Assembly (NCBI GenBank): GCA_025558095.1
Contig: JAIVFI010000024.1
Coordinates: 558,001-622,000 of the forward strand
Reading direction: 5' to 3'
Length of the DNA: 64,000 bases
Source: Hyaloraphidium curvatum SAG 235-1
Taxonomy: Eukaryota; Fungi; Monoblepharomycota
Position 1 is the stretch's first letter; the number at the start of each line of letters is the position of its first letter. Position numbers and translations under genes: made by a program. This document shows, one piece after another, positions 1 through 64,000 of the stretch. The notes beneath the pieces were generated by a model that was given only the letters and a program-made list of their open reading frames with translations, was not told the origin of the DNA and did no database searches.

Positions 1-692
1 GTTTGCGGCGGCCCACTCGGGTGTGAGCGAAGCGATCCACGACACCCTTTGCACCCTCGCTTCACCCTCTTCCTCCGTGATGAGCCCGGCCGCGAGGTCC
101 TCCGCCACCCGCGCCCGTTCGGCGTCCAGCAGCGAGAACCACGGGGATTGGTTTGAGGCGTCAAACTTCCTCCTGGGGGCAGTGCAGATGAGCGCCACGC
201 CCGCGAGTCGCAGTCGGGAAGACGTCCAGGATGGGTCCGACCGGCTCGTGCCGGGATACACTTTGAAGACGGCGTTCTGGGAGACATAGCCACCGAACGA
301 CACGCCCCCAAGGTGGAACCTGTCCAGACCTGCCTCACGGGCTATGCAGAGCACGTCATCGGCAAAGACTTCGTGGGACGTGATCGCGTCTAGTCCGGCA
401 GCATCCAGCACCGATTCTCCGAGGCCGCGGTTGTCGACCACGACCACATCCCGGTCGGCCAGGAGACGGAATCCAAAGTCACCCCACTCGTGCTTCAGAC
501 GACCGCTGAAATTGGTTGAGCTGGAGGTGGAATGCGGCGGGAAACCACTCACAAGCCGCAGACGAGGATCAGCGGGAGACCGGACTTTTCCGGGCTCCGG
601 CAGGCCAATCGCCGAAATGCGATCCGGGATCCGTCCCGTCCTGTTGCGAAACGCGTCTGTACCGCGTCGTAGATCGCTTCAAAGTCCGCCAT
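1..692 (-). CDS. alpha/beta-hydrolase fold protein (3' end outside window)
   Basis: ATG at 692; 47-nt GT-AG intron 506-552; spliced product reads PLILVCGFGRLKHEWGD...VVVVDNRGLGES...FHLGGVSFGGYVSQ, containing the DxRGxGxS motif and a GxSxG nucleophile elbow. Confidence 0.85.
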
Positions 693-788
693 CGCCCGAG
701 CTTCGGCCAGGGAAGACGCGAAGCCTTGACTTATTTGCTTCCAAACCTTTACCTCGTCCACCTCCTCGTTCCCCGGGCATTTGTGGCG
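693..788. promoter_or_regulatory. putative compact bidirectional promoter between the hydrolase and THOC1
   Basis: only 96 bp separate the divergent ATGs (692 on -, 789 on +); contains a pyrimidine-rich, lower-GC patch. Confidence 0.45.
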
Positions 789-2998
789 ATGGAGGTCGAC
801 GAACCTTCTGGCGGCGCGCCTCTGCGGCTCTCTCCGGTCTCTGCGTCAGCGGGATTGGCGCCCGACGCGTCGTACGGCGATGCGCGGTCAGCGCTGCTCT
901 CCGGCTTGGCCGCCGCCCTCGCCGAGGCCCGCGCCGCGGGCCGTGCCCCCGAGCGGCTCATAAAGGACGCCCTCGAGCGCCACTTGGGCTCGCTGCTGGC
1001 GCCGCCGCAGACGCCCGAGGCCGGCGAGGAGGACAAGCTGGCTTCGCTGAGGCGGCAGCGGCGTGCCGAGATGCGCAAGCTGCTCGACTCGCAGGGCATG
1101 AAGATCGAGCTGGCGAAAATCATGGATGATCTGGAGGAGCCGAATTTCGACCCGCTGTACAATCTTCTGGACGCGTCGCTGCTCTCGGCGGAGCTTGGCT
1201 ACTCGGACTCGAACACGCCCATGAACATGGTTGAGGAGGTCATGGATGCTGTCACAATCGAGGGCACTGAACGTATTTTCGATTGGATGGAGCTGCGGAG
1301 CGAGCGGTTGACGGAGGTTGGCAGCGCAAGCCGGCCAAGTCGACTTCTGCTAAACCTCCCGGCCACAGAGTATGCAGCCCAATAAGGGCAAGGGCCTGAC
1401 CCTCCTCCGCCTCTGCAACGAGCTCCTGCGCCGCCTCTCTCGGACGCAGAACACCGTTTACTCGGGCCGGATCCTCATGTACCTCTCCACCGTGTACCCG
1501 CTCTCTGAACGCTCCGGCGTCAACCTCCGCGGCGACTTCAACAAGGACAACGTCACCCACTACGAGGGCGAGGACATCGAGGACGAGGACGAGCCCATGA
1601 CGGAGGAGGGCGGCGAGGGCGAGGCCGAGGGGGACGTGGAGGCGCGGTTCTACCGCAGATTCTGGGGGATGCAGCGGTTCCTGAGCAACCCGCCGACGAT
1701 CCTGGCCGATGGCAACTTCGAGCGCTTCCGATCGGTGAGTTCGGGGACGAACTTTCTTGTGTTCACGGCATGCTTACCGCGACGTTCGCAGGTTGTGGAG
1801 ATGACCCTCTCCCGCTTTGAAAAGATAGCCGCCGACAACGAGCCCAAGGACACCCCATCGAACTCGGCGGGGCCGTCGTCGCGCGAGGGCTCTTCCTCCG
1901 GCTCGTCCTCCCGGAAGCGCAAGCAGCGTCCCGACGACCGCGCCCTGGGCAAGGAGGAGACCTTCTTCTTCCCCAAGTTCCTGACCAGCCCCAAGCTGTT
2001 TGACCTCGAGGTAACCCTGTCTGCTGAATGGTTTGCTGTGGAAACTCATCTCACGTCAACCGTTTAGCTCCGCGACCCCCACTTCCGCCGCCACATCCTC
2101 TGCCAGCTCCTCATCATCTTCCAGTACCTCTTCCTCCACGCCGCCCGCGAAAAGGAGCGCCTGGCCGAGTACACTTCCAAGGTGCCGTCGGCGTCTAAGC
2201 TGAACCAGCCCGCGAGCACGCTGTCGGAGGAGGGCGAGAAGTGGATCGAGGGGGCGAGGCAGCGGAGCCAGAAAATCGCTGAGGCGACGCCGCCGGGGGG
2301 CAGGCAATTCATGAAGACTGTGCTGCAGACCCTGACCCACGAGAAAGCCTGGGTGGGTTGCCGCCTTGCCGGACCCCCGATCGCTGGCGATTGACGTGCG
2401 CGGCAATCCACAGATCAAGTGGAAGATCGAGTCGTGCTACTCTTTCGAGCGACCCGGCCTGCCGCTGGACCTGCAGATGTCCACGAAGCGGCGCAAAGCC
2501 GAGACGCTCCCGCCCTTCCTCCGCAAGGAGGCCTGGGCGGCCATCAACGCCCCCGCTGCCTCGGACCCGCTCGCGCGGCTCCGTGCGCCGCTCGACATAC
2601 CCACCGTGGAGTCGTACGCGGCGGACGTCAAGGCCGACGCGGCCGAGTACGAGGACCGGGAGGAGCGGCGTGCTTCGGACCCGCGCGTGCAGTGGAAGGC
2701 GTGGAGGCTGGTGCGCAAGGGGAACCTGACGACGTTTTACCGGATGGCGAACCAGAACAAGCCGTCCAAGGACAAGGAAAAGCCCGCGGTCGCGGGGACG
2801 CAGACGCCGACCCCGACGGTGGCGTCGGGGGCGACGGAGGAGGCGGGCAAGGAGAAGGAGGGCCAAAAGGAGCCGGCGAAGGAGGAGTACCCGGATCTGG
2901 AGAAGTTCGTGGCCGAGTACGAGAAGGAGAAGGAAGAGCGGATGCGGGGGCCGAGGCCAAAGGCGGTCAAGGTGGAAAAGGAAGAGACGATACCATAA
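789..2998 (+). CDS. THOC1: THO complex subunit 1 (Hpr1/THOC1), multi-exon
   Basis: KGKGLTLLRLCNELLRRLSRTQNTVYSGRILMYLSTVYPLSERSGVNLRGDFN, FFFPKFLTSPKLFDLE|LRDPHFRRHILCQ and HEKAW|IKWK motifs joined across about 4 short GT-AG introns; TAA at 2996-2998. Confidence 0.93.
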
Positions 2999-3016
2999 TG
3001 GAAGGAAGCCGATAAG

Positions 3017-4594
3017 TTACACGGACGCCGCTGCGCTCCATGGGCTGACGCCGGCCTCGTTCTCGGCCCGGATCCTGTACGACGACCCCACTCCCGCCGC
3101 ACCAGTGGCGTCCACGTAGCCCGGCTCGCCCCAGGCCTGGTTCTCGTACACGGCAGAAGCGAGCAGCACCCACGTCCCGTTCCCGTTCCGCTCGACCGTG
3201 TACGAGCGCGCGCCGACGGACCCCCGCCACCGGAGCTCGACGCGGCTCCCGGAAGCGAGGGTGGCAGCGAGCGCGGTGGGAGCCGCGGGTATCGGCAGTG
3301 CGATCGCTTCGGCGAGACCGCGGATGCGGGCCGCGTACGTCCGCATGAGGGAGTTGATCGCCGGTGAGTCGGCGGGAAAGCCGGCGGGAGGGTTTGGGCT
3401 GATGCCAGGGTGGTGATAGGCGGCATAGGGCTCCCGCTCCTTGTGCGTGACTGGGCCAGCAATTAGTGTGAGCCTGGGAAGCCCCCAAGAACACTCACAG
3501 AAGCCACCTTGGGAGCTGCGGAAGCGCAAGCTCCACGCCAGCCCGCCCAGACATCGCGGCTCATCCACGATAGCCTTTAGCAGGTCCTCCATCTCGGCCG
3601 CGGGACGGAATCCGAACTCCCCCACGTAAAATACCTTTGATGCGTTACGACTCTTCAGCACCGACATGTCGGCCCGAAACTGCGCCGAAATCGGCGTGTT
3701 GATCAGGGTCACAATGTTCCAGGCGAGCAGTCCGAGCCCGAGCAGGGAGACGAAGAGCGCAAAGGCGAACGAGGCCGTCAGGATCTGGTGGGACTTTTCG
3801 GGGAACTTTGCGCCGATCTTCTTCCGCAGGGCGAGACAGACGATGGCAGCGATGCCCAGAAGAGAAAGAATGCCCACGGCGAGCCATTGTCCGACGGGTA
3901 CGCTGTCCGAGACGGGAAGCGGGTAATAGTGGCCCGTCACGCCGTCCACCTCGGCCGAGGACCACACCAGCGAGGCCCAGCCGTACTTGGAGAAAGTCCC
4001 GTCGATGATTAACTGGCTCGATAGCGGCGAAAGGGAGCGGATATGGCGCGCGACGCCGAGGGTCCATGCCGCTGGCGGCGGCCCGCCCGCGTACGACAGC
4101 TCGTTGCCCGTCTCCCAGGCCAGAATGCTGGGGTCCAGACGGTACTGTCGCCCGGTCACCGTGTTGTTGCGCAGCAAAACCGACGACACGAGGCCGCGGA
4201 AAGCCGACACCACGGCGTCGTTCGTGTAAAAGTCGTCGTCCCGCGCCGACGGGGCGACCAGCCGGGCAAAGTCGCCCGTCGAGCCCCACCACTGCCAGTG
4301 GTCCAGGAACGGCACGATGAGCCTGACGCCGAGCTCGCCGGCCAGCGCCAGCGCGCGGTCCAGGTCGCGCATGAGGTCCTCGTCCAGCTGCCCCGCGGCG
4401 TTGACGTGCCGCGGCAGCGACGCCGCGTCGCCCGGCCTCCGCACCGACAGCGCGTAGATGCGCGCGACGCCGCCGCCCATTTGCGCGACGGCCGTCAGCG
4501 CGTCGCGCTGTTCCCATTCCGTGACGCGGGCGAACCAGGGGTCCTCGACGAGGTGCAGGTTCGGCACGTTCCACGACACGAACCGCGCCGCCAT
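3017..4594 (-). CDS. GH5 endo-beta-1,4-mannanase-like glycoside hydrolase with an internal transmembrane hairpin and a C-terminal Fn3-like domain
   Basis: ILAWETGNEL (acid/base Glu), GHYYP, FYVGEFG (nucleophile Glu) and WSLRFR motifs; in-frame 48-nt intron 3451-3498; C-terminal LRWRGSVGARSYTVER. Confidence 0.85.
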   Translation of the reverse strand: MAARFVSWNVPNLHLVEDPWFARVTEWEQRDALTAVAQMGGGVARIYALSVRRPGDAASLPRHVNAAGQLDEDLMRDLDRALALAGELGVRLIVPFLDHWQWWGSTGDFARLVAPSARDDDFYTNDAVVSAFRGLVSSVLLRNNTVTGRQYRLDPSILAWETGNELSYAGGPPPAAWTLGVARHIRSLSPLSSQLIIDGTFSKYGWASLVWSSAEVDGVTGHYYPLPVSDSVPVGQWLAVGILSLLGIAAIVCLALRKKIGAKFPEKSHQILTASFAFALFVSLLGLGLLAWNIVTLINTPISAQFRADMSVLKSRNASKVFYVGEFGFRPAAEMEDLLKAIVDEPRCLGGLAWSLRFRSSQGGFCECSWGLPRLTLIAGPVTHKEREPYAAYHHPGISPNPPAGFPADSPAINSLMRTYAARIRGLAEAIALPIPAAPTALAATLASGSRVELRWRGSVGARSYTVERNGNGTWVLLASAVYENQAWGEPGYVDATGAAGVGSSYRIRAENEAGVSPWSAAASV

Positions 4595-4878
4595 GGTCGG
4601 GAAAGGCGGCGGCTACAACGAAGACGTGGTTTCTTTGTCAGGATTTCTGGCAGGAAGGCATGGCCACGGAGCTCAGAGCGCGGAGCTGAGTCGGAGCGGC
4701 GGAGCAAATTCTATTCGACGGCGGCGCCCCTTCCCAGCATCTTCAAGCAGATCCAATAGAGCGCTGTCAGATTAAACACTATAAGGACAGGACAGAGATT
4801 TCCTCAGCATCACGCCACACGCCGTCACGTCGCTCTCCTCCTCGAGTTGTATCATCCCTTTAAGTCCTTCCGTCCCGA

Positions 4879-7800
4879 TTACTCCGTCTTGGGCGTAAGC
4901 GAGTAGGAGTCAACCTGTCCAACGAAGGCGTCAGCATACTCCAGAGCCCATGGGTGAATCGCCACCCACGATCAGCTTTCCGGAGTCGACGTAGTTCTTC
5001 TTCTTGAGCAGCGAAGGGTTGATGATCGGGAACTTGACACGTCCACCGGCCCCCTTGAGGAGGTCGTTGACCGTCAGCTCAGTGAAACCGATGAGCTCAT
5101 TGCTGGTGGCGTCTTCGTCCCAGACTTCGAACAGAAGCGGCACGTCCAAGTCTCCGCGGCACAGGGCGTCCAGGTGCAGACGCAGCGGCTGCCACGTGGG
5201 GTTCAGGTTCTTGGGCACCACCTCGGTCTGCACGATCGGCACCAGGCCGCCCTCGCGGCTCGGCCGGCTGATGACGAGGAACGGATCGCTGCCTTTGCCG
5301 CCGAACCCGAGGAAGCCGCTGTCGCGCTTGTCCAACTCAAAAAAATCTCGCTGTTAGCCTTGCGGACTCGCTATGCAGTACCGATTCTCACCTTTTCGGC
5401 CCTCAGGTTGAGCACGAGGTCCTGCCCGGCGTTCTTGGCGAGCTCCTCGATGCCGACCTTGGGCATGTACGTGCTCTTGCCGTCGACGACGAACTTGCGG
5501 GCCGACGCGGGCATCTTTTGGAGCATCAGCGGGGCGGCAAAGTTGATGATCGAAAGCGCGAGACGGGGGTCGATGGTGATCCCGCCGACGGTGACAGGGG
5601 CCAACGAGGCCGCGGAAACCGTGGGAGCTGCACCGGCAACGGCAACGGCCGGGAGCACGAGTTCGAGGCCGGGGATGTTCAGCCCCTTGAGGGATCCGAG
5701 CAAGCCCTGTTGGATGGACAGGTTAGTCGGACGGCTCTGGACGGCGGAAGGCCAAACGCATACCGAGAAATCAACACCGGGGAACTGCGCCGACAGATCA
5801 GGTAGCTTGAAGCCGGGTGTGCCGAGCCCTTTGAGGGACGCCGACAGCTTGCCAAAGTCCGCTTCCGGCATCTTCAGCTTGAGGTCGCCCAGCGAGGCCT
5901 TGAGGCCACCGAGGTCCACGCCGGGGATCTTCGGCAGATCCAGGTCGAGGCTGGGCAGCGAAGCGTCGAGGGACGGCAGGTTCAGTCCCTTGATCTCCGC
6001 GTTCAGGCCCTGAAGAGACAACAACGATGAGTGGAAGCGAGGAGAGGCGAAGCTCGTGCGGATTCACCGAAAGGTCAACGCCGGGAATGTCCGGGAGCTT
6101 AAAGTCGGGCGTGCCGAGCTTGCCGAGCGAAGCCTCGAGCTTGCCGAACTCGACCTCGGGGAGCTTCGCCTTGAGGTCGCCGAGGGCGGCCTTGATGCCA
6201 GCGAGCTCAACACCAGGGATCTCGGGGAGCTTCAGATCGCCAAGGTTCAGGTCAGGGAGTTTTCCGTCGAGGGAAGGTAGTTTCGCGTCAATCGACGGGA
6301 GGTCAGGGACCTTGATGTCGGGTGGTTTGGCGTCGATAGAGGGCAGGTCCGGAACCTTGATGTCGGGCAGCTTCGCGTCGATCGACGGTAGCTCCAGGCC
6401 CTTGATCTTGGCGTCCAGTCCCTGAAAAGCAGCGCAGATGAGACACATCGCGAATCACCGCAGGCGACGACGTACCGAAAGGTCAACGCCAGGAATTTCC
6501 GGGAGCTTAAAGTCGGGCGTGCCGAGCTTGCCGAGCGAGGCCTCCAGCTTGCCAAAGTCCGCCTCGGGGAGCTTCGCCTTGAGGTCGCCGAGGGCGGCCT
6601 TGATGCCACCAAGCTCAACACCTGGGATCTCGGGGAGCTTCAGATCGCCAAGGTTCAGGTCCGGAAGTTTTCCGTCGAGCGAAGGCAGTTTCGCGTCAAT
6701 GGACGGCAGCTCCGGTGCCTTAATGTCGGGCAGTGCTGCCGAAATTGAAGGCAGTTCCGTGAGCTCAGGAAGCTTGGCATCGATTGAGGGGAGCTTTGCG
6801 TCGATCGAAGGGAGGTCCGGAACCTTGATGTCGGGCAGTTTCGCGTCGATCGAGGGAAGATCCGGCACCTTGAGTTCGGGGAGCTTCAGGCCCTTGATCT
6901 TCGCGTCCAATCCCTGCGAGGCCAGCGACGGTGAGACGGAGTTCGCACACCAGCGAGGCACGGCCCTACCGAAAGATCCACACCGGGAATTTCAGGCAGC
7001 TTGAAGTCCGGCTTGCCAATGTTACCGAGCGAAGCCTCGAGCTTGCCAAAGTCAGCCTCGGGAATCTTCGCCTTCAGGTCGCCGAGAGCAGCCTTGATAC
7101 CCGCAAGTTCCACGCCAGGGATGTCCGGGAGCTTGACGTCACCCAGATTGAGGTCAGGCAACTTGGCATCGAGCGAGGGGAGTTTTGCGTCGATGGAAGG
7201 CAGTTCCGGGGCCTTGATGTCCGGAAGCGCTGCGGAAATCGACGGCAGCTCCGGTGCTTTCAGCTCGGGCAACTTGGCGTCGAGCGAGGGGAGTTTCGCG
7301 TCGATGGAAGGCAGTTCCGGGGCCTTGATGTCCGGAAGCGCTGCGGAAATCGACGGCAGCTCCGGTGCTTTCAGCTCGGGCAACTTGGCGTCGAGCGAGG
7401 GGAGTTTCGCGTCGATGGAAGGCAGTTCCGGGGCCTTGATGTCCGGAAGCGCTGCGGAAATCGACGGCAGCTCCGGTGCTTTCAGCTCGGGCAACTTGGC
7501 GTCGAGCGAGGGGAGTTTCGCGTCGATGGAAGGCAGTTCCGGGGCCTTGATGTCCGGAAGCGCTGCGGAAATCGACGGCAGCTCCGGTGCTTTCAGCTCG
7601 GGCAACTTGGCGTCGAGCGAGGGGAGTTTCGCGTCGATGGAAGGCAGTTCCGGGGCCTTGATGTCCGGAAGCGCTGCGGAAATCGACGGCAGCTCCGGTG
7701 CTTTCAGCTCGGGCAACTTGGCGTCGAGCGAGGGGAGTTTCGCGTCGATGGAAGGCAGTTCCGGGGCCTTGATGTCCGGAAGCGCGGCCGAAATAGACGG

Positions 7801-10800
7801 GAGCTCAGGCGCTTTGAGTTCAGGCAATTTCGCATCGAGGGTCGGCAGCTGGGGCGCCTTAATCTCCGGGAGGTCCAGACCCTTGATCTTGGCGTCCAGG
7901 CCCTGCGGGCGAGGGAGTGTCAGCGACCGAAAGCGAGCAATGGGACGTGAACGCGTACCGAAAGGTCGACTCCGGGGATCTCCGGTAGCTTGAAGTCGGG
8001 TTTGCCGATGTCGCCGAGCGACGCCTCGAGCTTGCCAAAGTCGGCCTCAGGGAGTTTCGCCTTCAGGTCGCCGAGGGCGGCCTTGATGCCACCGAGCTCC
8101 ACGCCGGGAATCTCGGGGAGTTTAACGTCGCCCAGGTTAACGTCGGGCAACTTGGCGTCGATCGAAGGGAGCTTCGCGTCGATCGAAGGCAGCTCCGGCG
8201 CCTTCAGGTCCGGGAGAGCAGCAGAAATCGACGGAAGCTCCGGGGCCTTGAGCTCGGGGACCTTTGCGTCAAGCGATGGGAGCTCGGCCTTGATGTCGGG
8301 CAACTTTGCGTCGATAGAAGGCAGCTTGGCGTCGAGCGAGGGCAGTTCCGGGGCCTTGAGCTCCGGGAGAGTGACCCCCTTGACCGCAGCATCAAGACCC
8401 TGTCGACGAGGCGGTGAGGTGCGCAATATCGAGGCCAGTCACAATTCCTTACAGAGAGATCCACGCCGGGGATTTCAGGCAGCTTAAAGTCGGGCTTGCC
8501 AATGTCCTTGAGCGCAACTTCCAGTTTCCCCAGGTCGGCCTCGGGCAGCTTGGCCTTGATATCGCCAAGCGCGGCCTCGACGCCCTTCAGGTCAACACCG
8601 GGGATTTCCGGGAGCTTGAGATCGCCCTTGGGCAGCACGCCCTCGATCGACGGGACCGCCGCGGCCAGGGCAGGGAGCGCGGCCTCGAGCTTGGGCACGT
8701 CCGGAAGCGCAGCGTCGAGCTTCGGCACGTTTGGAAGTTTCGCGTCGAGCTTGGGCACCTCAGGCAGCGCAGCGTCGAGCTTCGGCACCTCAGGCAGCCC
8801 AGCGGCAATTTTGGGCACGTCGGGAAGAGCAGCGTCGAGTTTAGGCACGTCCGGAAGTTTGGCGTCGAGCTTGGGCACCTCAGGAAGCGCAGCGTCCAGC
8901 TTCGGAACGTCAGGGAGCGCGGCCGAGATCGAAGGGGCGTCCAGCGAGGGCGCCTTGAGCTCCGGGAGCTTCACGTCCTTAACGGCAGCCTCCAGCCCCT
9001 GCGACAAACGGAAGGATAAGGAGAGGCGCTTCATGGTTGAGAGTTGTCGCCTACCTTCAGGTCCACGCCGGCGATCTCGGGCAGCTTGAAGTCCGGCTTG
9101 CCAATATCCTTGAGCGCGGCCTCCAACTTGCCCAGCTCGGCCTCCGGAACAGCAGTTTTCAGGTCGCCAAGAGCGGCCTCGACACCCTTCAAGTCCACGC
9201 CCGGAATTTCGGGGAGCTTGAGCTCGCCCTTGGGAAGGACACCCTCGATCGACGGCGCGGCGGCGGCCAGCGAAGGAGCCTCGAGGCTCGGAGCGGCGAC
9301 ACTGCCCTTGGGAAGGGCAACGGCGGCGGCGACGGCGGGAAGAGCGGCGGCGACGGCGATCACGGGAGCCTTGATGTCCTGCCCGGTAACCTCGGGGCCC
9401 GCGGCGTCCACCCCAGCGGCAACGTCGACGCTGGCGGCTGCAGCGAGGTCGTCCAGCGCCTTTTCGGCGCCAGCCTCGGCGTTGACGAGCGCATCACCGA
9501 CCGCGTCGGCGATCGCATCGGCGGCCTTGTCGAGCTCCTTGCCTTCGGCGGCCTCGGCCTTGGCGAGGGCGCCCTCTGCAGCGGCGGGAGCAACAGCACT
9601 AGGGGCGGCGGCGGCGATCGCGGGAGCCTTGGTGTCCTGGCCCGTGATCTCGGGGCCGGCGGCGTCCACCCCGGCGGCAACGTCGGCGCGGGCTGCAGTG
9701 GCGAGGTCATCGAGCGCCTTTGCGGCGCCATCCTCGGCAGTGACGAGAGCATCGCCGACCGCATCGGCGATCACGTCGGCGGCCTTGTCGAGCTCTTTTC
9801 CTTCGGCGGCCTCGGCCTTGGCGAGAGCGCCCTCTGCAGCTGCGGGAGGAACAGCACTGGCGGCAGCAGGAGCAGCAGTGACGTCGCCCAGGGCTTTCGC
9901 GGCACCCGCAGCGACGTCTCCGAGGGCCTTTTCGGTGCCCGCGGCCACATCGCCGAGGGCTTTCTCTGCTCCCGCGGCAACGTCCCCGAGCGCCTTCTCT
10001 GGTACCGCAGCGACATCGCCGAGGGCTTTCTCGGTGCCTGAGACGGCGTCTCCACGAGCCTTCTCGGCCTCCGCAACGGCGTCGCCGAGCGCTTTCTCTG
10101 CCCCGGCGGCGGCATCCTCGAGCGCCTTCTCGGGCACCGCAGCGGCGTCGCCGAGGGCTTTCTCCGCGCTCGCAGCGGCGTCGCCCAGGGCTTTCTCGGC
10201 ACCGGCAGCGACGTCTCCGAGCGCTTTCTCTGCTCCGGCGGCGGCATCTGCGCCTGCCTTCTCGGCGCCCGCAGCAACATCGCCGAGCGCTTTCTCCGCG
10301 TCAGCAGCCGCGTCTCCGAGCGCCTTCTCTGCACCGGCGGCCTCGTCGCCCAGGGCACCGCCGGCCTTGGCGACCTCGCCCGCAATCACGTCCAGCCCTT
10401 CCTGCACGTTGGCGTTGGCGGCCGCGGCGAGCTGCGCCACGGCGTCGTCGGCACCGGCGCTGGCATCGGCGAGGGCGTCGCCGACCGAGGCCGCGAGGCC
10501 GTCCGCGAACCCGTCGAAGGCCTTGGCAGAGGCCTCTTCGGCGTCGCCGAGGGCCCTTTCGGCGCCAGCTAGGTCGACGGCGGGGCCGTCCTTGGGCTGA
10601 TGGAGCGGCGTGATGGAGGTCAGTGGGCTTACGGCAACCCTGGGAGGGCAGACTCACGGCAGCAGCGGCGGCAGCGACGGCACCGACGGCACCGGCCGCG
10701 GGAGCAACACCTGCGGCAATAGGGGCGGCACCAGGTGCCGAACGAGCAGCCGGTTCACCGGCAGCGGGGCCCGACTGTGTGATCGTGATCAGCGACCGGC

Positions 10801-12155
10801 ATTAGGCAGGCAAATGAAGCGATTCTCACCTCCGGAGCAGCAGCGGCATCCACGGGCGCCGATCCATCAGCGGGAGCGGCTCCGTCCAAAGCGGGAGCGG
10901 CGCGAGCGGCCGAGACTCCATCAGCGGGAGCTCCGGCACCAGCGTCGGCGGAACCCGATCCGTCGCCAGCGGCGGCACCACCACCGGGTGCCGCGCTGTC
11001 TCCAGCCGCCCCATCAGCGGGGGCGGCGGCACCCAGCGCGCCGCTGCGCGCCTTGCTCATGAGATCGCTGCTCTCCGCGGCCGCGGTTGCTGATAAAGCC
11101 GCGACCTTTGCCGGATCGTTGAGCAGGCCGGGTGCGGTGCCGGGTTCGGCCCAGGGGGCCAGCACGGCGGCGGGGAGGCCGCCGGGCACACTGGCATCGG
11201 CCGTGTTGCGCGTGAGCGCCAGGGCCGCGGCGAGCGAGGCGTTGGAGGGGTCCTTGATGTCCTCGGAGCGGAACCAGAAGTTCCAGTCGTCACTAGTAGT
11301 CCAAGGAATAAGATTAGAAAGCTTTGCGGCTGAAGGGAAAGCTCACCCTTCGGGCCTGCCGGCCTTCTCCCACTGAGGGAACGGGGATCAGCAGCAGCCC
11401 ACACAAGCGATCGCCTCTCAGGGCGATGGCACCCACGAGGAAGTATGCCGCCACCCGATGGTCTTCCTGTTCTCGCCAAGAGGGGCGGCATCATCGAGGA
11501 GTGATCACATCAGCGGCCGTTGATTTTGGCGTGGGCCCGGCATCCTGCCCACCTCGCTCATGATGAGCTTGTCGTTGAAGATGCCGAGGATGTGGGCCAC
11601 GAGGGCCTCGAGCTCGGCGTCCGAGTTGACGGTGAGGCCGCGGGCCTTGAGGGCCGCGACGATGTGGGCGTTGGCGGGGTCCAGGGCGTTCTGGCTGCGG
11701 AACCAGTGCCACCAGTCGTTGCTGCGCGGGACCACAGGGATCAGGTTTCGAAAACCAAGACATTACGTTTTTTCCTACCCAACGGGCTTGCCGTCCTTCT
11801 CGTACTGGCGGCGGATTGGGACGGGGATCGCGTGAGGAGGGCGGGGGACGGTGCCAGGGCGCGATGTGGGCGACGGCCGGTCAGAAACCCGCGGCGAGGC
11901 GCCAGACAAGTCCGGAGCAGGTGTTCCACTCACGACATAATAAGCGGCAGTTTGATGGTCAGCCTGCGGCGTAGGGGGGACCAGATAAGGGGATGGGCAG
12001 AGCGGGGCAGGCAGGGGCGATGGCTGCGTCAGCGCCCGCAAAGCGGAGAGGCACGGCAGCAGTACACGCACGTGGTCCATCACGAGCGTCTCGCCCTCGA
12101 GGGCGACGACATGGTTGGCGGCGTCGACGGCGAGGCCGCCCGCTGTCGTGGCCAT
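4879..12155 (-). CDS. giant (~2,000 aa) modular repeat protein: 2x DUF2934-like, Ala-rich 11-mer repeats, AHNAK/periaxin-like PxxK repeats, C-terminal copine-type C2 domain
   Basis: reading frame traced through about 18 GT-AG exons from ATG 12155 (MATTAGG) to TAA 4879-4881 (KLI|VDSYSLTPKTE*); C2 motif KGSDPFLVISR...TEVVPKNLNPTW...FEVWDED...LIG. Confidence 0.75.
7150..7830. repeat. near-perfect 111-bp (37-aa) tandem repeat, about 6 copies
   Basis: 'cagctcggg' recurs at 7261, 7372, 7483, 7594 and 7705; unit PELKAPELPSISAALPDIKAPELPSIDAKLPSLDAKL. Confidence 0.95.
8680..8920. repeat. 30-bp (10-aa) tandem repeat LP(D/E)VPKLDA(A/K), about 8 copies
   Basis: visible in the translation of ORF 8204..9034. 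Confidence 0.85.
9370..9850. repeat. two diverged 258-bp (86-aa) tandem copies (AAAEGALAKAEAAEGKELDKAAD...GPE(I/V)TGQD)
   Basis: homologous 'ctgca' at 9576 and 9834; the peptide is duplicated in ORF 9031..10440. Confidence 0.85.
9880..10350. repeat. 33-bp (11-aa) tandem repeat AEKALGD(V/A)AAG, about 14 copies
   Basis: direct translation of ORF 9031..10440. Confidence 0.9.
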
Positions 12156-12568
12156 CGCGGCGACGGGCGCGGCGCGGCGGGCACGGATCCGAAGGAGGCC
12201 GCTAAAGCTCGCAGCTCTTGTTGCGGGGCAAGACCGGCGGCGAAGCGCGGGCGGCGTTCCTCGTCGGAGACCTCGGATTCGTTGGCGAGTCGTTGGCTGG
12301 GGTATGATCGGTCCCTGAATGGCCAAATTGGACCCTTGCCATCCAAAGCTCTTGGAACTCGCAGCCTGTGCGGCATGCCGGCCTAGGAGCGCCATGGAGA
12401 GTGTCCACGAGACCGAAGACGCGCTCTGCTGGGGCGCAGCAGGACGCCCGACGCGGTTTGCCGGCAAAGGACACCAGTCGCGTGGGCTTGTCCGCGAATC
12501 TCGCCATACAACAGTGCATCAATCTCAAGTACATCGAAACAAGCCGAGGCCGATGAGAAAGTCGTTGA

Positions 12569-13309
12569 TCAGCAAGTGACCTCTCGTGCACTTCCTCCTG
12601 CCGTGTCCCCGGCTGCAAGCCACAGCTTGCACGCTTCCACAGCCGAGGGGAACCCCAGCTTGAACACGGTCCGCGGGTCGCAGTGCCCCTCCCACCTCCT
12701 CTTTACCTCGTCGCCATGCCCCTCGATGACCGCCCTCACGTCGGCCTCCGGCAGCCAGAGGAGACACAAAACGTCGTCGAACGCGTCCAGCCGCGGAAGC
12801 TCCTCGCCGAGCTGACCTCCGACGTCGATGGAAAAAGCAAAGTCGCACGTGGTGTAGTGGATCCTCTTGTAGTCGTACCGATTGGGGAAAGAGCCGATGT
12901 AGCGCAGGTCCCCGTGCGACAGCGCGACAAGTAAACCCTCGGCGGCCCCCTTGCCCGCTCCCTCAGGCACGGTCTTGAAACCCCCGATCTCCTCCTCCAG
13001 TTCCCTGAGCAGCGCCTCCTCCACGCTCTCCCCGGGGTCCACGAACCCCCCCGGCATGTCAAGGTGGAACGCGGCCGGGTCGTGCCCGCGCACCGCGACG
13101 AGCAGGTTCCTCTTGCCCTCCCGGCGCGCATGTATCAGCGCCAGCACTGCCGTGGCGGCGTTGAGGAACAACGTGAAGCCGCATGTGCCGCAGGCGAGCT
13201 GCTTGGTTTGCGGGTACGACAGCGCGTCGCCCGCGCCGCAGCCGGGGCAGAAGCGGATGGCGGGCTGCGGGTTGGCGAGCGTAGCCGCGGGCTGCGCGTC
13301 GCCGGGCAT
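12569..13309 (-). CDS. NUDIX hydrolase with N-terminal zinc ribbon
   Basis: FCPGCG...CGTCG zinc ribbon; NUDIX box GGFVDPGESVEEALLRELEEEIG; intronless; likely ATG at 13309. Confidence 0.88.
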   Translation of the reverse strand: MPGDAQPAATLANPQPAIRFCPGCGAGDALSYPQTKQLACGTCGFTLFLNAATAVLALIHARREGKRNLLVAVRGHDPAAFHLDMPGGFVDPGESVEEALLRELEEEIGGFKTVPEGAGKGAAEGLLVALSHGDLRYIGSFPNRYDYKRIHYTTCDFAFSIDVGGQLGEELPRLDAFDDVLCLLWLPEADVRAVIEGHGDEVKRRWEGHCDPRTVFKLGFPSAVEACKLWLAAGDTAGGSAREVTC

Positions 13310-13685
13310 GGCGGGCTGTTTGCAGGAGCGGGATTCGGGCGGCCGGGGCAGTGTTTGGGGTTCGTACGTGCAGTCACTCGTCGGCACTCGGCACGCGTGG
13401 CGCGCCTCCTTGATCCCCACGGCTTCGCCAGCCGGTAACGGAAGTGTCCTCGGACCGGCATTCCTATTCCATCAAAGCGACTATCTTCGTTTTCCTTCAC
13501 TTGGGTGTCATCGGGAGGCGATCGGCTGACCTCCTCTAGCGCCAGAAGTCCACTTTGGAATTACTTCGCCGGCCTGCAGATCCTCTTGTGCGAGGGCCAG
13601 GTAGAAAAGCAGCGCATTCGAAAACACATCACATCACGCCTTGAGAAGCTCATGGCCGGCAATGATTTATGTCGAAACACGATCT

Positions 13686-15497
13686 CTACTTCCACGCATT
13701 CTGGAACTCGGCCTCCTCCTCCAGCCTCCTCGCCCGCTTCGGGGCAGTGCCAACGTCCGGCTTTGCAGCGAGCTCCCCGGATCCCAGGCCGAGAGCAGGA
13801 GCGAGATCGTCCGGCAAAGCCAGCGGCATCGGTCTGTCAAAAGCGATGGGAATGTCGAGGGGCGGCAGGGGTCCAGGAGGACAATGGTCCGGAGATGAAG
13901 GCTCCACAATGTCCTCCATGGGCACCGAAAGCTGCTCCACCCGCAGGTCGCGAGCAGGGGTAGTGGGAGGAGCCGGTTCGGGGTGAACCCCGTTCGCAGC
14001 CTTGTCCTCCCCACCCGCGCTCTTCCAGGGGTCCTCGAGGGTAGCGACCCGCACCGGCGCCTTGTGGGCCAGCTCCGCACCGCCGTTCGCAACTTCAGGC
14101 TCTGGCACCTTTGCCGCGCCTTCCTCGGCGAGGCCAACGAGCCGCGCCAGGTTCCCTTCGGCCTCACCGCACCTCCTCCTCAGCGCTTCCGCGTGCTCCA
14201 CCAGGGCCGACACCGCCTCCGCCTGCACCCTCGCCAGCGCGGCGGGCGCGACCGCCCGGTCCTTGCCGCGGGCCGCGAGCGCGAGACGGTCCTCGGCTGT
14301 CGGCTCGAGCGGCGAATCTGTCCGTGCCCGCGGCGGCGTTCCTCGGGGTGAAAGAAAGAGGAGAACGAGGTCACCGTGGCCGTTGGCGATGGCCTGACGC
14401 AATGCTGTACGATTCAAGGAGTTGACGACCGAGGGATCCGCTCCGGAGGAGATGAGGAGCTCCGCGATGGGTTCGGCCTCAGAAGGGTGGTACCGCGCCG
14501 CGTAGTGAAGCGCAGTGGAGCCAGAGGAATCCAGGAGGGAGGCATAGGCGGCGAGGGTGGGATCCGAGACCCCAGATCCGGCAGCCGGCGCGATGCGTGT
14601 CAACAGGGCTCGAACGGAATCGAGGTTGCCGTGGCCGGCGGCGAGATGCAAGGATGTTGCGCCGGCCTTCGTGCGGGCGCGAGGGTCTGGGCCGGCCCGA
14701 AGCAGGGCCCGGACAATGTCCGCGTTGCCCTCCCTCGCGGCGAGGTGGAGCGGTGTCAAGGAGTTCTGCGTGGAGTAGACGTCCACGGGCACGTTTCTCG
14801 CCTTGTGCGCGTCCAAGAGCAGCTCAACACACGTCAAATGGCCGTTCTGAGCGGCAGCGTGGAGCGGCACCCAGCCATCAGTGTCCACCGCGTCTACGCG
14901 GGCCCCGTGCCGCAGCAGTCTGCGGACGACCTCGATGTGGCCCTCCTGCGCTGCCAGATACAGCGGCGTGGCACCCCCATCGTGCCGCACTTCGAGTCCC
15001 GCATTCTCGCCCTCGACCAGCAGGTCGACCAGGTGCGCTTGGTTCTTCCTCGCGACCCAGCAAAGCGGCGGGTCGTGCTTCGGATTGACCGGTTCGCCAT
15101 GCTGTCCTCCAGAAGCGCTCCCGTTCGCGACCAAAACACGCTCTGCCCTCATTTTGGTGTCCAACAGTACGTTAGGCAGGATTCCGAGGCTGCTGGCGCG
15201 CATCACGGCCTGGCCGGCGCCCTCGAGCACCGAAGATGGCACCAAGAGCTTGCCAACGCGCGCGGTGAGGTCGACGGCCGGCTGCAACACGCCCGGCAGC
15301 ATGGCGCGCGTCCTTGCGACCACGCCGCCGAGCACTGCCGTCCCCTGCGGACCGGGTGCCGTCCCGGCGCCCGCCGCGGTTCCGCCGCCGGACCGGCCAT
15401 CGCCCGCCGCCGAGGCCGAGAGGAGGTGCGCCGCCCCCACCCAGTCCTCGGCCAGCAGTAGATCGTGCAGCTGCGGCACCTGCTGCGGGTCCAGCAT
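13686..15497 (-). CDS. ankyrin repeat protein
   Basis: repeated TPLYLAAQEGH, PLHAAAQNGH, TPLHLAAREGN, TSLHLAAGHGN and TALHYAA motifs; acidic/Pro-rich tail. Confidence 0.9.
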   Translation of the reverse strand: MLDPQQVPQLHDLLLAEDWVGAAHLLSASAAGDGRSGGGTAAGAGTAPGPQGTAVLGGVVARTRAMLPGVLQPAVDLTARVGKLLVPSSVLEGAGQAVMRASSLGILPNVLLDTKMRAERVLVANGSASGGQHGEPVNPKHDPPLCWVARKNQAHLVDLLVEGENAGLEVRHDGGATPLYLAAQEGHIEVVRRLLRHGARVDAVDTDGWVPLHAAAQNGHLTCVELLLDAHKARNVPVDVYSTQNSLTPLHLAAREGNADIVRALLRAGPDPRARTKAGATSLHLAAGHGNLDSVRALLTRIAPAAGSGVSDPTLAAYASLLDSSGSTALHYAARYHPSEAEPIAELLISSGADPSVVNSLNRTALRQAIANGHGDLVLLFLSPRGTPPRARTDSPLEPTAEDRLALAARGKDRAVAPAALARVQAEAVSALVEHAEALRRRCGEAEGNLARLVGLAEEGAAKVPEPEVANGGAELAHKAPVRVATLEDPWKSAGGEDKAANGVHPEPAPPTTPARDLRVEQLSVPMEDIVEPSSPDHCPPGPLPPLDIPIAFDRPMPLALPDDLAPALGLGSGELAAKPDVGTAPKRARRLEEEAEFQNAWK

Positions 15498-15882
15498 CGC
15501 GGCAGCTCGCGCAAAGCGCCAAAGTGTTGGCGGTGTTTGAGGTTCTCAGAAGGGGAACCAACTTGCGCGGACGTGTTGCACGTGATCGGAGCTCCCGTTC
15601 ATCCTTTGAAGACGAGGGCTCGAATAGACGTCTAGCTCTCCTTTATCTTTATTGCAACGCTCGAATGCTCGGGTCTTTCCGTCTCGGTGTTTGTTTGTTC
15701 GGGGTCCAGAAGCCCGCTTGCACCGACCAGTCACCGTTTGCGGCATCCGCGCAAAAACCGTCCACCGTTCCTCCCTCAGCAGACCAGTTTCCTGCTCGTT
15801 TGTCCTTCTCCCGTTGAGCGCAGCCCGCTCAGCTCGCAGTCCTCGCTACGCCATTTGCCGGCCAACGCTTTCGGCGAGCGCA

Positions 15883-16842
15883 ATGAAGTTTCTCGGGCTC
15901 CTCCTTCTGGCGTTCGTCGCCTCTGCCGCCGGCCAAGGTTCCACGTTCATCACGACGATAACACTCGGCGGCTCCACCGTGACGGCGACGACCTCGTCTG
16001 CGGTGACGGCCGTCACGGTGACGGCTTCGCCGGCCACGACGACCTCGGCGCCCCCGGGAACGACGGTCGCTCCCTCGGAAACCACCATTACTGCCCCTCC
16101 GACGTCAACTACCTCGCTGGCTCCCACGACGTCGGCCCCCACTACGTCGGCCGCGTCACCCACCGCGAGCCTGACACCGGCGAGCGTCTACTCCTGCATT
16201 CTCTCCGGCTCCGAAACCGGTCCGTTTGTGCTCAGCTGCTTCGCTTTCCTCTCTGACCTTCCGTCGACAGTCCCTCCCGTCGATACGCCTGCGAACGGCA
16301 CGGCTTTCCTTGATTTCTCGCAGTACGACGACTTTGCCGTCTGGAACCTCACCGGCAAGAGCATCTCCAACCCCGTTGCCGGCCTGATCCAAGTAGGTCT
16401 CGCCTCCGCCCTAAGGGATCGGATGCGCTGACGCACCGCAGTACGGCCCGAGCGGCATCATCGGCCCGATCGTGCTCCGCCTCTTCTCCTCGTCCCCGGG
16501 CGTCTTCACAGACGCCTCCGTCTACACCGAAGGGTACGCCGGCGACCGCGAGCTAACCAACTTCATCAATACCAGCCCCGTGCGCAACACGACGGCACTC
16601 AGGGCCGCCGCGGACGAGGGGCTGCTTTACATCAGCGTGAGCTCGAGGTAAAGCGATCAACGCGGCGATCTGTTTCTCGCGATTCTCACTGGGATTGCAG
16701 CCTCGCCGATCCGACGCTCGGGGAGTTGGGGACGGCGGGGAACGCGCCGTTCGGGGAGATCAGGTGCCAGCTGGCGCCGGTCGGCGCGGCAGAGGGCGGG
16801 GCCAGAAGGATGAGGAGGGCGCTGCCTATCTTTGGGCACTAG
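15883..16842 (+). CDS. secreted Ser/Thr-rich protein with C-terminal CHRD domain
   Basis: signal peptide MKFLGLLLLAFVASAAG; Thr/Ser/Pro stalk; spliced (3 introns) LSGSET|VPPVDTPANGTA...GPIVLRL...GLLYISVSS...GEIRCQL matches the CHRD consensus; TAG at 16840-16842. Confidence 0.75.
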
Positions 16843-17066
16843 GCGGGACGCAGAAGCGGCATGAAGTGCATGTAGACCATAGATTTTGATCTGGAAAGCA
16901 CGGCATGTTTTGCACTCTACCGTACCTGACGTCCCGGTTCTGTCGTGTCTCCTTCACGAGCCGGATGGGCAGCGAACCAAGCAGACTTCAGCTCCTTCAT
17001 GATGAATGACATTGTACCCCAGCTAAAGCATATCTATGTACATTTTCATTGCGGCGATCGTGACCA

Positions 17067-18548
17067 TCAGCTGTCCGCCGAGTCATCCTCGAAGCGCAGC
17101 ACCAGCGTCGGGAACCTCGGCTTGAGAAATGCAACTACGTATCCATGGTTCAGGAGAACAGTCTTGAGGCTCGGTAAGGCCCTCTCTGCCGCCTGTAGGA
17201 GCGATTCCACCTCCCCAATAGGCCAGGTACCGTCAATCGACACTCGCAGCGATCGAACGGCCGGGAACATGTACGGATCGCGCTGCGCAAAGAGATCACG
17301 GAACAATGCAAACCGAGTAGCAAGCGGCCACCAGTAGCTTTGCGCGATCTCGAGGTACGTAAGCTCCGGAAACCGGACGGGGTTCCGCCTCTTGATGTTG
17401 ACGCGTTGCAGCCGAAGCTCGGTCAGGGCGGCGCTGCAGCTCCCGAGGTCGTCAAAACACAGTTCAACGACGGAATTGTCGAGGCGCAGGGTGCGAAGGT
17501 TTGACATTGCCCGCAGATCCCCAACAATGCCTGCACCGTTCCCGGCACGCAGACGCAGGTGTTTGAGTTCCGGTTGGTGCTGCAGGAGCCGCTCTCCTGC
17601 ATTGAAAGAGTCGAAGCAATCAAAGTGGAGCAGCTCCAGCTCGGGCAGGGCACCGAAGAACTTCATCTACGATTGCTCGTTGGCGGTCGCCCCAACCAGC
17701 TTGCAAAGCCTCACGGACGCCGACTTCAAGCCGTTGAGGATCGAACGGGCCGAGAGCACCTGATCCACCACGATGTGGATTTGGTCCAATCGAAGTTCTT
17801 CCAGGTTGGGGCCCAGGTTCCCGAGCGAGGCCACGGGAAGCCGGACGTGCGATTCGCGCTGCCGCAGGTAATGTCGGCCCTGCCTTGCTGCGGAGAAGGA
17901 ACGGAGATCCTTGCCGGCAAGCATGCGGACAATCTCTGGGCAAGCGTTGCCCGATCCCGCTGCGAGAGTCAAGGAAAAGTCGCGCATTCTCATGAAGGGT
18001 AGAAGTAGACCGGCGATCCCATCCGCGCTGTCGACGTCAAAGAGCGAGATCCCGACGACCTGATCGAAGAGCTCCGGAGCTGACCCGAGCGCCGACGTCC
18101 AGAGCTGCACGCTTTTCCTGGCTCCGAGCGACATGCCGAGGGCCGACAGGCGCCCTCCGACCGAATTGCGCAGGACGTCCGAGAGCTCCGCGGGCCGCAC
18201 TTCCGCAGGAGACGCGAGCACTTCGAGGCTCCTAAGGAACTGCGCTTACGCCCGCGGACCCGCAGGGCCGGCCGTCCTCCGCCTCCGCCCGGGCAGCGCG
18301 GGGGCTTTTCCCACCGCGGCGTCATCGGCCGGCAACGGGCGGCGCAGCGCGTCCCACGCGCGCTTGGCCCATGCGGGCATGCGTTCGGCAATGACCAGGT
18401 GGTCCCAGACGATCGAGGCCGCGGGGATGTGGAGGGGCCGCACGCGAAGACACGCGAGCAGAGATGGGCGGTCGAGGTGGCGAACGATCTCGCGGAGGAT
18501 CTCGGGCGGCACCGAGTCGAGGCCGAAGGGTTGCGGTGCATCCGACAT
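17067..18548 (-). pseudogene. F-box/LRR-like gene with two in-frame stop codons
   Basis: F-box-like LDSVPPEILREIVRHL; LRR-like LxxLxL segments; one frame interrupted by TAA 18246-18248 and TAG 17667-17669. Confidence 0.7.
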
Positions 18549-18841
18549 GGTGCTACGGGTGAGGCGGGCGGAACGGAGAGGGCGTTCTGCTTCCGTTTTC
18601 GACTTGCTCGCGGCAGCCGAGCGAGGCGGCAACGCGCCACTCCATTTCTCCCCTCCTCGCTCGCAACAACCTGTCCACCACAAATCATCACCAAAATGAA
18701 CGACTCAGACATTCTCGCTAACAATACAGCGTAGAAATTGGAGGTAACGTGCCAGAATCCACGCTCGTCGAGCAATACTCTTCCATCTATTTCTGCAAAC
18801 CCAAACTTATCGCGGATGGCATCCGCACTCATCAAATACGA

Positions 18842-20094
18842 CTAGTTCGATTCACTCTCCGTGTCCTCGTCGTCTGACTGCGATTCCGCTTCCCCATCGT
18901 CGGACCCCATCATATCCTCGTCGTCCCATTCCGGGTCCTCGTCAAGCCACAGTCGTAGCCTGGGAAAAGAACCCGCAAGCGACATCCAGAATTCGAGCTC
19001 TTCGATCTCGTCCGGGGCCACGCTGTGAACGTTGATCGTGATGCTGTAACACGCGGTGCTGGACTCCAGCACGTCCCGGATCCGTTCAAGGTCCGCACTC
19101 CTGGCATCCATCACAAAGTCGTCGACCACGACTTCCTTCCACGTGCAGGGGATGCCCAAGAGGAACAACGTCGAGCGTAAACGGGGGATCCCTACCTTTC
19201 GAACGGACGCAATCCGCGCACATTCCATCCACTCATGTTCATATTCATCGAAAATGTCCAAGGAGTCCCCTGGGACGATAGCCAAGGGCTTGAAAGAGGG
19301 GAAGGCGAGCAGGTTTGAAGGCCCATATCCAACTGGTAGCGCCAAGTCCGGATCTTGGCAACGAACTGCTCTGGCATGATCCCGCGGCAGTCATCGGGGA
19401 GCACCTCTATCTCGCAGTCGATCGTGTCGAGGAGCGGGCAGTCCGTCACAAGGGCCTTCAGCAGCACCGCACAGGCGAAGCCCCTGTAGTCCAGATAACG
19501 AAGGCTGGGCAGGTTAAGTCGAATAGGACTATGGGAAGACCCTTTGAAGAGCAGTTGCAGCCGAGAAACGTTAGCCGCCATCGTTGAATAATTGAGGTAG
19601 TACGAGATCATTGTGGTTTCCTTCGTGCAGAAAGAGAGCTCCTCCAGCGCTGCGCAGCACTGAGCGAATATCTTCTCGAAGGCAAACGGGTGCTCATCAA
19701 GGTTGCCAAGGTTGGGCTCTTTTATGGCAGCCAGCCTCGTTGCCCTAGTGGCGTCGCCCACGAAGCAGCTAACCCGTCGATAGATGCTGAATGCCCGTTC
19801 CGCATCGAATTCGCGCAAGAAACGGGGCGTGAGGAGGTCGTGGAACACCCTGCACGACTTGATCATCCGCAGCAGAGTCGGCGACCCCGGCGGGAAATAC
19901 TCGGCGACACGGAGCACGAGTTCGAGCGGGATAACGGGGCGGTTGTCGCCAACGGGAGGTTGAGCTCCGGGAGCGAGCTGGCCGGCTTCCGGGTGCCGCA
20001 GAAGGTGAACTTCGGCCCGGAGCGCGTCCACTTCGAGGCGGAGCGCCGCGAGCTCCGCCCGGAGAGAGGCATTCTCGGCTTCCAGGTCCGCCAT
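18842..20094 (-). pseudogene. coiled-coil + F-box/LRR-like gene with a frameshift
   Basis: N-terminal coiled coil, IPLELVLRVAEYF F-box-like motif, LPSLRYLDY LRR; coding shifts frame near 19315-19330 into NLLAFPSFKP...; acidic tail; no intron signals seen. Confidence 0.6.
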
Positions 20095-20214
20095 TCCTCT
20101 TTCGAACCCGAGAGTCGCAGCGAATTCGTGGCAAGTTGAGAAAGCCTGCTCTGGCGGTGCGATCGGCGCCAGCTGTCAACCGCATCCAAACAGCATCGCA
20201 ACTCCCCTCCAAAG

Positions 20215-21557
20215 ATGTCGGTTCCCGAGCACGAGCCCGGCCTCGCGACGATGCCACCGGAAATCTTGCGCCTCTTCATGTCCCGCCTCAGCCTGCCCGA
20301 CCTCTACCGCCTTCGCTTCCTCTGCCGCGCCGTCGGCCCCGCTGCGTCGGACGTCCTCATCGAGCGAACCCGGCTGCACTCGTGGCCAGACGAGGTGGTC
20401 TACCTCATCAAAGAGCTGCGCGGCACGTTCCGTGTGGAGCCCCCGGGGGCCGTATGGCACCTGGAGTTCGGCCCGCTGCGCCCGTTCTCGGCGGGACGGC
20501 TGCTGCGCGGCGCCAGGGAGCCGCACAGGGACGCCGTGCTCCGTTTCTTCCTGGAAGAATCGGTCGCTGCCGCCGGACTGGTCGCCGCTGGGCTGGGGAT
20601 GGACGAAAGGCAGGCCGCGCGGTTCGCCGTGGGGCTCATCGGACGCCGCATCGGCCGCGGCGCTTCGACCGGTACGGCGAAGACTTCTACCACGACGTGC
20701 CCACACCGGAGGAGGAAGCAGACCGCCTGGAAGAATTCATGTGGCACGCTCGCTGCCCCGTGGGCAAGGAGCTTTCCGATGCTGTGGCAAACAGGGTCAT
20801 TGGAGACGAAGGGGAGCTCGAAAAGGGGCTCGAGATCATTGCCCTGTTGGAAAGCGACGACATCGAATCATGGTGCCGCGACGAGCTCGCGTCAGACAGG
20901 CCCCGCATGCTGCGATGGGGCGAGCTCTTTGACGGCCGGGTCCCCGAGGAAGGACTTGTCGGATGCCTCGATTGGATGCTGCGGACGAGCGACGCCCCGC
21001 GGGCCGTCGGTCGGTTCGTCGCTCTAGCGCGGGGGCTCGACGTGGCCGACCGGGCGTTCGTGCTGTCCCGCATGCAACGGACCCGCGAGCAGAGAATGGT
21101 GCTCAAAGGCGCACTCGAGGACGCCGGCGAAGAGGCAGGGGCGGCCATCTTCCGCGGCCTCGGAACGCACCCCATCCTCTTCGGATCCATCCTCGGGGAA
21201 GCAATTCTTGGCATCCTCAAACCCCCAGGCTTCGATCCCACGAAACCCCTTGGCCTCATCGGACCCCCGGGCAACCGCACCCGGCTCTCGGACAGCACCC
21301 GCGTTGCCTCCAGCTTCGTCTAAGCCTTCATCGGCGCGTGCCACCCGGGCAGGGCCCTCGATGCCCTCCGCGCTTTTGCCTCGGCCAACCAGTTGCGTGA
21401 AGCACGGGCCTGGAGGGATGCGCTGGCCGCGGAGAAGGAGGAAGGGAACAAGTGGTACATGTGGGAGACGCTGGATTTGGAGTGGAGGCACCTGGGGCAC
21501 GAGGGGCCGCATCCGTGCAGGGTGCGGTTCGGGATGCTGGAGCAGGTGCTGCTCTGA
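20215..21557 (+). pseudogene. F-box gene with a frameshift and an internal stop
   Basis: F-box LATMPPEILRLFMSRLSLPDLYRLRFLCR; frame change near 20660 (to RFDRYGEDFY...); TAA 21321-21323 followed by about 77 more plausible codons to TGA 21557. Confidence 0.6.
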
Positions 21558-22071
21558 AGGCATGCAAGCAGGCGGCGGCCCCTTGGGTAACGAGGGATTG
21601 TGTTATGCATTCACCAAGGCACCGAGCTTTGGTGAGCGGGACCTTGAGAGAGCGAGAGGCTGCACGTATATACCCAGGGCTTCGTCCCCGATAACATTGC
21701 GCTGTACGGCAGGACGAGTAGATTGAGCGTTCCATTTTGATCTAGTTTGATTTCTCTCGAATCTTGGCACCTTGGCTGCGCCCCGAATTGATCGTGCCGC
21801 TGTTCCTTCGCATCCTGCCTCGTAAGGTAGGCCGACGCACTCTAGACCACATCGAGGTCTCGTAGTTCCTTTACCATCATCGAGGGATATGCCGAAGTTG
21901 CATGCCGACCGGTTCCTTCGATTCGGGAGGCGATGAAAGTCGGGCGGCGGCCCAGCCCCCGCGACCGCCAGCCAAGCCAAGCAGAAGGTTCTCCGCGACT
22001 GGCTCTTCGGCCCACCGCCTACGTCGCCGCCGCGCCTTTATTGCGCCACCGCCGCGGCACTTCTGCTCGGA

Positions 22072-23595
22072 ATGTCTGTGGTCCACCGCGGGGCGCGCAA
22101 TGCCGCGCCGGGCGACGGCGCCGAGGAGGAGACAAAGGAGCGGGAGGCCCAGCCGGAGGAGCCTGCAACTCTGGACGGTTACGAGTGGCTCGCACTCTTC
22201 CCGTACATCGACACCTCGGGATCGCCGCCGCCGCTGGACGCGCGCCCGCTGCCGGACCCCGCCGAGGCCTTGCGCCCGTCGAAGCCGCGCGACGTCGCGT
22301 CGATGCTCGCCGCGTGCAAAGACACGGGAAGGCCCGGCATCAGCCTCTTCCTGCGCCTGCTCAAAATGCTTCTGTGGGGGGCCTTTATGTCCAGCCTGTT
22401 CACCTTGGTGCTCCGTTTGCCTTCGATCGTCGCCGCCGTCGTGCTGGCCGCCGGCAGCCCCCGCTTTCCGCCGCGGAACCTCTCGCTGGGCTCCCTGGCC
22501 ATTGCAGTACAGCTAGCTACCTATCCCGCAGCCGCCGCCGTCACCAACCTGCGGCTCGGCCGGAAGATGTTCCTGACGAACCGTGACCGCAAGGCGTTCC
22601 TGGAGTCCTTCATGCCCAGCTGCTCGCCTTCCAACATGGTCACTTGGGCGATCCTGGCACGGGAACGGCCGCGGTCGTCACTTATAGCCCACCGTGCGGG
22701 GCTCGCCAGCTGTACATGCGCAGAGTGCGCGGGCGACGTCAACCGTGCCGACGCCGCCTCCCGGTTCGCCGAGGTTATGACGAACGCTGTTCTGGGCTTC
22801 CTTCTTGTCCCTCTTCTCTTGTGGACACCCGTGGTTTCCATGTCATCCTTTTTCTGGCCCACCCCCTGGGCCCTATCCGCGGCACTGTGCCTGCTCTCTG
22901 TGGTTCCGACCTGGATCGTGGCCGCCGGGCGCTTTTTTCACACCCCGACCATCCCAGCGCTTCGCTACGAAACAAAGCTACGTGTCCGCGCCTCGGTGAT
23001 TCTCCTCGACGATTTTCTGGGCCGGCTGCGCCGCCTCGTGGAGCGGGGCGTCGACGTCGTACACACTCAGAAGGAGCCGTACCGAGACCTCTGCCGCGGC
23101 CTCCTCGATTCGTGGACCTCCTCGGACCGCTTCGCGCCCGCTGCAGCCACCACCACCGTCGTGGTCCAGGGCATCGCCGTGGTCTTGCATTTCGTCCTGA
23201 ACGCCGCCGCGGGCTGCATCACGGCCTGGCAGCTCGCCGACCTCGCCAGCTTCGCCGTCTTCACCGCCTCCCTGCTCGTGCACGTGGCCGCGCAGAACGC
23301 GGGGGTGACGGCTGTCACGGACGTCTGGGTGCAGGCGCGGGACGCGCTCCGTTCCCTGGCTGTCGACTGCGGCCCGCGCGAGCCAAGGACTGCCATCAGG
23401 GACAACGACCGCGTGCTGAGTGGGTTTGTGGAGCGGGCGGAGCGGTTCCGCGCAAAGATTTTTGGCCTCGTTGTGGATTTCGGGATGCTCAGGGGGCTCG
23501 CGGCGACTGCCGTCACGGTCGCGGTGGGCCTGTACGGGATCCTGAGGGGCGCGGGGCTGCGGGTGACGCTGGAGACCTTCTGTCCGTCGGATTAA
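22072..23595 (+). CDS. 7-TM membrane protein, gustatory-receptor/7TMIC-like (paralog 1)
   Basis: intronless 507 aa, about 7 hydrophobic segments, C-terminal AKIFGLVVDFGMLRGLAATAVTVAVGLYGILR; shares motifs with 29947..31407. Confidence 0.7.
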   Translation: MSVVHRGARNAAPGDGAEEETKEREAQPEEPATLDGYEWLALFPYIDTSGSPPPLDARPLPDPAEALRPSKPRDVASMLAACKDTGRPGISLFLRLLKMLLWGAFMSSLFTLVLRLPSIVAAVVLAAGSPRFPPRNLSLGSLAIAVQLATYPAAAAVTNLRLGRKMFLTNRDRKAFLESFMPSCSPSNMVTWAILARERPRSSLIAHRAGLASCTCAECAGDVNRADAASRFAEVMTNAVLGFLLVPLLLWTPVVSMSSFFWPTPWALSAALCLLSVVPTWIVAAGRFFHTPTIPALRYETKLRVRASVILLDDFLGRLRRLVERGVDVVHTQKEPYRDLCRGLLDSWTSSDRFAPAAATTTVVVQGIAVVLHFVLNAAAGCITAWQLADLASFAVFTASLLVHVAAQNAGVTAVTDVWVQARDALRSLAVDCGPREPRTAIRDNDRVLSGFVERAERFRAKIFGLVVDFGMLRGLAATAVTVAVGLYGILRGAGLRVTLETFCPSD

Positions 23596-23939
23596 ATGTT
23601 CCTTCGCGGCGGATCCTGAACGCGCCATTGTAGAACCCGAAACGTGGCCCTCGTGCCCCCTCAGCGCCTACCGTGAATACTCCGGGCTGCGCCCCGTCAC
23701 ATGCACCTCGGACGCGGAACTCGCGAATGCAGAGCCCTTTTTAACGCGTGCATACCTATAGCCTCCGTCGCCATCTGGTTCGTTGGGAGACATCGATCCG
23801 GGGGGAGACATGGCGCGATTCACTGCGGGAGAACACCGGTCCCTGGCCTCGCGGCGCACCACACGCAGCTAGAAAAGTCTTGCGCCGCTGCGATACTTTC
23901 CACCGCTTCCGTCGCGTCCCGCTGCCCCGTCGGCCCGCG

Positions 23940-24734
23940 ATGCCCATCACCATCATCGGCGCGGGCCTCCACCGCACAGGCACCCTCTCCCTCCACGCCG
24001 CGCTCGGCATCCTCGGCCTGCGCTCGCACCACTCCTACACCATGTGCTTCCCTCCCTTGGACGTCCCCGGCCTGGGCCCTGTGGGGCAACGGTTCCCAGA
24101 TGGCCTCCGTTGGTGGATGGACGCGTTTGCGGGCAAGTTTTGCACGAGGGAGGACTACGATGCCTACTTTCGGGACGAGTACGACGCCGCCGTGGACGTG
24201 TCGTATGCCTGGGACTCGATCCACGCCGCGTACCCGGACGCCAGGGTGATCCTCACCGTACGGGACCCGGAATCGTGGTGGGACAGCTACAGGACGATGC
24301 TCGCCCCCCTGAACACTTTGAGGATGACCCGTGCGGCGTCTGAAAAGGTGCCGGGCCGCCCGGTCACGGCGTTCGATTTTGCCGCCACCTATCTGAGCAG
24401 CTTGTTTGCGCTCGACGAGGGGGGGAGGTTCGGCCGCGCGCGCGGGATTCGGCTCTACCACGAATACGCGGCCTCGATCAAGGCCCGGGTGCCCGCGGAC
24501 AGGTTGCTCGAGTTCGACCCCGCGGGTGGCTGGGCCCCGCTGTGCGCGTTCCTCGGCGTGCCCGTGCCCGATGTGCCGTATCCGCGGATCAACGAGCGCG
24601 GGTTCATGGCGGACCTGACTGCGTCTATCCTCGCGCAGTATGAGGGGTGGCTTGGTAAGCCGTTCGCGGAGATCGCGAGGGAGTTTGCGTGGAGGCCGGG
24701 GGTGGACTACGAGGAAGATTGGGAGGAGGAGTAA
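23940..24734 (+). CDS. sulfotransferase-family (Sulfotransfer_4-like) P-loop protein
   Basis: IIGAGLHRTGTLSLHAAL, YPDARVILTVRDPESWWDS and RLLEFDPAGGWAPLCAFLGVPVPDVPYPRIN motifs. Confidence 0.9.
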   Translation: MPITIIGAGLHRTGTLSLHAALGILGLRSHHSYTMCFPPLDVPGLGPVGQRFPDGLRWWMDAFAGKFCTREDYDAYFRDEYDAAVDVSYAWDSIHAAYPDARVILTVRDPESWWDSYRTMLAPLNTLRMTRAASEKVPGRPVTAFDFAATYLSSLFALDEGGRFGRARGIRLYHEYAASIKARVPADRLLEFDPAGGWAPLCAFLGVPVPDVPYPRINERGFMADLTASILAQYEGWLGKPFAEIAREFAWRPGVDYEEDWEEE

Positions 24735-24757
24735 GTGCACGTCCATACATAGATAAG

Positions 24758-27176
24758 TCAAGAGCTTCCCACTGCGCCCGAAAACGACCAGCGGTCCTCC
24801 GGTCGACCCGCATCCTCGTCGTCCCCGACCCGGAGCATCACCATCATCCGCAGCGCCGCCTCCTCGGGAGCCTCCTCGGGGCCCTCGTCGTCCGGCGCCA
24901 CCATCGACCTCGCCGGGTATTCCTCCTTCGAATAGGTTTCGAAGACGCGCACCAGGGGCGCGAACTTGACCTTCCGCCTCGGCCTGGCCGTCCCCTGCGA
25001 CTCCTCGCTGTCCGTCCGCGACACCTTGGTCAGCCCCCGCGACGACACAGACTCTCCCGCGGTCCTCCTGAAGCCGTACTCGGGTATTTCCAGCAGCGGA
25101 TCCGCCGCCTCCCCCCCACCGTGCACCTCGTCCTCCTCCGCACCCTGCCCCTCCTGCCCGCCCTGCCTCCTCACCGCGCAGATCCAGCACGCCCCCTCGG
25201 CCCCCCCGCCCCCGCCGTGCGGACACCGCGCCGCCACCGCCCTTGCCAGCGTGAGTATCTGCACGTCCGCCCTGGCCAGCCGCACCTCGTCCCCCTCCAC
25301 GATCGACCGCAGCACGACCCTGGCCTCCTGGAACGGCGGCAGGTCCGACGCCTGCAGGAGGTCCAGGCACGCGCGCACGTCCGCGGACATGGCGCCGTGC
25401 ACCGCCACCGCGCGCGCCTGGGCGTGCGGCGCGGCGCGGGCGGCGATGTGGCGGAAGCGCTTGAGGACGAGGAGGTGCAGCCAGCTGGCGGAGATGGCGG
25501 CGCGGCAGGCGATCCCGGTGAAGTAGAACAGCCTCAGCCTCTCGGGCCCGAGATCGGAGACGAGGGAGCGGGCCTGCCGCGAGATGACCATGGCGTGCCG
25601 CGAGGCCTCGGCGAAGGAGCGGGAGGAGAACCACACCGTGCGGAGCATGTCGGTTTCGTTCTCGGGCGCCTCGGCGGGGCCGGGGGAGGCGAACTGCGCG
25701 GCGGCGCGGGCGGCGGAGCGGCCCCAGCCGTCGAGGTCCTCGAAGAGCTCCGGGGAGCACAGCGACATGCTCATCTGGCGGGAAAGAATCAGCAGCCTGG
25801 GAAGCGGGGCGACGGCAGACGTCAGTGATGCGTTGGGACCACGATCGGCCAACCCACCCCAGGACGGCCATCCTTTGAGGCACGTCCAAGTTGGGCAGCG
25901 CCCCCGCCAGCTCCGCGATGTGCCCCGTCTCCCCCGCCGTCGCCACGGCCGCCGGCAGCGCCCTCCTCAGGCACTGCACCGCCTCGTACAGGTGGTCCCG
26001 CCTGCGAATGGCCTCTGGCAGGAACGGGTTCCGCGCCAGCCTTTCCAAATACGCCGCGTCGACGTCGTCGCCGCCCGACCCGGGCTGCCGCACCGCGCGC
26101 GCGATGCTGCCTGCCTTTTCCGCCACCTCCTTTGCCAGCAGCACGTCGAGGACGGAGAGCTCCCGCTCGCCGAGCCACCTCCGGAACTCCTCGATCCGTG
26201 TGGCGGCGTACAGCGACATGTGCATGAAGTGGTTGTGCCCCACCGCGGCGACGTCCGAGACGTGCGTGGCGAGGGCGCGGTCCCGCGCGCTCCAGTGCAC
26301 CGGCGGGACCAGCAACGGGTCCAGCCAGCCGAGGTAGTCGCGCGCCGGGAGGCGGCAGTATTCCGGGCGGAGGAGGTCCGCGGGTATCGGCCCGTTGGGC
26401 GGGCGTTCCGTGGGGGCGGGCAGGGTGGCGATGAGCACGGGGGGGATGTTGGCGGGCACGTGGGGGTGGTCCTGGGGCGGGTTCTGCAGCGGGGGCAGGT
26501 TCAGCAGGATCGAGTTGGTGCAGTCCTGGGTGAAGGCGCTCCAGTAGGTGCCGATCCACGTGCCGGTGAACACGAGGTCGTCCAGGCCCCAGTCGGCGGG
26601 GCCCTCGCCCGGCAGCGGCTGGCTCGGGATGCCGCACGCGTCCAGGATGGCGAAGATCTGCTTCAGCATGGCGCGGCCGCCGTGGCCGCGCTCCATGCTG
26701 TGGTCCGCGACCATGACGACGACCACCAGCGCCCACAGCAGCGCCAGGTTCGCCATGGAGTGCAGGCCCTCGCCGGGGCGTGTCCCCGCGGACGGGCTGC
26801 CTCCCCGCGCCGCCTCCTCCGCGTCCGCCCAGAAGCGCTCCAATTCCTCAGTCAGCACCCTGCGCGCCCTCTTCTCCAGCCGCGGCACGGCGTCCTTCAG
26901 CGGCAGCGGACCCGCGCCCGGCGGGTCCGCGCCGCCCGACGCCCCGCGGAGCTTCGCTGCGCCGACCCAGTCCACCGCGGCGCTCAGCACCGGCGCCGCC
27001 AGAAACTGCCGCCACCGCGGGTCCGCCGCCGCGCCCCCGAACCGCAGCGCGTCGTACGCCGCCGCCGTCACGAAGACGGTCCCCACGGGCAGCCCGGAAA
27101 AGAGCGCCGCGCCAAACACCCTCGACGCCTCGTCCGGCGGCTCGTACTCGTCCGCCGGATCGTCGCCGCCCGCCAT
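24758..27176 (-). CDS. fungal transcription-factor middle-homology-like protein with C-terminal PP1-docking motif
   Basis: two exons (intron about 25797-25859); TYWSAFTQDCTNSILLNLPP resembles the Fungal_trans 'FWxxFxxDxxxSxxxGRPP' motif; C-terminal RRKVKFAPLVRVFETYSKEEYPAR. Confidence 0.5.
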
Positions 27177-27798
27177 GCCCCGTGATGAGCACGCGCCGGC
27201 CGGTGGAGTGGGGAAACGGGTTTAGGCGACGAGTCCGACGTTTGTCAGCCGCCTGTCGTCACGCGGACGAGGGCGCATTGGCGCCTCGGATACCGAAACG
27301 CCTCGCATTCCAGTGCAGAGGCCCCCGCCGGAGCACCTTCGTCGATTGCACCTCAGGTGCCCGGCCCCGGCGCCCCGAGATCGATGCACTCCTCGAGCCG
27401 GTCGGCCGCGGGCGGTCTCGGCCCCTTATCCGCATCTCAACGGCCCGAAATCTCTGGATCGTGCGACTCTTCAGGCCCATTAATTCTGCGCAAGAGAAAT
27501 GCACCGGGAACCAGTGTCATGAGTAGCTCCGAGTTCCCGTGGGGAAGATTCGGCGCGTGGGTCCCCCGCGCCAAGGTATCGCCCGCCACGCCAATCCGGA
27601 CCTTGAAGGCGCTGTAGAAGTGACCGGCCATGCTGTCAAATCGTTGCAGCAGCATCGGTCGTTGCAGGAGGCAGTCCGGCCGCCCCTTTCTCGGCCGTGG
27701 AGCGTGCAGGGCGTCGCGCCACGTCACGTCGCCGTCGAATCGAACGATTGGCATTCACCCCATGATGCAGCACGGTGCGTCTCTCACGACTAGCGAGC

Positions 27799-29361
27799 TC
27801 ACGCCGTACCCAGCCGCCCCAGCTCCCCGCGGTTGTAATCGCGCCTCGGCTCCTCCCCGTCCAGGTACCCGTCCCCCGCGGACCCCAGGAACGTCCGCGT
27901 GCGCTGCGGCGGCGCATCCCCGAGGCCGATCACCAGGGGCGCCCTCTTGGCCGGCGCATGCGGGTCCCCGAGGCCGATGACCAGCGGCCCCGTCAGCGCC
28001 GCGGGCACCTCCCAGCCGTCCCCGTCCGACCGCCGTGGCCGGTGTCCCGGCTTGCCCGGCAGCTGCGGCATCTCCCCCGGCCCGTTGCTCCACCCCCTCG
28101 CCATCCTCGCGGCACCGAGCTGCCGCGCCTCCCTGCCCGCCTTGTCCGCCAGCGAGCCGGCCGCGCGGGCCAGCTCCCCCGCCGCGTCCCTCGCGGCGCG
28201 CACCCGCGCGCCGGCGCGGCGCAGGGCGGGGTGCACGGCCGAGTCGAGGTGCGAGACGAGCAGCGCGACGGCGGCGGACAGGGAGGCGGAGATGAGCGCG
28301 TGCAGCGTCGAGGCGAGGTGCGCGGGCGGCGAGTCGTCGTGCATGTCCTCCGGGTCCGGGGGGCGGGGCGAGTCGCACGGGTGCTCGGAGAGGTCCGAGG
28401 CGAGGGAGACGAGGGAGGCGGAGGAGAGGCGGCGCATGTCGGCGGCGGAGGGGCGGCGGGCGGAGCCGTCCGAGGCGCCGCCGGCAACGGTGGGGTCGAG
28501 GGCGTCCAGGAGCTCGCGGCCCGTGGGAGACGAATCGAGGTCGACGCCCAGTGCGGAGAAGGTGCGCTCGGCCAGATCGCGTGCCTCCTCCGCCGAGCGG
28601 TGCTGCAGGGCGGCCACGTTGCCGGCGATCGCCGCCTCGGCGGTGCGCGCGAGGCGCCGGGCCGCGGAGCCGGCATCCTTTGCCGCGCGTGCCGAGTGCG
28701 CGATGGTCTCTGCGCGGGCGTCCAGCCCGGTGCAGATGACGGCGAGCTCGCGGCGGGCGCGAACGCGCTGCCGTGCCAGCAAAATGGTGACCGCGGCATC
28801 GAATGCGCGGCTGGCAGCGGCCAGGTTGGCGTGTGCGGCTGCTGCTTTGGAAGCGAGCCCCTGGAAGCGTTCGGCGAGCGCTGCGGCGATCTCGCGGTCG
28901 TCCCGGCGCGAGGCGTCCTCCGCCGCGTGCGCGTAGACCGCCTGTGCGGCCAGCACCACCGGCAGGCCGAACTCGTTTGCGCGGGCGCGCAGCACCTCGA
29001 TGCGGTCCAGCGTGTGCGCGATGGCCGCCTCGATGTGGTCGACGGCGACGACGGACGCGCGCCGGCGCCGCACCTCCCGCGGCGGTGGCGCGCCCCGCTG
29101 CTCCTCGCCCGGCCCGGCCTGCCCCGCCCCGCCGCCTTCCCCCGCGCCGCCCGCCACGCCGTCGACCTCCGACACCCCCGAATCGCCGCCGTCGCGCCCC
29201 AGCTCGCTGCCGTCCCCGCCGTCGTCGTCGGCATCCCGCGGCACCTCGAACGACCGGCGCCGCGCCTCCTCCGCCGCCCGCCCCGCCTCGGTGACGCCCA
29301 GGGCTGACCGGGCGCGCGGGGGGTGGGCGTCCTCGACGCGAAGGCTCGATAAAATGTCCAT
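27799..29361 (-). CDS. hypothetical helical/coiled-coil Ala-rich protein
   Basis: 520-aa ATG-initiated ORF with amphipathic helical composition; no family recognised. Confidence 0.6.
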   Translation of the reverse strand: MDILSSLRVEDAHPPRARSALGVTEAGRAAEEARRRSFEVPRDADDDGGDGSELGRDGGDSGVSEVDGVAGGAGEGGGAGQAGPGEEQRGAPPPREVRRRRASVVAVDHIEAAIAHTLDRIEVLRARANEFGLPVVLAAQAVYAHAAEDASRRDDREIAAALAERFQGLASKAAAAHANLAAASRAFDAAVTILLARQRVRARRELAVICTGLDARAETIAHSARAAKDAGSAARRLARTAEAAIAGNVAALQHRSAEEARDLAERTFSALGVDLDSSPTGRELLDALDPTVAGGASDGSARRPSAADMRRLSSASLVSLASDLSEHPCDSPRPPDPEDMHDDSPPAHLASTLHALISASLSAAVALLVSHLDSAVHPALRRAGARVRAARDAAGELARAAGSLADKAGREARQLGAARMARGWSNGPGEMPQLPGKPGHRPRRSDGDGWEVPAALTGPLVIGLGDPHAPAKRAPLVIGLGDAPPQRTRTFLGSAGDGYLDGEEPRRDYNRGELGRLGTA

Positions 29362-29946
29362 GTTCTGTGCTCGCTGATGACGATGTTGTCCTGGATGGCT
29401 GGCCGGTCGGCCGGTCCCTTCCCGAAGGACGTCGGACCCTTTTACTCACCGGTCCGACATTGGGATTTGGAGACCGTCCCTACGTTTAGCAACTGTACGG
29501 CCATCGGCTACGCCTGGAGTCGAGTCCGCTTTTGTTGCGTCTGCTGCTTTTCCAGGGGCGCCCGCGCCTCTCTTAAAGGATGCGCGGATGGCTCCAGCAA
29601 GAAGCAGCACATCCCGATCAAAGCCGCCGCATTTTCTCCACCAATCAGCATAGAAGACGTCACCAATGCGGATTCGACGGGCGGAACGCGTTTGCGCCGA
29701 GCGAGGGCGAGGAATCAGACCTACCGACTGGGGCGCGGCCGTAAACAAATCGACGCGTTCCGACGCGTGCAAGATCTCCTTGCGTTCGTTTCGGAGATGA
29801 GCTGCGTTTGACTGTCTTTCTTGAGCATCCGCCAGAGGACCGGACCACAGAGTGTCGCCATTGGCAGAGCCACCCATTCGCATTTGATCCGAGGAAGGTC
29901 GGCGATAGGATCGCCGGCCTCGTCTCGTACGGCCACACAGAAGACG

Positions 29947-31407
29947 ATGGAAGGCCACGGGGCACCTGAAGAGCCCGCGGCCCCGCCCGAAGCGTTCTTC
30001 GTCTCCGCGGCAGAATGGGTCGCGCTGTTCCCGGCGCCGCCCGCGCCCCCGGACGAATCGCGGCTCGAGCCCGGCGCGCCCGACCCCGGCGCGGGCCTGC
30101 GCGCCGCGCCGCTGACCCGCGGCGCGCTTTTCGACGCGCTGCGCGACCTGCCGCTGGCCGCCTTTGTCGCGCGCGCGCAGCTCCTGCTCGGCCCGATCGC
30201 GGTCCACCAGGGCCGCAACCTCACGCTTCCGGCACTGGCGGCGGTTTCCCTCACCGTCCCCATGTGGCTCTTCAACGGCACCGGGACGGAGTTCGGGCGC
30301 GCGCAGCTCGCGGTTGCCACCTTCGCCATCGTCTCCTATTTCGTCTGGTTCCTCGCGACCTCGTGGGCCACCGACCTCGCGGCGCGCAGCCTCGCCGCTT
30401 CGCACCGCTCGTCGTCGCAGTCGTCCGCAGGCGATCTTTCGGCGACACCGTATGCCGGGGTAGCGCGCTGGCGGGCGGTGGCATCCTCGGGCGCGTCGCT
30501 GCTCACGCTGCACCGCAAGGGCGATCCTCTGTGCCCTTGCAGCGATTGCGTCGCCTCGGTGCCGGACAAAGTGGCGGCCGAAGTCGTCGCGTGGACGGCC
30601 TTGGGGACCGTCATCTTGTTTTGTATGCAGATCACCATGGTATGGACGCCGGTGGTCACATTCGGCGCACGGACGTGGTCGACAGCCTGGAGCGCTGTCC
30701 TCGCTGCCGGCTGGTTGGTATGCGCGACAGTCTACAACTCGGTGCAGCACCTTCCCTACGTCGCCCTGTCGCATCCGCCCCTCGAGATCCCGAAACGTCT
30801 GCGCCACCGGGCCGTGCTCCTCGCGCTGCGCGACCTCGTCGCCCGACTCAAGTTCGAAGCCGCCACCGTGAACGGCCCTTCTCTTCTCCCTTCCCCTCTC
30901 TCCTCCGAACCGTACGTCGCACTCCACGCTGCTCTTTCCAGATCCTGGGACAACCAGATCGCCGGGGCCTTCCTCGCCCACGGCCTCCTCCTTGCCTGGG
31001 GCCTGTGGACCGTTGTCCTGGGGGTCGTTTTCGCCTCCACGGGCGCCTGCATCCCCATCTGGATCCCCCTCTACGTGCTCGCGGTCGTCCTCATCCTCCT
31101 GCGCAACCTCCTTCTCATGGCCACGCTCAATTCTGGCGTCGCCTCGGTGCGCGCACTCTACGCCGACGCCGCCAAGGCCCTCCTGGAGCTCGCGACGCCA
31201 GCCTCGCGCGCGCACGCGGGGCTGCTCAAAGCGTACGCCGCGGACGACCCGAGGGGGAGGTGGCTGGGGTTCACGGTGGACTATGGGTTCGCGAGGACCG
31301 CGGCGGTGTCGATGTTCACGATCGCGCTGGGGGTGTGGACGATCCTGAGGGGGTTGGGCGTGGCGTTCGTGGTGGAGAGCGTGTGCGGGGGCGTGCCCGT
31401 CGCTTGA
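29947..31407 (+). CDS. 7-TM membrane protein, gustatory-receptor/7TMIC-like (paralog 2)
   Basis: intronless, 7 hydrophobic segments, C-terminal GRWLGFTVDYGFARTAAVSMFTIALGVWTILRG; shared EWxALFP, HRxGxxxCxCxxC, WTPVV and EPY motifs. Confidence 0.7.
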   Translation: MEGHGAPEEPAAPPEAFFVSAAEWVALFPAPPAPPDESRLEPGAPDPGAGLRAAPLTRGALFDALRDLPLAAFVARAQLLLGPIAVHQGRNLTLPALAAVSLTVPMWLFNGTGTEFGRAQLAVATFAIVSYFVWFLATSWATDLAARSLAASHRSSSQSSAGDLSATPYAGVARWRAVASSGASLLTLHRKGDPLCPCSDCVASVPDKVAAEVVAWTALGTVILFCMQITMVWTPVVTFGARTWSTAWSAVLAAGWLVCATVYNSVQHLPYVALSHPPLEIPKRLRHRAVLLALRDLVARLKFEAATVNGPSLLPSPLSSEPYVALHAALSRSWDNQIAGAFLAHGLLLAWGLWTVVLGVVFASTGACIPIWIPLYVLAVVLILLRNLLLMATLNSGVASVRALYADAAKALLELATPASRAHAGLLKAYAADDPRGRWLGFTVDYGFARTAAVSMFTIALGVWTILRGLGVAFVVESVCGGVPVA

Positions 31408-31569
31408 TCGTGGAATCCCGTCAAACAACGTTAGTTTAAGCTGTTGTCTATCTTGCGCCGATTGCCCATGATCTCCTCAGTGGATCTTATGGGGGCGCGC
31501 TTGATCATGTGCAGCCGTCAGCGGCCTTTGTCCACGCACCCCCGCCCTCTCCCTGCGCCGCCCGCCGCG

Positions 31570-33527
31570 ATGGGCACGGTGAAGCTGTCGGTCAAATGGG
31601 CCGGCAAGAAGGTCCGCCGCCCCGCCGTCGCGCGTTTGCATTCGCTGACGGCCCGGCAGTTCGACGACGTCGAGGTCGACACGTCGGCGCCCGGCGCGGC
31701 GTTCAAGGCGCAGCTCTTCTCGCTGACCGGCGTGCCGCCCGAGCGCCAGAAGGTCATGGTCAAGGGCGGGCTGCTCAAGGACGACGCGGACATGGCCAAG
31801 CTGGGGCTCAAGGAGGGCCAGGTGCTCATGATGATGGGCACCGCAGGGGAGCTGCCGTCCGAGCCGCCGGCAAAGACGCTGTTCGTGGAGGACATGACGG
31901 ACGCGCAGCTCGCGCAAGTGGTGGGTCCGGGCGCGTCGGGGCCGGGACCTGGCGGGGCGGGCCGGGCGACGCGGCGAGCAAGGACGCGTCCTGCCCGCGT
32001 GCCCGCTGCCAGATCTCTGCTTTCGGGGCCGCAAATGGACTCTTTTCTGATTGCCGGATTTCATCAACCAGCTGGAAGTGCCGTCTGGACTCGTGAACCG
32101 TGGGTGAAGACCGTCCCATCGCTGTCGCCTGGAGTCCGACCGCTCCTCTCCAGTCGGAAACACCTGCTACCTCAACTCCACGCTACAATCCCTCCGCGCC
32201 ATCCCCGAGCTCGCCACCTCCCTCTCCCACGCCAACGCCTCGCTGGGGATGGACAACCGGAAGAACATCCCCCCCGCGCTGCGGCAGCTCTACGCCGAGC
32301 TCGGCAAGACCGCCTCGGCGGTGCCCCCCCTGGTGTTCTTGCAGGTCCTCCGCGGGGCGTTCCCGCAGTTTGCCGAGCAGGGGCGGGGGGGATACGTCCA
32401 GCAGGACGCCGAGGAGGTCATGACGTCGATCCTCAACTGCCTCAAGGACGGCGCGCCGGGGCTCAACGAGGACGGGACCCCGGTAAAGGACCGGAGCTTC
32501 GTCGAGCAGTACATGACGGGGGAGTACCTGCGCACCCTGAAGTGCGATGAGGCGCCCGAGGAGCCCGAAACGGAGAGCAGGGAGAGCTTCGTCAAGATGG
32601 CCGTGAACATTTCGGGAGGAGGTGGCGTCGCCGCGCTCTTCGCCGGCGGATTTCCGGGCTGACTGGACCTGCGGCGTCAGTCGTCACCTACATGACCCAG
32701 GAGATCCAGCAGTCGCTCGTGGAAAAGATCGAGAAGCAGTCGCCGACGCTGGAGCGGATGGCCACCTACACCCAGACAAGCCGGATCTCCCGGCTGCCCA
32801 AGTACCTGACCTTCCAGTTCATCCGCTTCCAATGGAAGGCGACGGAGCGCGTGCGGGCAAAGATCCTGAAGGCAAGCCTTGACATGGGCATCGCCGATGT
32901 CCGCGCTCACCGTGGTTCTGAACAGCGGGTCAAGTTCCCGTTCGAGCTGGACATGACCCCGTACGTCACCCCGGAGCTCCTCAAAAAGATGATCCCGGCC
33001 CGTGATCGGCTTCGCGAGGTGGAGGAGAAAAAGGAGGCCGAAGCCAAGGCCGTGAGTCGGCTTCCGCGGGCTTCCGTGACCAAAGCTCATCTCCTTTGGC
33101 AGCGCAAGTCCAAGCTTGACCAGGCCCCCGCGACCAACGGCACCAACGGTTCTGCGATGGAGGTCGACGCCGCGCCCAAAAGGTCGGAGCGCGAGGTCAT
33201 GGCGGAGCTGGGCCTGGACGCGGACCTCGCGGCCGATGTGGGCTCGTGCGTCCACGGGCAGTACGAGCTCATCGCCGTCATCACGCACCTCGGGAGGACC
33301 GCGGACGGCGGCCACTACATCGCCTGGGTCAAGAAAGGCGGCGACGAGTGGCGTGAGTTCTTACTAGGCCGCCTCGCGAGGCGCTGGCTCACAGTGTGCC
33401 CGCCGCAGACAAATTCGACGACGACAAGGTGTCCGTCGTCAAGTCGGACGAGATTCCGAAGCTGGAGGGCGGCGGCGAGTACCATTCCGCCTATATCGTG
33501 CTCTATCGCGCCCGCACTTTGGAGTAG
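31570..33527 (+). CDS. UBP6: proteasome-associated ubiquitin carboxyl-terminal hydrolase (Ubp6/USP14)
   Basis: N-terminal UBL (FKAQLFSLTGVPPERQKVMVKGG), Cys box GLVNL|GNTCYLNS, QQDAEE, His box GRTADGGHYIAW; multi-exon. Confidence 0.95.
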
Positions 33528-33620
33528 AGCTTCGACGTTCTCTATCGCCGATCACTGCAGCGTCTAAGTCCAAGACCTGTCCAAGACCACGAATTACAAA
33601 AGACTTAGAGTAAAGGCACC

Positions 33621-36600
33621 TCACTCAAGGTGCCGCACGTCCAGGTCGGAAAGGAGGACCTTCTGCATCACCTCCACCTTCGACGCCAGGCCCTGCACAA
33701 AGTCATCCGACCCCGCCTGGCCCACCACGTTGTTCAGGAGCACGCGAATACCGCGCACGAGCTTCCTGGCGTCCTTCAGCTGCTTTTCCAAAGCCTTGTT
33801 GCGCCGGCGCAGGATGTCCTCGGCGCTCGGTTCCTCGGGCGCCGGCGCCTCCTCCGCGGGCGCTGGCCAGGCGTCCTGCACGACGGCTTCCTCCAAATCC
33901 CTCGGCTTCAAGACCAGCGAAGCCAGCCTCGGATCCGATTCGAGTGCGCCTGGCAGCTTCACCTCCAAAACGGGCGATCGGGTTTCCAAGCCGTACAGAT
34001 CGCCTTCGCCTCCAAGCGTGACAGCCGAAACAGATTGCTGAAGGAAGGCACCGCGGGGTCCCGAAATCCTGGCATCGTCGGTCGAACCATCGACCGGATC
34101 GCCTCCGTCTCCCAGGGCGGCCTCTGCCAATTCCACGACGGCAGCCTCCAGATCCTCCGGGTCAATAATGAGAATGGTGCTCGCGGGGTCCGCCGGGCCA
34201 AAATCGAGGCCAGGAGAGTCCGACAACGGCTCGAGCGACCGGGCCCCGGCCACACCGAGCCGGCCTCCGGCCGCGTCCAGCTGCGCCGCCAGTTTCTCGA
34301 TCAGGCCGATGAGCGGTCCTTCGAGCCGCGAGTAGGTGGTGAACTGCTGGAGCCGGGCCTTGATCAGGCCCACAGAAGCATCGACGAGCATGGACACCGT
34401 CGGACTGTCATCCGTGGCCAGAAGAGCCTCGGCCCTGTTTGGGAATGCGATCAGAAAAAGGAGGATCGCTGAAATCGTGGCCAACTTACCGGAATCCTTC
34501 AAAGAGCTCGCTGCTCTCCAGGACGTTGGCCACCCTCTGCAGCGTAGATGTCTGGAAGCCAGTTAGTTTCGGCGCTGGACCGCCCGCAGCCGGCACTCCG
34601 TTGGCCTGCAGGTCCTCAATGGCACGGTTCTGCGAGGCAATCTCCTTGACAGCCTCGAGGAAGATGTCCTTGAGCTCGCCGACCGAAGACCGCAGGGCAG
34701 CGAGGCGCCGCGAAACGGCTGGCGGGTGGCTACCCGATTCCAGGGCGTCCAAAAGAGCGTCGAGGCGCTGCAGCCTGATGGCTACGTCGATGGGGCCGTC
34801 GGACTCGTCAGCGGCCGGCTCGGACGGCTGGTCGTCGTCCGGTTGCACGTCTGCGCCGTCGGGTTGCTCGTCCGCCTCCTCGGGTTCGTCGGCGCCGAGC
34901 GTCTTGACCGCGTCCAGTTCCGCCTCTAGCTCTTCGATCTTCTGGTCCTTTTTGGCCAGCTCTTCAGCGGCCTCGAGCAACATGCCCTTTAGCTCTTCCA
35001 CGCCGGCCTTGACCGCCGCAACCTGTCGTGCCGGGGCATCGTTTGCCGGAGAGAGCTTGGCCTCCAGGCCACGGATGCGTTCGGCAACCGTCTTTGGCTC
35101 AGAGCTCTCTGCGACGGCGAGGGGCTGGGCAGCCGCTTCGAGCTCCGCGACCCGAGTTTCCGCGTCCTTCAGAGTCTTTTGGAGCTTGTCCACCTCGCGG
35201 CGGAGGTGGTTGCTGGCGACGAGTAGCCCGCTCAGCTCGATCTTTGTCCGATCCAGCTCTTTGGTCTTCTCCTCGAGCGCACCGCGAAGCTCGCTGTTGG
35301 TCTCGAAAGCGAGCTGCGCCTCGTCAAGCAGAACGTTGATGTACCGCTTGCGTGAGGCCAGTTGGACTTCCGTCGCTGCGAGCTTGGACGCCAGGTCCTC
35401 GGATGGAGGGTCAGCATTGGCCGAGGCCCCCTCGGCTGCGAGCTCGGTGACCGTCTCATCGAGCACTGGCTCGTCCGCTGAAGGAAGCGACCTGGTCGAA
35501 GTCTCGGCCAGCTCCAAGACCGGTGCGGCGGCGGCTCCCCTGAGCTTGTTGTACTCGTGCCGGAGGTAGTTGACCCCGACCTCGAGCCCGTTCATCTTTG
35601 CCTTTGCCGTCCGTAGCTCCGCGTTCTTTGCCTCCAGTTCCGCCTGCAGTCCTTCGACCGTCGCCCCCGACTCGTGCGCCTCGTCCAGGAGCACGTTTAT
35701 GTAGCGCTTCCGCGAGGCGAGCTGCGCCTCGGTGTCCGCGAGCTTGGCCTCGGTTTCGGCAAGCTTTGCGCTGAGGTCATCGGAGGGAAGGGCAGCTGGT
35801 GCTGGGGTTGCCGACGCGGAGACATCGGCTTCCCGCAGCTTGCCGTACTCGTGCCGGAGGTAGTTCACCCCAACTTCCAGCCCGTTCAGCTTTGCTCTCG
35901 CCGTCCTCAGTTCCGCACTCTTGGCATCGAGCTCCGCCTGAAGCCCGTCGACTTTGGAAGCCGACTCGTGAGCTTCATCCAGCAGCACGTTGATGTACCG
36001 CTTGCGCGATGCCAGTTGGGCCTCCGTTTCGGCGAGTTTCGACGCGAGGTCGTTGGTCGGAGCAGCGCCCTTGAGCTTGCCGTACTCGTGCCTGAGATAG
36101 TTTACGCCGACCTCCAGACCCGCAAGCCGCGCCTTGGTCGTCCGCAGCTCTGTCTTCGCCTCGGCAAGCTCGGCCTTGGCGGCTGCGAGCTCGGTATCCC
36201 TCTCGTCCAGCACGAGCTCGCCCGCTGAAGGAAGTGACCTGGTCGAAGTCTCGGCCGGCTCCGAGACCGGTGCGGCGGCAGCTTCCCTTAACTTGTTGTA
36301 CTCGTGCCGCAGGTAGTTGACGCCGACTTCGAGCCCGGCAAGGCGGGCCTTGGTCGTACGCAATTCGGCGTTCTTGGCCTCGAGCTCCGCCTGCAGGCCC
36401 TCGACCTTCGCCCCCGAGTCGTGGGCCTCGTCGAGGAGGACGTTGATGTAGCGTTTGCGCGAGCCAAGCTGGGCCTCGACTTCCGCCAGCCTCGGTGGCA
36501 GATCCTCAGCAGCCGCCGAAGCGGTGCCTTCCTTGAGCTTGTTGTATTCGTGGCTGTGACGGGGCAGTAAGTCATCCCGCCAGAGGCCTTCGACGCATGT

Positions 36601-39600
36601 CAAGCCATACCGGAGGTAGTTGACCCCGACATCAAGCCCGTTTAGCTTTGCGCGTGCCGTCCGAAGCTCGGAGTTCTTGACGTCGAGCTCCGAGCGTAGT
36701 TCGGCGATCATCTCGGCGGATTGCTGCGCTTCGTCCAGGAGCACATTAATGTAGCGCTTGCGCGACGCCAATTGTGCTTCGATGTCGGCCAGCTTCTGTG
36801 CCAGATCGTCCGAAGGAGCAGGGCCAACCGATTCGGACTTCAGCTTGTTGTATTCGTGTCTGCAAGAATCCGATGAGCCATTCAAGAACAGAACGAAACG
36901 ATGGTCACCCGCACCGCAAGTAGTTCACGCCGACTTCCAAGCCGGCGAGCCTGGCCTTCGTCGTCCTCAGTTCTGCCTTCGCAGCCGAAAGCTCGTCCTG
37001 CTCTGCAATCGGCACGTCCCGCGAGGCCTGCGCCCCCACACTCTCCTCCGGCTCCACGGGAGTCGGCTCCTGCACCGTCATGGACTCTGGAGCCTGCTTG
37101 AGCTTCGCGTACTCGTGCCTGAGGTAATCCACGCCGACTTTGAGCCCGTTGAGCTCGCCGCGGGTCGTGCGGAGCTCCACATTCTTCGCTTCCAGCTCGG
37201 AGCGCAGAGCCTGGATCGTCTCGGCCGAGTCCTGCGCCTCGTCGAGCAATACGGAGAGATAACGCTTCCGCGACGCAAGCTGGGCCTCGGTCGCCGCAAG
37301 CTTGGCAGGCAGATCCTCGACGGGGGGAGCAACCGACATGGTATCTTGCTCCGCCGTCGAGGCCTCCGGAATCGAACGAGCTTCCGTGGGCACACCACCT
37401 GTCGCCTCCTTGAGCTGGTCCTGCAGCTTGCGGTACTCGTGCCGCAGGTAGTCGACGCCGACCTTGAGGCCGTTGAGCTCTGCCCGGGTGCGACGCAGTT
37501 CGGCCTTCCGATCGTCTAGCTCCCGCATCAGGTCTGCGTTTGCGCCGACGGCGTTCTGAGCTTCGTCCAGGACCTGAGCCAGTTGAGCCTTCAGCGACGA
37601 CAGCTCCACTTTCGTCGCCTCGAGCTGGCCTTCGGCCTCTGCGAGCTTCAGCTTCGCATCGTCCTCGCCCGAAGGCGTGGCCTCCTTGAGCTTGTTGTAC
37701 TCGTGCCGCAGGTAATTGACACCGACTTCCAGGCCGGCTAGGCGGGCCCGGGTGGTGCGGAGCTCGTCCTTGGTTGCCCCCAGCTCGGCCTCCTTCTCGG
37801 ACAACGCGGAATCGCCAGATCCAATGTCTGACGCGGGGAACGCCCTTTCCGAGCCCTCGGTTGGAGCCGACGTCGACTGTGCCTCCTTGAGCTTGCCGTA
37901 CTCGTGCCTCAGGTAGTTCACGCCGACCTCAAGGCCATTCAGCTTGGCCCGAGCGGTGCGGAGCTCAGCGTTCCTTGCCTCCAGCTCAGCCTGGAGTTCC
38001 TCGACTTTCGCCGCCGACTCATGAGCTTCATCGAGGAGCACGTTGATGTACCGTTTGCGCGAGGCGAGCTGGCCTTCGGTTTCGGTGAGCTTGGAAGCGA
38101 GGTCATCCGCCAGCGGTGCAGTTGCGTCTTTGAGCTTGGCATACTCGTGCCGCAGGTAGTTGACTCCGACCTCCAGCCCCGCTAGCCGCGCTTTGGTCGT
38201 CCGCAGCTCCGCCTTGGCGTCGTCAAGCTCGACGTTCTTGGCGTCCAGCTCGGCACTCCGGGCGTGCACTACGGTACGCAGCGCCTCGATCTCCTCGGCG
38301 GAGCCCTGCGCCTCGTCCAGCAGCACGTTGATGTACCGCTTCCGCGATGCCAGCTGCGCCTCGGTTTCCGCGAGCTTGGCTTCCGCCTCGGCGAGCCTCG
38401 TCTCCGCATCTTCCGAGGGCGAAACGGCGGAGGCCGACTCCCTGAGTTTGGCATACTCGTGCCTCAGGTAGTTGACGCCGACCTCCAAGCCCGCCAACCG
38501 TGCCCTTGTCGTCCGCAGCTCGGCCTTGGCGTCCGCGAGCTCGGCTCGAGCGGTCGCGAGTTCGAGCTCCGTGTCCGCCGCCGCGAACTCGTCGGCCGAG
38601 GGGACCGAACTTGTCGATGCCTCGGCCTGGTCCCGAACGGCGGCGGGCGCAACATCCTTGAGTTTGCTGTACTCGTGCCTGCCGCGGCCCGATGTCAGCT
38701 TCCATTGACGAATGGGCCACGCAGACGGCTCCTACCCACCTCAAGTAGTTGACCCCGACCTCGAGCCCATTCAGCTTGGCCTTCGCAGTTCGCAGATCGG
38801 CCTTGGCGTCGGCAAGCTCGGCGTTCTTCGCCTCCAGCTCCGCCCGGAGCCCCTCGACCGTGGACCCGGACTCGTGCGCCTCGTCCAGCAGCACATTGAT
38901 GTAGCGTTTCCTGGATGCCAGCTGTGCCTCGGTTTCGGCGAGCTTCGTCGCCAGGCCCTCCGCCGGCGCCGCCTCCTTCAGCTTGGCGTACTCGTGCCGC
39001 AGGTAGTTCACGCCCACTTCCAGCCCGGCCAGGCGGGCCTTGGTCGTCCGCAGCTCGGCCTTGGCGTCCGCGAGCTCGGCTTTCGCGGCCGCAAGCTCGT
39101 CCTCCTGCTCCGCCGGCGCGGGGGCATCCTCTGCGGGCAGCGACCTGCTCGACGTCTCGGCCGGGTCCCAGACGGGCGCGGCCGCGGCATCCTTGAGCTT
39201 GCCGTACTCGTGCCTAATGAAACGTGATCGGTGATCCTTGATCCTCATTAATGAATCGGGCGCCGCTCACCTGAGGTAGTAGACCCCGACCTCGAGACCG
39301 TTCAGCTTGGCCTTGGCACTCCGGAGCTCGGCCCTGGCGTCGGCAAGCTCCGCACTCTTCGCCTCCACTTCCGCCCGGAGCCCCTCGACGGTCGCCCCCG
39401 ACTCGTGCGCTTCGTCGAGGAGCACGTTGATGTAGCGTTTCCTGGATGCCAGCTGTGCCTCGGTTTCGGCGAGCTTCGTCGCGAGGTCCTCCGCCGGCAC
39501 CGCCTCCTTGAGCTTGCCATACTCGTGCCGCAGGTAGTTCACGCCCACTTCCAGCCCGGCCAGGCGGGCCTTGGTCGTCCGCAGCTCGGCCTTGGCGTCC

Positions 39601-41868
39601 GCGAGCTCGGCTTTCGCGGCCACGAGCTCAGCATCCCTCTCGTCGAGCATGGGCTCGTCCGCCGAAGGAAGCGACCTGGTCGAGGTTGCGGCCGGCTCCG
39701 AGACGGAAGCGACGGCCGCTTCGCTGAGCTTGTTGTACTCGTGCCGCAGGTAGTTGACGCCGACCTCGAGCCCGGCCAGGCGGGCCTTGGTCGTCCGCAG
39801 CTCCGCGTTCTTTGCCTCCAGCTCCGCCTGCAGCCCCTCGACCTTGGCCCCCGACTCGTGAGCCTCGTCCAGGAGCACGTTGATGTATCTCTTCCTGCTC
39901 GCAAGCAGCGCCTCGGTTTCGGCGAGCTTAGCACCTCCGGCTTCCGCCGCGGCGCGCCTCTCCACGAGCTCCGCGTTCCTGGCATCAAGCTCCTTGCGCA
40001 GCTCCTCGACCGTCGAACCGGACTCGTAAGCCTCGTCGAGGAGCACGTTGATGTAACGCTTGCGCGACGCCAGCTGCGCTTCGGCCTCGGCAAACTTGGC
40101 CTCGAACTCGGCGAGCTTCGCCTCCGTCTCCGCGACCCTCGCACCCGCGTCGTCGGCCGGCACCGCCTCCTTGAGCTTGCCGTACTCGTGCCTGAGGTAG
40201 TTAACGCCCACTTCCAGCCCGGCCAGGCGGGCCTTGGTCGTCCGCAGCTCGGCCTTGGCGTCCGCGAGCTCGGCTTTCGCGGCCGCAAGCTCGTCCTCCT
40301 GCTCCGCCGGCGCGGGGGCATCCTCTGCGGGCAGCGACCTGCTCGACGTCTCGGCCGGGTCCCAGACGGGCGCAGCCGCGGCATCCTTGAGCTTGCCGTA
40401 CTCGTGCCTAATGAAAAGTGATCGGATCCTTGATCCTCATTAATGAATCGGGCGCCGCCCACCTGAGGTAGTTGACGCCGACCTCGAGACCGTTCAGCTT
40501 GGCCTTGGCACTCCGGAGCTCGGCCTTGGCGTCGGCAAGCTCCGTGCTCTTGGCCTCCAGCTCCGCCCTCAGCCCCTCCACCATCGCCCCCGACTCGTGC
40601 GCCTCGTCCAGCAGCACGCCGACGTACCGCTTCCTGCCCGCCAGCTGCGCCTCGGTCGCGGCGAGCCTGGCCTCGAGCTCCACGAGCTCCGCGTTCCGGG
40701 CGTTCAGCTCCGCGCGCAGCCCGTCGACCGTCGCGCCGGAATCGTGGGCTTCGTCGAGGAGCAGGTTGATGTACCGCTTGCGCGAGGCGAGCTGGGCTTC
40801 CGTCTCGGCGAGCTTCGCCGCGAGGTCCGGCGCGGGCGCAGAGGCCCTGAGCTTGCCGTACTCGTGCCGGAGGTAGTTCACCCCCACTTCCAGCCCGTTC
40901 AGCTTGGCTTTCGCCGTCCGCAGCTCGGCCCTGGCCTCCCCGAGCTCGGCATCCTTCGCCTCCAGCTGGGCCAGCAGCCCGTCCACGCTCGCCCCCGCCT
41001 CGTGCGCCTCGTCCAGCAGCACGTTGATGTAGCGCTTCCTGCTCGCGAGCTGCGATTCGGCGTCCCCGCGGCGCGCCTCGGATTCCGCGAGCCGCGAGCG
41101 GAGGTCCGCCAGCTCGGCCTCGGCGCCCGCGAGCTCGGCCTCGCGCTCCGCTACCGCGGGGGAGGGGTATGTCGCGGCGGGTCCGGGAGGCGCGGCGCGG
41201 ACGGGCGCCGCGGCGCCGTACTGCAGGTCCCACAGCCTGCCCTCGACCCCGGACACGAGCTTCCTTATCCCCCTCTCGTCGTTCGGGCTCCCGAGCACCC
41301 CGTCCGCCTCGTCCTTGGAGACCAGCCCGGCGCCGACGAGGGCGCCGAGCAGGCCGGAAGCCAGGCGGCGGAGGAGGACCGATTGCAGCTCCGCGGATTC
41401 GCGCAGCGCGATTTCGAGGTGCAGCCGGTCGGTCGGCGTCGGGATGTCGGAGGAGGGAGGGGTCGGTGGGGGCTGCGAGGAGGCCGTGGGCCAGACGAAG
41501 ATCTGGTCGTCAAAGGGGGTGCCCTGCTCCTGTGCCTGGGCCGGCCCCTGCAGGGCGAGGAACGGATCCGCGGCGGGGATCGGGATCGCCGCCGAGAACG
41601 GGTCCGGGTGCGCGGGATCGTGCGGGTGCGGCACCGCGGCCGGCATCGCGAGGTCGGCGATCAGCGGCGCGCCCGGGTGGGCCTCGGCGTCGTGGTGCTC
41701 GACGAACGACTGCAGCAGCGACGTCGAGCCCAGCCGCTGGAACGCGGAGGAGGGAGGACGCATGGCCGGGTGCGAGGCGAGGAGCGAGTCGAACGGTGAG
41801 GGGGCGAGGGAGGGGGAGAGGGAGGGCGAGAGGGACGGCGGGTCGGGCGGCGGGCCGGACTCGCTCAT
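33621..41868 (-). CDS. giant coiled-coil repeat protein (>2,500 aa)
   Basis: about 20 copies of ...LEVGVNYLRHEYxKL alternating with LASRKRYINVLLDEA; frames joined by six GT-AG introns; first in-frame ATG at 41868, but the frame is open upstream to about 42390, so the start is uncertain. Confidence 0.75.
38990..40620. repeat. recent intragenic direct duplication (offset about 1,194 bp) that includes an intron
   Basis: about 38990-39420 vs about 40185-40615 are near-identical, including introns 39214-39270 and 40408-40462. Confidence 0.85.
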
Positions 41869-42494
41869 GGAGCGCGGGCGCGGGTGCGACGGGCGGGGTG
41901 GCCGCAGGTCCAGGGAGGAGTGCGAGCGCGCGGTGCGGGGCAGGCCCGGCGGGGGCGCGAGGGAGGCGTTGCTCGATGAGCGGTGCAGGGGCGCGAGCCG
42001 CGGGGGGCTGCCGGGGGCGTGCGGGTGCGGCTGGCGCACAGCCAGAGGCGGGAGTGCCGATGACCCGAACACCGGCGGGCGGAACTGAACCGCAAGCCGC
42101 GGGGCGGCGTTGGCGGGCCGCGCGGCAACGAGCCGCGGCCGCGGGGGTGCCGGCTGCGGCCGCCGCTCGCCCTCCTGCCGCCGCTCGCCCTCGTCGTCGA
42201 CCGGCGGCGGCCCGGCCTCGGACTCGGCGGGGGTAGCCGTGGCGCCCGGAGCGCGTGTGCCCGCGATGCGGCGCGGGGGACTGTAGCCGGGGTCCGCGGC
42301 GTGGGCGGTCCAGTCAGGGTCTATCACCCTCCGATCAGCCGGCCGACTTGGCGCCTCGGGCACCGAAGGCAGCTTCCAAGGTTCAGATATTCATCCGCAG
42401 CATACCCGGCACCCACCCCCGCCGCCGCGGCACGCGTGGCCCCCGTCCACGCCGCGCGATCGCCGGCCGACCCGCCCGCCGCCCCGTGGCCCCG

Positions 42495-43492
42495 CTAGGA
42501 ACCCCCCTGCTGCGCCGCCCTCGACAGCAGCAGCTCCGCCGCCGCATTCGGATCGTTCTCCGCCTCCCTCAGCGCAGCCACCGCCGCATCCCTCCCGAAC
42601 CCCATGGCCACCAGGAACCCGACCTGCTGCGGATCCGGCGGCGGCCTCGCGCTCGCCGGCTGCGCGGGGGGTTCCGCCGACGCGTGGCTCGGCGCCGTGC
42701 CGCGGGGCACGCGGGACGAGTCGAGGAGCGGGAGGAGGGAGGAGGAGGCCCAGGCGCGGAGGCGCGGGGGGAAGCGCCACTTCGTGACCGCCTCGGGGAG
42801 GAGGAACTTGTAGGCCAGCCCGGCGGCCAGCCCGCACGCCGAGGAATAGAGCGACGCGGGGTAGTTGGACAGCGCGAGCTGCACCCGATCTGCGGTCAGC
42901 CCCGTCGCGTCCCCTCGGTTCCAGGGCAAGAAACCCACCTGCACCCCGACCACGCACGGGAACCACTTATCCCCCACCCCGACCCCCCCTATCCTTACCC
43001 GATAAGTCGCCGGCACCTCGGCCAGGTAGAGCACCAGCGCCCCCAGCGCGACGCCGTACGGCCCCGGCGCCACCCCCGCCGCCGGCCGCGCGGCGAGCAG
43101 AAACGAGAGCTCCAGCGCGCAGGTGAGCGCCGTGACCACGGCCGCGAAGGCTGTTCCGCGACGGGCGGGAGGGATGCACGGTTGTCAGACGCGACCGGGA
43201 CGGCGGCCGGGGGAGACCCACAGCAGAACCGCGCCGAGCTGCCCGTCCTCTCCGCGACCCGCCCCTGGTTGTACACCAGCAGCCCGCCCCACAGCACCTC
43301 GGGCGCGCTGCGGAACGCGACCTGGCTCGTCACCAGCCGCCACAGCTGCAGGTCGCGGAGGAGGTGCGGCCACGCGGAGAGGTGCAGCAGGTGCCGCCCG
43401 CCGAACGCGCCCGCGGCGACGGAGGAGGTGACGCAGAGGAGGAGGAGGGATTTGACGGCGGGCGCGCCGGTGAAGCCCGCGGCGGCGGACAT
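42495..43492 (-). CDS. rhomboid-like pseudoprotease with C-terminal UBA domain (UBAC2/Dsc2-like)
   Basis: GFTGAPAVKSL, QLWRLVTSQVAF, VAERTGSSARF and GPYGVALG motifs; UBA QVGFLVAMGFGRDAAVAALREAENDPNAAAELL; two introns. Confidence 0.85.
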
Positions 43493-43606
43493 CGCGTCGC
43501 GTGGCAGCCAAGGGGAGAACAGGACTCGGAAAGGGATCCGTCACGCAGTGCTCGGTTCGATCAGCTCCATGCGCATCTGGGTTCCGATCCGGCGACAATG
43601 CACCCT

Positions 43607-45565
43607 CTAGCCGGTGTCCATCGCGTCCTCTCCGCCTTCCGCCGCCTCCACTTCCATCCCGGGCGCCTCCTCGGCCTCTGTCCGTCTCGGCCCGCCGTGG
43701 TCCGCCCGGTCCCGCCGCGGCTTGTCCTCCCCCTCGTCCTCGCTGTCGCTCAGGTACGTCCCCGCCTCCTCCGGCACGCGGTACCGGTCCGACATGTTCC
43801 CTGGAAAAGCGCGTTCCCGTCAGCCCGCGGGCACCCCGCGGACGCGGACGCGGGCCCCCACCCGTGATCCTCGCGTCCTTGTCCTCCTCCTCCTCCTCCT
43901 CCTCCCCCCGCAGCCCCGGCGCCACGCTCCGCGGCACCTCCCGCGCCTGCACCGACGGCCGGAACCCGGTGTTGCGCAGGTTCTCGAGCACCCGCACGCG
44001 GATCTTTTCCAGCTGCTCGGGCGTGTTGAGGTTGGGCATGTTGGAGGCGGGGACCGAGAGGGTGTAGTCGGGGCCGTAGTAGTCGTAGTAGTCGTTGTTG
44101 GGCAGCTCTGCAACGGGGCCGCGCCGTGAGCGGGAAGGCGCCGCAGCCGCGGGCCCGCGAAACCCACCCAACGGCAGAGTCTGCCCGACCAGCGCCGCCG
44201 TCTCGTAGGTCCACGCCCGCGCCACGTTCCGCATCGTGTACCCGCCCCCGCCCAGCACCAGCAGCGGCACGTTGAACGACTTCATGTACTCGACGCAGTG
44301 CGCGTGGCCTGTTCCCCCCGTCAGCACCATCCACCTTTCCTCGCCGCGGGAAGCAACGTACCCTGCATCGACAGGTTGAACACCCCCAGCCTGTCCCCCG
44401 CCAGCGAATCCGCCCCGCACTGCAGCACCACCGCCCCCGGGGCAAAGTACTCCATCACCTTGTCCATCACGGGCACGAACACCGCCTTGTAGCTCTCGTC
44501 GTCGATCCCGCTGTTGAGCGGCACGTTGACCGAGTAGTTGCGCCCGGGACCGGCGCCCGTGTCGGCGATGGAGCCGGTGCCGGGGAAGAACTCGCCGTAC
44601 TTGTGGAACGAGACGGTCATCACCCTGTCGGTGCAGTAGAACGCCTCCTCGACGCCGTCGCCGTGGTGCACGTCGATGTCGATGTACAGCACCCTCTGGT
44701 GCACCCGCAGCAGCTCGAGGATGGCCAGGACGATGTCGTTGACGTAGCAGAAGCCCGCGGCCTCGCCCTTGCGCGCGTGGTGCAGGCCGCCGGCCCAGTT
44801 GACGGCAACGTCGGCCTTGTCCTGGGTCAGGATCGAGGCGGCCGCTGGAACCCGGGGTTCAGCCGCGGAGAGCAGGCAGGGGAGGGGGAAGGGACCCACA
44901 CAGGGAGCCGCCGGCGGCGATGGCGGCAAAGTCGTACATGCCGTCGAACACGGGGCAGTCCTCCCCGACATTGACTGCCAGACGCCCGGATCAGAATCCC
45001 CGCTCGGGTCTGCCGGTTCGCCGGTCCGCGACCCACATTTGGACAGCGCGTTGGGGTACGAGTCCACGTTGTCGGGGTTGGCGAAGCGGAGAAAGTCGAT
45101 GTACTCGTCCGAGTGGAACCGCGTCATCTCCTCGTACGTGGCCGGCTTGGGCCTCTGTGTTTGGGAGTGGGTCAGCGCCTTTCACCGCGGCCGAAAGGGG
45201 GGCGGGACGGCCCAAGGGAGAGGGCGGGCCCGCCGAACGCGCGACGCGTCGGCCCGGGCCGTGTTCCCCCGGCCCCCCAGGCCCCTCCCCGCCCCCGCCG
45301 CGCCCCTTCCGCTCCCGCCGAGAAACCCACATAAACCGCCAGCTTCTTCCACAGCCCGTAGTTGAGCACCAGGTTGTGCGTCATCCGGATCCGGTGCGGT
45401 TTCATGGGGTGCTGCGCGCCGTAGTGGAAGTTGCCGACCTCGGCTGGCGGCGGCGCCCGAGGGCGTCAGGCGCGTCTGCCCGCGGCGGGAAGGGGGGCGC
45501 GACCCACGGTCGTAGAAGTAGGCCACCTTCCGCTTGGCGGCGGGGGAAACGAGCTCCGTGGGCAT
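43607..45565 (-). CDS. RPD3: class I histone deacetylase (Rpd3/HDAC1-2)
   Basis: [57 protein letters not shown] and GGGGYT motifs; multi-exon. Confidence 0.95.
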
Positions 45566-46054
45566 CGCGGCGGGTCGCCTCGGGGGGCAAATAGGGAATA
45601 GAGAGCCGGAGGGGTATAGGGAAGGGCCTGCTGCGACCCGGGCGGCCGAGGGCTTGGCAATGCCCTCGTCCGAGGAAGGACCAGCGGCGAGAGAGCGTGC
45701 GGGAAGGGATTGGACCATTCGAATCAGAGTCGTAGAAACCGGAACAGAGACAAAACTAGCTCCTCATTACAAGCGCAGAGATACAAAACCCCCTACCCCC
45801 ACATTGCGTGGAAGCCCGACGTGTGGGCTCGTGAGAGCGGAACCTGGGCCACTGCGGTCGATCGGATCCAGCTGCTAAAGACTGCTCGTACTGATTCGGA
45901 GCTCCGCGGGGGCCGATGGGAAGTACCTCGACCAGATGGTCTGTCAGGACGCGAGTTAACCATCTTCAGGATCGCTCTGGATCCAGTCAAGTGACCGATC
46001 GACGCCACAACAACAAGGTCGGGAGTCGCGAGCGCGGTCCCGCCGCCGTTCGCG

Positions 46055-47272
46055 ATGTGGCTGCGCCAAGCCGGGTTGTGGCACGTCTTCCTCGCGGCCT
46101 TGCTGGTCTGCGCCACGGCAGTGCTCCGGCGCTGCCCTGCGGCTCCGGGGTCCTCGCCTCTGGCCAGCCCTGCGGCAGATCCGGATCCGCCCGTGCCGCA
46201 CATCCACATCGGCGTCGTGGCCGCCGGCGCCAAGTACGCGGAGATGTTTGCCGCGGGAGTGCGGTCGGTGCTCTTCCACCGCCGCAGGAGGTCGCGGATC
46301 GAGTGGCACGTGTTCGCCGACCGATCCGCGGCCGCGTGGTTACGAGCGAACTTGACGCTGCTGGCCCCGGGCGCTCTGCCGCCCTGCGCCACAGTCTCCG
46401 TGCGCGACGTGGGGCCGCTGATCGCGCAGGCGCGCGCGTTCCTCGCGGAGAACAACCTCACGGTGCAGCATTACGTCGGCGTCCAGGGCCTGGCGCTCGC
46501 GTTTCTGCACGACCACGTGCCGCCGCATGTGGACCGCCTGGTGGTGCTCGGCACCGACATCTTCTACGTCGACGACGTGGCGCGGCACTGGGACCTCTTC
46601 GCCATGTTTGACCGCGGCACCACGCTGCGGGACCAGGAACCCCCCGACGGCCCGCTGGCCGAGTTCTTTTCCGAACCGCTGATGCCCGCCCCCGCGCCGC
46701 CGGCCAACCGCACGACGGTGCTCGCAGCGACGCGGTGGTACCCCCCTCTGCCCCGCACCTTCCGCTGGCGCGCAACCTGGCCCGACGCCGTCGTCATGGG
46801 CGGCCGCCTCGTGGACGTCGCCGGCGCGCGGCGGATCAATCTGACAGCGCGCTACGCCGCCGCCGCGTCCTTCTACCGCTCCCGCTTCGGCGTGGACAAG
46901 TTGACGGCCGCCGACCAGACCCTGGCCAACATGTTCGCGCTCACCCACCCGGACTACTTCTCCCTGCTCCCCTGCTGGACCAACGTGCACACCGTGCACG
47001 TGATGAGCAAGGGCGGCGTGCACTGGAACCGCACGGGGTGGTGCCGCGGCGAGGCGCCGGTCAACGTGCACGTGTCCCCCTCGCGGCAGGTCGCGGATCC
47101 CGATTCGAGGTACTCGGCCATGTTCAGGTGGTACGCGTCGCTAAGGGACGGCTGGCTGGCGTTCTGCCCGGGGGAGAGCGGCGCGGGGGACGGGCCGGCG
47201 AACGTGGACGAGTACTTTGCCGAGGGGGCGCGGATCTGGGGATCGTTCCGGGAGTACAACGGGCATGATTGA
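46055..47272 (+). CDS. GT8-family glycosyltransferase (GXYLT/LARGE xylosyltransferase-like), type II membrane protein
   Basis: N-terminal TM/signal anchor; IHIGVVAAG...RSVLFHR...WHVFAD, RLVVLGTDIFYVDDVARHWDLF, ADQTLAN and LLPCWTNV motifs; intronless. Confidence 0.75.
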   Translation: MWLRQAGLWHVFLAALLVCATAVLRRCPAAPGSSPLASPAADPDPPVPHIHIGVVAAGAKYAEMFAAGVRSVLFHRRRRSRIEWHVFADRSAAAWLRANLTLLAPGALPPCATVSVRDVGPLIAQARAFLAENNLTVQHYVGVQGLALAFLHDHVPPHVDRLVVLGTDIFYVDDVARHWDLFAMFDRGTTLRDQEPPDGPLAEFFSEPLMPAPAPPANRTTVLAATRWYPPLPRTFRWRATWPDAVVMGGRLVDVAGARRINLTARYAAAASFYRSRFGVDKLTAADQTLANMFALTHPDYFSLLPCWTNVHTVHVMSKGGVHWNRTGWCRGEAPVNVHVSPSRQVADPDSRYSAMFRWYASLRDGWLAFCPGESGAGDGPANVDEYFAEGARIWGSFREYNGHD

Positions 47273-47815
47273 GCGCGCAGCATATCTCTGGCCCTCCAGG
47301 TGCACGGTCACGGGCGGCAACAAGGAGGGGAGGTTTTGCCCTCGATCGGACGGGCAGCCCAGATGAACTGGTCGGGGGATCGGACGTGGGGCCGAAAACG
47401 GGATGGCGTCCAATCTGGGTAGTCAGGTCGTGTCGGCACGGTGCGACAGGGATCCATCTGATGCCGTCCTGGGTTACGGGAGCACGTCCACGGGCTCGGT
47501 ATGTGTTTTGTGGGTTGGGCCGGGGGAACGCAGCAGGGCAGGGCAGGGTGGCGGGGCTTGGAACGCACGGCGAGCTGCAGCAGTGAGATCCTTTCGATCG
47601 ATCACCTGCAATCTATGCGCGGGAGTTTCGCAGCCCCGAGGTGCAAGGAGGCGGGCGGCGGGTGGGGATCGCTGTGGGGCGGCTGGTATGCGGGAAAGAA
47701 TCGGCGGACCGGCCAGGGACCGGCCGCGGAAACAACTCGACAGAAAGGGCAGCCGGCGGCGCGTCAACTTACCAACAACTCGCGAAGTCCAGGGAAACGC
47801 GACGCCGCACGCTCC

Positions 47816-49540
47816 ATGCCGCCCGCGCGCCCCCCGCCCGCGGCCGCGGTGCGCGGCGTGCGGCCTCTCGCGCTCTCCGCGGTCTGCGGCGCAGCGGGCA
47901 CGCTCGCCTTCGCCGACTTTTCGTCGCTGCCGTTTTTCCCGAAGCGGCACTTTGTCGTCGCCGCGCCGCCCGCGGGCGCCCGCCGCGGCGGCCACGCGCA
48001 CCGGAGGACGAGCATGGTGCTGCAGTGCGTGGCGGGCTCCGTCGCCCTCCGCTTCGACGACGGCGTGGGCCGCGTCGAGATCGTGCTGGACGCGGCGCGG
48101 CCGCACGACGCCGTGCTCGTGGGCCCGCTGGTGTGGGGCACGCAGGACTACGGGCCCGGCGCGGTGTTGCTGGCCCTCTGCTCCGAGGAGCACGACGAGG
48201 CCGAGTACGTGCGGGACCGGGCCGAGTTCGAGGAGCTCGTCGGCGTGGCCGGCCGCGCGAAAGAGGCCGGGGAGGACTCGGGGTACGGGTCGGCCGAGTC
48301 GGACGTGAGCTCGGTGGAGGGCGTCCGGGAAACCGCCCCTGCGACCCCCGCGGCCCCCGCGCCGGAGCCGTCCTCGGCCCTGGTCCCTGCCGCCGCACCC
48401 CGCGAGCCGCGGATCCCCTTCTTGGACGCCAAAAAGGCCGCGCTGATGGTCGAACCCGCGCTCCTCGCCTCCTTCAGGCGCGTGCTCCATTCGGGACGCT
48501 ACGTGCTAGGCCCCGAGGTCGAGTCATTCGAGCGCGCGTGGGCGGAATACTGCGGCACGGTGCACTGTGTTGGCGTGGCGTCGGGGCTTGCCGCCTTGGC
48601 GCTGATGCTGGCCGCCCCGGGGATCGGAGAGGGCGACGAGGTGATCGTGGCGGCAAACACCTACATCGCGACGGTTTTGGCCGTCTCGCGGGTCGGCGCG
48701 ACCCCGGTGTTCGTGGAGCCGGATCCGGCGACGCGGAACTTGGACCCCGCCGCCGCCGAGCGCGCAATCACCCCGAAGACGCGCGCGATCCTCTCGGTCG
48801 ACCTGTACGGGCACCCCGCGCCCTACCCCGAGCTCGCCAGCCTGGCCGCCCGCCGCAACCTCCTCTTCTTTTCCGACGCCGCGCAATCCCACGGCGCCCG
48901 CGTCCGCGGCCGGCCGATCGCATCGTGGTGCCACGCCGCCGCCTTCTCCTTCTACCCATCCAAGAACCTCGGCGCCCTCGGCGAGGCCGGCGCCGTTGTG
49001 ACCTCGGACCCGCAGCTGGCGGAGAAGATAGCGGCGCTGCGGAACTACGGCTCCCGCTCGCGGTACGTGCACGATCTCGTCGGCTCGAACGAGCGGATGG
49101 ACCCCCTGCAGGCGGCGTTCCTTATGGACAAGCTTCCCCACCTGGACGCGCTCAACGCCCGGCGCAGGGAGGTCGCGCGCAAGTACCTCGACCTCCTCCG
49201 CGGCACCCCCGGCCTCGGGCTCCCCCCCGACCCCGGCCCCGGGGACGCCGAACCCTCGTGGCACCTCTTCGCTGCCACCCACCCCCGCCGGGACGCGCTG
49301 ATCGCCCACCTCGCGGGAAGGGGAATCGACGCCCTGGTGCACTACCCCGTGCCTCCCCACCTGTCGGGCGCCTACGCCGGGATGGGGCTCGGGAGGGGGG
49401 CGTTTCCGGCCGCGGAAAAGCTGGCGGACGAGGTGGTGAGCCTTCCGTGCTGCCCGTTCATGGACGACGGGATGGTGGGGAGGGTGGTCGAGGCGGTAAG
49501 GGAGTTTGCGGGCGGGGATCGCGGCGGGGAGGGGAGCTGA
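47816..49540 (+). CDS. FdtA/QdtA-like sugar 3,4-ketoisomerase (cupin) fused to a DegT/FdtB-type PLP sugar aminotransferase
   Basis: RRGGHAHR and AVLLALCSEEHDEAEYVRD (FdtA family); linker; GRYVLGPEVESFE, DAAQSHGA, SFYPSKNLGALGEAG (PLP Lys), LRNYG and NERMDPLQAA; intronless. Confidence 0.9.
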   Translation: MPPARPPPAAAVRGVRPLALSAVCGAAGTLAFADFSSLPFFPKRHFVVAAPPAGARRGGHAHRRTSMVLQCVAGSVALRFDDGVGRVEIVLDAARPHDAVLVGPLVWGTQDYGPGAVLLALCSEEHDEAEYVRDRAEFEELVGVAGRAKEAGEDSGYGSAESDVSSVEGVRETAPATPAAPAPEPSSALVPAAAPREPRIPFLDAKKAALMVEPALLASFRRVLHSGRYVLGPEVESFERAWAEYCGTVHCVGVASGLAALALMLAAPGIGEGDEVIVAANTYIATVLAVSRVGATPVFVEPDPATRNLDPAAAERAITPKTRAILSVDLYGHPAPYPELASLAARRNLLFFSDAAQSHGARVRGRPIASWCHAAAFSFYPSKNLGALGEAGAVVTSDPQLAEKIAALRNYGSRSRYVHDLVGSNERMDPLQAAFLMDKLPHLDALNARRREVARKYLDLLRGTPGLGLPPDPGPGDAEPSWHLFAATHPRRDALIAHLAGRGIDALVHYPVPPHLSGAYAGMGLGRGAFPAAEKLADEVVSLPCCPFMDDGMVGRVVEAVREFAGGDRGGEGS

Positions 49541-49880
49541 TCGGTCCTGGCGATGTAATATGGCTGTAGCTATGTGCTGGATGATGGATTCCCGGTGGGT
49601 GGACTAGAAGAATCTGATACCCCTGGCCTTGTCTCCCAAGAGCCCCGGCCCGACGGACGCCGTGGCACCAGCTCATCGGAGTCGACGCGGGGCGGAAGTG
49701 GGGCCAACCGGCCACACAGTCGCTTTTATGCGCCCGTAGGAAAGAGATTCTGAGACTCCCGCTTGCGGAGCGGCCAAAGGCCGGGGATCCGGTTCCGCGC
49801 CCCGTGCTCTGGAGAGTCCCAAAAGTGATCCCTAACGCTGCGCCCGGATCCCCCACAGGGACACAACCAACCCCGCGACG

Positions 49881-52800
49881 ATGGACGCGCCTTCCCGGTC
49901 GGAAGCGGGGGAGCCCGCGGAGGAGCCTTCCGACCGTGGCGATGAGGCGCCGGGGGTGCCCGATCCCGGCGTGCCCGCCCCGTCGGCCGCTCCCTCCTCC
50001 CCCGGTGGTTTCATCGCCTCGGCCGCCGCAGAGGCCAAGGAGAAGATCTCCACGCTGGGCCGCCGCGCCGCCGACTCGACCGTCAACAGGATTCCCGAAG
50101 CCCACCGTAAACGGCTGAAGGCCGTCGCGAACACGCTTGTCGCGGTCGCGCTGCTGGCGCCCGACGTGATCGCCGTCGCGGGCGTGCAGCCGCGCCTGCA
50201 GGACGGCGCGCCGCCCGATGCCGCGGCGAAGAAGCTCGCGGGGTCCGTGTTGGGCGTTGCGGCCAAGGCGGCCAAGGCAGCGGGCGGGGGGGACGGCAGG
50301 GCGGAGATGGTGGCCGGCGCGCTCGGGGCCGTGGCGGGGGTCGTCGGGGCGACGGCGGGCCAGGGCGGGACGGGACAGGGTCAGGGAGGGCCGGACATGG
50401 CGAAGCTGGGCACGCTCGTCGCGGGGACGCTGACGAGAGCCGTTGCCGGAGGCGGGGCGCCTTCGCTCGGAGGCCTGGCGTCGGCCGCGACGGGAATGCT
50501 CTCCGGGAACCCTGGCACGATGGATACCAAACAGAGTGGCGGCTCAGGGCTCGATCTTTCGGCCCTCACGGGGCTCGCTGCGGGAGCCGTGCCCCAGGGT
50601 GCGGGCGGTGTCGGACAGGCCTTGAACCTCGGCGGGCTGGCCTCGACTGCCACCGGCCCTTTCTCGGGCTCTTCGAGCTCTTCGCAACCGAAGCCGCTGG
50701 GGTTGGATCTCAATTCGCTCGCCGGACTCGCAGGAGGCTCCTTGCCTCGAACTTCGCCCGACGGCGTGCCTTCCTCCGCGGCGGGCGTGACGTCCCTGGC
50801 CGGCGGATTGCTTTCCGGCGCTTCGGGACCGTTGAGCCCGAAACTCCCTGGTGGCTCGGTGGACCTGGCGGGGCTGGCCGGCTTGGCTGCGGGGTCTTTG
50901 CCGCGATCGCCCGAAGGTGGCTCCCAGGCTTCCGTCGGCGGGCTGGCATCCATGGCAACCGGGCTCCTTTCCAAGGCCGCTGACGGGACGGGCATCGTTA
51001 CTTCCGGCGGGACTTTGGATCTGTCGAAGCTCGGAGGGCTCGCTTCCGGATCGTTGCCCCGAGGCACCCCGGATCCGAGCGATCCGGCGTTGCTGTCGCA
51101 GGGCACGGCGGTCGCGGCCCTGAACAACCTGTTTGGCGGCGGTTCGAGCAAGACGCAGGAATCGGGGGGGAAATCCGCGCCCGCAGCTGGGTCTCCGTTT
51201 GCGGGAGCGCAGGGTGCTTCCCCGTTGGATCTCTCTTCGCTCGCCTCGCTCGGTCGGGCTGCAACGTCTAAAGTGCCCCTTGCCGACAATCTCCTGGGCA
51301 ACGTCGCGACGGCAGTAGCTCCTGGGCAGATTCAAGTCTCGGATGGCTCGGGAGTCAAGGAGGCCGATCCAGCAATGGAAAACCTCGCAGCACCGCACAT
51401 GCTGGCGAGCGCCGCGATCGCAATCTCCCCCAACGCCGCGACCGTCGTGGACCTCCCTTCCCAGCCCCTGGATTCCGACTCGGAAACCTTGCGCAAATCG
51501 ACCTCGAGCTCGCATCCCAGCGAAAACCAGCTGGAGATTCCCCTCGTCGAGCTCCCCGACATGCCCAAGCGGGAGTTTTCCCGCGCCATCCGCCTCCTCG
51601 TGCTCGTGCTCGTCACCGCCGCCGGCTTCCTCGGCCCGATCGCCATGACGGCCTACTACCCCGGCCTGGAGCAGATCTCCTCGGACCTGCAGACCAGCCA
51701 GGAGGTGCTCGACCTGACCGTGACCGTCTTCACCCTCTCGTTGGCCGTGTTCCCGCTCCTGTGGGGCGTGCTCTCGGACTGGCTGGGCCGCAAGCCCATG
51801 TACCTCGCCTCCCTGGGCAGCTTCGCGGTCGGCTCGCTGCTGTGCGGGCTCAGCGTCAACATCGGAATGCTGGTGGCGTTCAGGGTGATGCAAGGGGCGG
51901 GGAGCGCGGCGATGCTGAGCATCGGGGCGGGGACGATCACGGACGTGTTTCCGCAGTCGCAGAGGGGGGCCGCGATGGCGCTGCTCAGCATTGGACGTGG
52001 GTTGCATGCATGCTCAATTTGTACGTGCTGACGTACCCGCTCCCGCAGCGCTGGTCGGACCGTCGATCGCCGGTCCCCTCGGGGGTGTGATGACCCAGTT
52101 CGCCGGCTGGCGCTCCGTCTTTTACCTCTCCGCCGGCCTTGGCTTCGCCATCCTCGCGGCCATCACCGCCTTCCTCCCCGAGACGGGCGTCCGGGGCCGG
52201 GGCTCGGCGCCCAACCCGCTCAAACCCCTCATCTATTTGAAGTATCCCTTCGTCGCCGTCGCGACACTGAACGTCGTGGTGGGGTACGGCATCTCCTTCG
52301 CCGTGCTGCCAGACATACCCTACCTCTTCACGTCGACCTACGACGATGTCCGGGACGGCCTGGTGCTGCTCGCCATGACCGGAGGCCAGCTCGTGGGCAG
52401 CCTGGTTTCGGGCTTCCTCTCGGACCGGATCCTGCGGATGGTCGCCAAGCGCGGAAGGGGGGCGATCGAGGACGCCCTCTGGCCGGCGCTGCCGTCGATC
52501 GTGCTGCTGCCGGGGATGCTGTCGGTTTTCGGGTGGAGCTTCACGCAGAAGTGGCATCCGTCGATCCCGATCATCAGCCTCATCATCATGGGATCCGCAA
52601 TGACGGCGATCGCGACGCCCTGCAACACCTACATCATCGACGTCATCTACTGGAGCCCGTGAGTGTCGAGTGCGGTGCCAGCGGGCTTGGAATCCTCACA
52701 TCCATCCGATCGCAGGGCCGCCGCCGTCGCGATCGGCAGCTCCTTCCGCTACGTCATCGGCGCCGCTTCCCCGCTGGCGACCCCTCCGCTCATCAGGAGC

Positions 52801-52965
52801 ATCGGCATCGGATGGACCTACACGGCCTTTGCCCTGGCCGCGTTCGTCGCCGGGGCCGGGCTGCCCTGGGTGGTGCTCAGGGGTGCGGATTCGCGGATGA
52901 AGCACAGGCAGTGGAAGAAGGCACCGGGCGGAGCCAAGGGGGAGAGCAAGAAGGACGTGAAGTGA
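49881..52965 (+). CDS. MFS drug:H+ antiporter (DHA1-like) with a ~560-aa Gly/Ala/Ser-rich N-terminal extension
   Basis: WGVLSDWLGRKP motif A, FRVMQGAG and GAGTITDVFPQSQRG; about 12 TM segments; two introns near 52000 and 52660. Confidence 0.88.
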
Positions 52966-53181
52966 TTATCATAGTATCGATTTCGTTATCTTTGTCAAAT
53001 GATCTTCGTCGGAACCGGGCTCACTTCGCGGGTGTTCGGCGGCCCCCGCTCTCGCCTGGCCGTCAGCGCCACGGCCGAACCGCGTGCCCTCCTCCACACC
53101 CAAATCCCGCCCATACGCCAGCCGTGACGGGCAGACCTACCTTTTGTCTTTAGTGCTCTGCGTTGGTGGCCTCGTCTTGCC

Positions 53182-53951
53182 ATGGGAGGCCGCCAGAGCA
53201 AGCCGGACGACGTCACGGTCCACGTCAATGCCTCCGACCCGCCGGTGCCGATCCAGGTCTGCTGGTGAACCCACACGGCCTCATAGCGTTTGCTCATGGT
53301 TGCTGTCGCTCGCTCCCGGCTCATCGTGGGCAACCGAACCCCACTTCCGACGATGTGTCGCGCCGTCTCGGCGGCCGGCTCTTGACGACTCCAGTTCATG
53401 CCGGACCTCCTGGACACTCTATCCAAGGTTCTTGCCCTCACTGTCTTTGGAATGCGCCTTACTGACGCGACGGCACTGCCGCCGCTGAAAGCCGGCGAGC
53501 TCGGAATCGTACACGCGCGACGAGGTTGAGCACATCGTCCGCGCGAAGCTGAAGGAGCAGCTGGAGGCCATCAGGGAAGCCGATTACAAAATGCGGGAGC
53601 TGGAGGAGGATATCGCGGCCCAGGAGCTGGCGAGGAGGTCCGAGGAGCTCGTGAAGCAGACGCGGACGATCCGTGTCCGGATGCCCGAGGCCGAGGTACT
53701 GGTGAAGGAACGGGCCGTGGTGGAGTGCTACAAGTCGGTGTTTGGGCTATCGAGATGTTTCTGGCACTGTGGACTGACGGGGCGACTCGCAGGCGGAATC
53801 CGGACAGGCCCATTGATTGCTGGAAGGAGTTTGAAGGTCCGGCCAGGCTATTGCTCTTTGGATGGAGACCAGCGCTAACGACGTTGCCTCTTCAGACTTC
53901 AAGGAGGCCGCGCGGAAATCCTTCCGAGACACGCTGGCGGCCGACCCTTGA
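53182..53951 (+). CDS. MIC19: MICOS complex subunit Mic19
   Basis: spliced model absent from the ORF track: MGGRQSK (myristoylation)...PIQ|FMPDLLDTL...coiled coil...AVVECYK|RNPDRPIDCWKEFE|DFKEAAR Cx10C motif; TGA at 53949-53951. Confidence 0.8.
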
Positions 53952-54028
53952 TTGGGACACGATCAGACAAGGGTCGGAAAACTAGCACTGCTACCTTGGT
54001 CACTATTCCACGATACCATTGCCAATCA

Positions 54029-55470
54029 CTACGCCTTTTGCCTCAGCTTCCCAAGCTCCTCCTTCAGGAGCCGAACCACAGCCTCCCCCATCTCCGTCGT
54101 TGTCGTCTTGCCGCCCAAGTCCCGCGTGCGCAGTCCAAGCCCGCCGTCTTTTGGATCGTCGAATGCCCGCTCTACCGCCCGCTCGATCGCCTTGGCCTCC
54201 TCGCCGAGGCCGAAGGTGTATCGGACCAGCATGGCGCCGGACAGAATGCTGGCGACGGGGTTCGCGATGCCCTGGCCAGCAATGTCGGGAGCAGTGCCGT
54301 GAACCGGCTCGTCTGCGAGGCAGAACGAGATCAGATCGTCGTCCAGCGCAGCGGGGTCGACCACGTACACAGCGCCGGGCCGCCCTCGAGTCCGTTGAGG
54401 CTGGCGCTGGGTGCAAGACCCAGACTGCCGATGATAGCGCTCGCTTCATCGCTGAGAACGTCTCCGAAGAGGTTGTCCATCACCAGGATTCCGTTCAGCT
54501 CCCTTGGATTCTTCATCATAATCATGGCACCGGCGTCTGCGAGCACCTCGCGCGTCGGCACGTTCGGGTACTTTTTCATCGTCTCGACGAACACGCGGTG
54601 CCAGAGGCGACTCGAGGCCATGACGTTCCGCTTCTCCATCGAAATGACGGGCTGCAGTTCGTGTCCAGGTGGGGAGATAGAGGCAACGAAGTTGAATGAG
54701 GCTCGAAGGAAGCGAAGTCTCCAACTCACCCAAGGAGGGTTGTGCTGGAGCGCGAGCTTCGCCGCGACGTCGACCACCCTGTAGGAGGGAGAAAGAGCGT
54801 CAACAAGAGGAACGTCCTCTTTGAAATCTGGTCCCCCACCTCTCGATCTCGGGAACGGAGTAGTAGGTGGTGTCGTAGGCGTCGAAGCCGTTGTCTTCCT
54901 GTCGCTTGCCAAAGTAGCAGCCGCCGGCGTTCTCGCGCAGCACAATGAACTCGACGCCCTCCACGATCTCGCGCTTCAGGGGGCTGGCATCGTACAGGGC
55001 CTTGGACGGGAAGATGCAAGGCCGGATGTTGGCGTAGAGCTGGAGCTCCTTGCGGAGGGTGAGCAGGGCCCATTCGGGCCTCAGCATCGGGTTGTCTCCC
55101 GAGGCTCCTGTCCTGCGCATGTCGCACGCAAGTCGATTGAGAGTGTGTTGGTGGCAGAAAGGCAATAGAAGAAAGTCGTTGGAGGAAGGGTGAAGCCGTG
55201 GGAGACGGTCGAAACCCACCACTTCGGCCCTCCGACGGACCCGAAAAACACAGCCGTGGCCGTCTTGCAGGCCTCAAATGTATCATCCGGGAGTGCAGTT
55301 CCGTACTTGTCGATCGCCCCACCGCCAGCTTCTTTCTCCACGAAGTAGACGTCCGACAGGGCGGGAGTGGCTTCGATCACGGTCTGTATGACCTTGACGC
55401 CCCAGGGCGTCACTTCGGCACCGGCAAAGTCCCCAGGAATCACGACAATCTTGCGTCCAGTCCCGTTCAT
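54029..55470 (-). CDS. LEU2: 3-isopropylmalate dehydrogenase
   Basis: [43 protein letters not shown] and [18 protein letters not shown] motifs; multi-exon. Confidence 0.95.
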
Positions 55471-55709
55471 CGTGGCGCCGGAAGTTTCAGTTCGCAGAAC
55501 TAGAGCGTGTCTTCGGTGGCGAGTCCGGGACCGAGGCGCGTTTCCGGTAGCGATGCAGAGCGTTAATGTTGTGAATCGAGTCAGAGAGTCGTGATTCTTC
55601 CTCTCCAGGCGTGACCGGCAGGATCCGGTTGCGTTCGCGGCCGGCCCGTTTGATGTTTGCGCGGCCCGCCGCGCGCGCGTGGGGGACTTCCGCTGCCATC
55701 TCTTCCCCA

Positions 55710-56985
55710 ATGAGCGCCACGACGCAGGTCGCCGAGGCGGTCCCAGGCCTCGCGACGCCGCGGGCTCCGCAGACGCCGCTGCGCGACCGCGAGGCGCGGC
55801 TCGAGGCGCAGCGGCAGGTCATCGAGACCCAGTTCGACCTGGAGATTTTCCTGAAGCGCTGCGAACTCAACACTATCAACGAGGAGATAAAGCGTGGCGA
55901 GGACCTGCTGGAGCGGCTAAAGGATGCCATCTTGAACGGACCGCCGCCAGCGGGCACATTTGCCCCGGACATCGTCCCGCGGCTGGCCACCCTGTCGACG
56001 CCAACCCTGCCCGAGGTTCCCATGCCTCTCCCTCTCCCGCAGGAACACCCTGCGCTGCCTCCAATCATGACGGAACCTTTCCCCATACTCGAAACCCCGA
56101 CGATGGCCGCTCCGACCCCGCGCAGCGTCAAACCAACACCGAATGCCTTGACGGCCAGCGCGACCCCCGCTCCCACCGTCCCTGACCCCGTGGCCCGCAA
56201 CCCGACGCCTCCTTCTCCCGTTTTGCCTGCCCCGATGCCTCTTCCGCTCTCTCCAACGTCGCCGAGGGGCAAGCGACGCGCGTCTGCCAGGAAGCTGACA
56301 GGCATGGACGGCTCGCTGTACGCGCGCAGGTCGGACGGGGTCCTGGTCAAGTGAGTTTCAGCGCCGTGAATTCTATGGTATTGGTGCTGACTTTGCGGGC
56401 CAGAATCGCTTGTCCGATCTGCGACAGAAGCGACTTCCAGAACCTGCAAGGGTTCGTGAACCACACGCGCATCTCGCACAACAAGAGCTTCGCCAGTCAC
56501 GACGTTGCTGTCCGGGAGTGCGGAATCGAGCTGGTGGGAGAAGTATTGGCTCTCTGCCTGCTGGGTGCTCACGACGTTTCCCTTTGGGCAGGCGGAAGAC
56601 GGGACTCCGCTCAACCGACCAACGGGCACGCCGCCGCTAACGGAGGACGAACCCAGTGCGCCGAGAACCAGGCCAGGGCAAAAGGCGAAGAAGGTCGGGA
56701 CCTTGCCTGCGAACTCATTCAGGTTTCCTGACGGACGGTTGCCCACAGCCCCGCCTCAACGATGAGCCCGACGAGATCACCGATCTCTCCTTCCACCCTC
56801 CCCTGATACCCAATGGTGGTCAGCGGAGAACGCGACGATCGGGCGACAACGGGTTTCCCAGCATTGATGCCGTGGACAACGGGGATTTGGAATTGGATGA
56901 GGAAGAAGGGAGCGCGGCTGACGGCTCTCAACACGGCGACGAGGACGAGGAGACGGACGACGATGGGAGCTTTCAGCCCGAGTAG
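55710..56985 (+). CDS. AHC1-like nuclear protein (coiled coil + C2H2-like zinc finger)
   Basis: QFDLEIFLKRCELNTINEEIKR and RRSDGVLVK|IACPICDRSDFQNLQGFVNHTRISH motifs typical of fungal Ahc1-like proteins; acidic tail. Confidence 0.7.
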
Positions 56986-57171
56986 CTTGTCCAGCTGACC
57001 CGAGGGATCTCTGGCGCTCTTTCTTCTCTGTCTCTGGAGCGATGGGTTTCAGTGGGCTGTTTCCGACATGTACGTCTGAATCTGATTCATGATTACGCGA
57101 GATCGCGTTCGAACTACTTTAGTGGAAATGCCTTTACATTTAGGGTGCCCGCGGGGTATCTCGGGTAGCGC

Positions 57172-60100
57172 CTACAGCGCATTGGATGACATCAGCTTGC
57201 CGCTCTTTATCATGGCGAGGCGGTCGCGAATGTCCGAAATGGAAGTTGCGCGCGAAGATGGTTGCGAGGATGGTTGAGAGGCCTGTGCAACCGTGGAAGA
57301 GGGTACGGAGGATTCGAGGGAGGGAGAAATGGTGGTGCTCTGGAGACGAAACAAGTCAGAAAAGGCAGACGGCGATCCGAAAGGGCAAACGCACTTCTTG
57401 GGAAGCAGGCGAGACGTCGGTCGCCGAGCCATTGGAAGAGGGGCTGAAGTCCGCGTAGGACTTTGTTTCCCTCACCATTTCCGTCGGCTGCGACGACAAG
57501 GTTGTCCCAGTCTGCGATCCAGGTCAGAAAAGCGACCCGAGCGGTCCAACTCAACCTACCATGAGGCGCTTCAGCTCGAGGAACTTTTCCTGTCGCCTTT
57601 CGCTCTCAGACTGGGTGGTCGGCTGCGACGACGCAGCCGAAACCTGCGACAAAATGCGGTTCTGGTACGACGAGGGAAGAGTAGAGAGGGAGGCGTCGAC
57701 CGGGAGCTCCGAAGAGTTGATGGAAATCTTCAGGCTCTGAAGGTCTTGGGCCAACTGCTCTGCCGTAGCGGAAGTAGAAAGGACCTTGGCCGAGTCCGCA
57801 TGCCGCGCCCCAAGCGATGCCGGCGGCACAGGTTCCAGTGCGGGAGCAGCCATCGAACGAATCGAGTCCTCCGATGCATCCCCCGGTTGCCCCTTCTTCT
57901 TCTTGGCCTCAAGCGCCTGCTGCACGTAGTTCATGACGATGTTGGACTCGTTCAGGTCCTCCGGGTCGATGTACGCAAAGATGTTGGTGCCGAGGCAGCC
58001 AGTCAGCTCGCTGAGGAGGGTCTTGACCGTCCGAACCGGCAGGTCCTTGTTGGGATACCGGTTCGCGCTCTTCTTGTACTCGCTGGGCGGGATTTGCTTC
58101 AGGGTCTCGTGGATTTGGTGCAAAAGTTCCTTCAGGTCCACGCTCCGGCTCTCAATGAGCTGCGGCACCTGCTTGGTCAGCTTCCAAAGGCACTTCATCA
58201 CGAGCTCGAGAACTCCGGTCAAGCGCGTCTTTTCGGCATCGGGCATGGTGTCCAGGTTCTGCTGGAGAATCGTGCAACGGTCGCGCAAGAGGGTGAGCAG
58301 TGCGCTGACAAGAGAATGCAAGTGAGCGACGAGATCACACACAGCCCGGCCGTGACCCACGTGAAGCACCGCGTCTTGTCCACGTTTTCGAGGACCTTGC
58401 CCATCAGCTGGTTCAGCGCCTTGACCGCGACGGCCCGCTCCTCCTCCGAGTACAACGTCGTGTCCTGCATCCGCCGAAGAGCCTCCGGGAGCAAAATGAC
58501 CAAAGACTGCGTGTCCACAGCGCGGATAATCCGGCTGTTGCTGAAGAAGAGGATGAGGGTGTTAATGCACTCGCTGGCGAAGCGCGTGTCCGTGCTGCGC
58601 GACAGGGTGACCGAGACAGAGGCGATGATGTCGTGCAGCGACGCGATGATGGCGTCCACGCTGGTCTTGTACAGGTTGTTGAGCTCCCGGAAGGCCTCCA
58701 CGTCCTCCCGCTCGACCTTTGCGAGCGCCAGTTCGATCCGGTTGCCGGCACCGCGGGGTCCGTCTACCGGAGATTCCGCATTATCATCAAAGTCCAGGGA
58801 GAAGACGCGGCTGATCTTCCCGGAAGTAGGCATCGACTCCTCCGATATGGTCCGGGAACCCATTCCCGGTTCGGCAGACGCCGGTTGTGCGGACCTGGAA
58901 GGCGTCGCGGGGCTGGATCCGCTGCCAGAGGACAGCGGCGCGGCAGCCTCCGTCCGGCCCATGAGCGAAACCGGGCCTGAAGGCATCCGCTTGAGCCTCT
59001 CCTCCAGAAGGCTCCGATCCTTGTCCGAAATCTTTCCGATGTACTGGAACACCTTCTCCTTGTTCCCGTTCTCCAGCTGAACCGCCTGTGCCAGGAAGTT
59101 CAGCGCCCCGTTCCGCACGGCGGCGTCGCGGTCGGCGATCTGCAGCGCAATGAGGGGCATGATACGGGGCGGAGAGCAGACGCTGAGGCCGTTGCGTTTG
59201 ATCATGCTCGTCAACTCTTCAAGGCACTCGGAGCGAACGCGGGAGCTCTTGGAGCGGATGCCCTCGAGGATGTGCGGGAACAGCTTGCTGACGGGGTATA
59301 CCATGCAGATCCTCGAGAAGAGCTGGCGGATCTGAGCACGAACGGACTCTTTGCTGTCCCCGAGCTAGAGAGGCGGCTACGGATGAGCGACTGGGGCCCG
59401 TGCGGCCATCGAGACTGACCTTGGTGACCAAGAAAGGCAAGAAAGACGTGGCCTCATACTCGGAGAGGCGGAAGCCATCCTGATCCCCGAGAAGGGCGAA
59501 CAGCTGGTCGAGGAGGCTAATGAGCTTCAGGAGCATGATGGTGTTGGTGTCGAAGAGGCGGATCGTGACGTATTTGAGAATCAGATCGGTGTTGGCGACG
59601 ATCCTGGCAGCCATCTCGGCCGGCTCGATGCCGTACTCCTCGAGGGACGACCCGCAGTTGGTCACGCACTCCTCGAGCACCGTCACCGCCCGGAGATGGT
59701 CCCTGTCCTTGTTGTGATCCTCGCGGAACATGAGGGCACGGATGGCCTCGCTGAAGTTGCCCTCCGTCTGCTCCTCGAGGAAGTCCACCAGGTCCTTCCT
59801 AGGAGCATCGAACTGCCACTTCATGACACCCCTGTCCTTATCCGCGCGGTCCTTCTTCGCGTGCGGATCCGAGGTGAGGAGCGGAGGCACTGCGTCCGCA
59901 GTCTGCGACGGCTCCGGGGCCGCTGGAGTCGCAGGTGCAATCTTCCGCTTCGCGCCCGCCGCCAAGAGGGCGCTCTTGTTGGCGCTCGGCGCAGGCAGGC
60001 CTTTTCTCGGCGTTGACCCTCCAGGCACGGAAGGCGGCGTCGCAACAGCACGCGCCGGCTTGTACGAGTCCACAATCTGAACCAGTGTCTGCGAGGTCGG

Positions 60101-63100
60101 TCCTTTGGCTTCCGCCGCCTTGTCGTGCACAACGTCGTATCCCAGGATGTCGACCAACTGCGGGATCACAGACTGCGCCGCCTTCCGAACGTCCAAGTTC
60201 TTGTCCTGAGTGCACATGAGGGCAGGAAGGACGAGGCTGGGGAGCGACGGGACAGCTTCGGCCTTGGCCTTTAGCTCGGGCAGCTTGCCCGCGATCCAAG
60301 TAAGCAGGTCCTTCCTCAGCGAAGGGTTGTCGATAGCCAGCCCGCCCTCGCAGGCGGACGTGAGGACCTCGAACGAGGTGGCATTGCAGATCTTGTCCAA
60401 CGCCGCCGTCGCGCTGGCGCGCACCTGCGGCTTGTTGTCCGTCAAGCACGAACACATCGGCGGAGCCAGGATCTTCGCAGTGCGATCGAATGGTTTCCCC
60501 GTTGCAAGAGCAAGATTTCCAACGAGGTCCAGCGTCTGGATGACGAGGTTCTTGTTGCTGTCCGAGAAGCGCTCCTTCAAGGCCGGGACGAGGTCACCTG
60601 CAGGAGAGGGTCAGATTGGCAGGAAAAGTCGTCGGCAAGGACAAAACCCACCAAGATTTGGCTTGATCCGGTTGTTGGCGGTCTGGAGCATGCCCGCGAC
60701 CTTGTCCAAAGCCTCCTTCCGGACCTTCCAGTTGACATCGCCGAGCTCGGCCAACAATTCCTCGGTCACCAAGGTCGAAAGATCCACTCTGGGGAAGAGA
60801 TCGTCCAGCGCACTGGATCCGGCATCGTCGACCGCTGCAGGGCCCTCCGCGGCACCCTTCTTCGCAAGAAGCTGCGACGAATACACACGTAAGGCGACTG
60901 CGAAGGAGGCACAACCGCGTGACGAACCTTTTGGGTTTTGGACGGTTTCGGCGCCGACCTCCCCGAGACCCTGGTCAGCTCCACGTCGATCGAAGATAAC
61001 AGCGCCGCGCTCATGTCCTGGAACGAGCCGCGAACATCTGGAGGACTCGTTAGACCGCAGTCTCGAGCATCTCGGCCAGGCGGGTCCTCACCTTGCCCCA
61101 TGAACGTCGCCAGGGTCCCGATGATGGCCACCGCAGCCGTCCGCACCAGCTGGTTGCTGTTGCCGAGTCCGAGCTTGACGCACTCGATCAGGTCGCGGAC
61201 AACCAGGCCCTCGATTCCAAAGTCGAGCAGAGCCGAGTTGATCCACATGAGCGCCTCCTGGTACGCCTTTGGCAACTTGATCGCCTTGATTGGCTCGTAG
61301 ACTGCGCAGAAGGGACACATCAGACTGCCAATGGCATTCGAGACGAAGTACGGGAACCCACTTTGCGAAAGCACAAACTGCAGCGACGTTCCCTCTGCCA
61401 CGGCGGTCATGCAGTCGCTCGCCACCTTCTTCTGCTTCGCGTCGTTGAGCTTTTCTACCAGGCCTGGGAGCACCAGCGACGCTGTCCCCTTGCCGAATCC
61501 GGGCGCCCGCGCGAGATGCTGCAGGGCATTGATCATGACCGTCAAGACCTGGAAGTTGTTCTCCTTCCAGCTCGGTTTGCGGAGCAAAAGGCGGGCGAGC
61601 ATCTCCGTGTCGAGCTCGGCGGGGTCCTTGGCCTTGATCTTCTCGAACCCCGCATTGAGGGCTGCAAAGCCGTCAGGCACCGATTGCCGTCCAACCCGAG
61701 GCAGGACGAACCTTCCAGCCGAACCTTCCAGTTGGTATCCGCGAGGTTCGTGATCGTAGCTGCTTCGAGCAGCTCCGCCGCAGCTTCTTCCGCCGCCTCG
61801 TCCGACCACTTGAAGCTGATGGGTGCCTCCTCCACGACCGCCGCCTTCGGCGCAGTCTTCGGTTTCGCGGGCGCCGCAGCTGCCGATGACGTCGATGCGG
61901 TCGCTGGTTTCGCAGGCGCTGGCTTCTTGACCTGACGTGCGAGATAAGCCTCGAACCTTTTCCAGGCAGCGACCACGGTCCTCACCGCGGAAGGCTTGAG
62001 AACGACGTTCCGGCTCGCCGATCCGTAAGATGTCGCTTCCCTAGACGGCGCTCCTCGCGACGGTGCCGCCTTCGAACAACGGCTTTAGCGTGGGTCTCGA
62101 AGCAGTAGAGACCACTCACCCCTCCGGAACTCGAAGCCTGGGGCGCCGGCGCCGCCCCCGCAGCCTTCACCTCCGCCCGCTCCGCAAACTCCCTGACCTT
62201 GGCGTCCCGGATCTTGTCCTCCTTCAGGCGGTCCATGAAGGCCATCATCGCCCGCTCCCCGACCAGCCTCAGCATGGTGCCCAGCGCCTCTGCCGACACC
62301 TCGCGGACCTCGTTGGCGGGGTCCTCGATCGTGCGCATGAGCATCTCGCCGAGCGCCTTGATCTCGGCCTTGCCGGGCGGCTTGCGCGCCGTCCGGAGGC
62401 ACCGCACGAGCCACTTGATCGACTCGCAGCGGACCTGCGGGGTCTTGTGCGCCGAGGCCGACGCGAGGTCCTCGACGATCTCGGCAAAGGTGACCGAGGC
62501 GAAGACGGCGTCCAGGGCCGCGGCGAGGGCCTCGACGACCGTGGGCTTCTTCTCCTTGAGCTTCTCTAGCATCGGGCCGACCACCGCCGATTTGTAATGC
62601 CCAAAAGCGGTGCGCAGGCCCCGCGCCAGGCGCTCGATGGCGTTGGCCGCCAGCGTGACGACAAACAGGTTCACGTCACCGATGTGCTGGGGTCCGCAAA
62701 TCAGCAGGCCATGCGAAGAACAACAACGCCTAAACAGACCTTGCCCAGCCCACCGACGAGCTCGTGGTACCTCCCGTCCGCCATCTTGGGCGCCTTGAGC
62801 ACCTCCAGCAGGCTCTCCATGGCCTCCTTCCGCTCCTGCCACTTGGGCGATCCGAGCTTGGAGTAGAAGTCGCCAGGGATCTTGTCAAGCACGGCGACCT
62901 CCTCGAGCAGGTCGAGCGGGTCGATGGCGGGCTCTTCGACGACGGCGGCAGGTGCGTCGGCGGGGCCTGAAAGAAACTCGAGTTCAGCACGGGACATATT
63001 CAGCGGAAGAAGCAACCAACCGCCTTCCGCGCCGGCGCCCTGGGGAGCCAGAGCCTCCCCCTTTGCCTGCTGGCTCCTCAGCAAACGTGTCGCTGCCGCA

Positions 63101-64000
63101 CGGCCGGGCGGCAGGGCGGCGAACGCGTCCTGGAGCTCCTTGACCTGCACGGGCTTGAGCGACTCCAGGGAGGGGTTGAGTGCGGTTCCCTGCTCGGCGA
63201 GTTAGCGGCTGATTAAGACCCTAGGAGGCGAAATGCTCACGAGCCATCGGTAAAGCTCGACCGTGAGCTTGAATGCCTGTGGGGTACGATCCGATCTCGC
63301 AGTGAGTCCCAGCAAACAGGCAGGCTCCCAGCGATTCCCCACCTCCTCACGCACGAGTTTGTCGTTGTGCCCGAACAACGCCGGCAGCTGCTTCAGCACC
63401 GGCTTGACCTCCACGATCTTGGGCCCGAACGCCTTCAGCCCCTCGCAGAGGCAGAGTACCGCGCACGCCGCGGTCTTGGGGTTCTTGTTTTCCGAGCCCT
63501 TGAGGAGGTCCTCCTGCGTTTCTGCAGGTTAAAGGAGACCACAAAAGAGCACGAAACGAAGATACCCACGACCATGCCGTCGACGGCCTCGACTTCCAGG
63601 TAGAGCAGCACGAGGTCGATGGCCTTTGTCCGCGTGCCCGTGCGCGGGGACGCGAAGCACTTGTCAATCAGCACGCCGACCACCTCCTTCCGAGTTCTGC
63701 AGGAGGAATTGCCGGCCCGGTGAGCCCGCCGTCTTGGAAGAAACACGCGGGGGAGGTCCCACTTCCCCGTCACCGCTGGGGGCCCAAACTCGAGGAACGA
63801 CACCGCGGCTGCCAGCCCGGCCTCCTGCGCCACTGCATTCGCGTCCGCCACTGCCTTGCGCACCGCGTCCGCATGTTTCCTGTACCCGTTTGCGTCGTCC
63901 GCGTCCAGCCGCCTGAACGCGTCCGCCAGCTGCCCGTAGCCCGTGGACCGCGCTCGCCACACCTGCCGCGGGGTCAGCGCCGCGCGCACCGGGCAGCAAG
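57172..64000 (-). CDS. XMAP215/ch-TOG (Stu2/Alp14/CKAP5) microtubule polymerase, 5' end outside window
   Basis: multiple TOG domains (VWRAR, KWQERKEA, NWKVRLE, NWKVRKEA, plus a TOG5-like region); C-terminal ISDIRDRLAMIK matches the ch-TOG tail; many short introns. Confidence 0.92.

What the first reader, a model, noticed from the sequence alone, without database searches (positions are those of the whole stretch)
22072..31407. Two paralogous gustatory/odorant-receptor-like (7TMIC) channel candidates in a fungus
Seen: both proteins have 7 hydrophobic segments, a long TM4-TM5 loop, a very short TM5-TM6 loop, and a final segment preceded by AKIFGLVVDF or GRWLGFTVDY. They share EWxALFP, WTPVV, EPYxxL, GxCI/GCI, NxGVxxV and ILRGxG...ExxC. 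Known: this topology and the 'xxGFxxD' TM7a motif characterise insect GR/OR, plant DUF3537 and protist/chytrid GR-like proteins. The animal TY...QF motif is absent here. Inference: members of a diverged, probably expanded family of ligand-gated chemosensory channels, i.e. an uncharacterised fungal sensory system.
Basis: partly seen in the sequence, partly recalled or inferred. Interest (0 to 1): 0.8.

Follow-up and report, generated by a model that had tools for sequence, protein, structure and literature searches.

The report
Fungal insect-chemoreceptor-fold channel genes
Two intact genes in the aquatic fungus Hyaloraphidium curvatum encode seven-helix membrane proteins whose predicted shape matches only insect smell and taste receptor ion channels, and they belong to a family of several hundred copies in this one genome, far more than the single such genes reported in two chytrid fungi.

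Summary
Gene A (22072-23595, 507 aa) and gene B (29947-31407, 486 aa) are intact, intronless paralogs: 28% identity, E 2e-21.

- AlphaFold2 models are confident (pLDDT 88.8 and 93.4).
- In an exhaustive structural search, the only whole-chain matches are insect odorant and gustatory receptors: Z 10-13, 300-350 residues aligned. The next hits are partial helical matches. GPCR and rhodopsin folds score Z 3-4.
- Charge distribution gives N-in/C-out topology. Cytoplasmic loops are long, extracellular loops short, TM4-6 are extended, and TM7 is split into 7a, a hairpin and 7b.
- TM7b is the most conserved helix and TM1-5 the most variable, as in insect receptors.

There is no sequence-level link. 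Pfam and PDB profile searches find nothing, and only 1 of 4 positions of the animal TM7 motif is present.

The family has about 300-470 diverged lineages. Every sampled member is from H. curvatum.

Family-specific features are a 62-73 aa first cytoplasmic loop with an invariant H-x6-C-x-C-x2-5-C motif, and a conserved extracellular cysteine pair.

Channel activity, ligand gating and a chemosensory role remain inferred. No expression data could be obtained.

This scan already found the same family on other DNA of this genome. My tests were run independently and agree.

The parts
22072..23595 (+). Gene A: intronless ORF of 507 aa plus stop, 7TMIC-fold family member
   Evidence: ORF. First in-frame ATG, GC3 0.83. 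AF2 pLDDT 88.8, pTM 0.88. Insect OR/GR are the only whole-chain fold matches, Z 13.0-10.3.
22690..22728 (+). Gene A, first cytoplasmic loop: conserved His207, Cys214, Cys216, Cys219 (H-x6-C-x-C-x2-C), a putative metal or redox site
   Evidence: Invariant columns in the 37- and 116-sequence alignments. The motif is present in 115 of 116 members. Its cytoplasmic side follows from the positive-inside count. Metal binding is inferred, not tested.
23386..23478 (+). Gene A: TM7a cytoplasmic helix (aa 439-458) and beta-hairpin (aa 459-469) carrying the G-L-V-V-D-F stretch
   Evidence: DSSP of the model. Gly465 is invariant.
23479..23550 (+). Gene A: TM7b (aa 470-493), the putative pore-lining helix and the most conserved helix of the family
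   Evidence: DSSP. Column entropy 1.69 against 2.9-3.2 for TM1-TM5.
29947..31407 (+). Gene B: intronless ORF of 486 aa plus stop, from the first ATG; the frame is open from 29812
   Evidence: ORF. Start and GC3 0.86. AF2 pLDDT 93.4, pTM 0.91. OR/GR are the only whole-chain matches, Z 12.9-9.4, and the next hit is Z 5.3-7.8.
30511..30549 (+). Gene B, first cytoplasmic loop: His189, Cys196, Cys198, Cys201
   Evidence: Invariant in 116 sequences. Spacing statistics.
31198..31281 (+). Gene B: TM7a (aa 418-432) and beta-hairpin (aa 433-445) with G-F-T-V-D-Y
   Evidence: DSSP. Gly441 is 97% conserved.
31282..31353 (+). Gene B: TM7b (aa 446-469), the putative pore helix
   Evidence: DSSP. Conservation.

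Best explanation
Genes A and B are two intact, distantly related members of a Hyaloraphidium curvatum family of several hundred intronless genes. They encode proteins with the seven-transmembrane ion channel (7TMIC) fold of insect odorant and gustatory receptors.

Shown here: intact coding frames; paralogy; family size; confident models whose only whole-chain structural matches are insect OR/GR channels; N-in/C-out topology; long cytoplasmic and short extracellular loops; cytoplasmic extensions of TM4-TM6; a split TM7 (7a, hairpin, 7b); highest conservation in TM7b, the TM5-TM6 turn and TM7a, with the lowest in TM1-TM5.

Inferred by analogy with solved OR/GR channels: subunits assemble as tetramers through the cytoplasmic helices; TM7b lines a central pore; the variable TM1-TM5/TM6 bundle of each paralog forms a distinct ligand pocket, so the repertoire acts as ligand-gated channels that sense the environment.

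Family-specific additions, function inferred only: a 62-73 aa first cytoplasmic loop with an invariant His-Cys3 motif, probably a structural zinc or redox site; and a conserved cysteine in the TM5-TM6 turn plus one in the extracellular C-tail, probably a disulfide.

My odds: 7TMIC fold about 0.85, ion channel about 0.5, chemosensory role about 0.4.
For: Paralogy.
Family size: 89 and 99 scored matches out of 653 and 718 first-look candidates in the 31.9 Mb genome. The profile search gave 470, 418 and 301 clusters (50% identity) at E<=1e-3, 1e-10 and 1e-30. 10 of 10 sampled clusters are H. curvatum hypothetical proteins, and 16 of the 38 locus ORFs are identical to, or contained in, a listed representative.
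Models: pLDDT 88.8 and 93.4.
Exhaustive VIA search of 48,161 PDB representatives: for A, ranks 1-7 are all insect OR/GR (Z 13.0-10.3, 299-338 aligned), then partial hits of 204 residues or fewer. For B, ranks 1-8 are all OR/GR (Z 12.2-9.9, 302-351 aligned), then Z 7.8 with 74 aligned.
Second look at B: 18 OR/GR entries at Z 12.9-9.4, next Z 5.3; A2A GPCR 3.4, xenorhodopsin 3.9.
Foldseek: the top 14 (A) and top 18 (B) hits are all OR/GR.
Topology: K+R per protein 32.4 on the predicted cytoplasmic side against 1.4 outside; IL 62-73 aa against EL 5-16 aa.
Conservation pattern.
Sequence-only language-model neighbours include DUF3537 (4 and 7 of 30 hits, 0.93) and 7tm_7 clusters (0.88-0.89).
These structural features are the six defining 7TMIC features listed in bioRxiv 10.1101/2023.08.30.555482.
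Own knowledge: the AlphaFold2 weights were trained on PDB entries up to April 2018, and the first OR structure (6c70) was released 2018-08-22 (date), so the fold was not memorised.
Against: There is no sequence-level homology to any known 7TMIC. No Pfam hit for 37 members at E<=10. The family profile finds only noise in PDB sequences. PF08395 and PF12056 find nothing in the genome.
Only 1 of 4 positions of the animal TM7 motif is present.
Foldseek E-values are 0.009-0.8 with TM-scores 0.3-0.46, none below the 0.001 threshold. VIA rmsd is 5-6 A, and the tool warns that Z below about 13 can be a common arrangement for helical bundles.
The models rest on within-species paralog alignments only.
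No tetramer model was made and there are no functional data.
H. curvatum is described as non-flagellated (own knowledge), so chemotaxis is not an obvious use.
Confidence: 0.55

Rival explanations
1. The proteins do have the 7TMIC fold but are not ligand-gated chemoreceptors. They might be constitutive or otherwise gated channels, or transporters. They might instead be a hypervariable membrane-protein family used for self/non-self recognition or defence, with the His-Cys3 loop as the real regulatory input.
For: The fold alone shows no function. Plant DUF3537 and vertebrate PHTF proteins share it and have no known chemosensory role. The invariant cytoplasmic His-Cys3 motif has no counterpart in the aligned OR/GR structures. 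The organism is non-motile (own knowledge).
Against: The size (hundreds), the star-like divergence (median 27% identity) and the conservation pattern (variable ligand-pocket helices, conserved pore and anchor) are those of insect chemoreceptor repertoires.
Confidence: 0.3
2. This is a lineage-specific seven-helix family that only resembles 7TMICs by convergence, or through a generic helical-bundle arrangement favoured by the predictor. It is not homologous to insect receptors.
For: No detectable sequence similarity. Modest TM-scores and rmsd of 5-10 A. The tool's caution about helical bundles.
Against: Every one of the top 7-18 hits, in two aligners and two independent models, is an OR/GR. They are colinear over 80-90% of the target, with a clear gap to the next fold. 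Specific hallmarks are reproduced: the split TM7 with hairpin and the extended TM4-6. Sequence-only embeddings independently point to DUF3537 and 7tm_7.
Confidence: 0.1
3. The copies are non-functional or selfish DNA: retroposed or element-borne ORFs kept open by chance in a GC-rich genome.
For: The copies are intronless and dispersed. The GC-rich genome produces many long spurious ORFs.
Against: Most copies are full-length open frames without stops despite ~27% identity. Gene-like GC3. Invariant residues are maintained across 116 sequences. No shared flanking or upstream DNA motif.
Confidence: 0.03
4. The proteins are GPCR-like or rhodopsin-like seven-helix receptors.
For: Seven membrane helices.
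Against: Predicted N-in/C-out topology. An A2A receptor scores Z 3.4 and a xenorhodopsin Z 3.9, against 9.4-12.9 for OR/GR. No GPCR Pfam family is hit.
Confidence: 0.02

Closest known systems
Insect odorant and gustatory receptor channels (Orco 6c70, MhOR5 7lic, AgOR28 8v3d, AaOR10 8v02, BmGr9 8vc1/8vc2, DmGr43a 8jm9, Gr64a 8jme)
   Same: Whole-chain fold match, Z 9.4-13, 300-350 residues. N-in seven-helix topology, long TM4-TM6, split TM7 with hairpin, conserved TM7b against variable N-terminal helices, and a large divergent repertoire.
   Different: 7-12% identity and no profile-level similarity. The TM7 motif is absent (1 of 4 positions). There is an extra ~60-80 aa conserved N-terminal region (EW.ALFP), a 62-73 aa IL1 with the His-Cys3 motif, and a conserved Cys pair. 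The genes are intronless and the host is a fungus.
Chytrid GRLs (SpunGRL1, SpalGRL1; Benton et al. 2020, PMC7746228)
   Same: Candidate 7TMICs in an early-diverging fungus. There too only one of the four TM7 motif positions is conserved.
   Different: Those are single genes per genome that were found by BLAST similarity to GRLs. Here there are several hundred genes with no detectable sequence similarity to GRLs.
Class-B (PHTF-like) eukaryotic 7TMICs (Himmel et al. 2023, bioRxiv 10.1101/2023.08.30.555482)
   Same: [quoted passage not shown] IL1 here is 62-73 aa.
   Different: The relationship was not tested. No PHTF Pfam domain was hit. That paper notes that its screen did not recover the earlier chytrid (Class-A) proteins and that its 'Fungi' covers Chytridiomycota and Blastocladiomycota only. 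The text I searched does not mention Hyaloraphidium, and I found no description there of a large fungal expansion; I did not read the whole paper.
Plant DUF3537 proteins (PF12056)
   Same: Nearest named family by sequence-only language-model features (0.93; 4 and 7 of 30 hits). Same predicted architecture, according to the literature.
   Different: No PF12056 HMM match in the proteins or the genome. Plants have 4-12 members.

Membership tests
7TMIC superfamily (structure-defined, features i-vi of Himmel et al. 2023) | (i) Seven TM helices with the characteristic OR-like packing | tested here: met
   Insect OR/GR are the only whole-chain matches for both models: Z 13.0-9.4, 299-352 aligned, and the next fold is at Z 5.3-9.4 with partial coverage. 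Foldseek's top 14-18 hits are all OR/GR, but at E 0.009-0.8.
7TMIC superfamily | (ii) Intracellular N-terminus, extracellular C-terminus | tested here: met
   Positive-inside count over 116 sequences: K+R 7.6/8.1/8.9/7.8 in N-term/IL1/IL2/IL3 against 0.42/0.47/0.05/0.47 in EL1/EL2/EL3/C-tail. This is a prediction, not an experiment.
7TMIC superfamily | (iii) Extracellular loops shorter than intracellular loops | tested here: met
   EL1 5, EL2 16, EL3 7 aa against IL1 73, IL2 72, IL3 62 aa (family means).
7TMIC superfamily | (iv) Long TM4, TM5 and TM6 helices extending into the cytoplasm (anchor domain) | tested here: met
   Model B has helices 247-275 plus 280-306, 322-366 and 372-415. Model A has 266-290 plus 294-325, 336-350 plus 356-379, and 385-432.
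7TMIC superfamily | (v) Split TM7: cytoplasmic TM7a and membrane TM7b | tested here: met
   A: H439-458, hairpin 459-469, H470-493. B: H418-432, hairpin 433-445, H446-469.
7TMIC superfamily | (vi) N-terminal re-entrant helix (TM0) | tested here: inconclusive
   A hydrophobic helix directly precedes TM1 (A 88-100, B 69-85), and structural alignments start there against OR residues 1-16.
7TMIC superfamily | Tetramer with a TM7b-lined pore; ion conduction | not testable with these tools
   No multimer prediction and no electrophysiology. Indirect only: TM7b is the most conserved helix.
Animal GR/GRL and insect OR families (sequence-defined) | Match to Pfam 7tm_7 (PF08395), 7tm_6 or Trehalose_recp, or reciprocal sequence hits to a known GRL | tested here: not met
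   No such Pfam hit in A, B or 37 family members at E<=10. PF08395 finds nothing in the genome. The family profile against all PDB sequences finds only aquaporin noise at E 0.45.
Animal GR/GRL family | TM7 motif (T/S)Yhhhhh(Q/K/E)(F/L/M) | tested here: not met
   Only the Thr (B Thr458, 97% conserved) fits; the family has T-[IV]-x-h-G-L-W-x-x-L-R. The motif is described as diagnostic but not definitive.
Plant DUF3537 | Match to PF12056 | tested here: not met
   No hit in the proteins or the genome. There is only embedding similarity of 0.93.
Class-B PHTF-like 7TMIC | 7TMIC core with a long IL1 between TM2 and TM3; sequence or phylogenetic affinity to PHTF-like proteins | tested here: inconclusive
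   IL1 is enlarged (62-73 aa) but far shorter than I recall for PHTF. Affinity was not tested because no referenced PHTF-like sequences were available.
GPCR / microbial rhodopsin 7TM receptors | N-out topology and GPCR or rhodopsin helix packing | tested here: not met
   N-in prediction. Z 3.4 (A2A receptor) and 3.9 (xenorhodopsin).

The most novel reading that the evidence does not exclude
A non-flagellated planktonic fungus has independently built a repertoire of several hundred ligand-gated 7TMIC chemoreceptor channels. That would be the largest reported outside animals and comparable with insect OR plus GR repertoires. The channels would carry a family-specific cytoplasmic His-Cys3 (zinc or redox) module that couples intracellular state to gating. 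Large chemoreceptor arrays based on this fold would then have evolved at least twice in opisthokonts.
Probability: 0.35. Interest if true: 0.85.

Novelty: new variant of a known kind. Interest (0 to 1): 0.68.

Why it matters
In the literature I could search, 7TMICs outside animals are small families of unknown function, and the chytrid fungi described have one candidate gene each.

A repertoire of hundreds in a fungus with a 32 Mb genome would be a second, independent case of massive diversification of this channel fold. It would give a tractable microbial system for asking what non-animal 7TMICs sense and how they are gated.

It would also bear on how early-diverging fungi perceive their environment. 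No paper in the held library links Hyaloraphidium with gustatory or 7TMIC receptors.

Tried and rejected
- Word-index protein search with A and with the 37-sequence profile returned only 3 H. curvatum proteins. Candidate lists overflowed, so this says nothing about other species.
- Pfam on A, B and 37 members found nothing relevant.
- The family profile against PDB sequences found only aquaporin Z noise.
- PF08395 and PF12056 scans of the genome found nothing. The controls also stayed silent, so this is weak evidence.
- The metagenome scan failed for the broad alignments because no conserved stretch was available. With a six-member subfamily alignment, none of the 600 pattern matches encoded a relative. 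This is a weak test based on two peptide patterns.
- A search for a shared upstream or downstream DNA motif among 38 paralogs found only GC-rich k-mers and no flank conservation.
- GPCR and rhodopsin readings were rejected on topology and fold.
- Tandem duplication of A and B was rejected: patristic distance about 4 substitutions per site, and their nearest relatives lie on other contigs.
- Direct profile-profile comparison with known GRL, DUF3537 or PHTF alignments was left out.
- Distances within the His-Cys3 site and between the two conserved cysteines were not measured, because model coordinates are not exposed.
Full report
**What is there**

The finding spans two single-exon ORFs on the + strand.
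- Gene A is 22072-23595 (507 aa).
- Gene B is open from 29812. Its first ATG is at 29947 (486 aa, stop at 31405-31407).
- Neither gene has another in-frame ATG upstream.
- GC at codon position 3 is 0.83 for A and 0.86 for B. This equals the adjacent Sulfotransfer_4 gene (0.86). The long antisense ORFs typical of this 65-72% GC region show the mirrored pattern.
- The two proteins are paralogs: BLASTP 28% identity, E 2e-21, over the C-terminal ~300 residues.

**Organism and family**

- The only named database relatives are hypothetical proteins of Hyaloraphidium curvatum, a monoblepharid early-diverging fungus.
- In the window's own 31.9 Mb assembly, A gives 89 scored matches out of 653 first-look candidates, and B gives 99 out of 718. 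Most are full-length open frames of about 500 aa without stops.
- A profile of 37 paralogs, read against 1.84 billion representative proteins, finds 470 clusters (50% identity) at E<=1e-3, 418 at <=1e-10 and 301 at <=1e-30.
- Ten of ten sampled clusters are singleton H. curvatum hypothetical proteins. Sixteen of my 38 locus ORFs are identical to, or contained in, a listed representative.
- The family therefore has roughly 300-470 lineages that differ by more than 50%. I could only see the best 150 hits, so members in other species cannot be excluded.
- A scan of JGI metagenomes with two subfamily peptide patterns found no relative. This is a weak test.
- Median pairwise identity among 116 members is 27%, with long terminal branches.
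- A and B lie about 4 substitutions per site apart. Their nearest relatives are on other contigs (55% and 67% identity), so they are neighbours by position, not a local duplication.
- There is no shared flanking or upstream DNA motif, which argues against element-borne copies.

**Fold**

- AlphaFold2 with the paralog alignments gives confident models: A has pLDDT 88.8 and pTM 0.88; B has pLDDT 93.4 and pTM 0.91.
- VIA-align aligned each model to all 48,161 PDB representatives, without any Foldseek prefilter.
  - For A, ranks 1-7 are all insect odorant or gustatory receptor chains: Z 13.0-10.3, 299-338 residues aligned, rmsd 5.0-6.1 A, covering model residues ~83-494 and nearly the whole target. 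After them come partial helical matches of 204 residues or fewer.
  - For B, ranks 1-8 are all OR/GR: Z 12.2-9.9, 302-351 aligned. The next hit is Z 7.8 with 74 aligned, and no other fold reaches Z 8.
- A second look at Foldseek's list for B gives 18 OR/GR entries at Z 12.9-9.4, then Z 5.3. An A2A GPCR scores 3.4 and a xenorhodopsin 3.9.
- Foldseek itself ranks only OR/GR in the top 14 (A) and top 18 (B). Its E-values are 0.009-0.8 and its TM-scores 0.3-0.46, below its significance line.
- The ESM Atlas shape search gives TM 0.54-0.55 to three unannotated eukaryotic clusters: arthropod, echinoderm and green alga.
- The tool cautions that Z below about 13 can be generic for helical bundles. What counts here is that the matches are exclusive to one family, colinear over the full length, separated by a gap from other folds, and reproduced with two models.
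- From my own knowledge, the AF2 weights predate the first OR structure, which was released 2018-08-22. The fold was therefore not recalled from training.

**Hallmarks**

I checked the six features that define 7TMICs according to bioRxiv 10.1101/2023.08.30.555482.
- Seven helices with OR-like packing: met.
- N-in/C-out: met by a strong positive-inside signal. K+R per protein is 32.4 on the cytoplasmic side against 1.4 outside.
- Short extracellular loops (5, 16, 7 aa) against long intracellular loops (73, 72, 62 aa): met.
- TM4-TM6 extended into the cytoplasm: met.
- Split TM7 with an intervening beta-hairpin: met. A has H439-458, hairpin, H470-493. B has H418-432, hairpin, H446-469.
- TM0: a hydrophobic helix precedes TM1 and aligns with OR N-termini, but I could not verify that it is re-entrant.

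Conservation follows the OR/7TMIC pattern. Mean column entropy is 1.69 for TM7b, 1.51 for the TM5-TM6 turn, 2.2 for the hairpin and 2.28 for TM7a, against 2.9-3.2 for TM1-TM5.

**Sequence level**

- No Pfam family is hit by A, B or any of 37 members: not 7tm_6, 7tm_7, Trehalose_recp or DUF3537.
- The family profile finds only noise among PDB sequences.
- PF08395 and PF12056 find nothing in the genome.
- Only the Thr of the animal TM7 motif is present. Benton et al. report the same for the Spizellomyces GRLs (PMC7746228).
- Sequence-only language-model features put DUF3537 (0.93) and several 7tm_7 clusters (0.88-0.89) among the nearest named neighbours, beside TMEM39. That is a lead, not proof.
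- I therefore file the proteins under the structure-defined 7TMIC superfamily, not under the GR/GRL or DUF3537 families.
- Class A against Class B is open. The enlarged IL1 recalls the PHTF-like Class B.

**Family-specific features**

- His-x6-Cys-x-Cys-x2-5-Cys is invariant in IL1 and present in 115 of 116 members. A and B have the x2 spacing. By the topology it is cytoplasmic, so a structural zinc or redox site is the likeliest reading. This is inference.
- A Cys in the TM5-TM6 turn and a Cys in the C-tail are both present in 112 of 116 members. In both models the strand that begins at the TM5-TM6-turn Cys is drawn beside a strand a few residues before the C-tail Cys, and both lie on the predicted outside. 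This fits a disulfide and independently fits N-in/C-out.
- There is a conserved N-terminal EW.ALFP region of about 60-80 aa before TM0.

**Mechanism proposed**

Tetramers are held together by the cytoplasmic TM4-TM7a helices. TM7b lines the pore. The variable TM1-TM6 bundles act as paralog-specific ligand pockets. The repertoire as a whole works as ligand-gated sensory channels. Only the monomer architecture and the conservation pattern are shown here; everything else is inferred from solved insect channels.

**Limits**

- No expression data.
- No multimer model.
- No profile-profile comparison with known 7TMIC families, because no referenced sequences were available.
- No access to model coordinates.

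**Context in the literature**

- Known fungal candidates are one GRL each in two Spizellomyces species.
- The 2023 survey counts only Chytridiomycota and Blastocladiomycota under 'Fungi'.
- No held paper connects Hyaloraphidium with these receptors.

**Context in this scan**

Earlier notes of this scan report the same family on other pieces of this genome, with about 350-450 members and an insect-receptor-like fold. I treated them as leads. My own searches, models and counts agree. They add the topology count, the conservation profile, the cysteine statistics and the finding that A and B belong to distant branches.

Noticed in passing
window 23937-24734 (+): Between the two receptor-like genes lies an intact single-ORF Sulfotransfer_4 gene (PF17784, E 2.7e-49), with GC3 0.86.
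   Followed up: partly
window 24758-27176 (-) and 27799-29361 (-): Two long, Ala/Arg/Gly-rich ORFs between genes A and B. The parts I scanned (24758-25852 and 27799-29361) have no Pfam match at E<=0.01, and their reality as genes was not assessed. Many overlapping ORFs here are by-products of the ~70% GC content.
   Followed up: no
window 20215-21024 (+): An ORF with a weak F-box / F-box-like match (E 7e-4, below the curated cut-off), just upstream of gene A.
   Followed up: no
G000 contigs C22:532816-535534, C14:38285-41822, C9:734008-739157, C2:1040100-1084344, C29:112065-118495: Elsewhere in the genome, family members do occur in tight clusters, some head-to-head. This contrasts with A and B, which are neighbours but only distantly related.
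   Followed up: no
G000:C45:38903-40340 (-), loci L005/L007; also C10:84572-86053, C18:635022-636560, C15:613270-614817: Some copies match in two pieces or with one internal stop. These are candidate pseudogenes, frameshifts or rare intron-containing members.
   Followed up: no
proteins P0005, P0009, P0067, P0108 (772, 739, 788, 710 aa): Some annotated family members are 200-300 aa longer than the ~500 aa core. They could be fusions or gene-model mergers with neighbouring ORFs; I did not examine them.
   Followed up: no

What the first reader, a model, noticed from the sequence alone, without database searches (positions are those of the whole stretch)
46055..49540. Candidate bacterial-type 3-amino-3,6-dideoxyhexose glycosylation module in a fungus (GT8 + FdtA-FdtB fusion)
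Seen: two co-oriented, intronless genes about 540 bp apart: a secretory-pathway GT8 and an isomerase-aminotransferase fusion. They are flanked by intron-rich eukaryotic genes (RPD3, MFS), so this is not a bacterial contaminant contig. Known: FdtA/QdtA then FdtB/QdtB convert dTDP-4-keto-6-deoxyglucose to dTDP-Fuc3N/Qui3N for bacterial O-antigen and S-layer glycans; these sugars are not standard fungal glycan components. Inference: a horizontally acquired pathway making a rare amino sugar that the neighbouring GT adds to cell-wall or surface glycans. The upstream 4,6-dehydratase and any N-acyltransferase would be encoded elsewhere.
Basis: partly seen in the sequence, partly recalled or inferred. 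Interest (0 to 1): 0.85.

Follow-up and report, generated by a model that had tools for sequence, protein, structure and literature searches.

The report
Fungal rare amino-sugar gene module
An early-diverging fungus (Hyaloraphidium curvatum) carries expressed, intronless genes for making a bacterial-type 3-amino-3,6-dideoxy sugar, each sitting next to its own copy of a new LARGE-like glycosyltransferase, which suggests that this fungus puts a sugar so far known from bacterial surfaces onto its own glycans.

Summary
Window 46055-47272 (+) encodes a 405-aa type-II membrane protein. Pfam does not recognise it, but profile search, a language-model search and its predicted fold all place it with GT8 transferases of the LARGE1/XXYLT1 type.

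543 bp downstream, 47816-49540 (+) encodes one polypeptide with two domains:
- An FdtA cupin 3,4-ketoisomerase with both catalytic histidines.
- A DegT aminotransferase closest to the C-3 enzymes DesV and QdtB.

RNA contigs show both genes transcribed and intronless, while the neighbouring RPD3 gene is spliced. The organism is the fungus Hyaloraphidium curvatum.

New findings:
- A second locus on contig C46 holds the only other GT8-like paralog, tail-to-tail with an FdtA-LbH N-acetyltransferase fusion. This is the predicted missing acyltransferase.
- The same GT8-like/FdtA-LbH pair occurs in an unnamed eukaryote.
- Two RHM/R141-type 4,6-dehydratase genes exist and no RmlA, so the sugar is probably UDP-linked.
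- The fusion belongs to a 24-member clade, on eukaryote-like contigs wherever context was checked. It nests among single-domain, bacterial-type aminotransferases and is separate from a giant-virus fusion clade.

The bacterial ancestry is therefore old, and the transferase is of eukaryotic stock. The sugar's identity, its stereochemistry and the transferase's donor remain untested.

The parts
46055..47272 (+). GT8-like glycosyltransferase gene (GT8L-1), 405 aa, intronless. It has an N-terminal signal anchor and a LARGE1/XXYLT1-like GT-A catalytic domain.
   Evidence: ORF; identical public model P0121. No Pfam or NCBIfam hit. Profile search reaches GT8 proteins. Atlas neighbours are GXYLT at 0.97. 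AF2 pLDDT 79.9, and Foldseek gives LARGE1 at E 4e-19. Transcribed.
46058..46129 (+). Hydrophobic N-terminal helix (aa 2-25), read as a type-II signal anchor.
   Evidence: AF2 secondary structure shows helix H2-25. Sequence. The paralog and P0123 have equivalent hydrophobic N-termini. The topology is inferred.
46550..46558 (+). G166-T167-D168, at the position of the GT8 DxD metal motif (LARGE1 D242-T-D244). The first Asp is replaced by Gly.
   Evidence: Alignments. The paralog and P0123 have G-S-D; P0124 and P0125 keep D-T-D. D168 is invariant across 57 sequences.
47273..47815 (+). 543-bp spacer between the two genes. It is covered by the same RNA contig.
   Evidence: A contig that spans two genes does not prove a single transcript.
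47816..49540 (+). FdtA-DegT fusion gene, 574 aa from the Met at 47816 (the frame is open from 47501). Intronless.
   Evidence: The public model P0001 (364 aa) covers only the aminotransferase part. The RNA contig spans 45763-49510 without joints.
47882..48238 (+). FdtA/WxcM-type cupin domain, a sugar 3,4-ketoisomerase.
   Evidence: PF05523, E 1.6e-25. Best solved relatives: FdtD isomerase domain 4zu4/4mzu at E 2e-19, FdtA 2pa7 at 1.4e-14, QdtA at 1.5e-12.
47993..48001 (+). H60-A-H62 (RGGHAHRR), aligned to the catalytic His49/His51 of FdtA.
   Evidence: HMMER alignment to 2pa7 (RGFHAHKK). Both His are invariant in 16 fusions.
48263..48400 (+). Low-complexity Ala/Pro/Ser/Glu linker between the two domains.
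   Evidence: Alignment A4: this stretch varies in length and sequence among the fusions.
48464..49501 (+). DegT/DnrJ/EryC1 PLP-dependent sugar aminotransferase domain, of the C-3 type.
   Evidence: PF01041, E 6.7e-104. PDB best hits: DesV 2oga at 3.4e-116, QdtB 3frk at 4.4e-93, 7b0d (glutamine--scyllo-inositol transaminase) at 2e-84, then a putative aminotransferase (5u1z; WlaRG by my recollection) and WbpE.
48962..48964 (+). K383 in the FSFYPSKNLGA motif, the predicted PLP-binding lysine.
   Evidence: Invariant in alignment A4. The motif served as the family pattern. The role is assigned from knowledge of the DegT family.
45763..49510 (+). Extent of the single RNA-derived contig that covers both genes.
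   Evidence: record 4: 3770 nt, 0 differences, 0 gaps. The adjacent MFS 5' region 49619-50200 has depth 0.
43185..45700 (-). Flanking RPD3-type histone deacetylase gene with spliced introns (44845-44899, 44975-45036, 45155-45330, 45444-45507).
   Evidence: ORF translations. RNA joints with CT..AC ends.

Best explanation
The window holds half of a two-locus system in Hyaloraphidium curvatum. The system most likely makes a nucleotide-activated 3-acetamido-3,6-dideoxyhexose (Qui3NAc or Fuc3NAc) and puts it on secretory-pathway glycans.

Proposed route:
1. RHM/R141-type 4,6-dehydratases on contigs C1 and C21 give NDP-4-keto-6-deoxy-D-glucose. It is probably UDP-linked, because no RmlA exists.
2. 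The N-terminal FdtA cupin domain of the window's fusion moves the keto group from C-4 to C-3.
3. The fused DegT domain transaminates C-3 using PLP and glutamate. Fusion keeps the labile 3-keto intermediate close to the next active site.
4. The FdtA-LbH fusion on C46 N-acetylates the amine.
5. After import into the Golgi, the two GT8-like type-II membrane proteins, one beside each pathway gene, transfer a sugar with retention of configuration (alpha-linkage).

Shown here:
- Domain identities and conserved catalytic residues.
- Expression of the window pair.
- The paired arrangement and its conservation in a second eukaryote.

Inferred:
- The nucleotide carrier and the gluco/galacto configuration.
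- That the GT8-like proteins use this sugar as donor.
- That the G-x-D variant still binds metal.
For: Enzyme assignments:
- FdtA E 1.6e-25 and DegT E 6.7e-104 lie in one ORF.
- The His-x-His of FdtA is kept and the PLP lysine is invariant.
- The nearest solved aminotransferases are C-3 specific by my recollection: DesV, QdtB, WbpE and 5u1z (WlaRG, as I recall).

Companion locus:
- C46 encodes FdtA plus Hexapep/LbH.
- Its LbH part matches the N-acetyltransferase domain of FdtD at E 9.5e-46, then 7s3u, WlbB and QdtC.
- Members of the same clade fuse LbH-FdtA-DegT in one protein, which is a Rosetta-stone link between all three activities.

Linkage:
- The genome has exactly two FdtA genes and two GT8-like genes, and each pair lies less than 0.6 kb apart.
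- Nothing else is shared between the two loci.
- In an unnamed eukaryote, the GT8-like ortholog P0123 is convergent with an FdtA-LbH gene, 62 bp apart. This is the same layout as on C46, where the gap is 24 bp.

Precursor:
- Two intron-bearing dehydratase genes exist. One exon piece is closest to 6vlo (R141, a UDP-glucose 4,6-dehydratase) at E 2.7e-37 (PMC9614988).
- The best RmlA-like match scores only 39.6 bits against a cut-off of 360.

Expression: a single RNA contig at depth 95.6 covers both genes.

GT8L fold: LARGE1, XXYLT1 and LgtC are the best matches. The catalytic D-Q pair (D287-Q288), the second Asp (D168) and H339 are conserved.
Against: - No chemistry has been done. The sugar has never been reported from this fungus or, as far as my searches went, from any fungus (searches returned nothing relevant, which is not proof of absence).
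- GT8L lacks the first Asp of the DxD motif (G-T-D), so it could be inactive or metal-independent.
- Its closest characterised relatives are xylosyltransferases, so it may transfer xylose rather than the amino sugar.
- The FdtA domain of the C46 fusion has lost the second catalytic His (GGHAAR) and may be dead.
- Relatives of the fusion in other eukaryotes sit beside other transferases (GT17, GT61, GT47, GT1) and not GT8L.
- The gluco or galacto product cannot be read from sequence. The isomerase is nearest to FdtD/FdtA, while the aminotransferase is nearest to DesV/QdtB.
- Expression of the C46 pair was not tested.
- No nucleotide-sugar transporter was identified.
Confidence: 0.62

Rival explanations
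1. The sugar pathway is real, but the GT8-like proteins are ordinary alpha-xylosyltransferases or other UDP-sugar transferases. They either build the same glycan at a different step or are neighbours only by history. Another, unidentified transferase would add the amino sugar.
For: The nearest characterised relatives by sequence profile and fold are xylosyltransferases: the LARGE1 XylT domain, XXYLT1 and GXYLT. In other eukaryotes the fusion is flanked by GT17, GT61, GT47 or GT1 genes rather than GT8L. Close GT8L homologs are very few.
Against: Both GT8L genes are paired with both FdtA genes, and the pairing recurs in a second organism at only 33-37% GT8L identity. The G-x-D change is confined to the FdtA-linked branch. 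This hints at an altered donor site, but n = 3.
Confidence: 0.27
2. The amino sugar is not a cell-surface component. It is made for a glycosylated small molecule (as with mycaminose or desosamine in macrolides) or for a storage or secreted polymer, and the GT8L adjacency is incidental.
For: The best solved match of the aminotransferase is DesV, from the desosamine antibiotic pathway. FdtA-family isomerases also serve macrolide sugars (Tyl1a; my own knowledge).
Against: No PKS, NRPS or natural-product-type GT1 gene lies beside either locus. The linked transferases have signal anchors typical of Golgi enzymes. The N-acetyltransferase partner is of the O-antigen/S-layer FdtD/WlbB type.
Confidence: 0.06
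3. The genes are decaying relics, or pseudo-enzymes, of an old transfer and no longer form a working pathway.
For: GT8L lacks the first DxD Asp. The C46 FdtA domain lacks the second His and has a 2-aa deletion.
Against: The frames are intact, and the window pair is transcribed at a depth about a tenth of RPD3's. The two GT8L paralogs keep 59% identity with all other catalytic positions. The window's FdtA and DegT keep every catalytic residue that was checked.
Confidence: 0.04
4. The region is a bacterial contaminant, a recent bacterial transfer or an integrated giant-virus fragment.
For: The enzyme families are typically bacterial. Giant-virus MAG contigs also carry FdtA-DegT fusions.
Against: The flanking genes are spliced eukaryotic genes on the same contig. 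GC content equals that of the flanks. The giant-virus fusions form a separate clade with 100% support, and the window protein sits in a 100%-supported clade whose members were on eukaryote-like contigs in every case checked.
Confidence: 0.01

Closest known systems
FdtA/FdtB/FdtC of Aneurinibacillus thermoaerophilus and QdtA/QdtB/QdtC of Thermoanaerobacterium thermosaccharolyticum (dTDP-Fuc3NAc and dTDP-Qui3NAc pathways for S-layer and O-antigen glycans)
   Same: The three activities and their order are the same: a cupin 3,4-ketoisomerase with the His-x-His pair, a PLP C-3 aminotransferase and an LbH N-acetyltransferase. Sequence matches are to 2pa7, 3frk and 3fs8.
   Different: The host is eukaryotic. 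Here the isomerase is fused to the aminotransferase, and a second isomerase-like domain is fused N-terminally to the acetyltransferase. The nucleotide is probably UDP, not dTDP. The genes are dispersed over two nuclear loci rather than arranged in an operon.
FdtD of Shewanella denitrificans / WxcM of Xanthomonas (bifunctional N-acetyltransferase plus 3,4-ketoisomerase)
   Same: This is the best solved match for both the FdtA domain (4zu4/4mzu, E 2e-19) and the LbH domain of the C46 protein (E 9.5e-46). It also combines these two activities in one chain.
   Different: The domain order is reversed: FdtD is LbH-FdtA, while the fungal protein is FdtA-LbH. The fungal FdtA domain of that protein has lost the second His.
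LARGE1 xylosyltransferase domain, XXYLT1 and GXYLT1/2 (eukaryotic Golgi GT8 alpha-1,3-xylosyltransferases)
   Same: Shared features are the GT-A fold, a type-II membrane layout, the conserved second Asp, the D-Q catalytic pair and the C-terminal His. Profile E is 6.7e-70 to LARGE1 and Foldseek E is 4e-19.
   Different: It fails Pfam PF01501. The first DxD Asp is Gly. There is an extra 50-residue insert (aa 190-240, low pLDDT). It is genomically tied to amino-sugar synthesis genes. The donor is unknown.
Mimivirus R141-L136-L142 pathway (UDP-Glc to UDP-4-keto-6-deoxy-Glc to UDP-viosamine to UDP-Vio4NAc)
   Same: This is a precedent outside bacteria for a UDP-linked 6-deoxy amino sugar made by a dehydratase, a DegT aminotransferase and an acetyltransferase. 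The fungal dehydratase exon is closest to R141 (PMC9614988).
   Different: Amination there is at C-4 without a ketoisomerase. It is viral, not cellular. The giant-virus FdtA-DegT fusions found here form another clade.

Membership tests
FdtA/QdtA sugar 3,4-ketoisomerase (Pfam PF05523, cupin) | Match to the family model above the curated cut-off | tested here: met
   89.8 bits against a cut-off of 23, E 1.6e-25, covering profile positions 11-129 of 131.
FdtA/QdtA sugar 3,4-ketoisomerase (Pfam PF05523, cupin) | Catalytic His-x-His pair (FdtA His49/His51) | tested here: met
   RGGHAHRR aligns to RGFHAHKK of 2pa7. Both His are invariant in 16 fusions. The C46 paralogous domain has GGHAAR, so it does not meet this feature.
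FdtA/QdtA sugar 3,4-ketoisomerase (Pfam PF05523, cupin) | Conversion of NDP-4-keto-6-deoxyglucose to the 3-keto sugar, and the gluco or galacto product | not testable with these tools
   This needs an enzyme assay with NMR of the product.
DegT/DnrJ/EryC1 sugar aminotransferase, C-3 class (QdtB/FdtB/DesV) | Family model match and PLP-lysine motif | tested here: met
   PF01041 at 348 bits. K383 in FSFYPSKNLGA is invariant.
DegT/DnrJ/EryC1 sugar aminotransferase, C-3 class (QdtB/FdtB/DesV) | Closest characterised relatives act at C-3 rather than C-4 | tested here: met
   Best matches: DesV at 3.4e-116, QdtB at 4.4e-93, 5u1z (WlaRG by my recollection) at 2.6e-80, WbpE at 1e-67. The C-4 enzymes (ArnB, perosamine synthase, WecE-type) score E 1e-50 or worse. 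No NCBIfam equivalog cut-off is reached.
Glycosyltransferase family 8 (Pfam PF01501; LARGE/XXYLT/LgtC/glycogenin) | Match to the Pfam GT8 model | tested here: not met
   No hit, even at E <= 10.
Glycosyltransferase family 8 (Pfam PF01501; LARGE/XXYLT/LgtC/glycogenin) | Remote homology and GT-A fold of GT8 type | tested here: met
   A profile of the two paralogs reaches GT8 proteins: 44 of 57 aligned sequences carry PF01501. Foldseek gives LARGE1 at E 4e-19, XXYLT1 at 9e-16 and LgtC at 3e-10.
Glycosyltransferase family 8 (Pfam PF01501; LARGE/XXYLT/LgtC/glycogenin) | DxD metal-binding motif | tested here: not met
   G166-T-D168 lies where LARGE1 has D242-T-D244. The same Gly is found in the paralog and in P0123, while P0124 and P0125 keep DTD.
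Glycosyltransferase family 8 (Pfam PF01501; LARGE/XXYLT/LgtC/glycogenin) | Catalytic D-Q pair (LgtC D188/Q189) and C-terminal metal His | tested here: met
   D287-Q288 are invariant in A3. H339 aligns with the His of the LARGE1 'IHW' segment.
FdtC/QdtC/FdtD-type 3-amino-sugar N-acetyltransferase (LbH), for the C46 partner | Hexapeptide LbH domain most similar to sugar 3-N-acetyltransferases | tested here: met
   PF00132 at E 1.5e-19. FdtD N-domain at E 9.5e-46, 7s3u at 2e-34, WlbB at 7e-30, QdtC at 1e-17. It is below the NeuD/PglB/VioB subfamily cut-off (94 against 161 bits).
NDP-glucose 4,6-dehydratase (RmlB/RHM/R141), for the C1 and C21 genes | Family match | tested here: inconclusive
   Exon-wise TIGR01181 matches score 138+95 and 137+98 bits, and no single exon reaches the whole-protein cut-off of 365. 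One exon is closest to R141 (6vlo) at E 2.7e-37.

The most novel reading that the evidence does not exclude
A lineage of zoosporic fungi, and a wider set of still unnamed microbial eukaryotes, decorates its surface glycans with a 3-acetamido-3,6-dideoxyhexose made from UDP-glucose. The pathway enzyme is an anciently acquired, eukaryote-specific FdtA-FdtB fusion. The sugar is installed by a previously unrecognised G-x-D branch of LARGE-like GT8 enzymes that was recruited from the eukaryotic xylosyltransferase stock. That would be a new eukaryotic glycosylation system and a new GT8 donor specificity.
Probability: 0.35. Interest if true: 0.8.

Novelty: new variant of a known kind. Interest (0 to 1): 0.62.

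Why it matters
3-Amino-3,6-dideoxyhexoses are treated as hallmarks of bacterial O-antigens, S-layers and antibiotics. If the module works as proposed, several things follow:
- It would add a sugar class to fungal and eukaryotic glycobiology.
- It would show a chimeric origin: bacterial-type sugar synthesis joined to a eukaryotic LARGE-like transferase.
- It would give a tractable enzyme pair for making UDP-linked rare amino sugars.
- It would supply a natural GT8 with an altered metal motif for mechanistic study.

The finding also flags H. curvatum as unusually rich in bacterial-type deoxy- and amino-sugar genes, with eight DegT genes, many of them in long open frames with a second domain. It reveals a clade of FdtA-FdtB fusions in uncultured eukaryotes and a separate clade in giant viruses. 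My paper searches found no description of either clade, and the 2022 giant-virus glycan review does not mention ketoisomerases, Qui3N or Fuc3N.

Tried and rejected
- Pfam and NCBIfam on ORF1 gave nothing.
- The word-indexed homology search for ORF1 found only its own paralog.
- AF2 with the two-sequence alignment failed at pLDDT 37. It was repeated with 57 sequences and reached pLDDT 79.9.
- The dTDP route was rejected for lack of RmlA: best 39.6 bits against a cut-off of 360.
- Giant-virus origin was rejected because the viral fusions form a separate, fully supported clade. Most 'viral' hits turned out to be adjacent but separate fdtA and degT ORFs on phage- or bacteria-like contigs.
- A segmental duplication linking the C24 and C46 loci was rejected. 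Only the GT8L and FdtA parts are shared.
- The other seven DegT genes of the genome are not recent paralogs. Six are only 27-38% identical in the DegT domain, and the seventh gave no BLAST match.
- Cluster look-up gave no organism names for the fused relatives.
- A housekeeping-like gene from the SRR26194948 contig only weakly points to H. curvatum as its nearest named relative, at 40% identity.
- Literature searches for FdtA-type genes or these sugars in fungi or eukaryotes found nothing relevant. One search was badly phrased and useless.
- The prokaryotic promoter and terminator scan was uninformative.
- The RNA contig ends at 49510 with 22 unmatched letters. No splice signal explains this, so the last ten or so codons are unconfirmed.

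Full report
**What is in the sequence**

Two co-oriented open frames lie at 46055-47272 (405 aa) and 47501-49540. The second frame carries an FdtA/WxcM cupin domain (PF05523, E 1.6e-25) and a DegT/DnrJ/EryC1 aminotransferase domain (PF01041, E 6.7e-104), with no stop between them. Similarity to fused relatives starts just after the Met at 47816.

The public gene model for this locus (P0001, 364 aa) covers only the aminotransferase, so the fusion is not in the existing annotation. GC content (0.70-0.72) is the same as in the flanks.

**Organism and authenticity**

The paralog of ORF1 on another contig of the same assembly is named by NCBI as a hypothetical protein of Hyaloraphidium curvatum. 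This species is a monoblepharomycote fungus. The assembly is 31.9 Mb in 55 contigs.

The one public run that holds the stretch proved to be RNA. The neighbouring RPD3 gene is spliced at four introns with GT..AG ends on the minus strand. One 3770-nt contig covers 45763-49510 with no differences and no joints, while the next gene's 5' region has depth 0.

**The fusion protein**

- The FdtA domain aligns RGGHAHRR to RGFHAHKK of FdtA, so His49 and His51 are kept. It is closest to the isomerase domain of FdtD (E 2e-19), then FdtA, then QdtA.
- The aminotransferase domain is closest to DesV (E 3.4e-116) and QdtB (4.4e-93), then 7b0d, 5u1z and WbpE. By my recollection DesV, QdtB, 5u1z (WlaRG) and WbpE are all C-3 aminotransferases. 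The C-4 enzymes score far worse.
- The PLP lysine motif is invariant.

The gluco or galacto outcome cannot be decided from sequence.

**The neighbouring transferase**

Pfam and NCBIfam see nothing in ORF1, and a word-based search of 5.8 billion proteins found only its paralog. Other methods recover a GT8 identity:

- An exhaustive profile search with the two paralogs found three close relatives (P0123-P0125) and about fifty weak ones.
- 44 of the 57 aligned sequences are Pfam GT8, and 10 also carry GT49 as in LARGE.
- The language-model neighbours are GXYLT clusters.
- The AF2 model built with the deeper alignment (pLDDT 79.9) matches LARGE1, XXYLT1, LgtC and glycogenin.
- A family profile aligns along the whole LARGE1 xylosyltransferase domain. 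That E-value is inflated, because the profile contains LARGE-like rows.

The protein has an N-terminal hydrophobic helix and several N-glycosylation sequons, as expected of a Golgi type-II enzyme. It keeps the second Asp of the DxD motif, the D-Q catalytic pair and the C-terminal His. The first Asp is Gly (G-T-D), and the same is true of the paralog and of P0123. P0124 and P0125 keep D-T-D. It is therefore GT8-like by descent and fold, but it fails two formal GT8 criteria.

**The second locus**

A search of the whole assembly for FdtA found one further gene, on contig C46. It encodes an FdtA-like domain fused N-terminally to a hexapeptide LbH acetyltransferase. The LbH part matches the N-acetyltransferase domain of FdtD (E 9.5e-46), then 7s3u, WlbB and QdtC.

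Twenty-four bp from its 3' end, convergent with it, lies the only other GT8-like gene of the genome, 59% identical to ORF1. The genome's two GT8-like genes thus sit beside its two FdtA genes. The loci share nothing else, so this is not a segmental duplication. For two genes in 32 Mb, I estimate that chance adjacency of both pairs is of the order of 1e-8.

The C46 FdtA domain has lost the second His (GGHAAR). Its ortholog in another organism keeps it.

**Conservation elsewhere**

The closest GT8-like relative, P0123, scores E 1.7e-56 to the profile and is 33-37% identical. It lies on a 27-kb contig from SRR26194948 with zf-MYND, Fringe, fasciclin and trypsin genes. It is convergent with an FdtA-Hexapep fusion 62 bp away, which is the C46 arrangement. 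That fusion is 51% identical to the fungal one.

The same sample holds two FdtA-DegT fusions, 52-53% identical to the window protein. They lie on contigs with UBA, RING, GT17, GT61 and GT47 genes. A 2-hydroxyacid oxidase (FMN_dh family) gene on the P0123 contig has H. curvatum as its best named hit, at only 40% identity. The organism is therefore at best a distant relative.

In a small tree the two fungal GT8-like genes are sisters (support 98/99), then comes P0123, then the D-T-D forms. The GT8-like gene thus duplicated within the Hyaloraphidium lineage, yet each copy sits by a pathway gene.

**Origin of the fusion**

In a tree of DegT domains, 24 of 26 fusions plus the window protein form one clade (SH-aLRT 99-100). 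This clade is nested among single-domain proteins. The few of those that carry names are bacterial (Acidobacteriota, Rubrivirga, Thermoanaerobaculia).

Every clade member whose context I read lies on eukaryote-like DNA:
- P0006: Exo70, longin, PEX11 and cyclin genes.
- P0008: PIF1, kinase and hAT genes.
- P0037: a TPT-family transporter gene, plus GT1 and DUF5672 genes.

Several members are triple fusions, LbH-FdtA-DegT, which ties the acetyltransferase to the pathway.

A scan of viral contigs found seven true FdtA-DegT fusions in giant-virus MAG contigs, but these form their own clade. It also found phage- or bacteria-like contigs where fdtA and degT are adjacent ORFs with overlapping stop and start. 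That is an obvious precursor state for a fusion.

The bacterial ancestry is therefore supported, but the event is old and is shared by a group of eukaryotes. The fusion has arisen at least three times.

**Precursor supply**

No RmlA exists: the best match is 39.6 bits against a cut-off of 360. Two near-duplicate, intron-bearing genes on C1 and C21 match NDP-glucose 4,6-dehydratase exon by exon.

I searched one exon by reference only. It is closest to 6vlo (E 2.7e-37). That entry is Mimivirus R141, a UDP-glucose 4,6-dehydratase that accepts UDP- or dTDP-glucose (PMC9614988). A UDP-linked pathway is the likely but unproven reading.

**Mechanism proposed**

1. UDP-Glc is converted to UDP-4-keto-6-deoxy-Glc by the C1 and C21 dehydratases.
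2. The FdtA domain converts this to the 3-keto sugar.
3. The DegT domain, with PLP and glutamate, gives the 3-amino-3,6-dideoxyhexose.
4. The C46 FdtA-LbH protein N-acetylates it.
5. The sugar is imported into the Golgi and transferred by the GT8-like enzymes with retention of configuration.

Domain identity, catalytic residues, expression of the window pair and conserved linkage are shown. The nucleotide, the stereochemistry, the donor use by GT8L and the acceptor are inferred. The main rival is that GT8L is a xylosyltransferase working on the same glycan or unrelated to it.

**Novelty and score**

The enzymes belong to known families. What is new:
- The fungal host.
- The eukaryote-specific fusion clade.
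- The reversed FdtA-LbH architecture.
- A G-x-D branch of LARGE-like GT8 tied to amino-sugar genes.

My literature searches found no prior description, which is not proof of absence. I rate it a new variant of a known kind, interest 0.62.

**Earlier notes of this scan**

Two earlier notes on the same stretch (the fusion itself, and GTD in place of DTD) agree with what I found and were tested here. The scan had not noted this on other DNA.

Noticed in passing
G000 contigs C4:312183-313157, C37:182668-183732, C39:299371-300330, C21:392039-393121, C5:903061-905274, C29:586661-587761, C20:342878-343912 (loci L015-L021): The genome holds seven more DegT-family genes, most in long open frames with a second domain. 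Two GNAT-DegT fusions pass NCBIfam's cut-off for the WecE-type dTDP-4-amino-4,6-dideoxygalactose transaminase. Two are RfbH-like 3-dehydrase relatives, one of them fused to an SDR/GDP-fucose-synthase-like domain. Two are PseC/LegC-like, and one is a NeuD-like LbH-DegT fusion. This is a very large bacterial-type deoxy- and amino-sugar toolkit for a fungus.
   Followed up: partly
L036:1728-3320, L079:4093-5592, L083:2721-4220, L100:5929-7458, L101 and L102:5920-7425, L104:1894-3474: IMG/VR contigs, four of them named giant-virus MAGs, carry their own FdtA-DegT fusions, 26-39% identical in the DegT part. They form a clade separate from the eukaryotic one. The 2022 review of giant-virus glycans does not mention ketoisomerases, Qui3N or Fuc3N.
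   Followed up: partly
L027:10001-12073 and L028:186-2258 (P0008); also P0007, P0011, P0013, P0015, P0017, P0019-P0022: Triple fusions LbH-FdtA-DegT place the acetyltransferase, the isomerase and the aminotransferase in one chain. For P0008 they lie on eukaryote-like metagenome contigs with PIF1, kinase and hAT genes.
   Followed up: partly
L004:3651-7160, L005:11707-14040 and 16928-17506, L024:11198-13642: In the SRR26194948 organism the FdtA genes are flanked by other Golgi-type glycan genes: a GT61-like gene, a Methyltransf_24-like gene, a 777-aa GT17 protein, GT47 exostosin and an 814-aa Fringe-domain protein. This looks like loose glycan gene clustering in a eukaryote.
   Followed up: no
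G000:C1:1122886-1124700 (L006) and G000:C21:552595-554400 (L007); also C33:155056-155954 and C53:987-1885: The 4,6-dehydratase gene is present as two near-identical intron-bearing copies on different contigs. Another SDR gene gives identical scores on C33 and on the short contig C53, which suggests recent duplication or uncollapsed haplotypes in the assembly.
   Followed up: no
window 49510-49540: The RNA contig stops at 49510 and continues with 22 letters that do not match the genome. This is 30 bp before the stop codon and lies in a G-rich stretch. A GTAAG-like string sits at 49497. The extreme C-terminus of the fusion is therefore unconfirmed.
   Followed up: partly
Its 5' part had zero RNA depth in the one run available.
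   Followed up: no
L025:14-1075 (P0124) and P0125: The only GT8-like relatives that keep the canonical D-T-D motif come from AT-rich (32% GC), very short contigs of unknown origin. Their genomic context could not be read.
   Followed up: no
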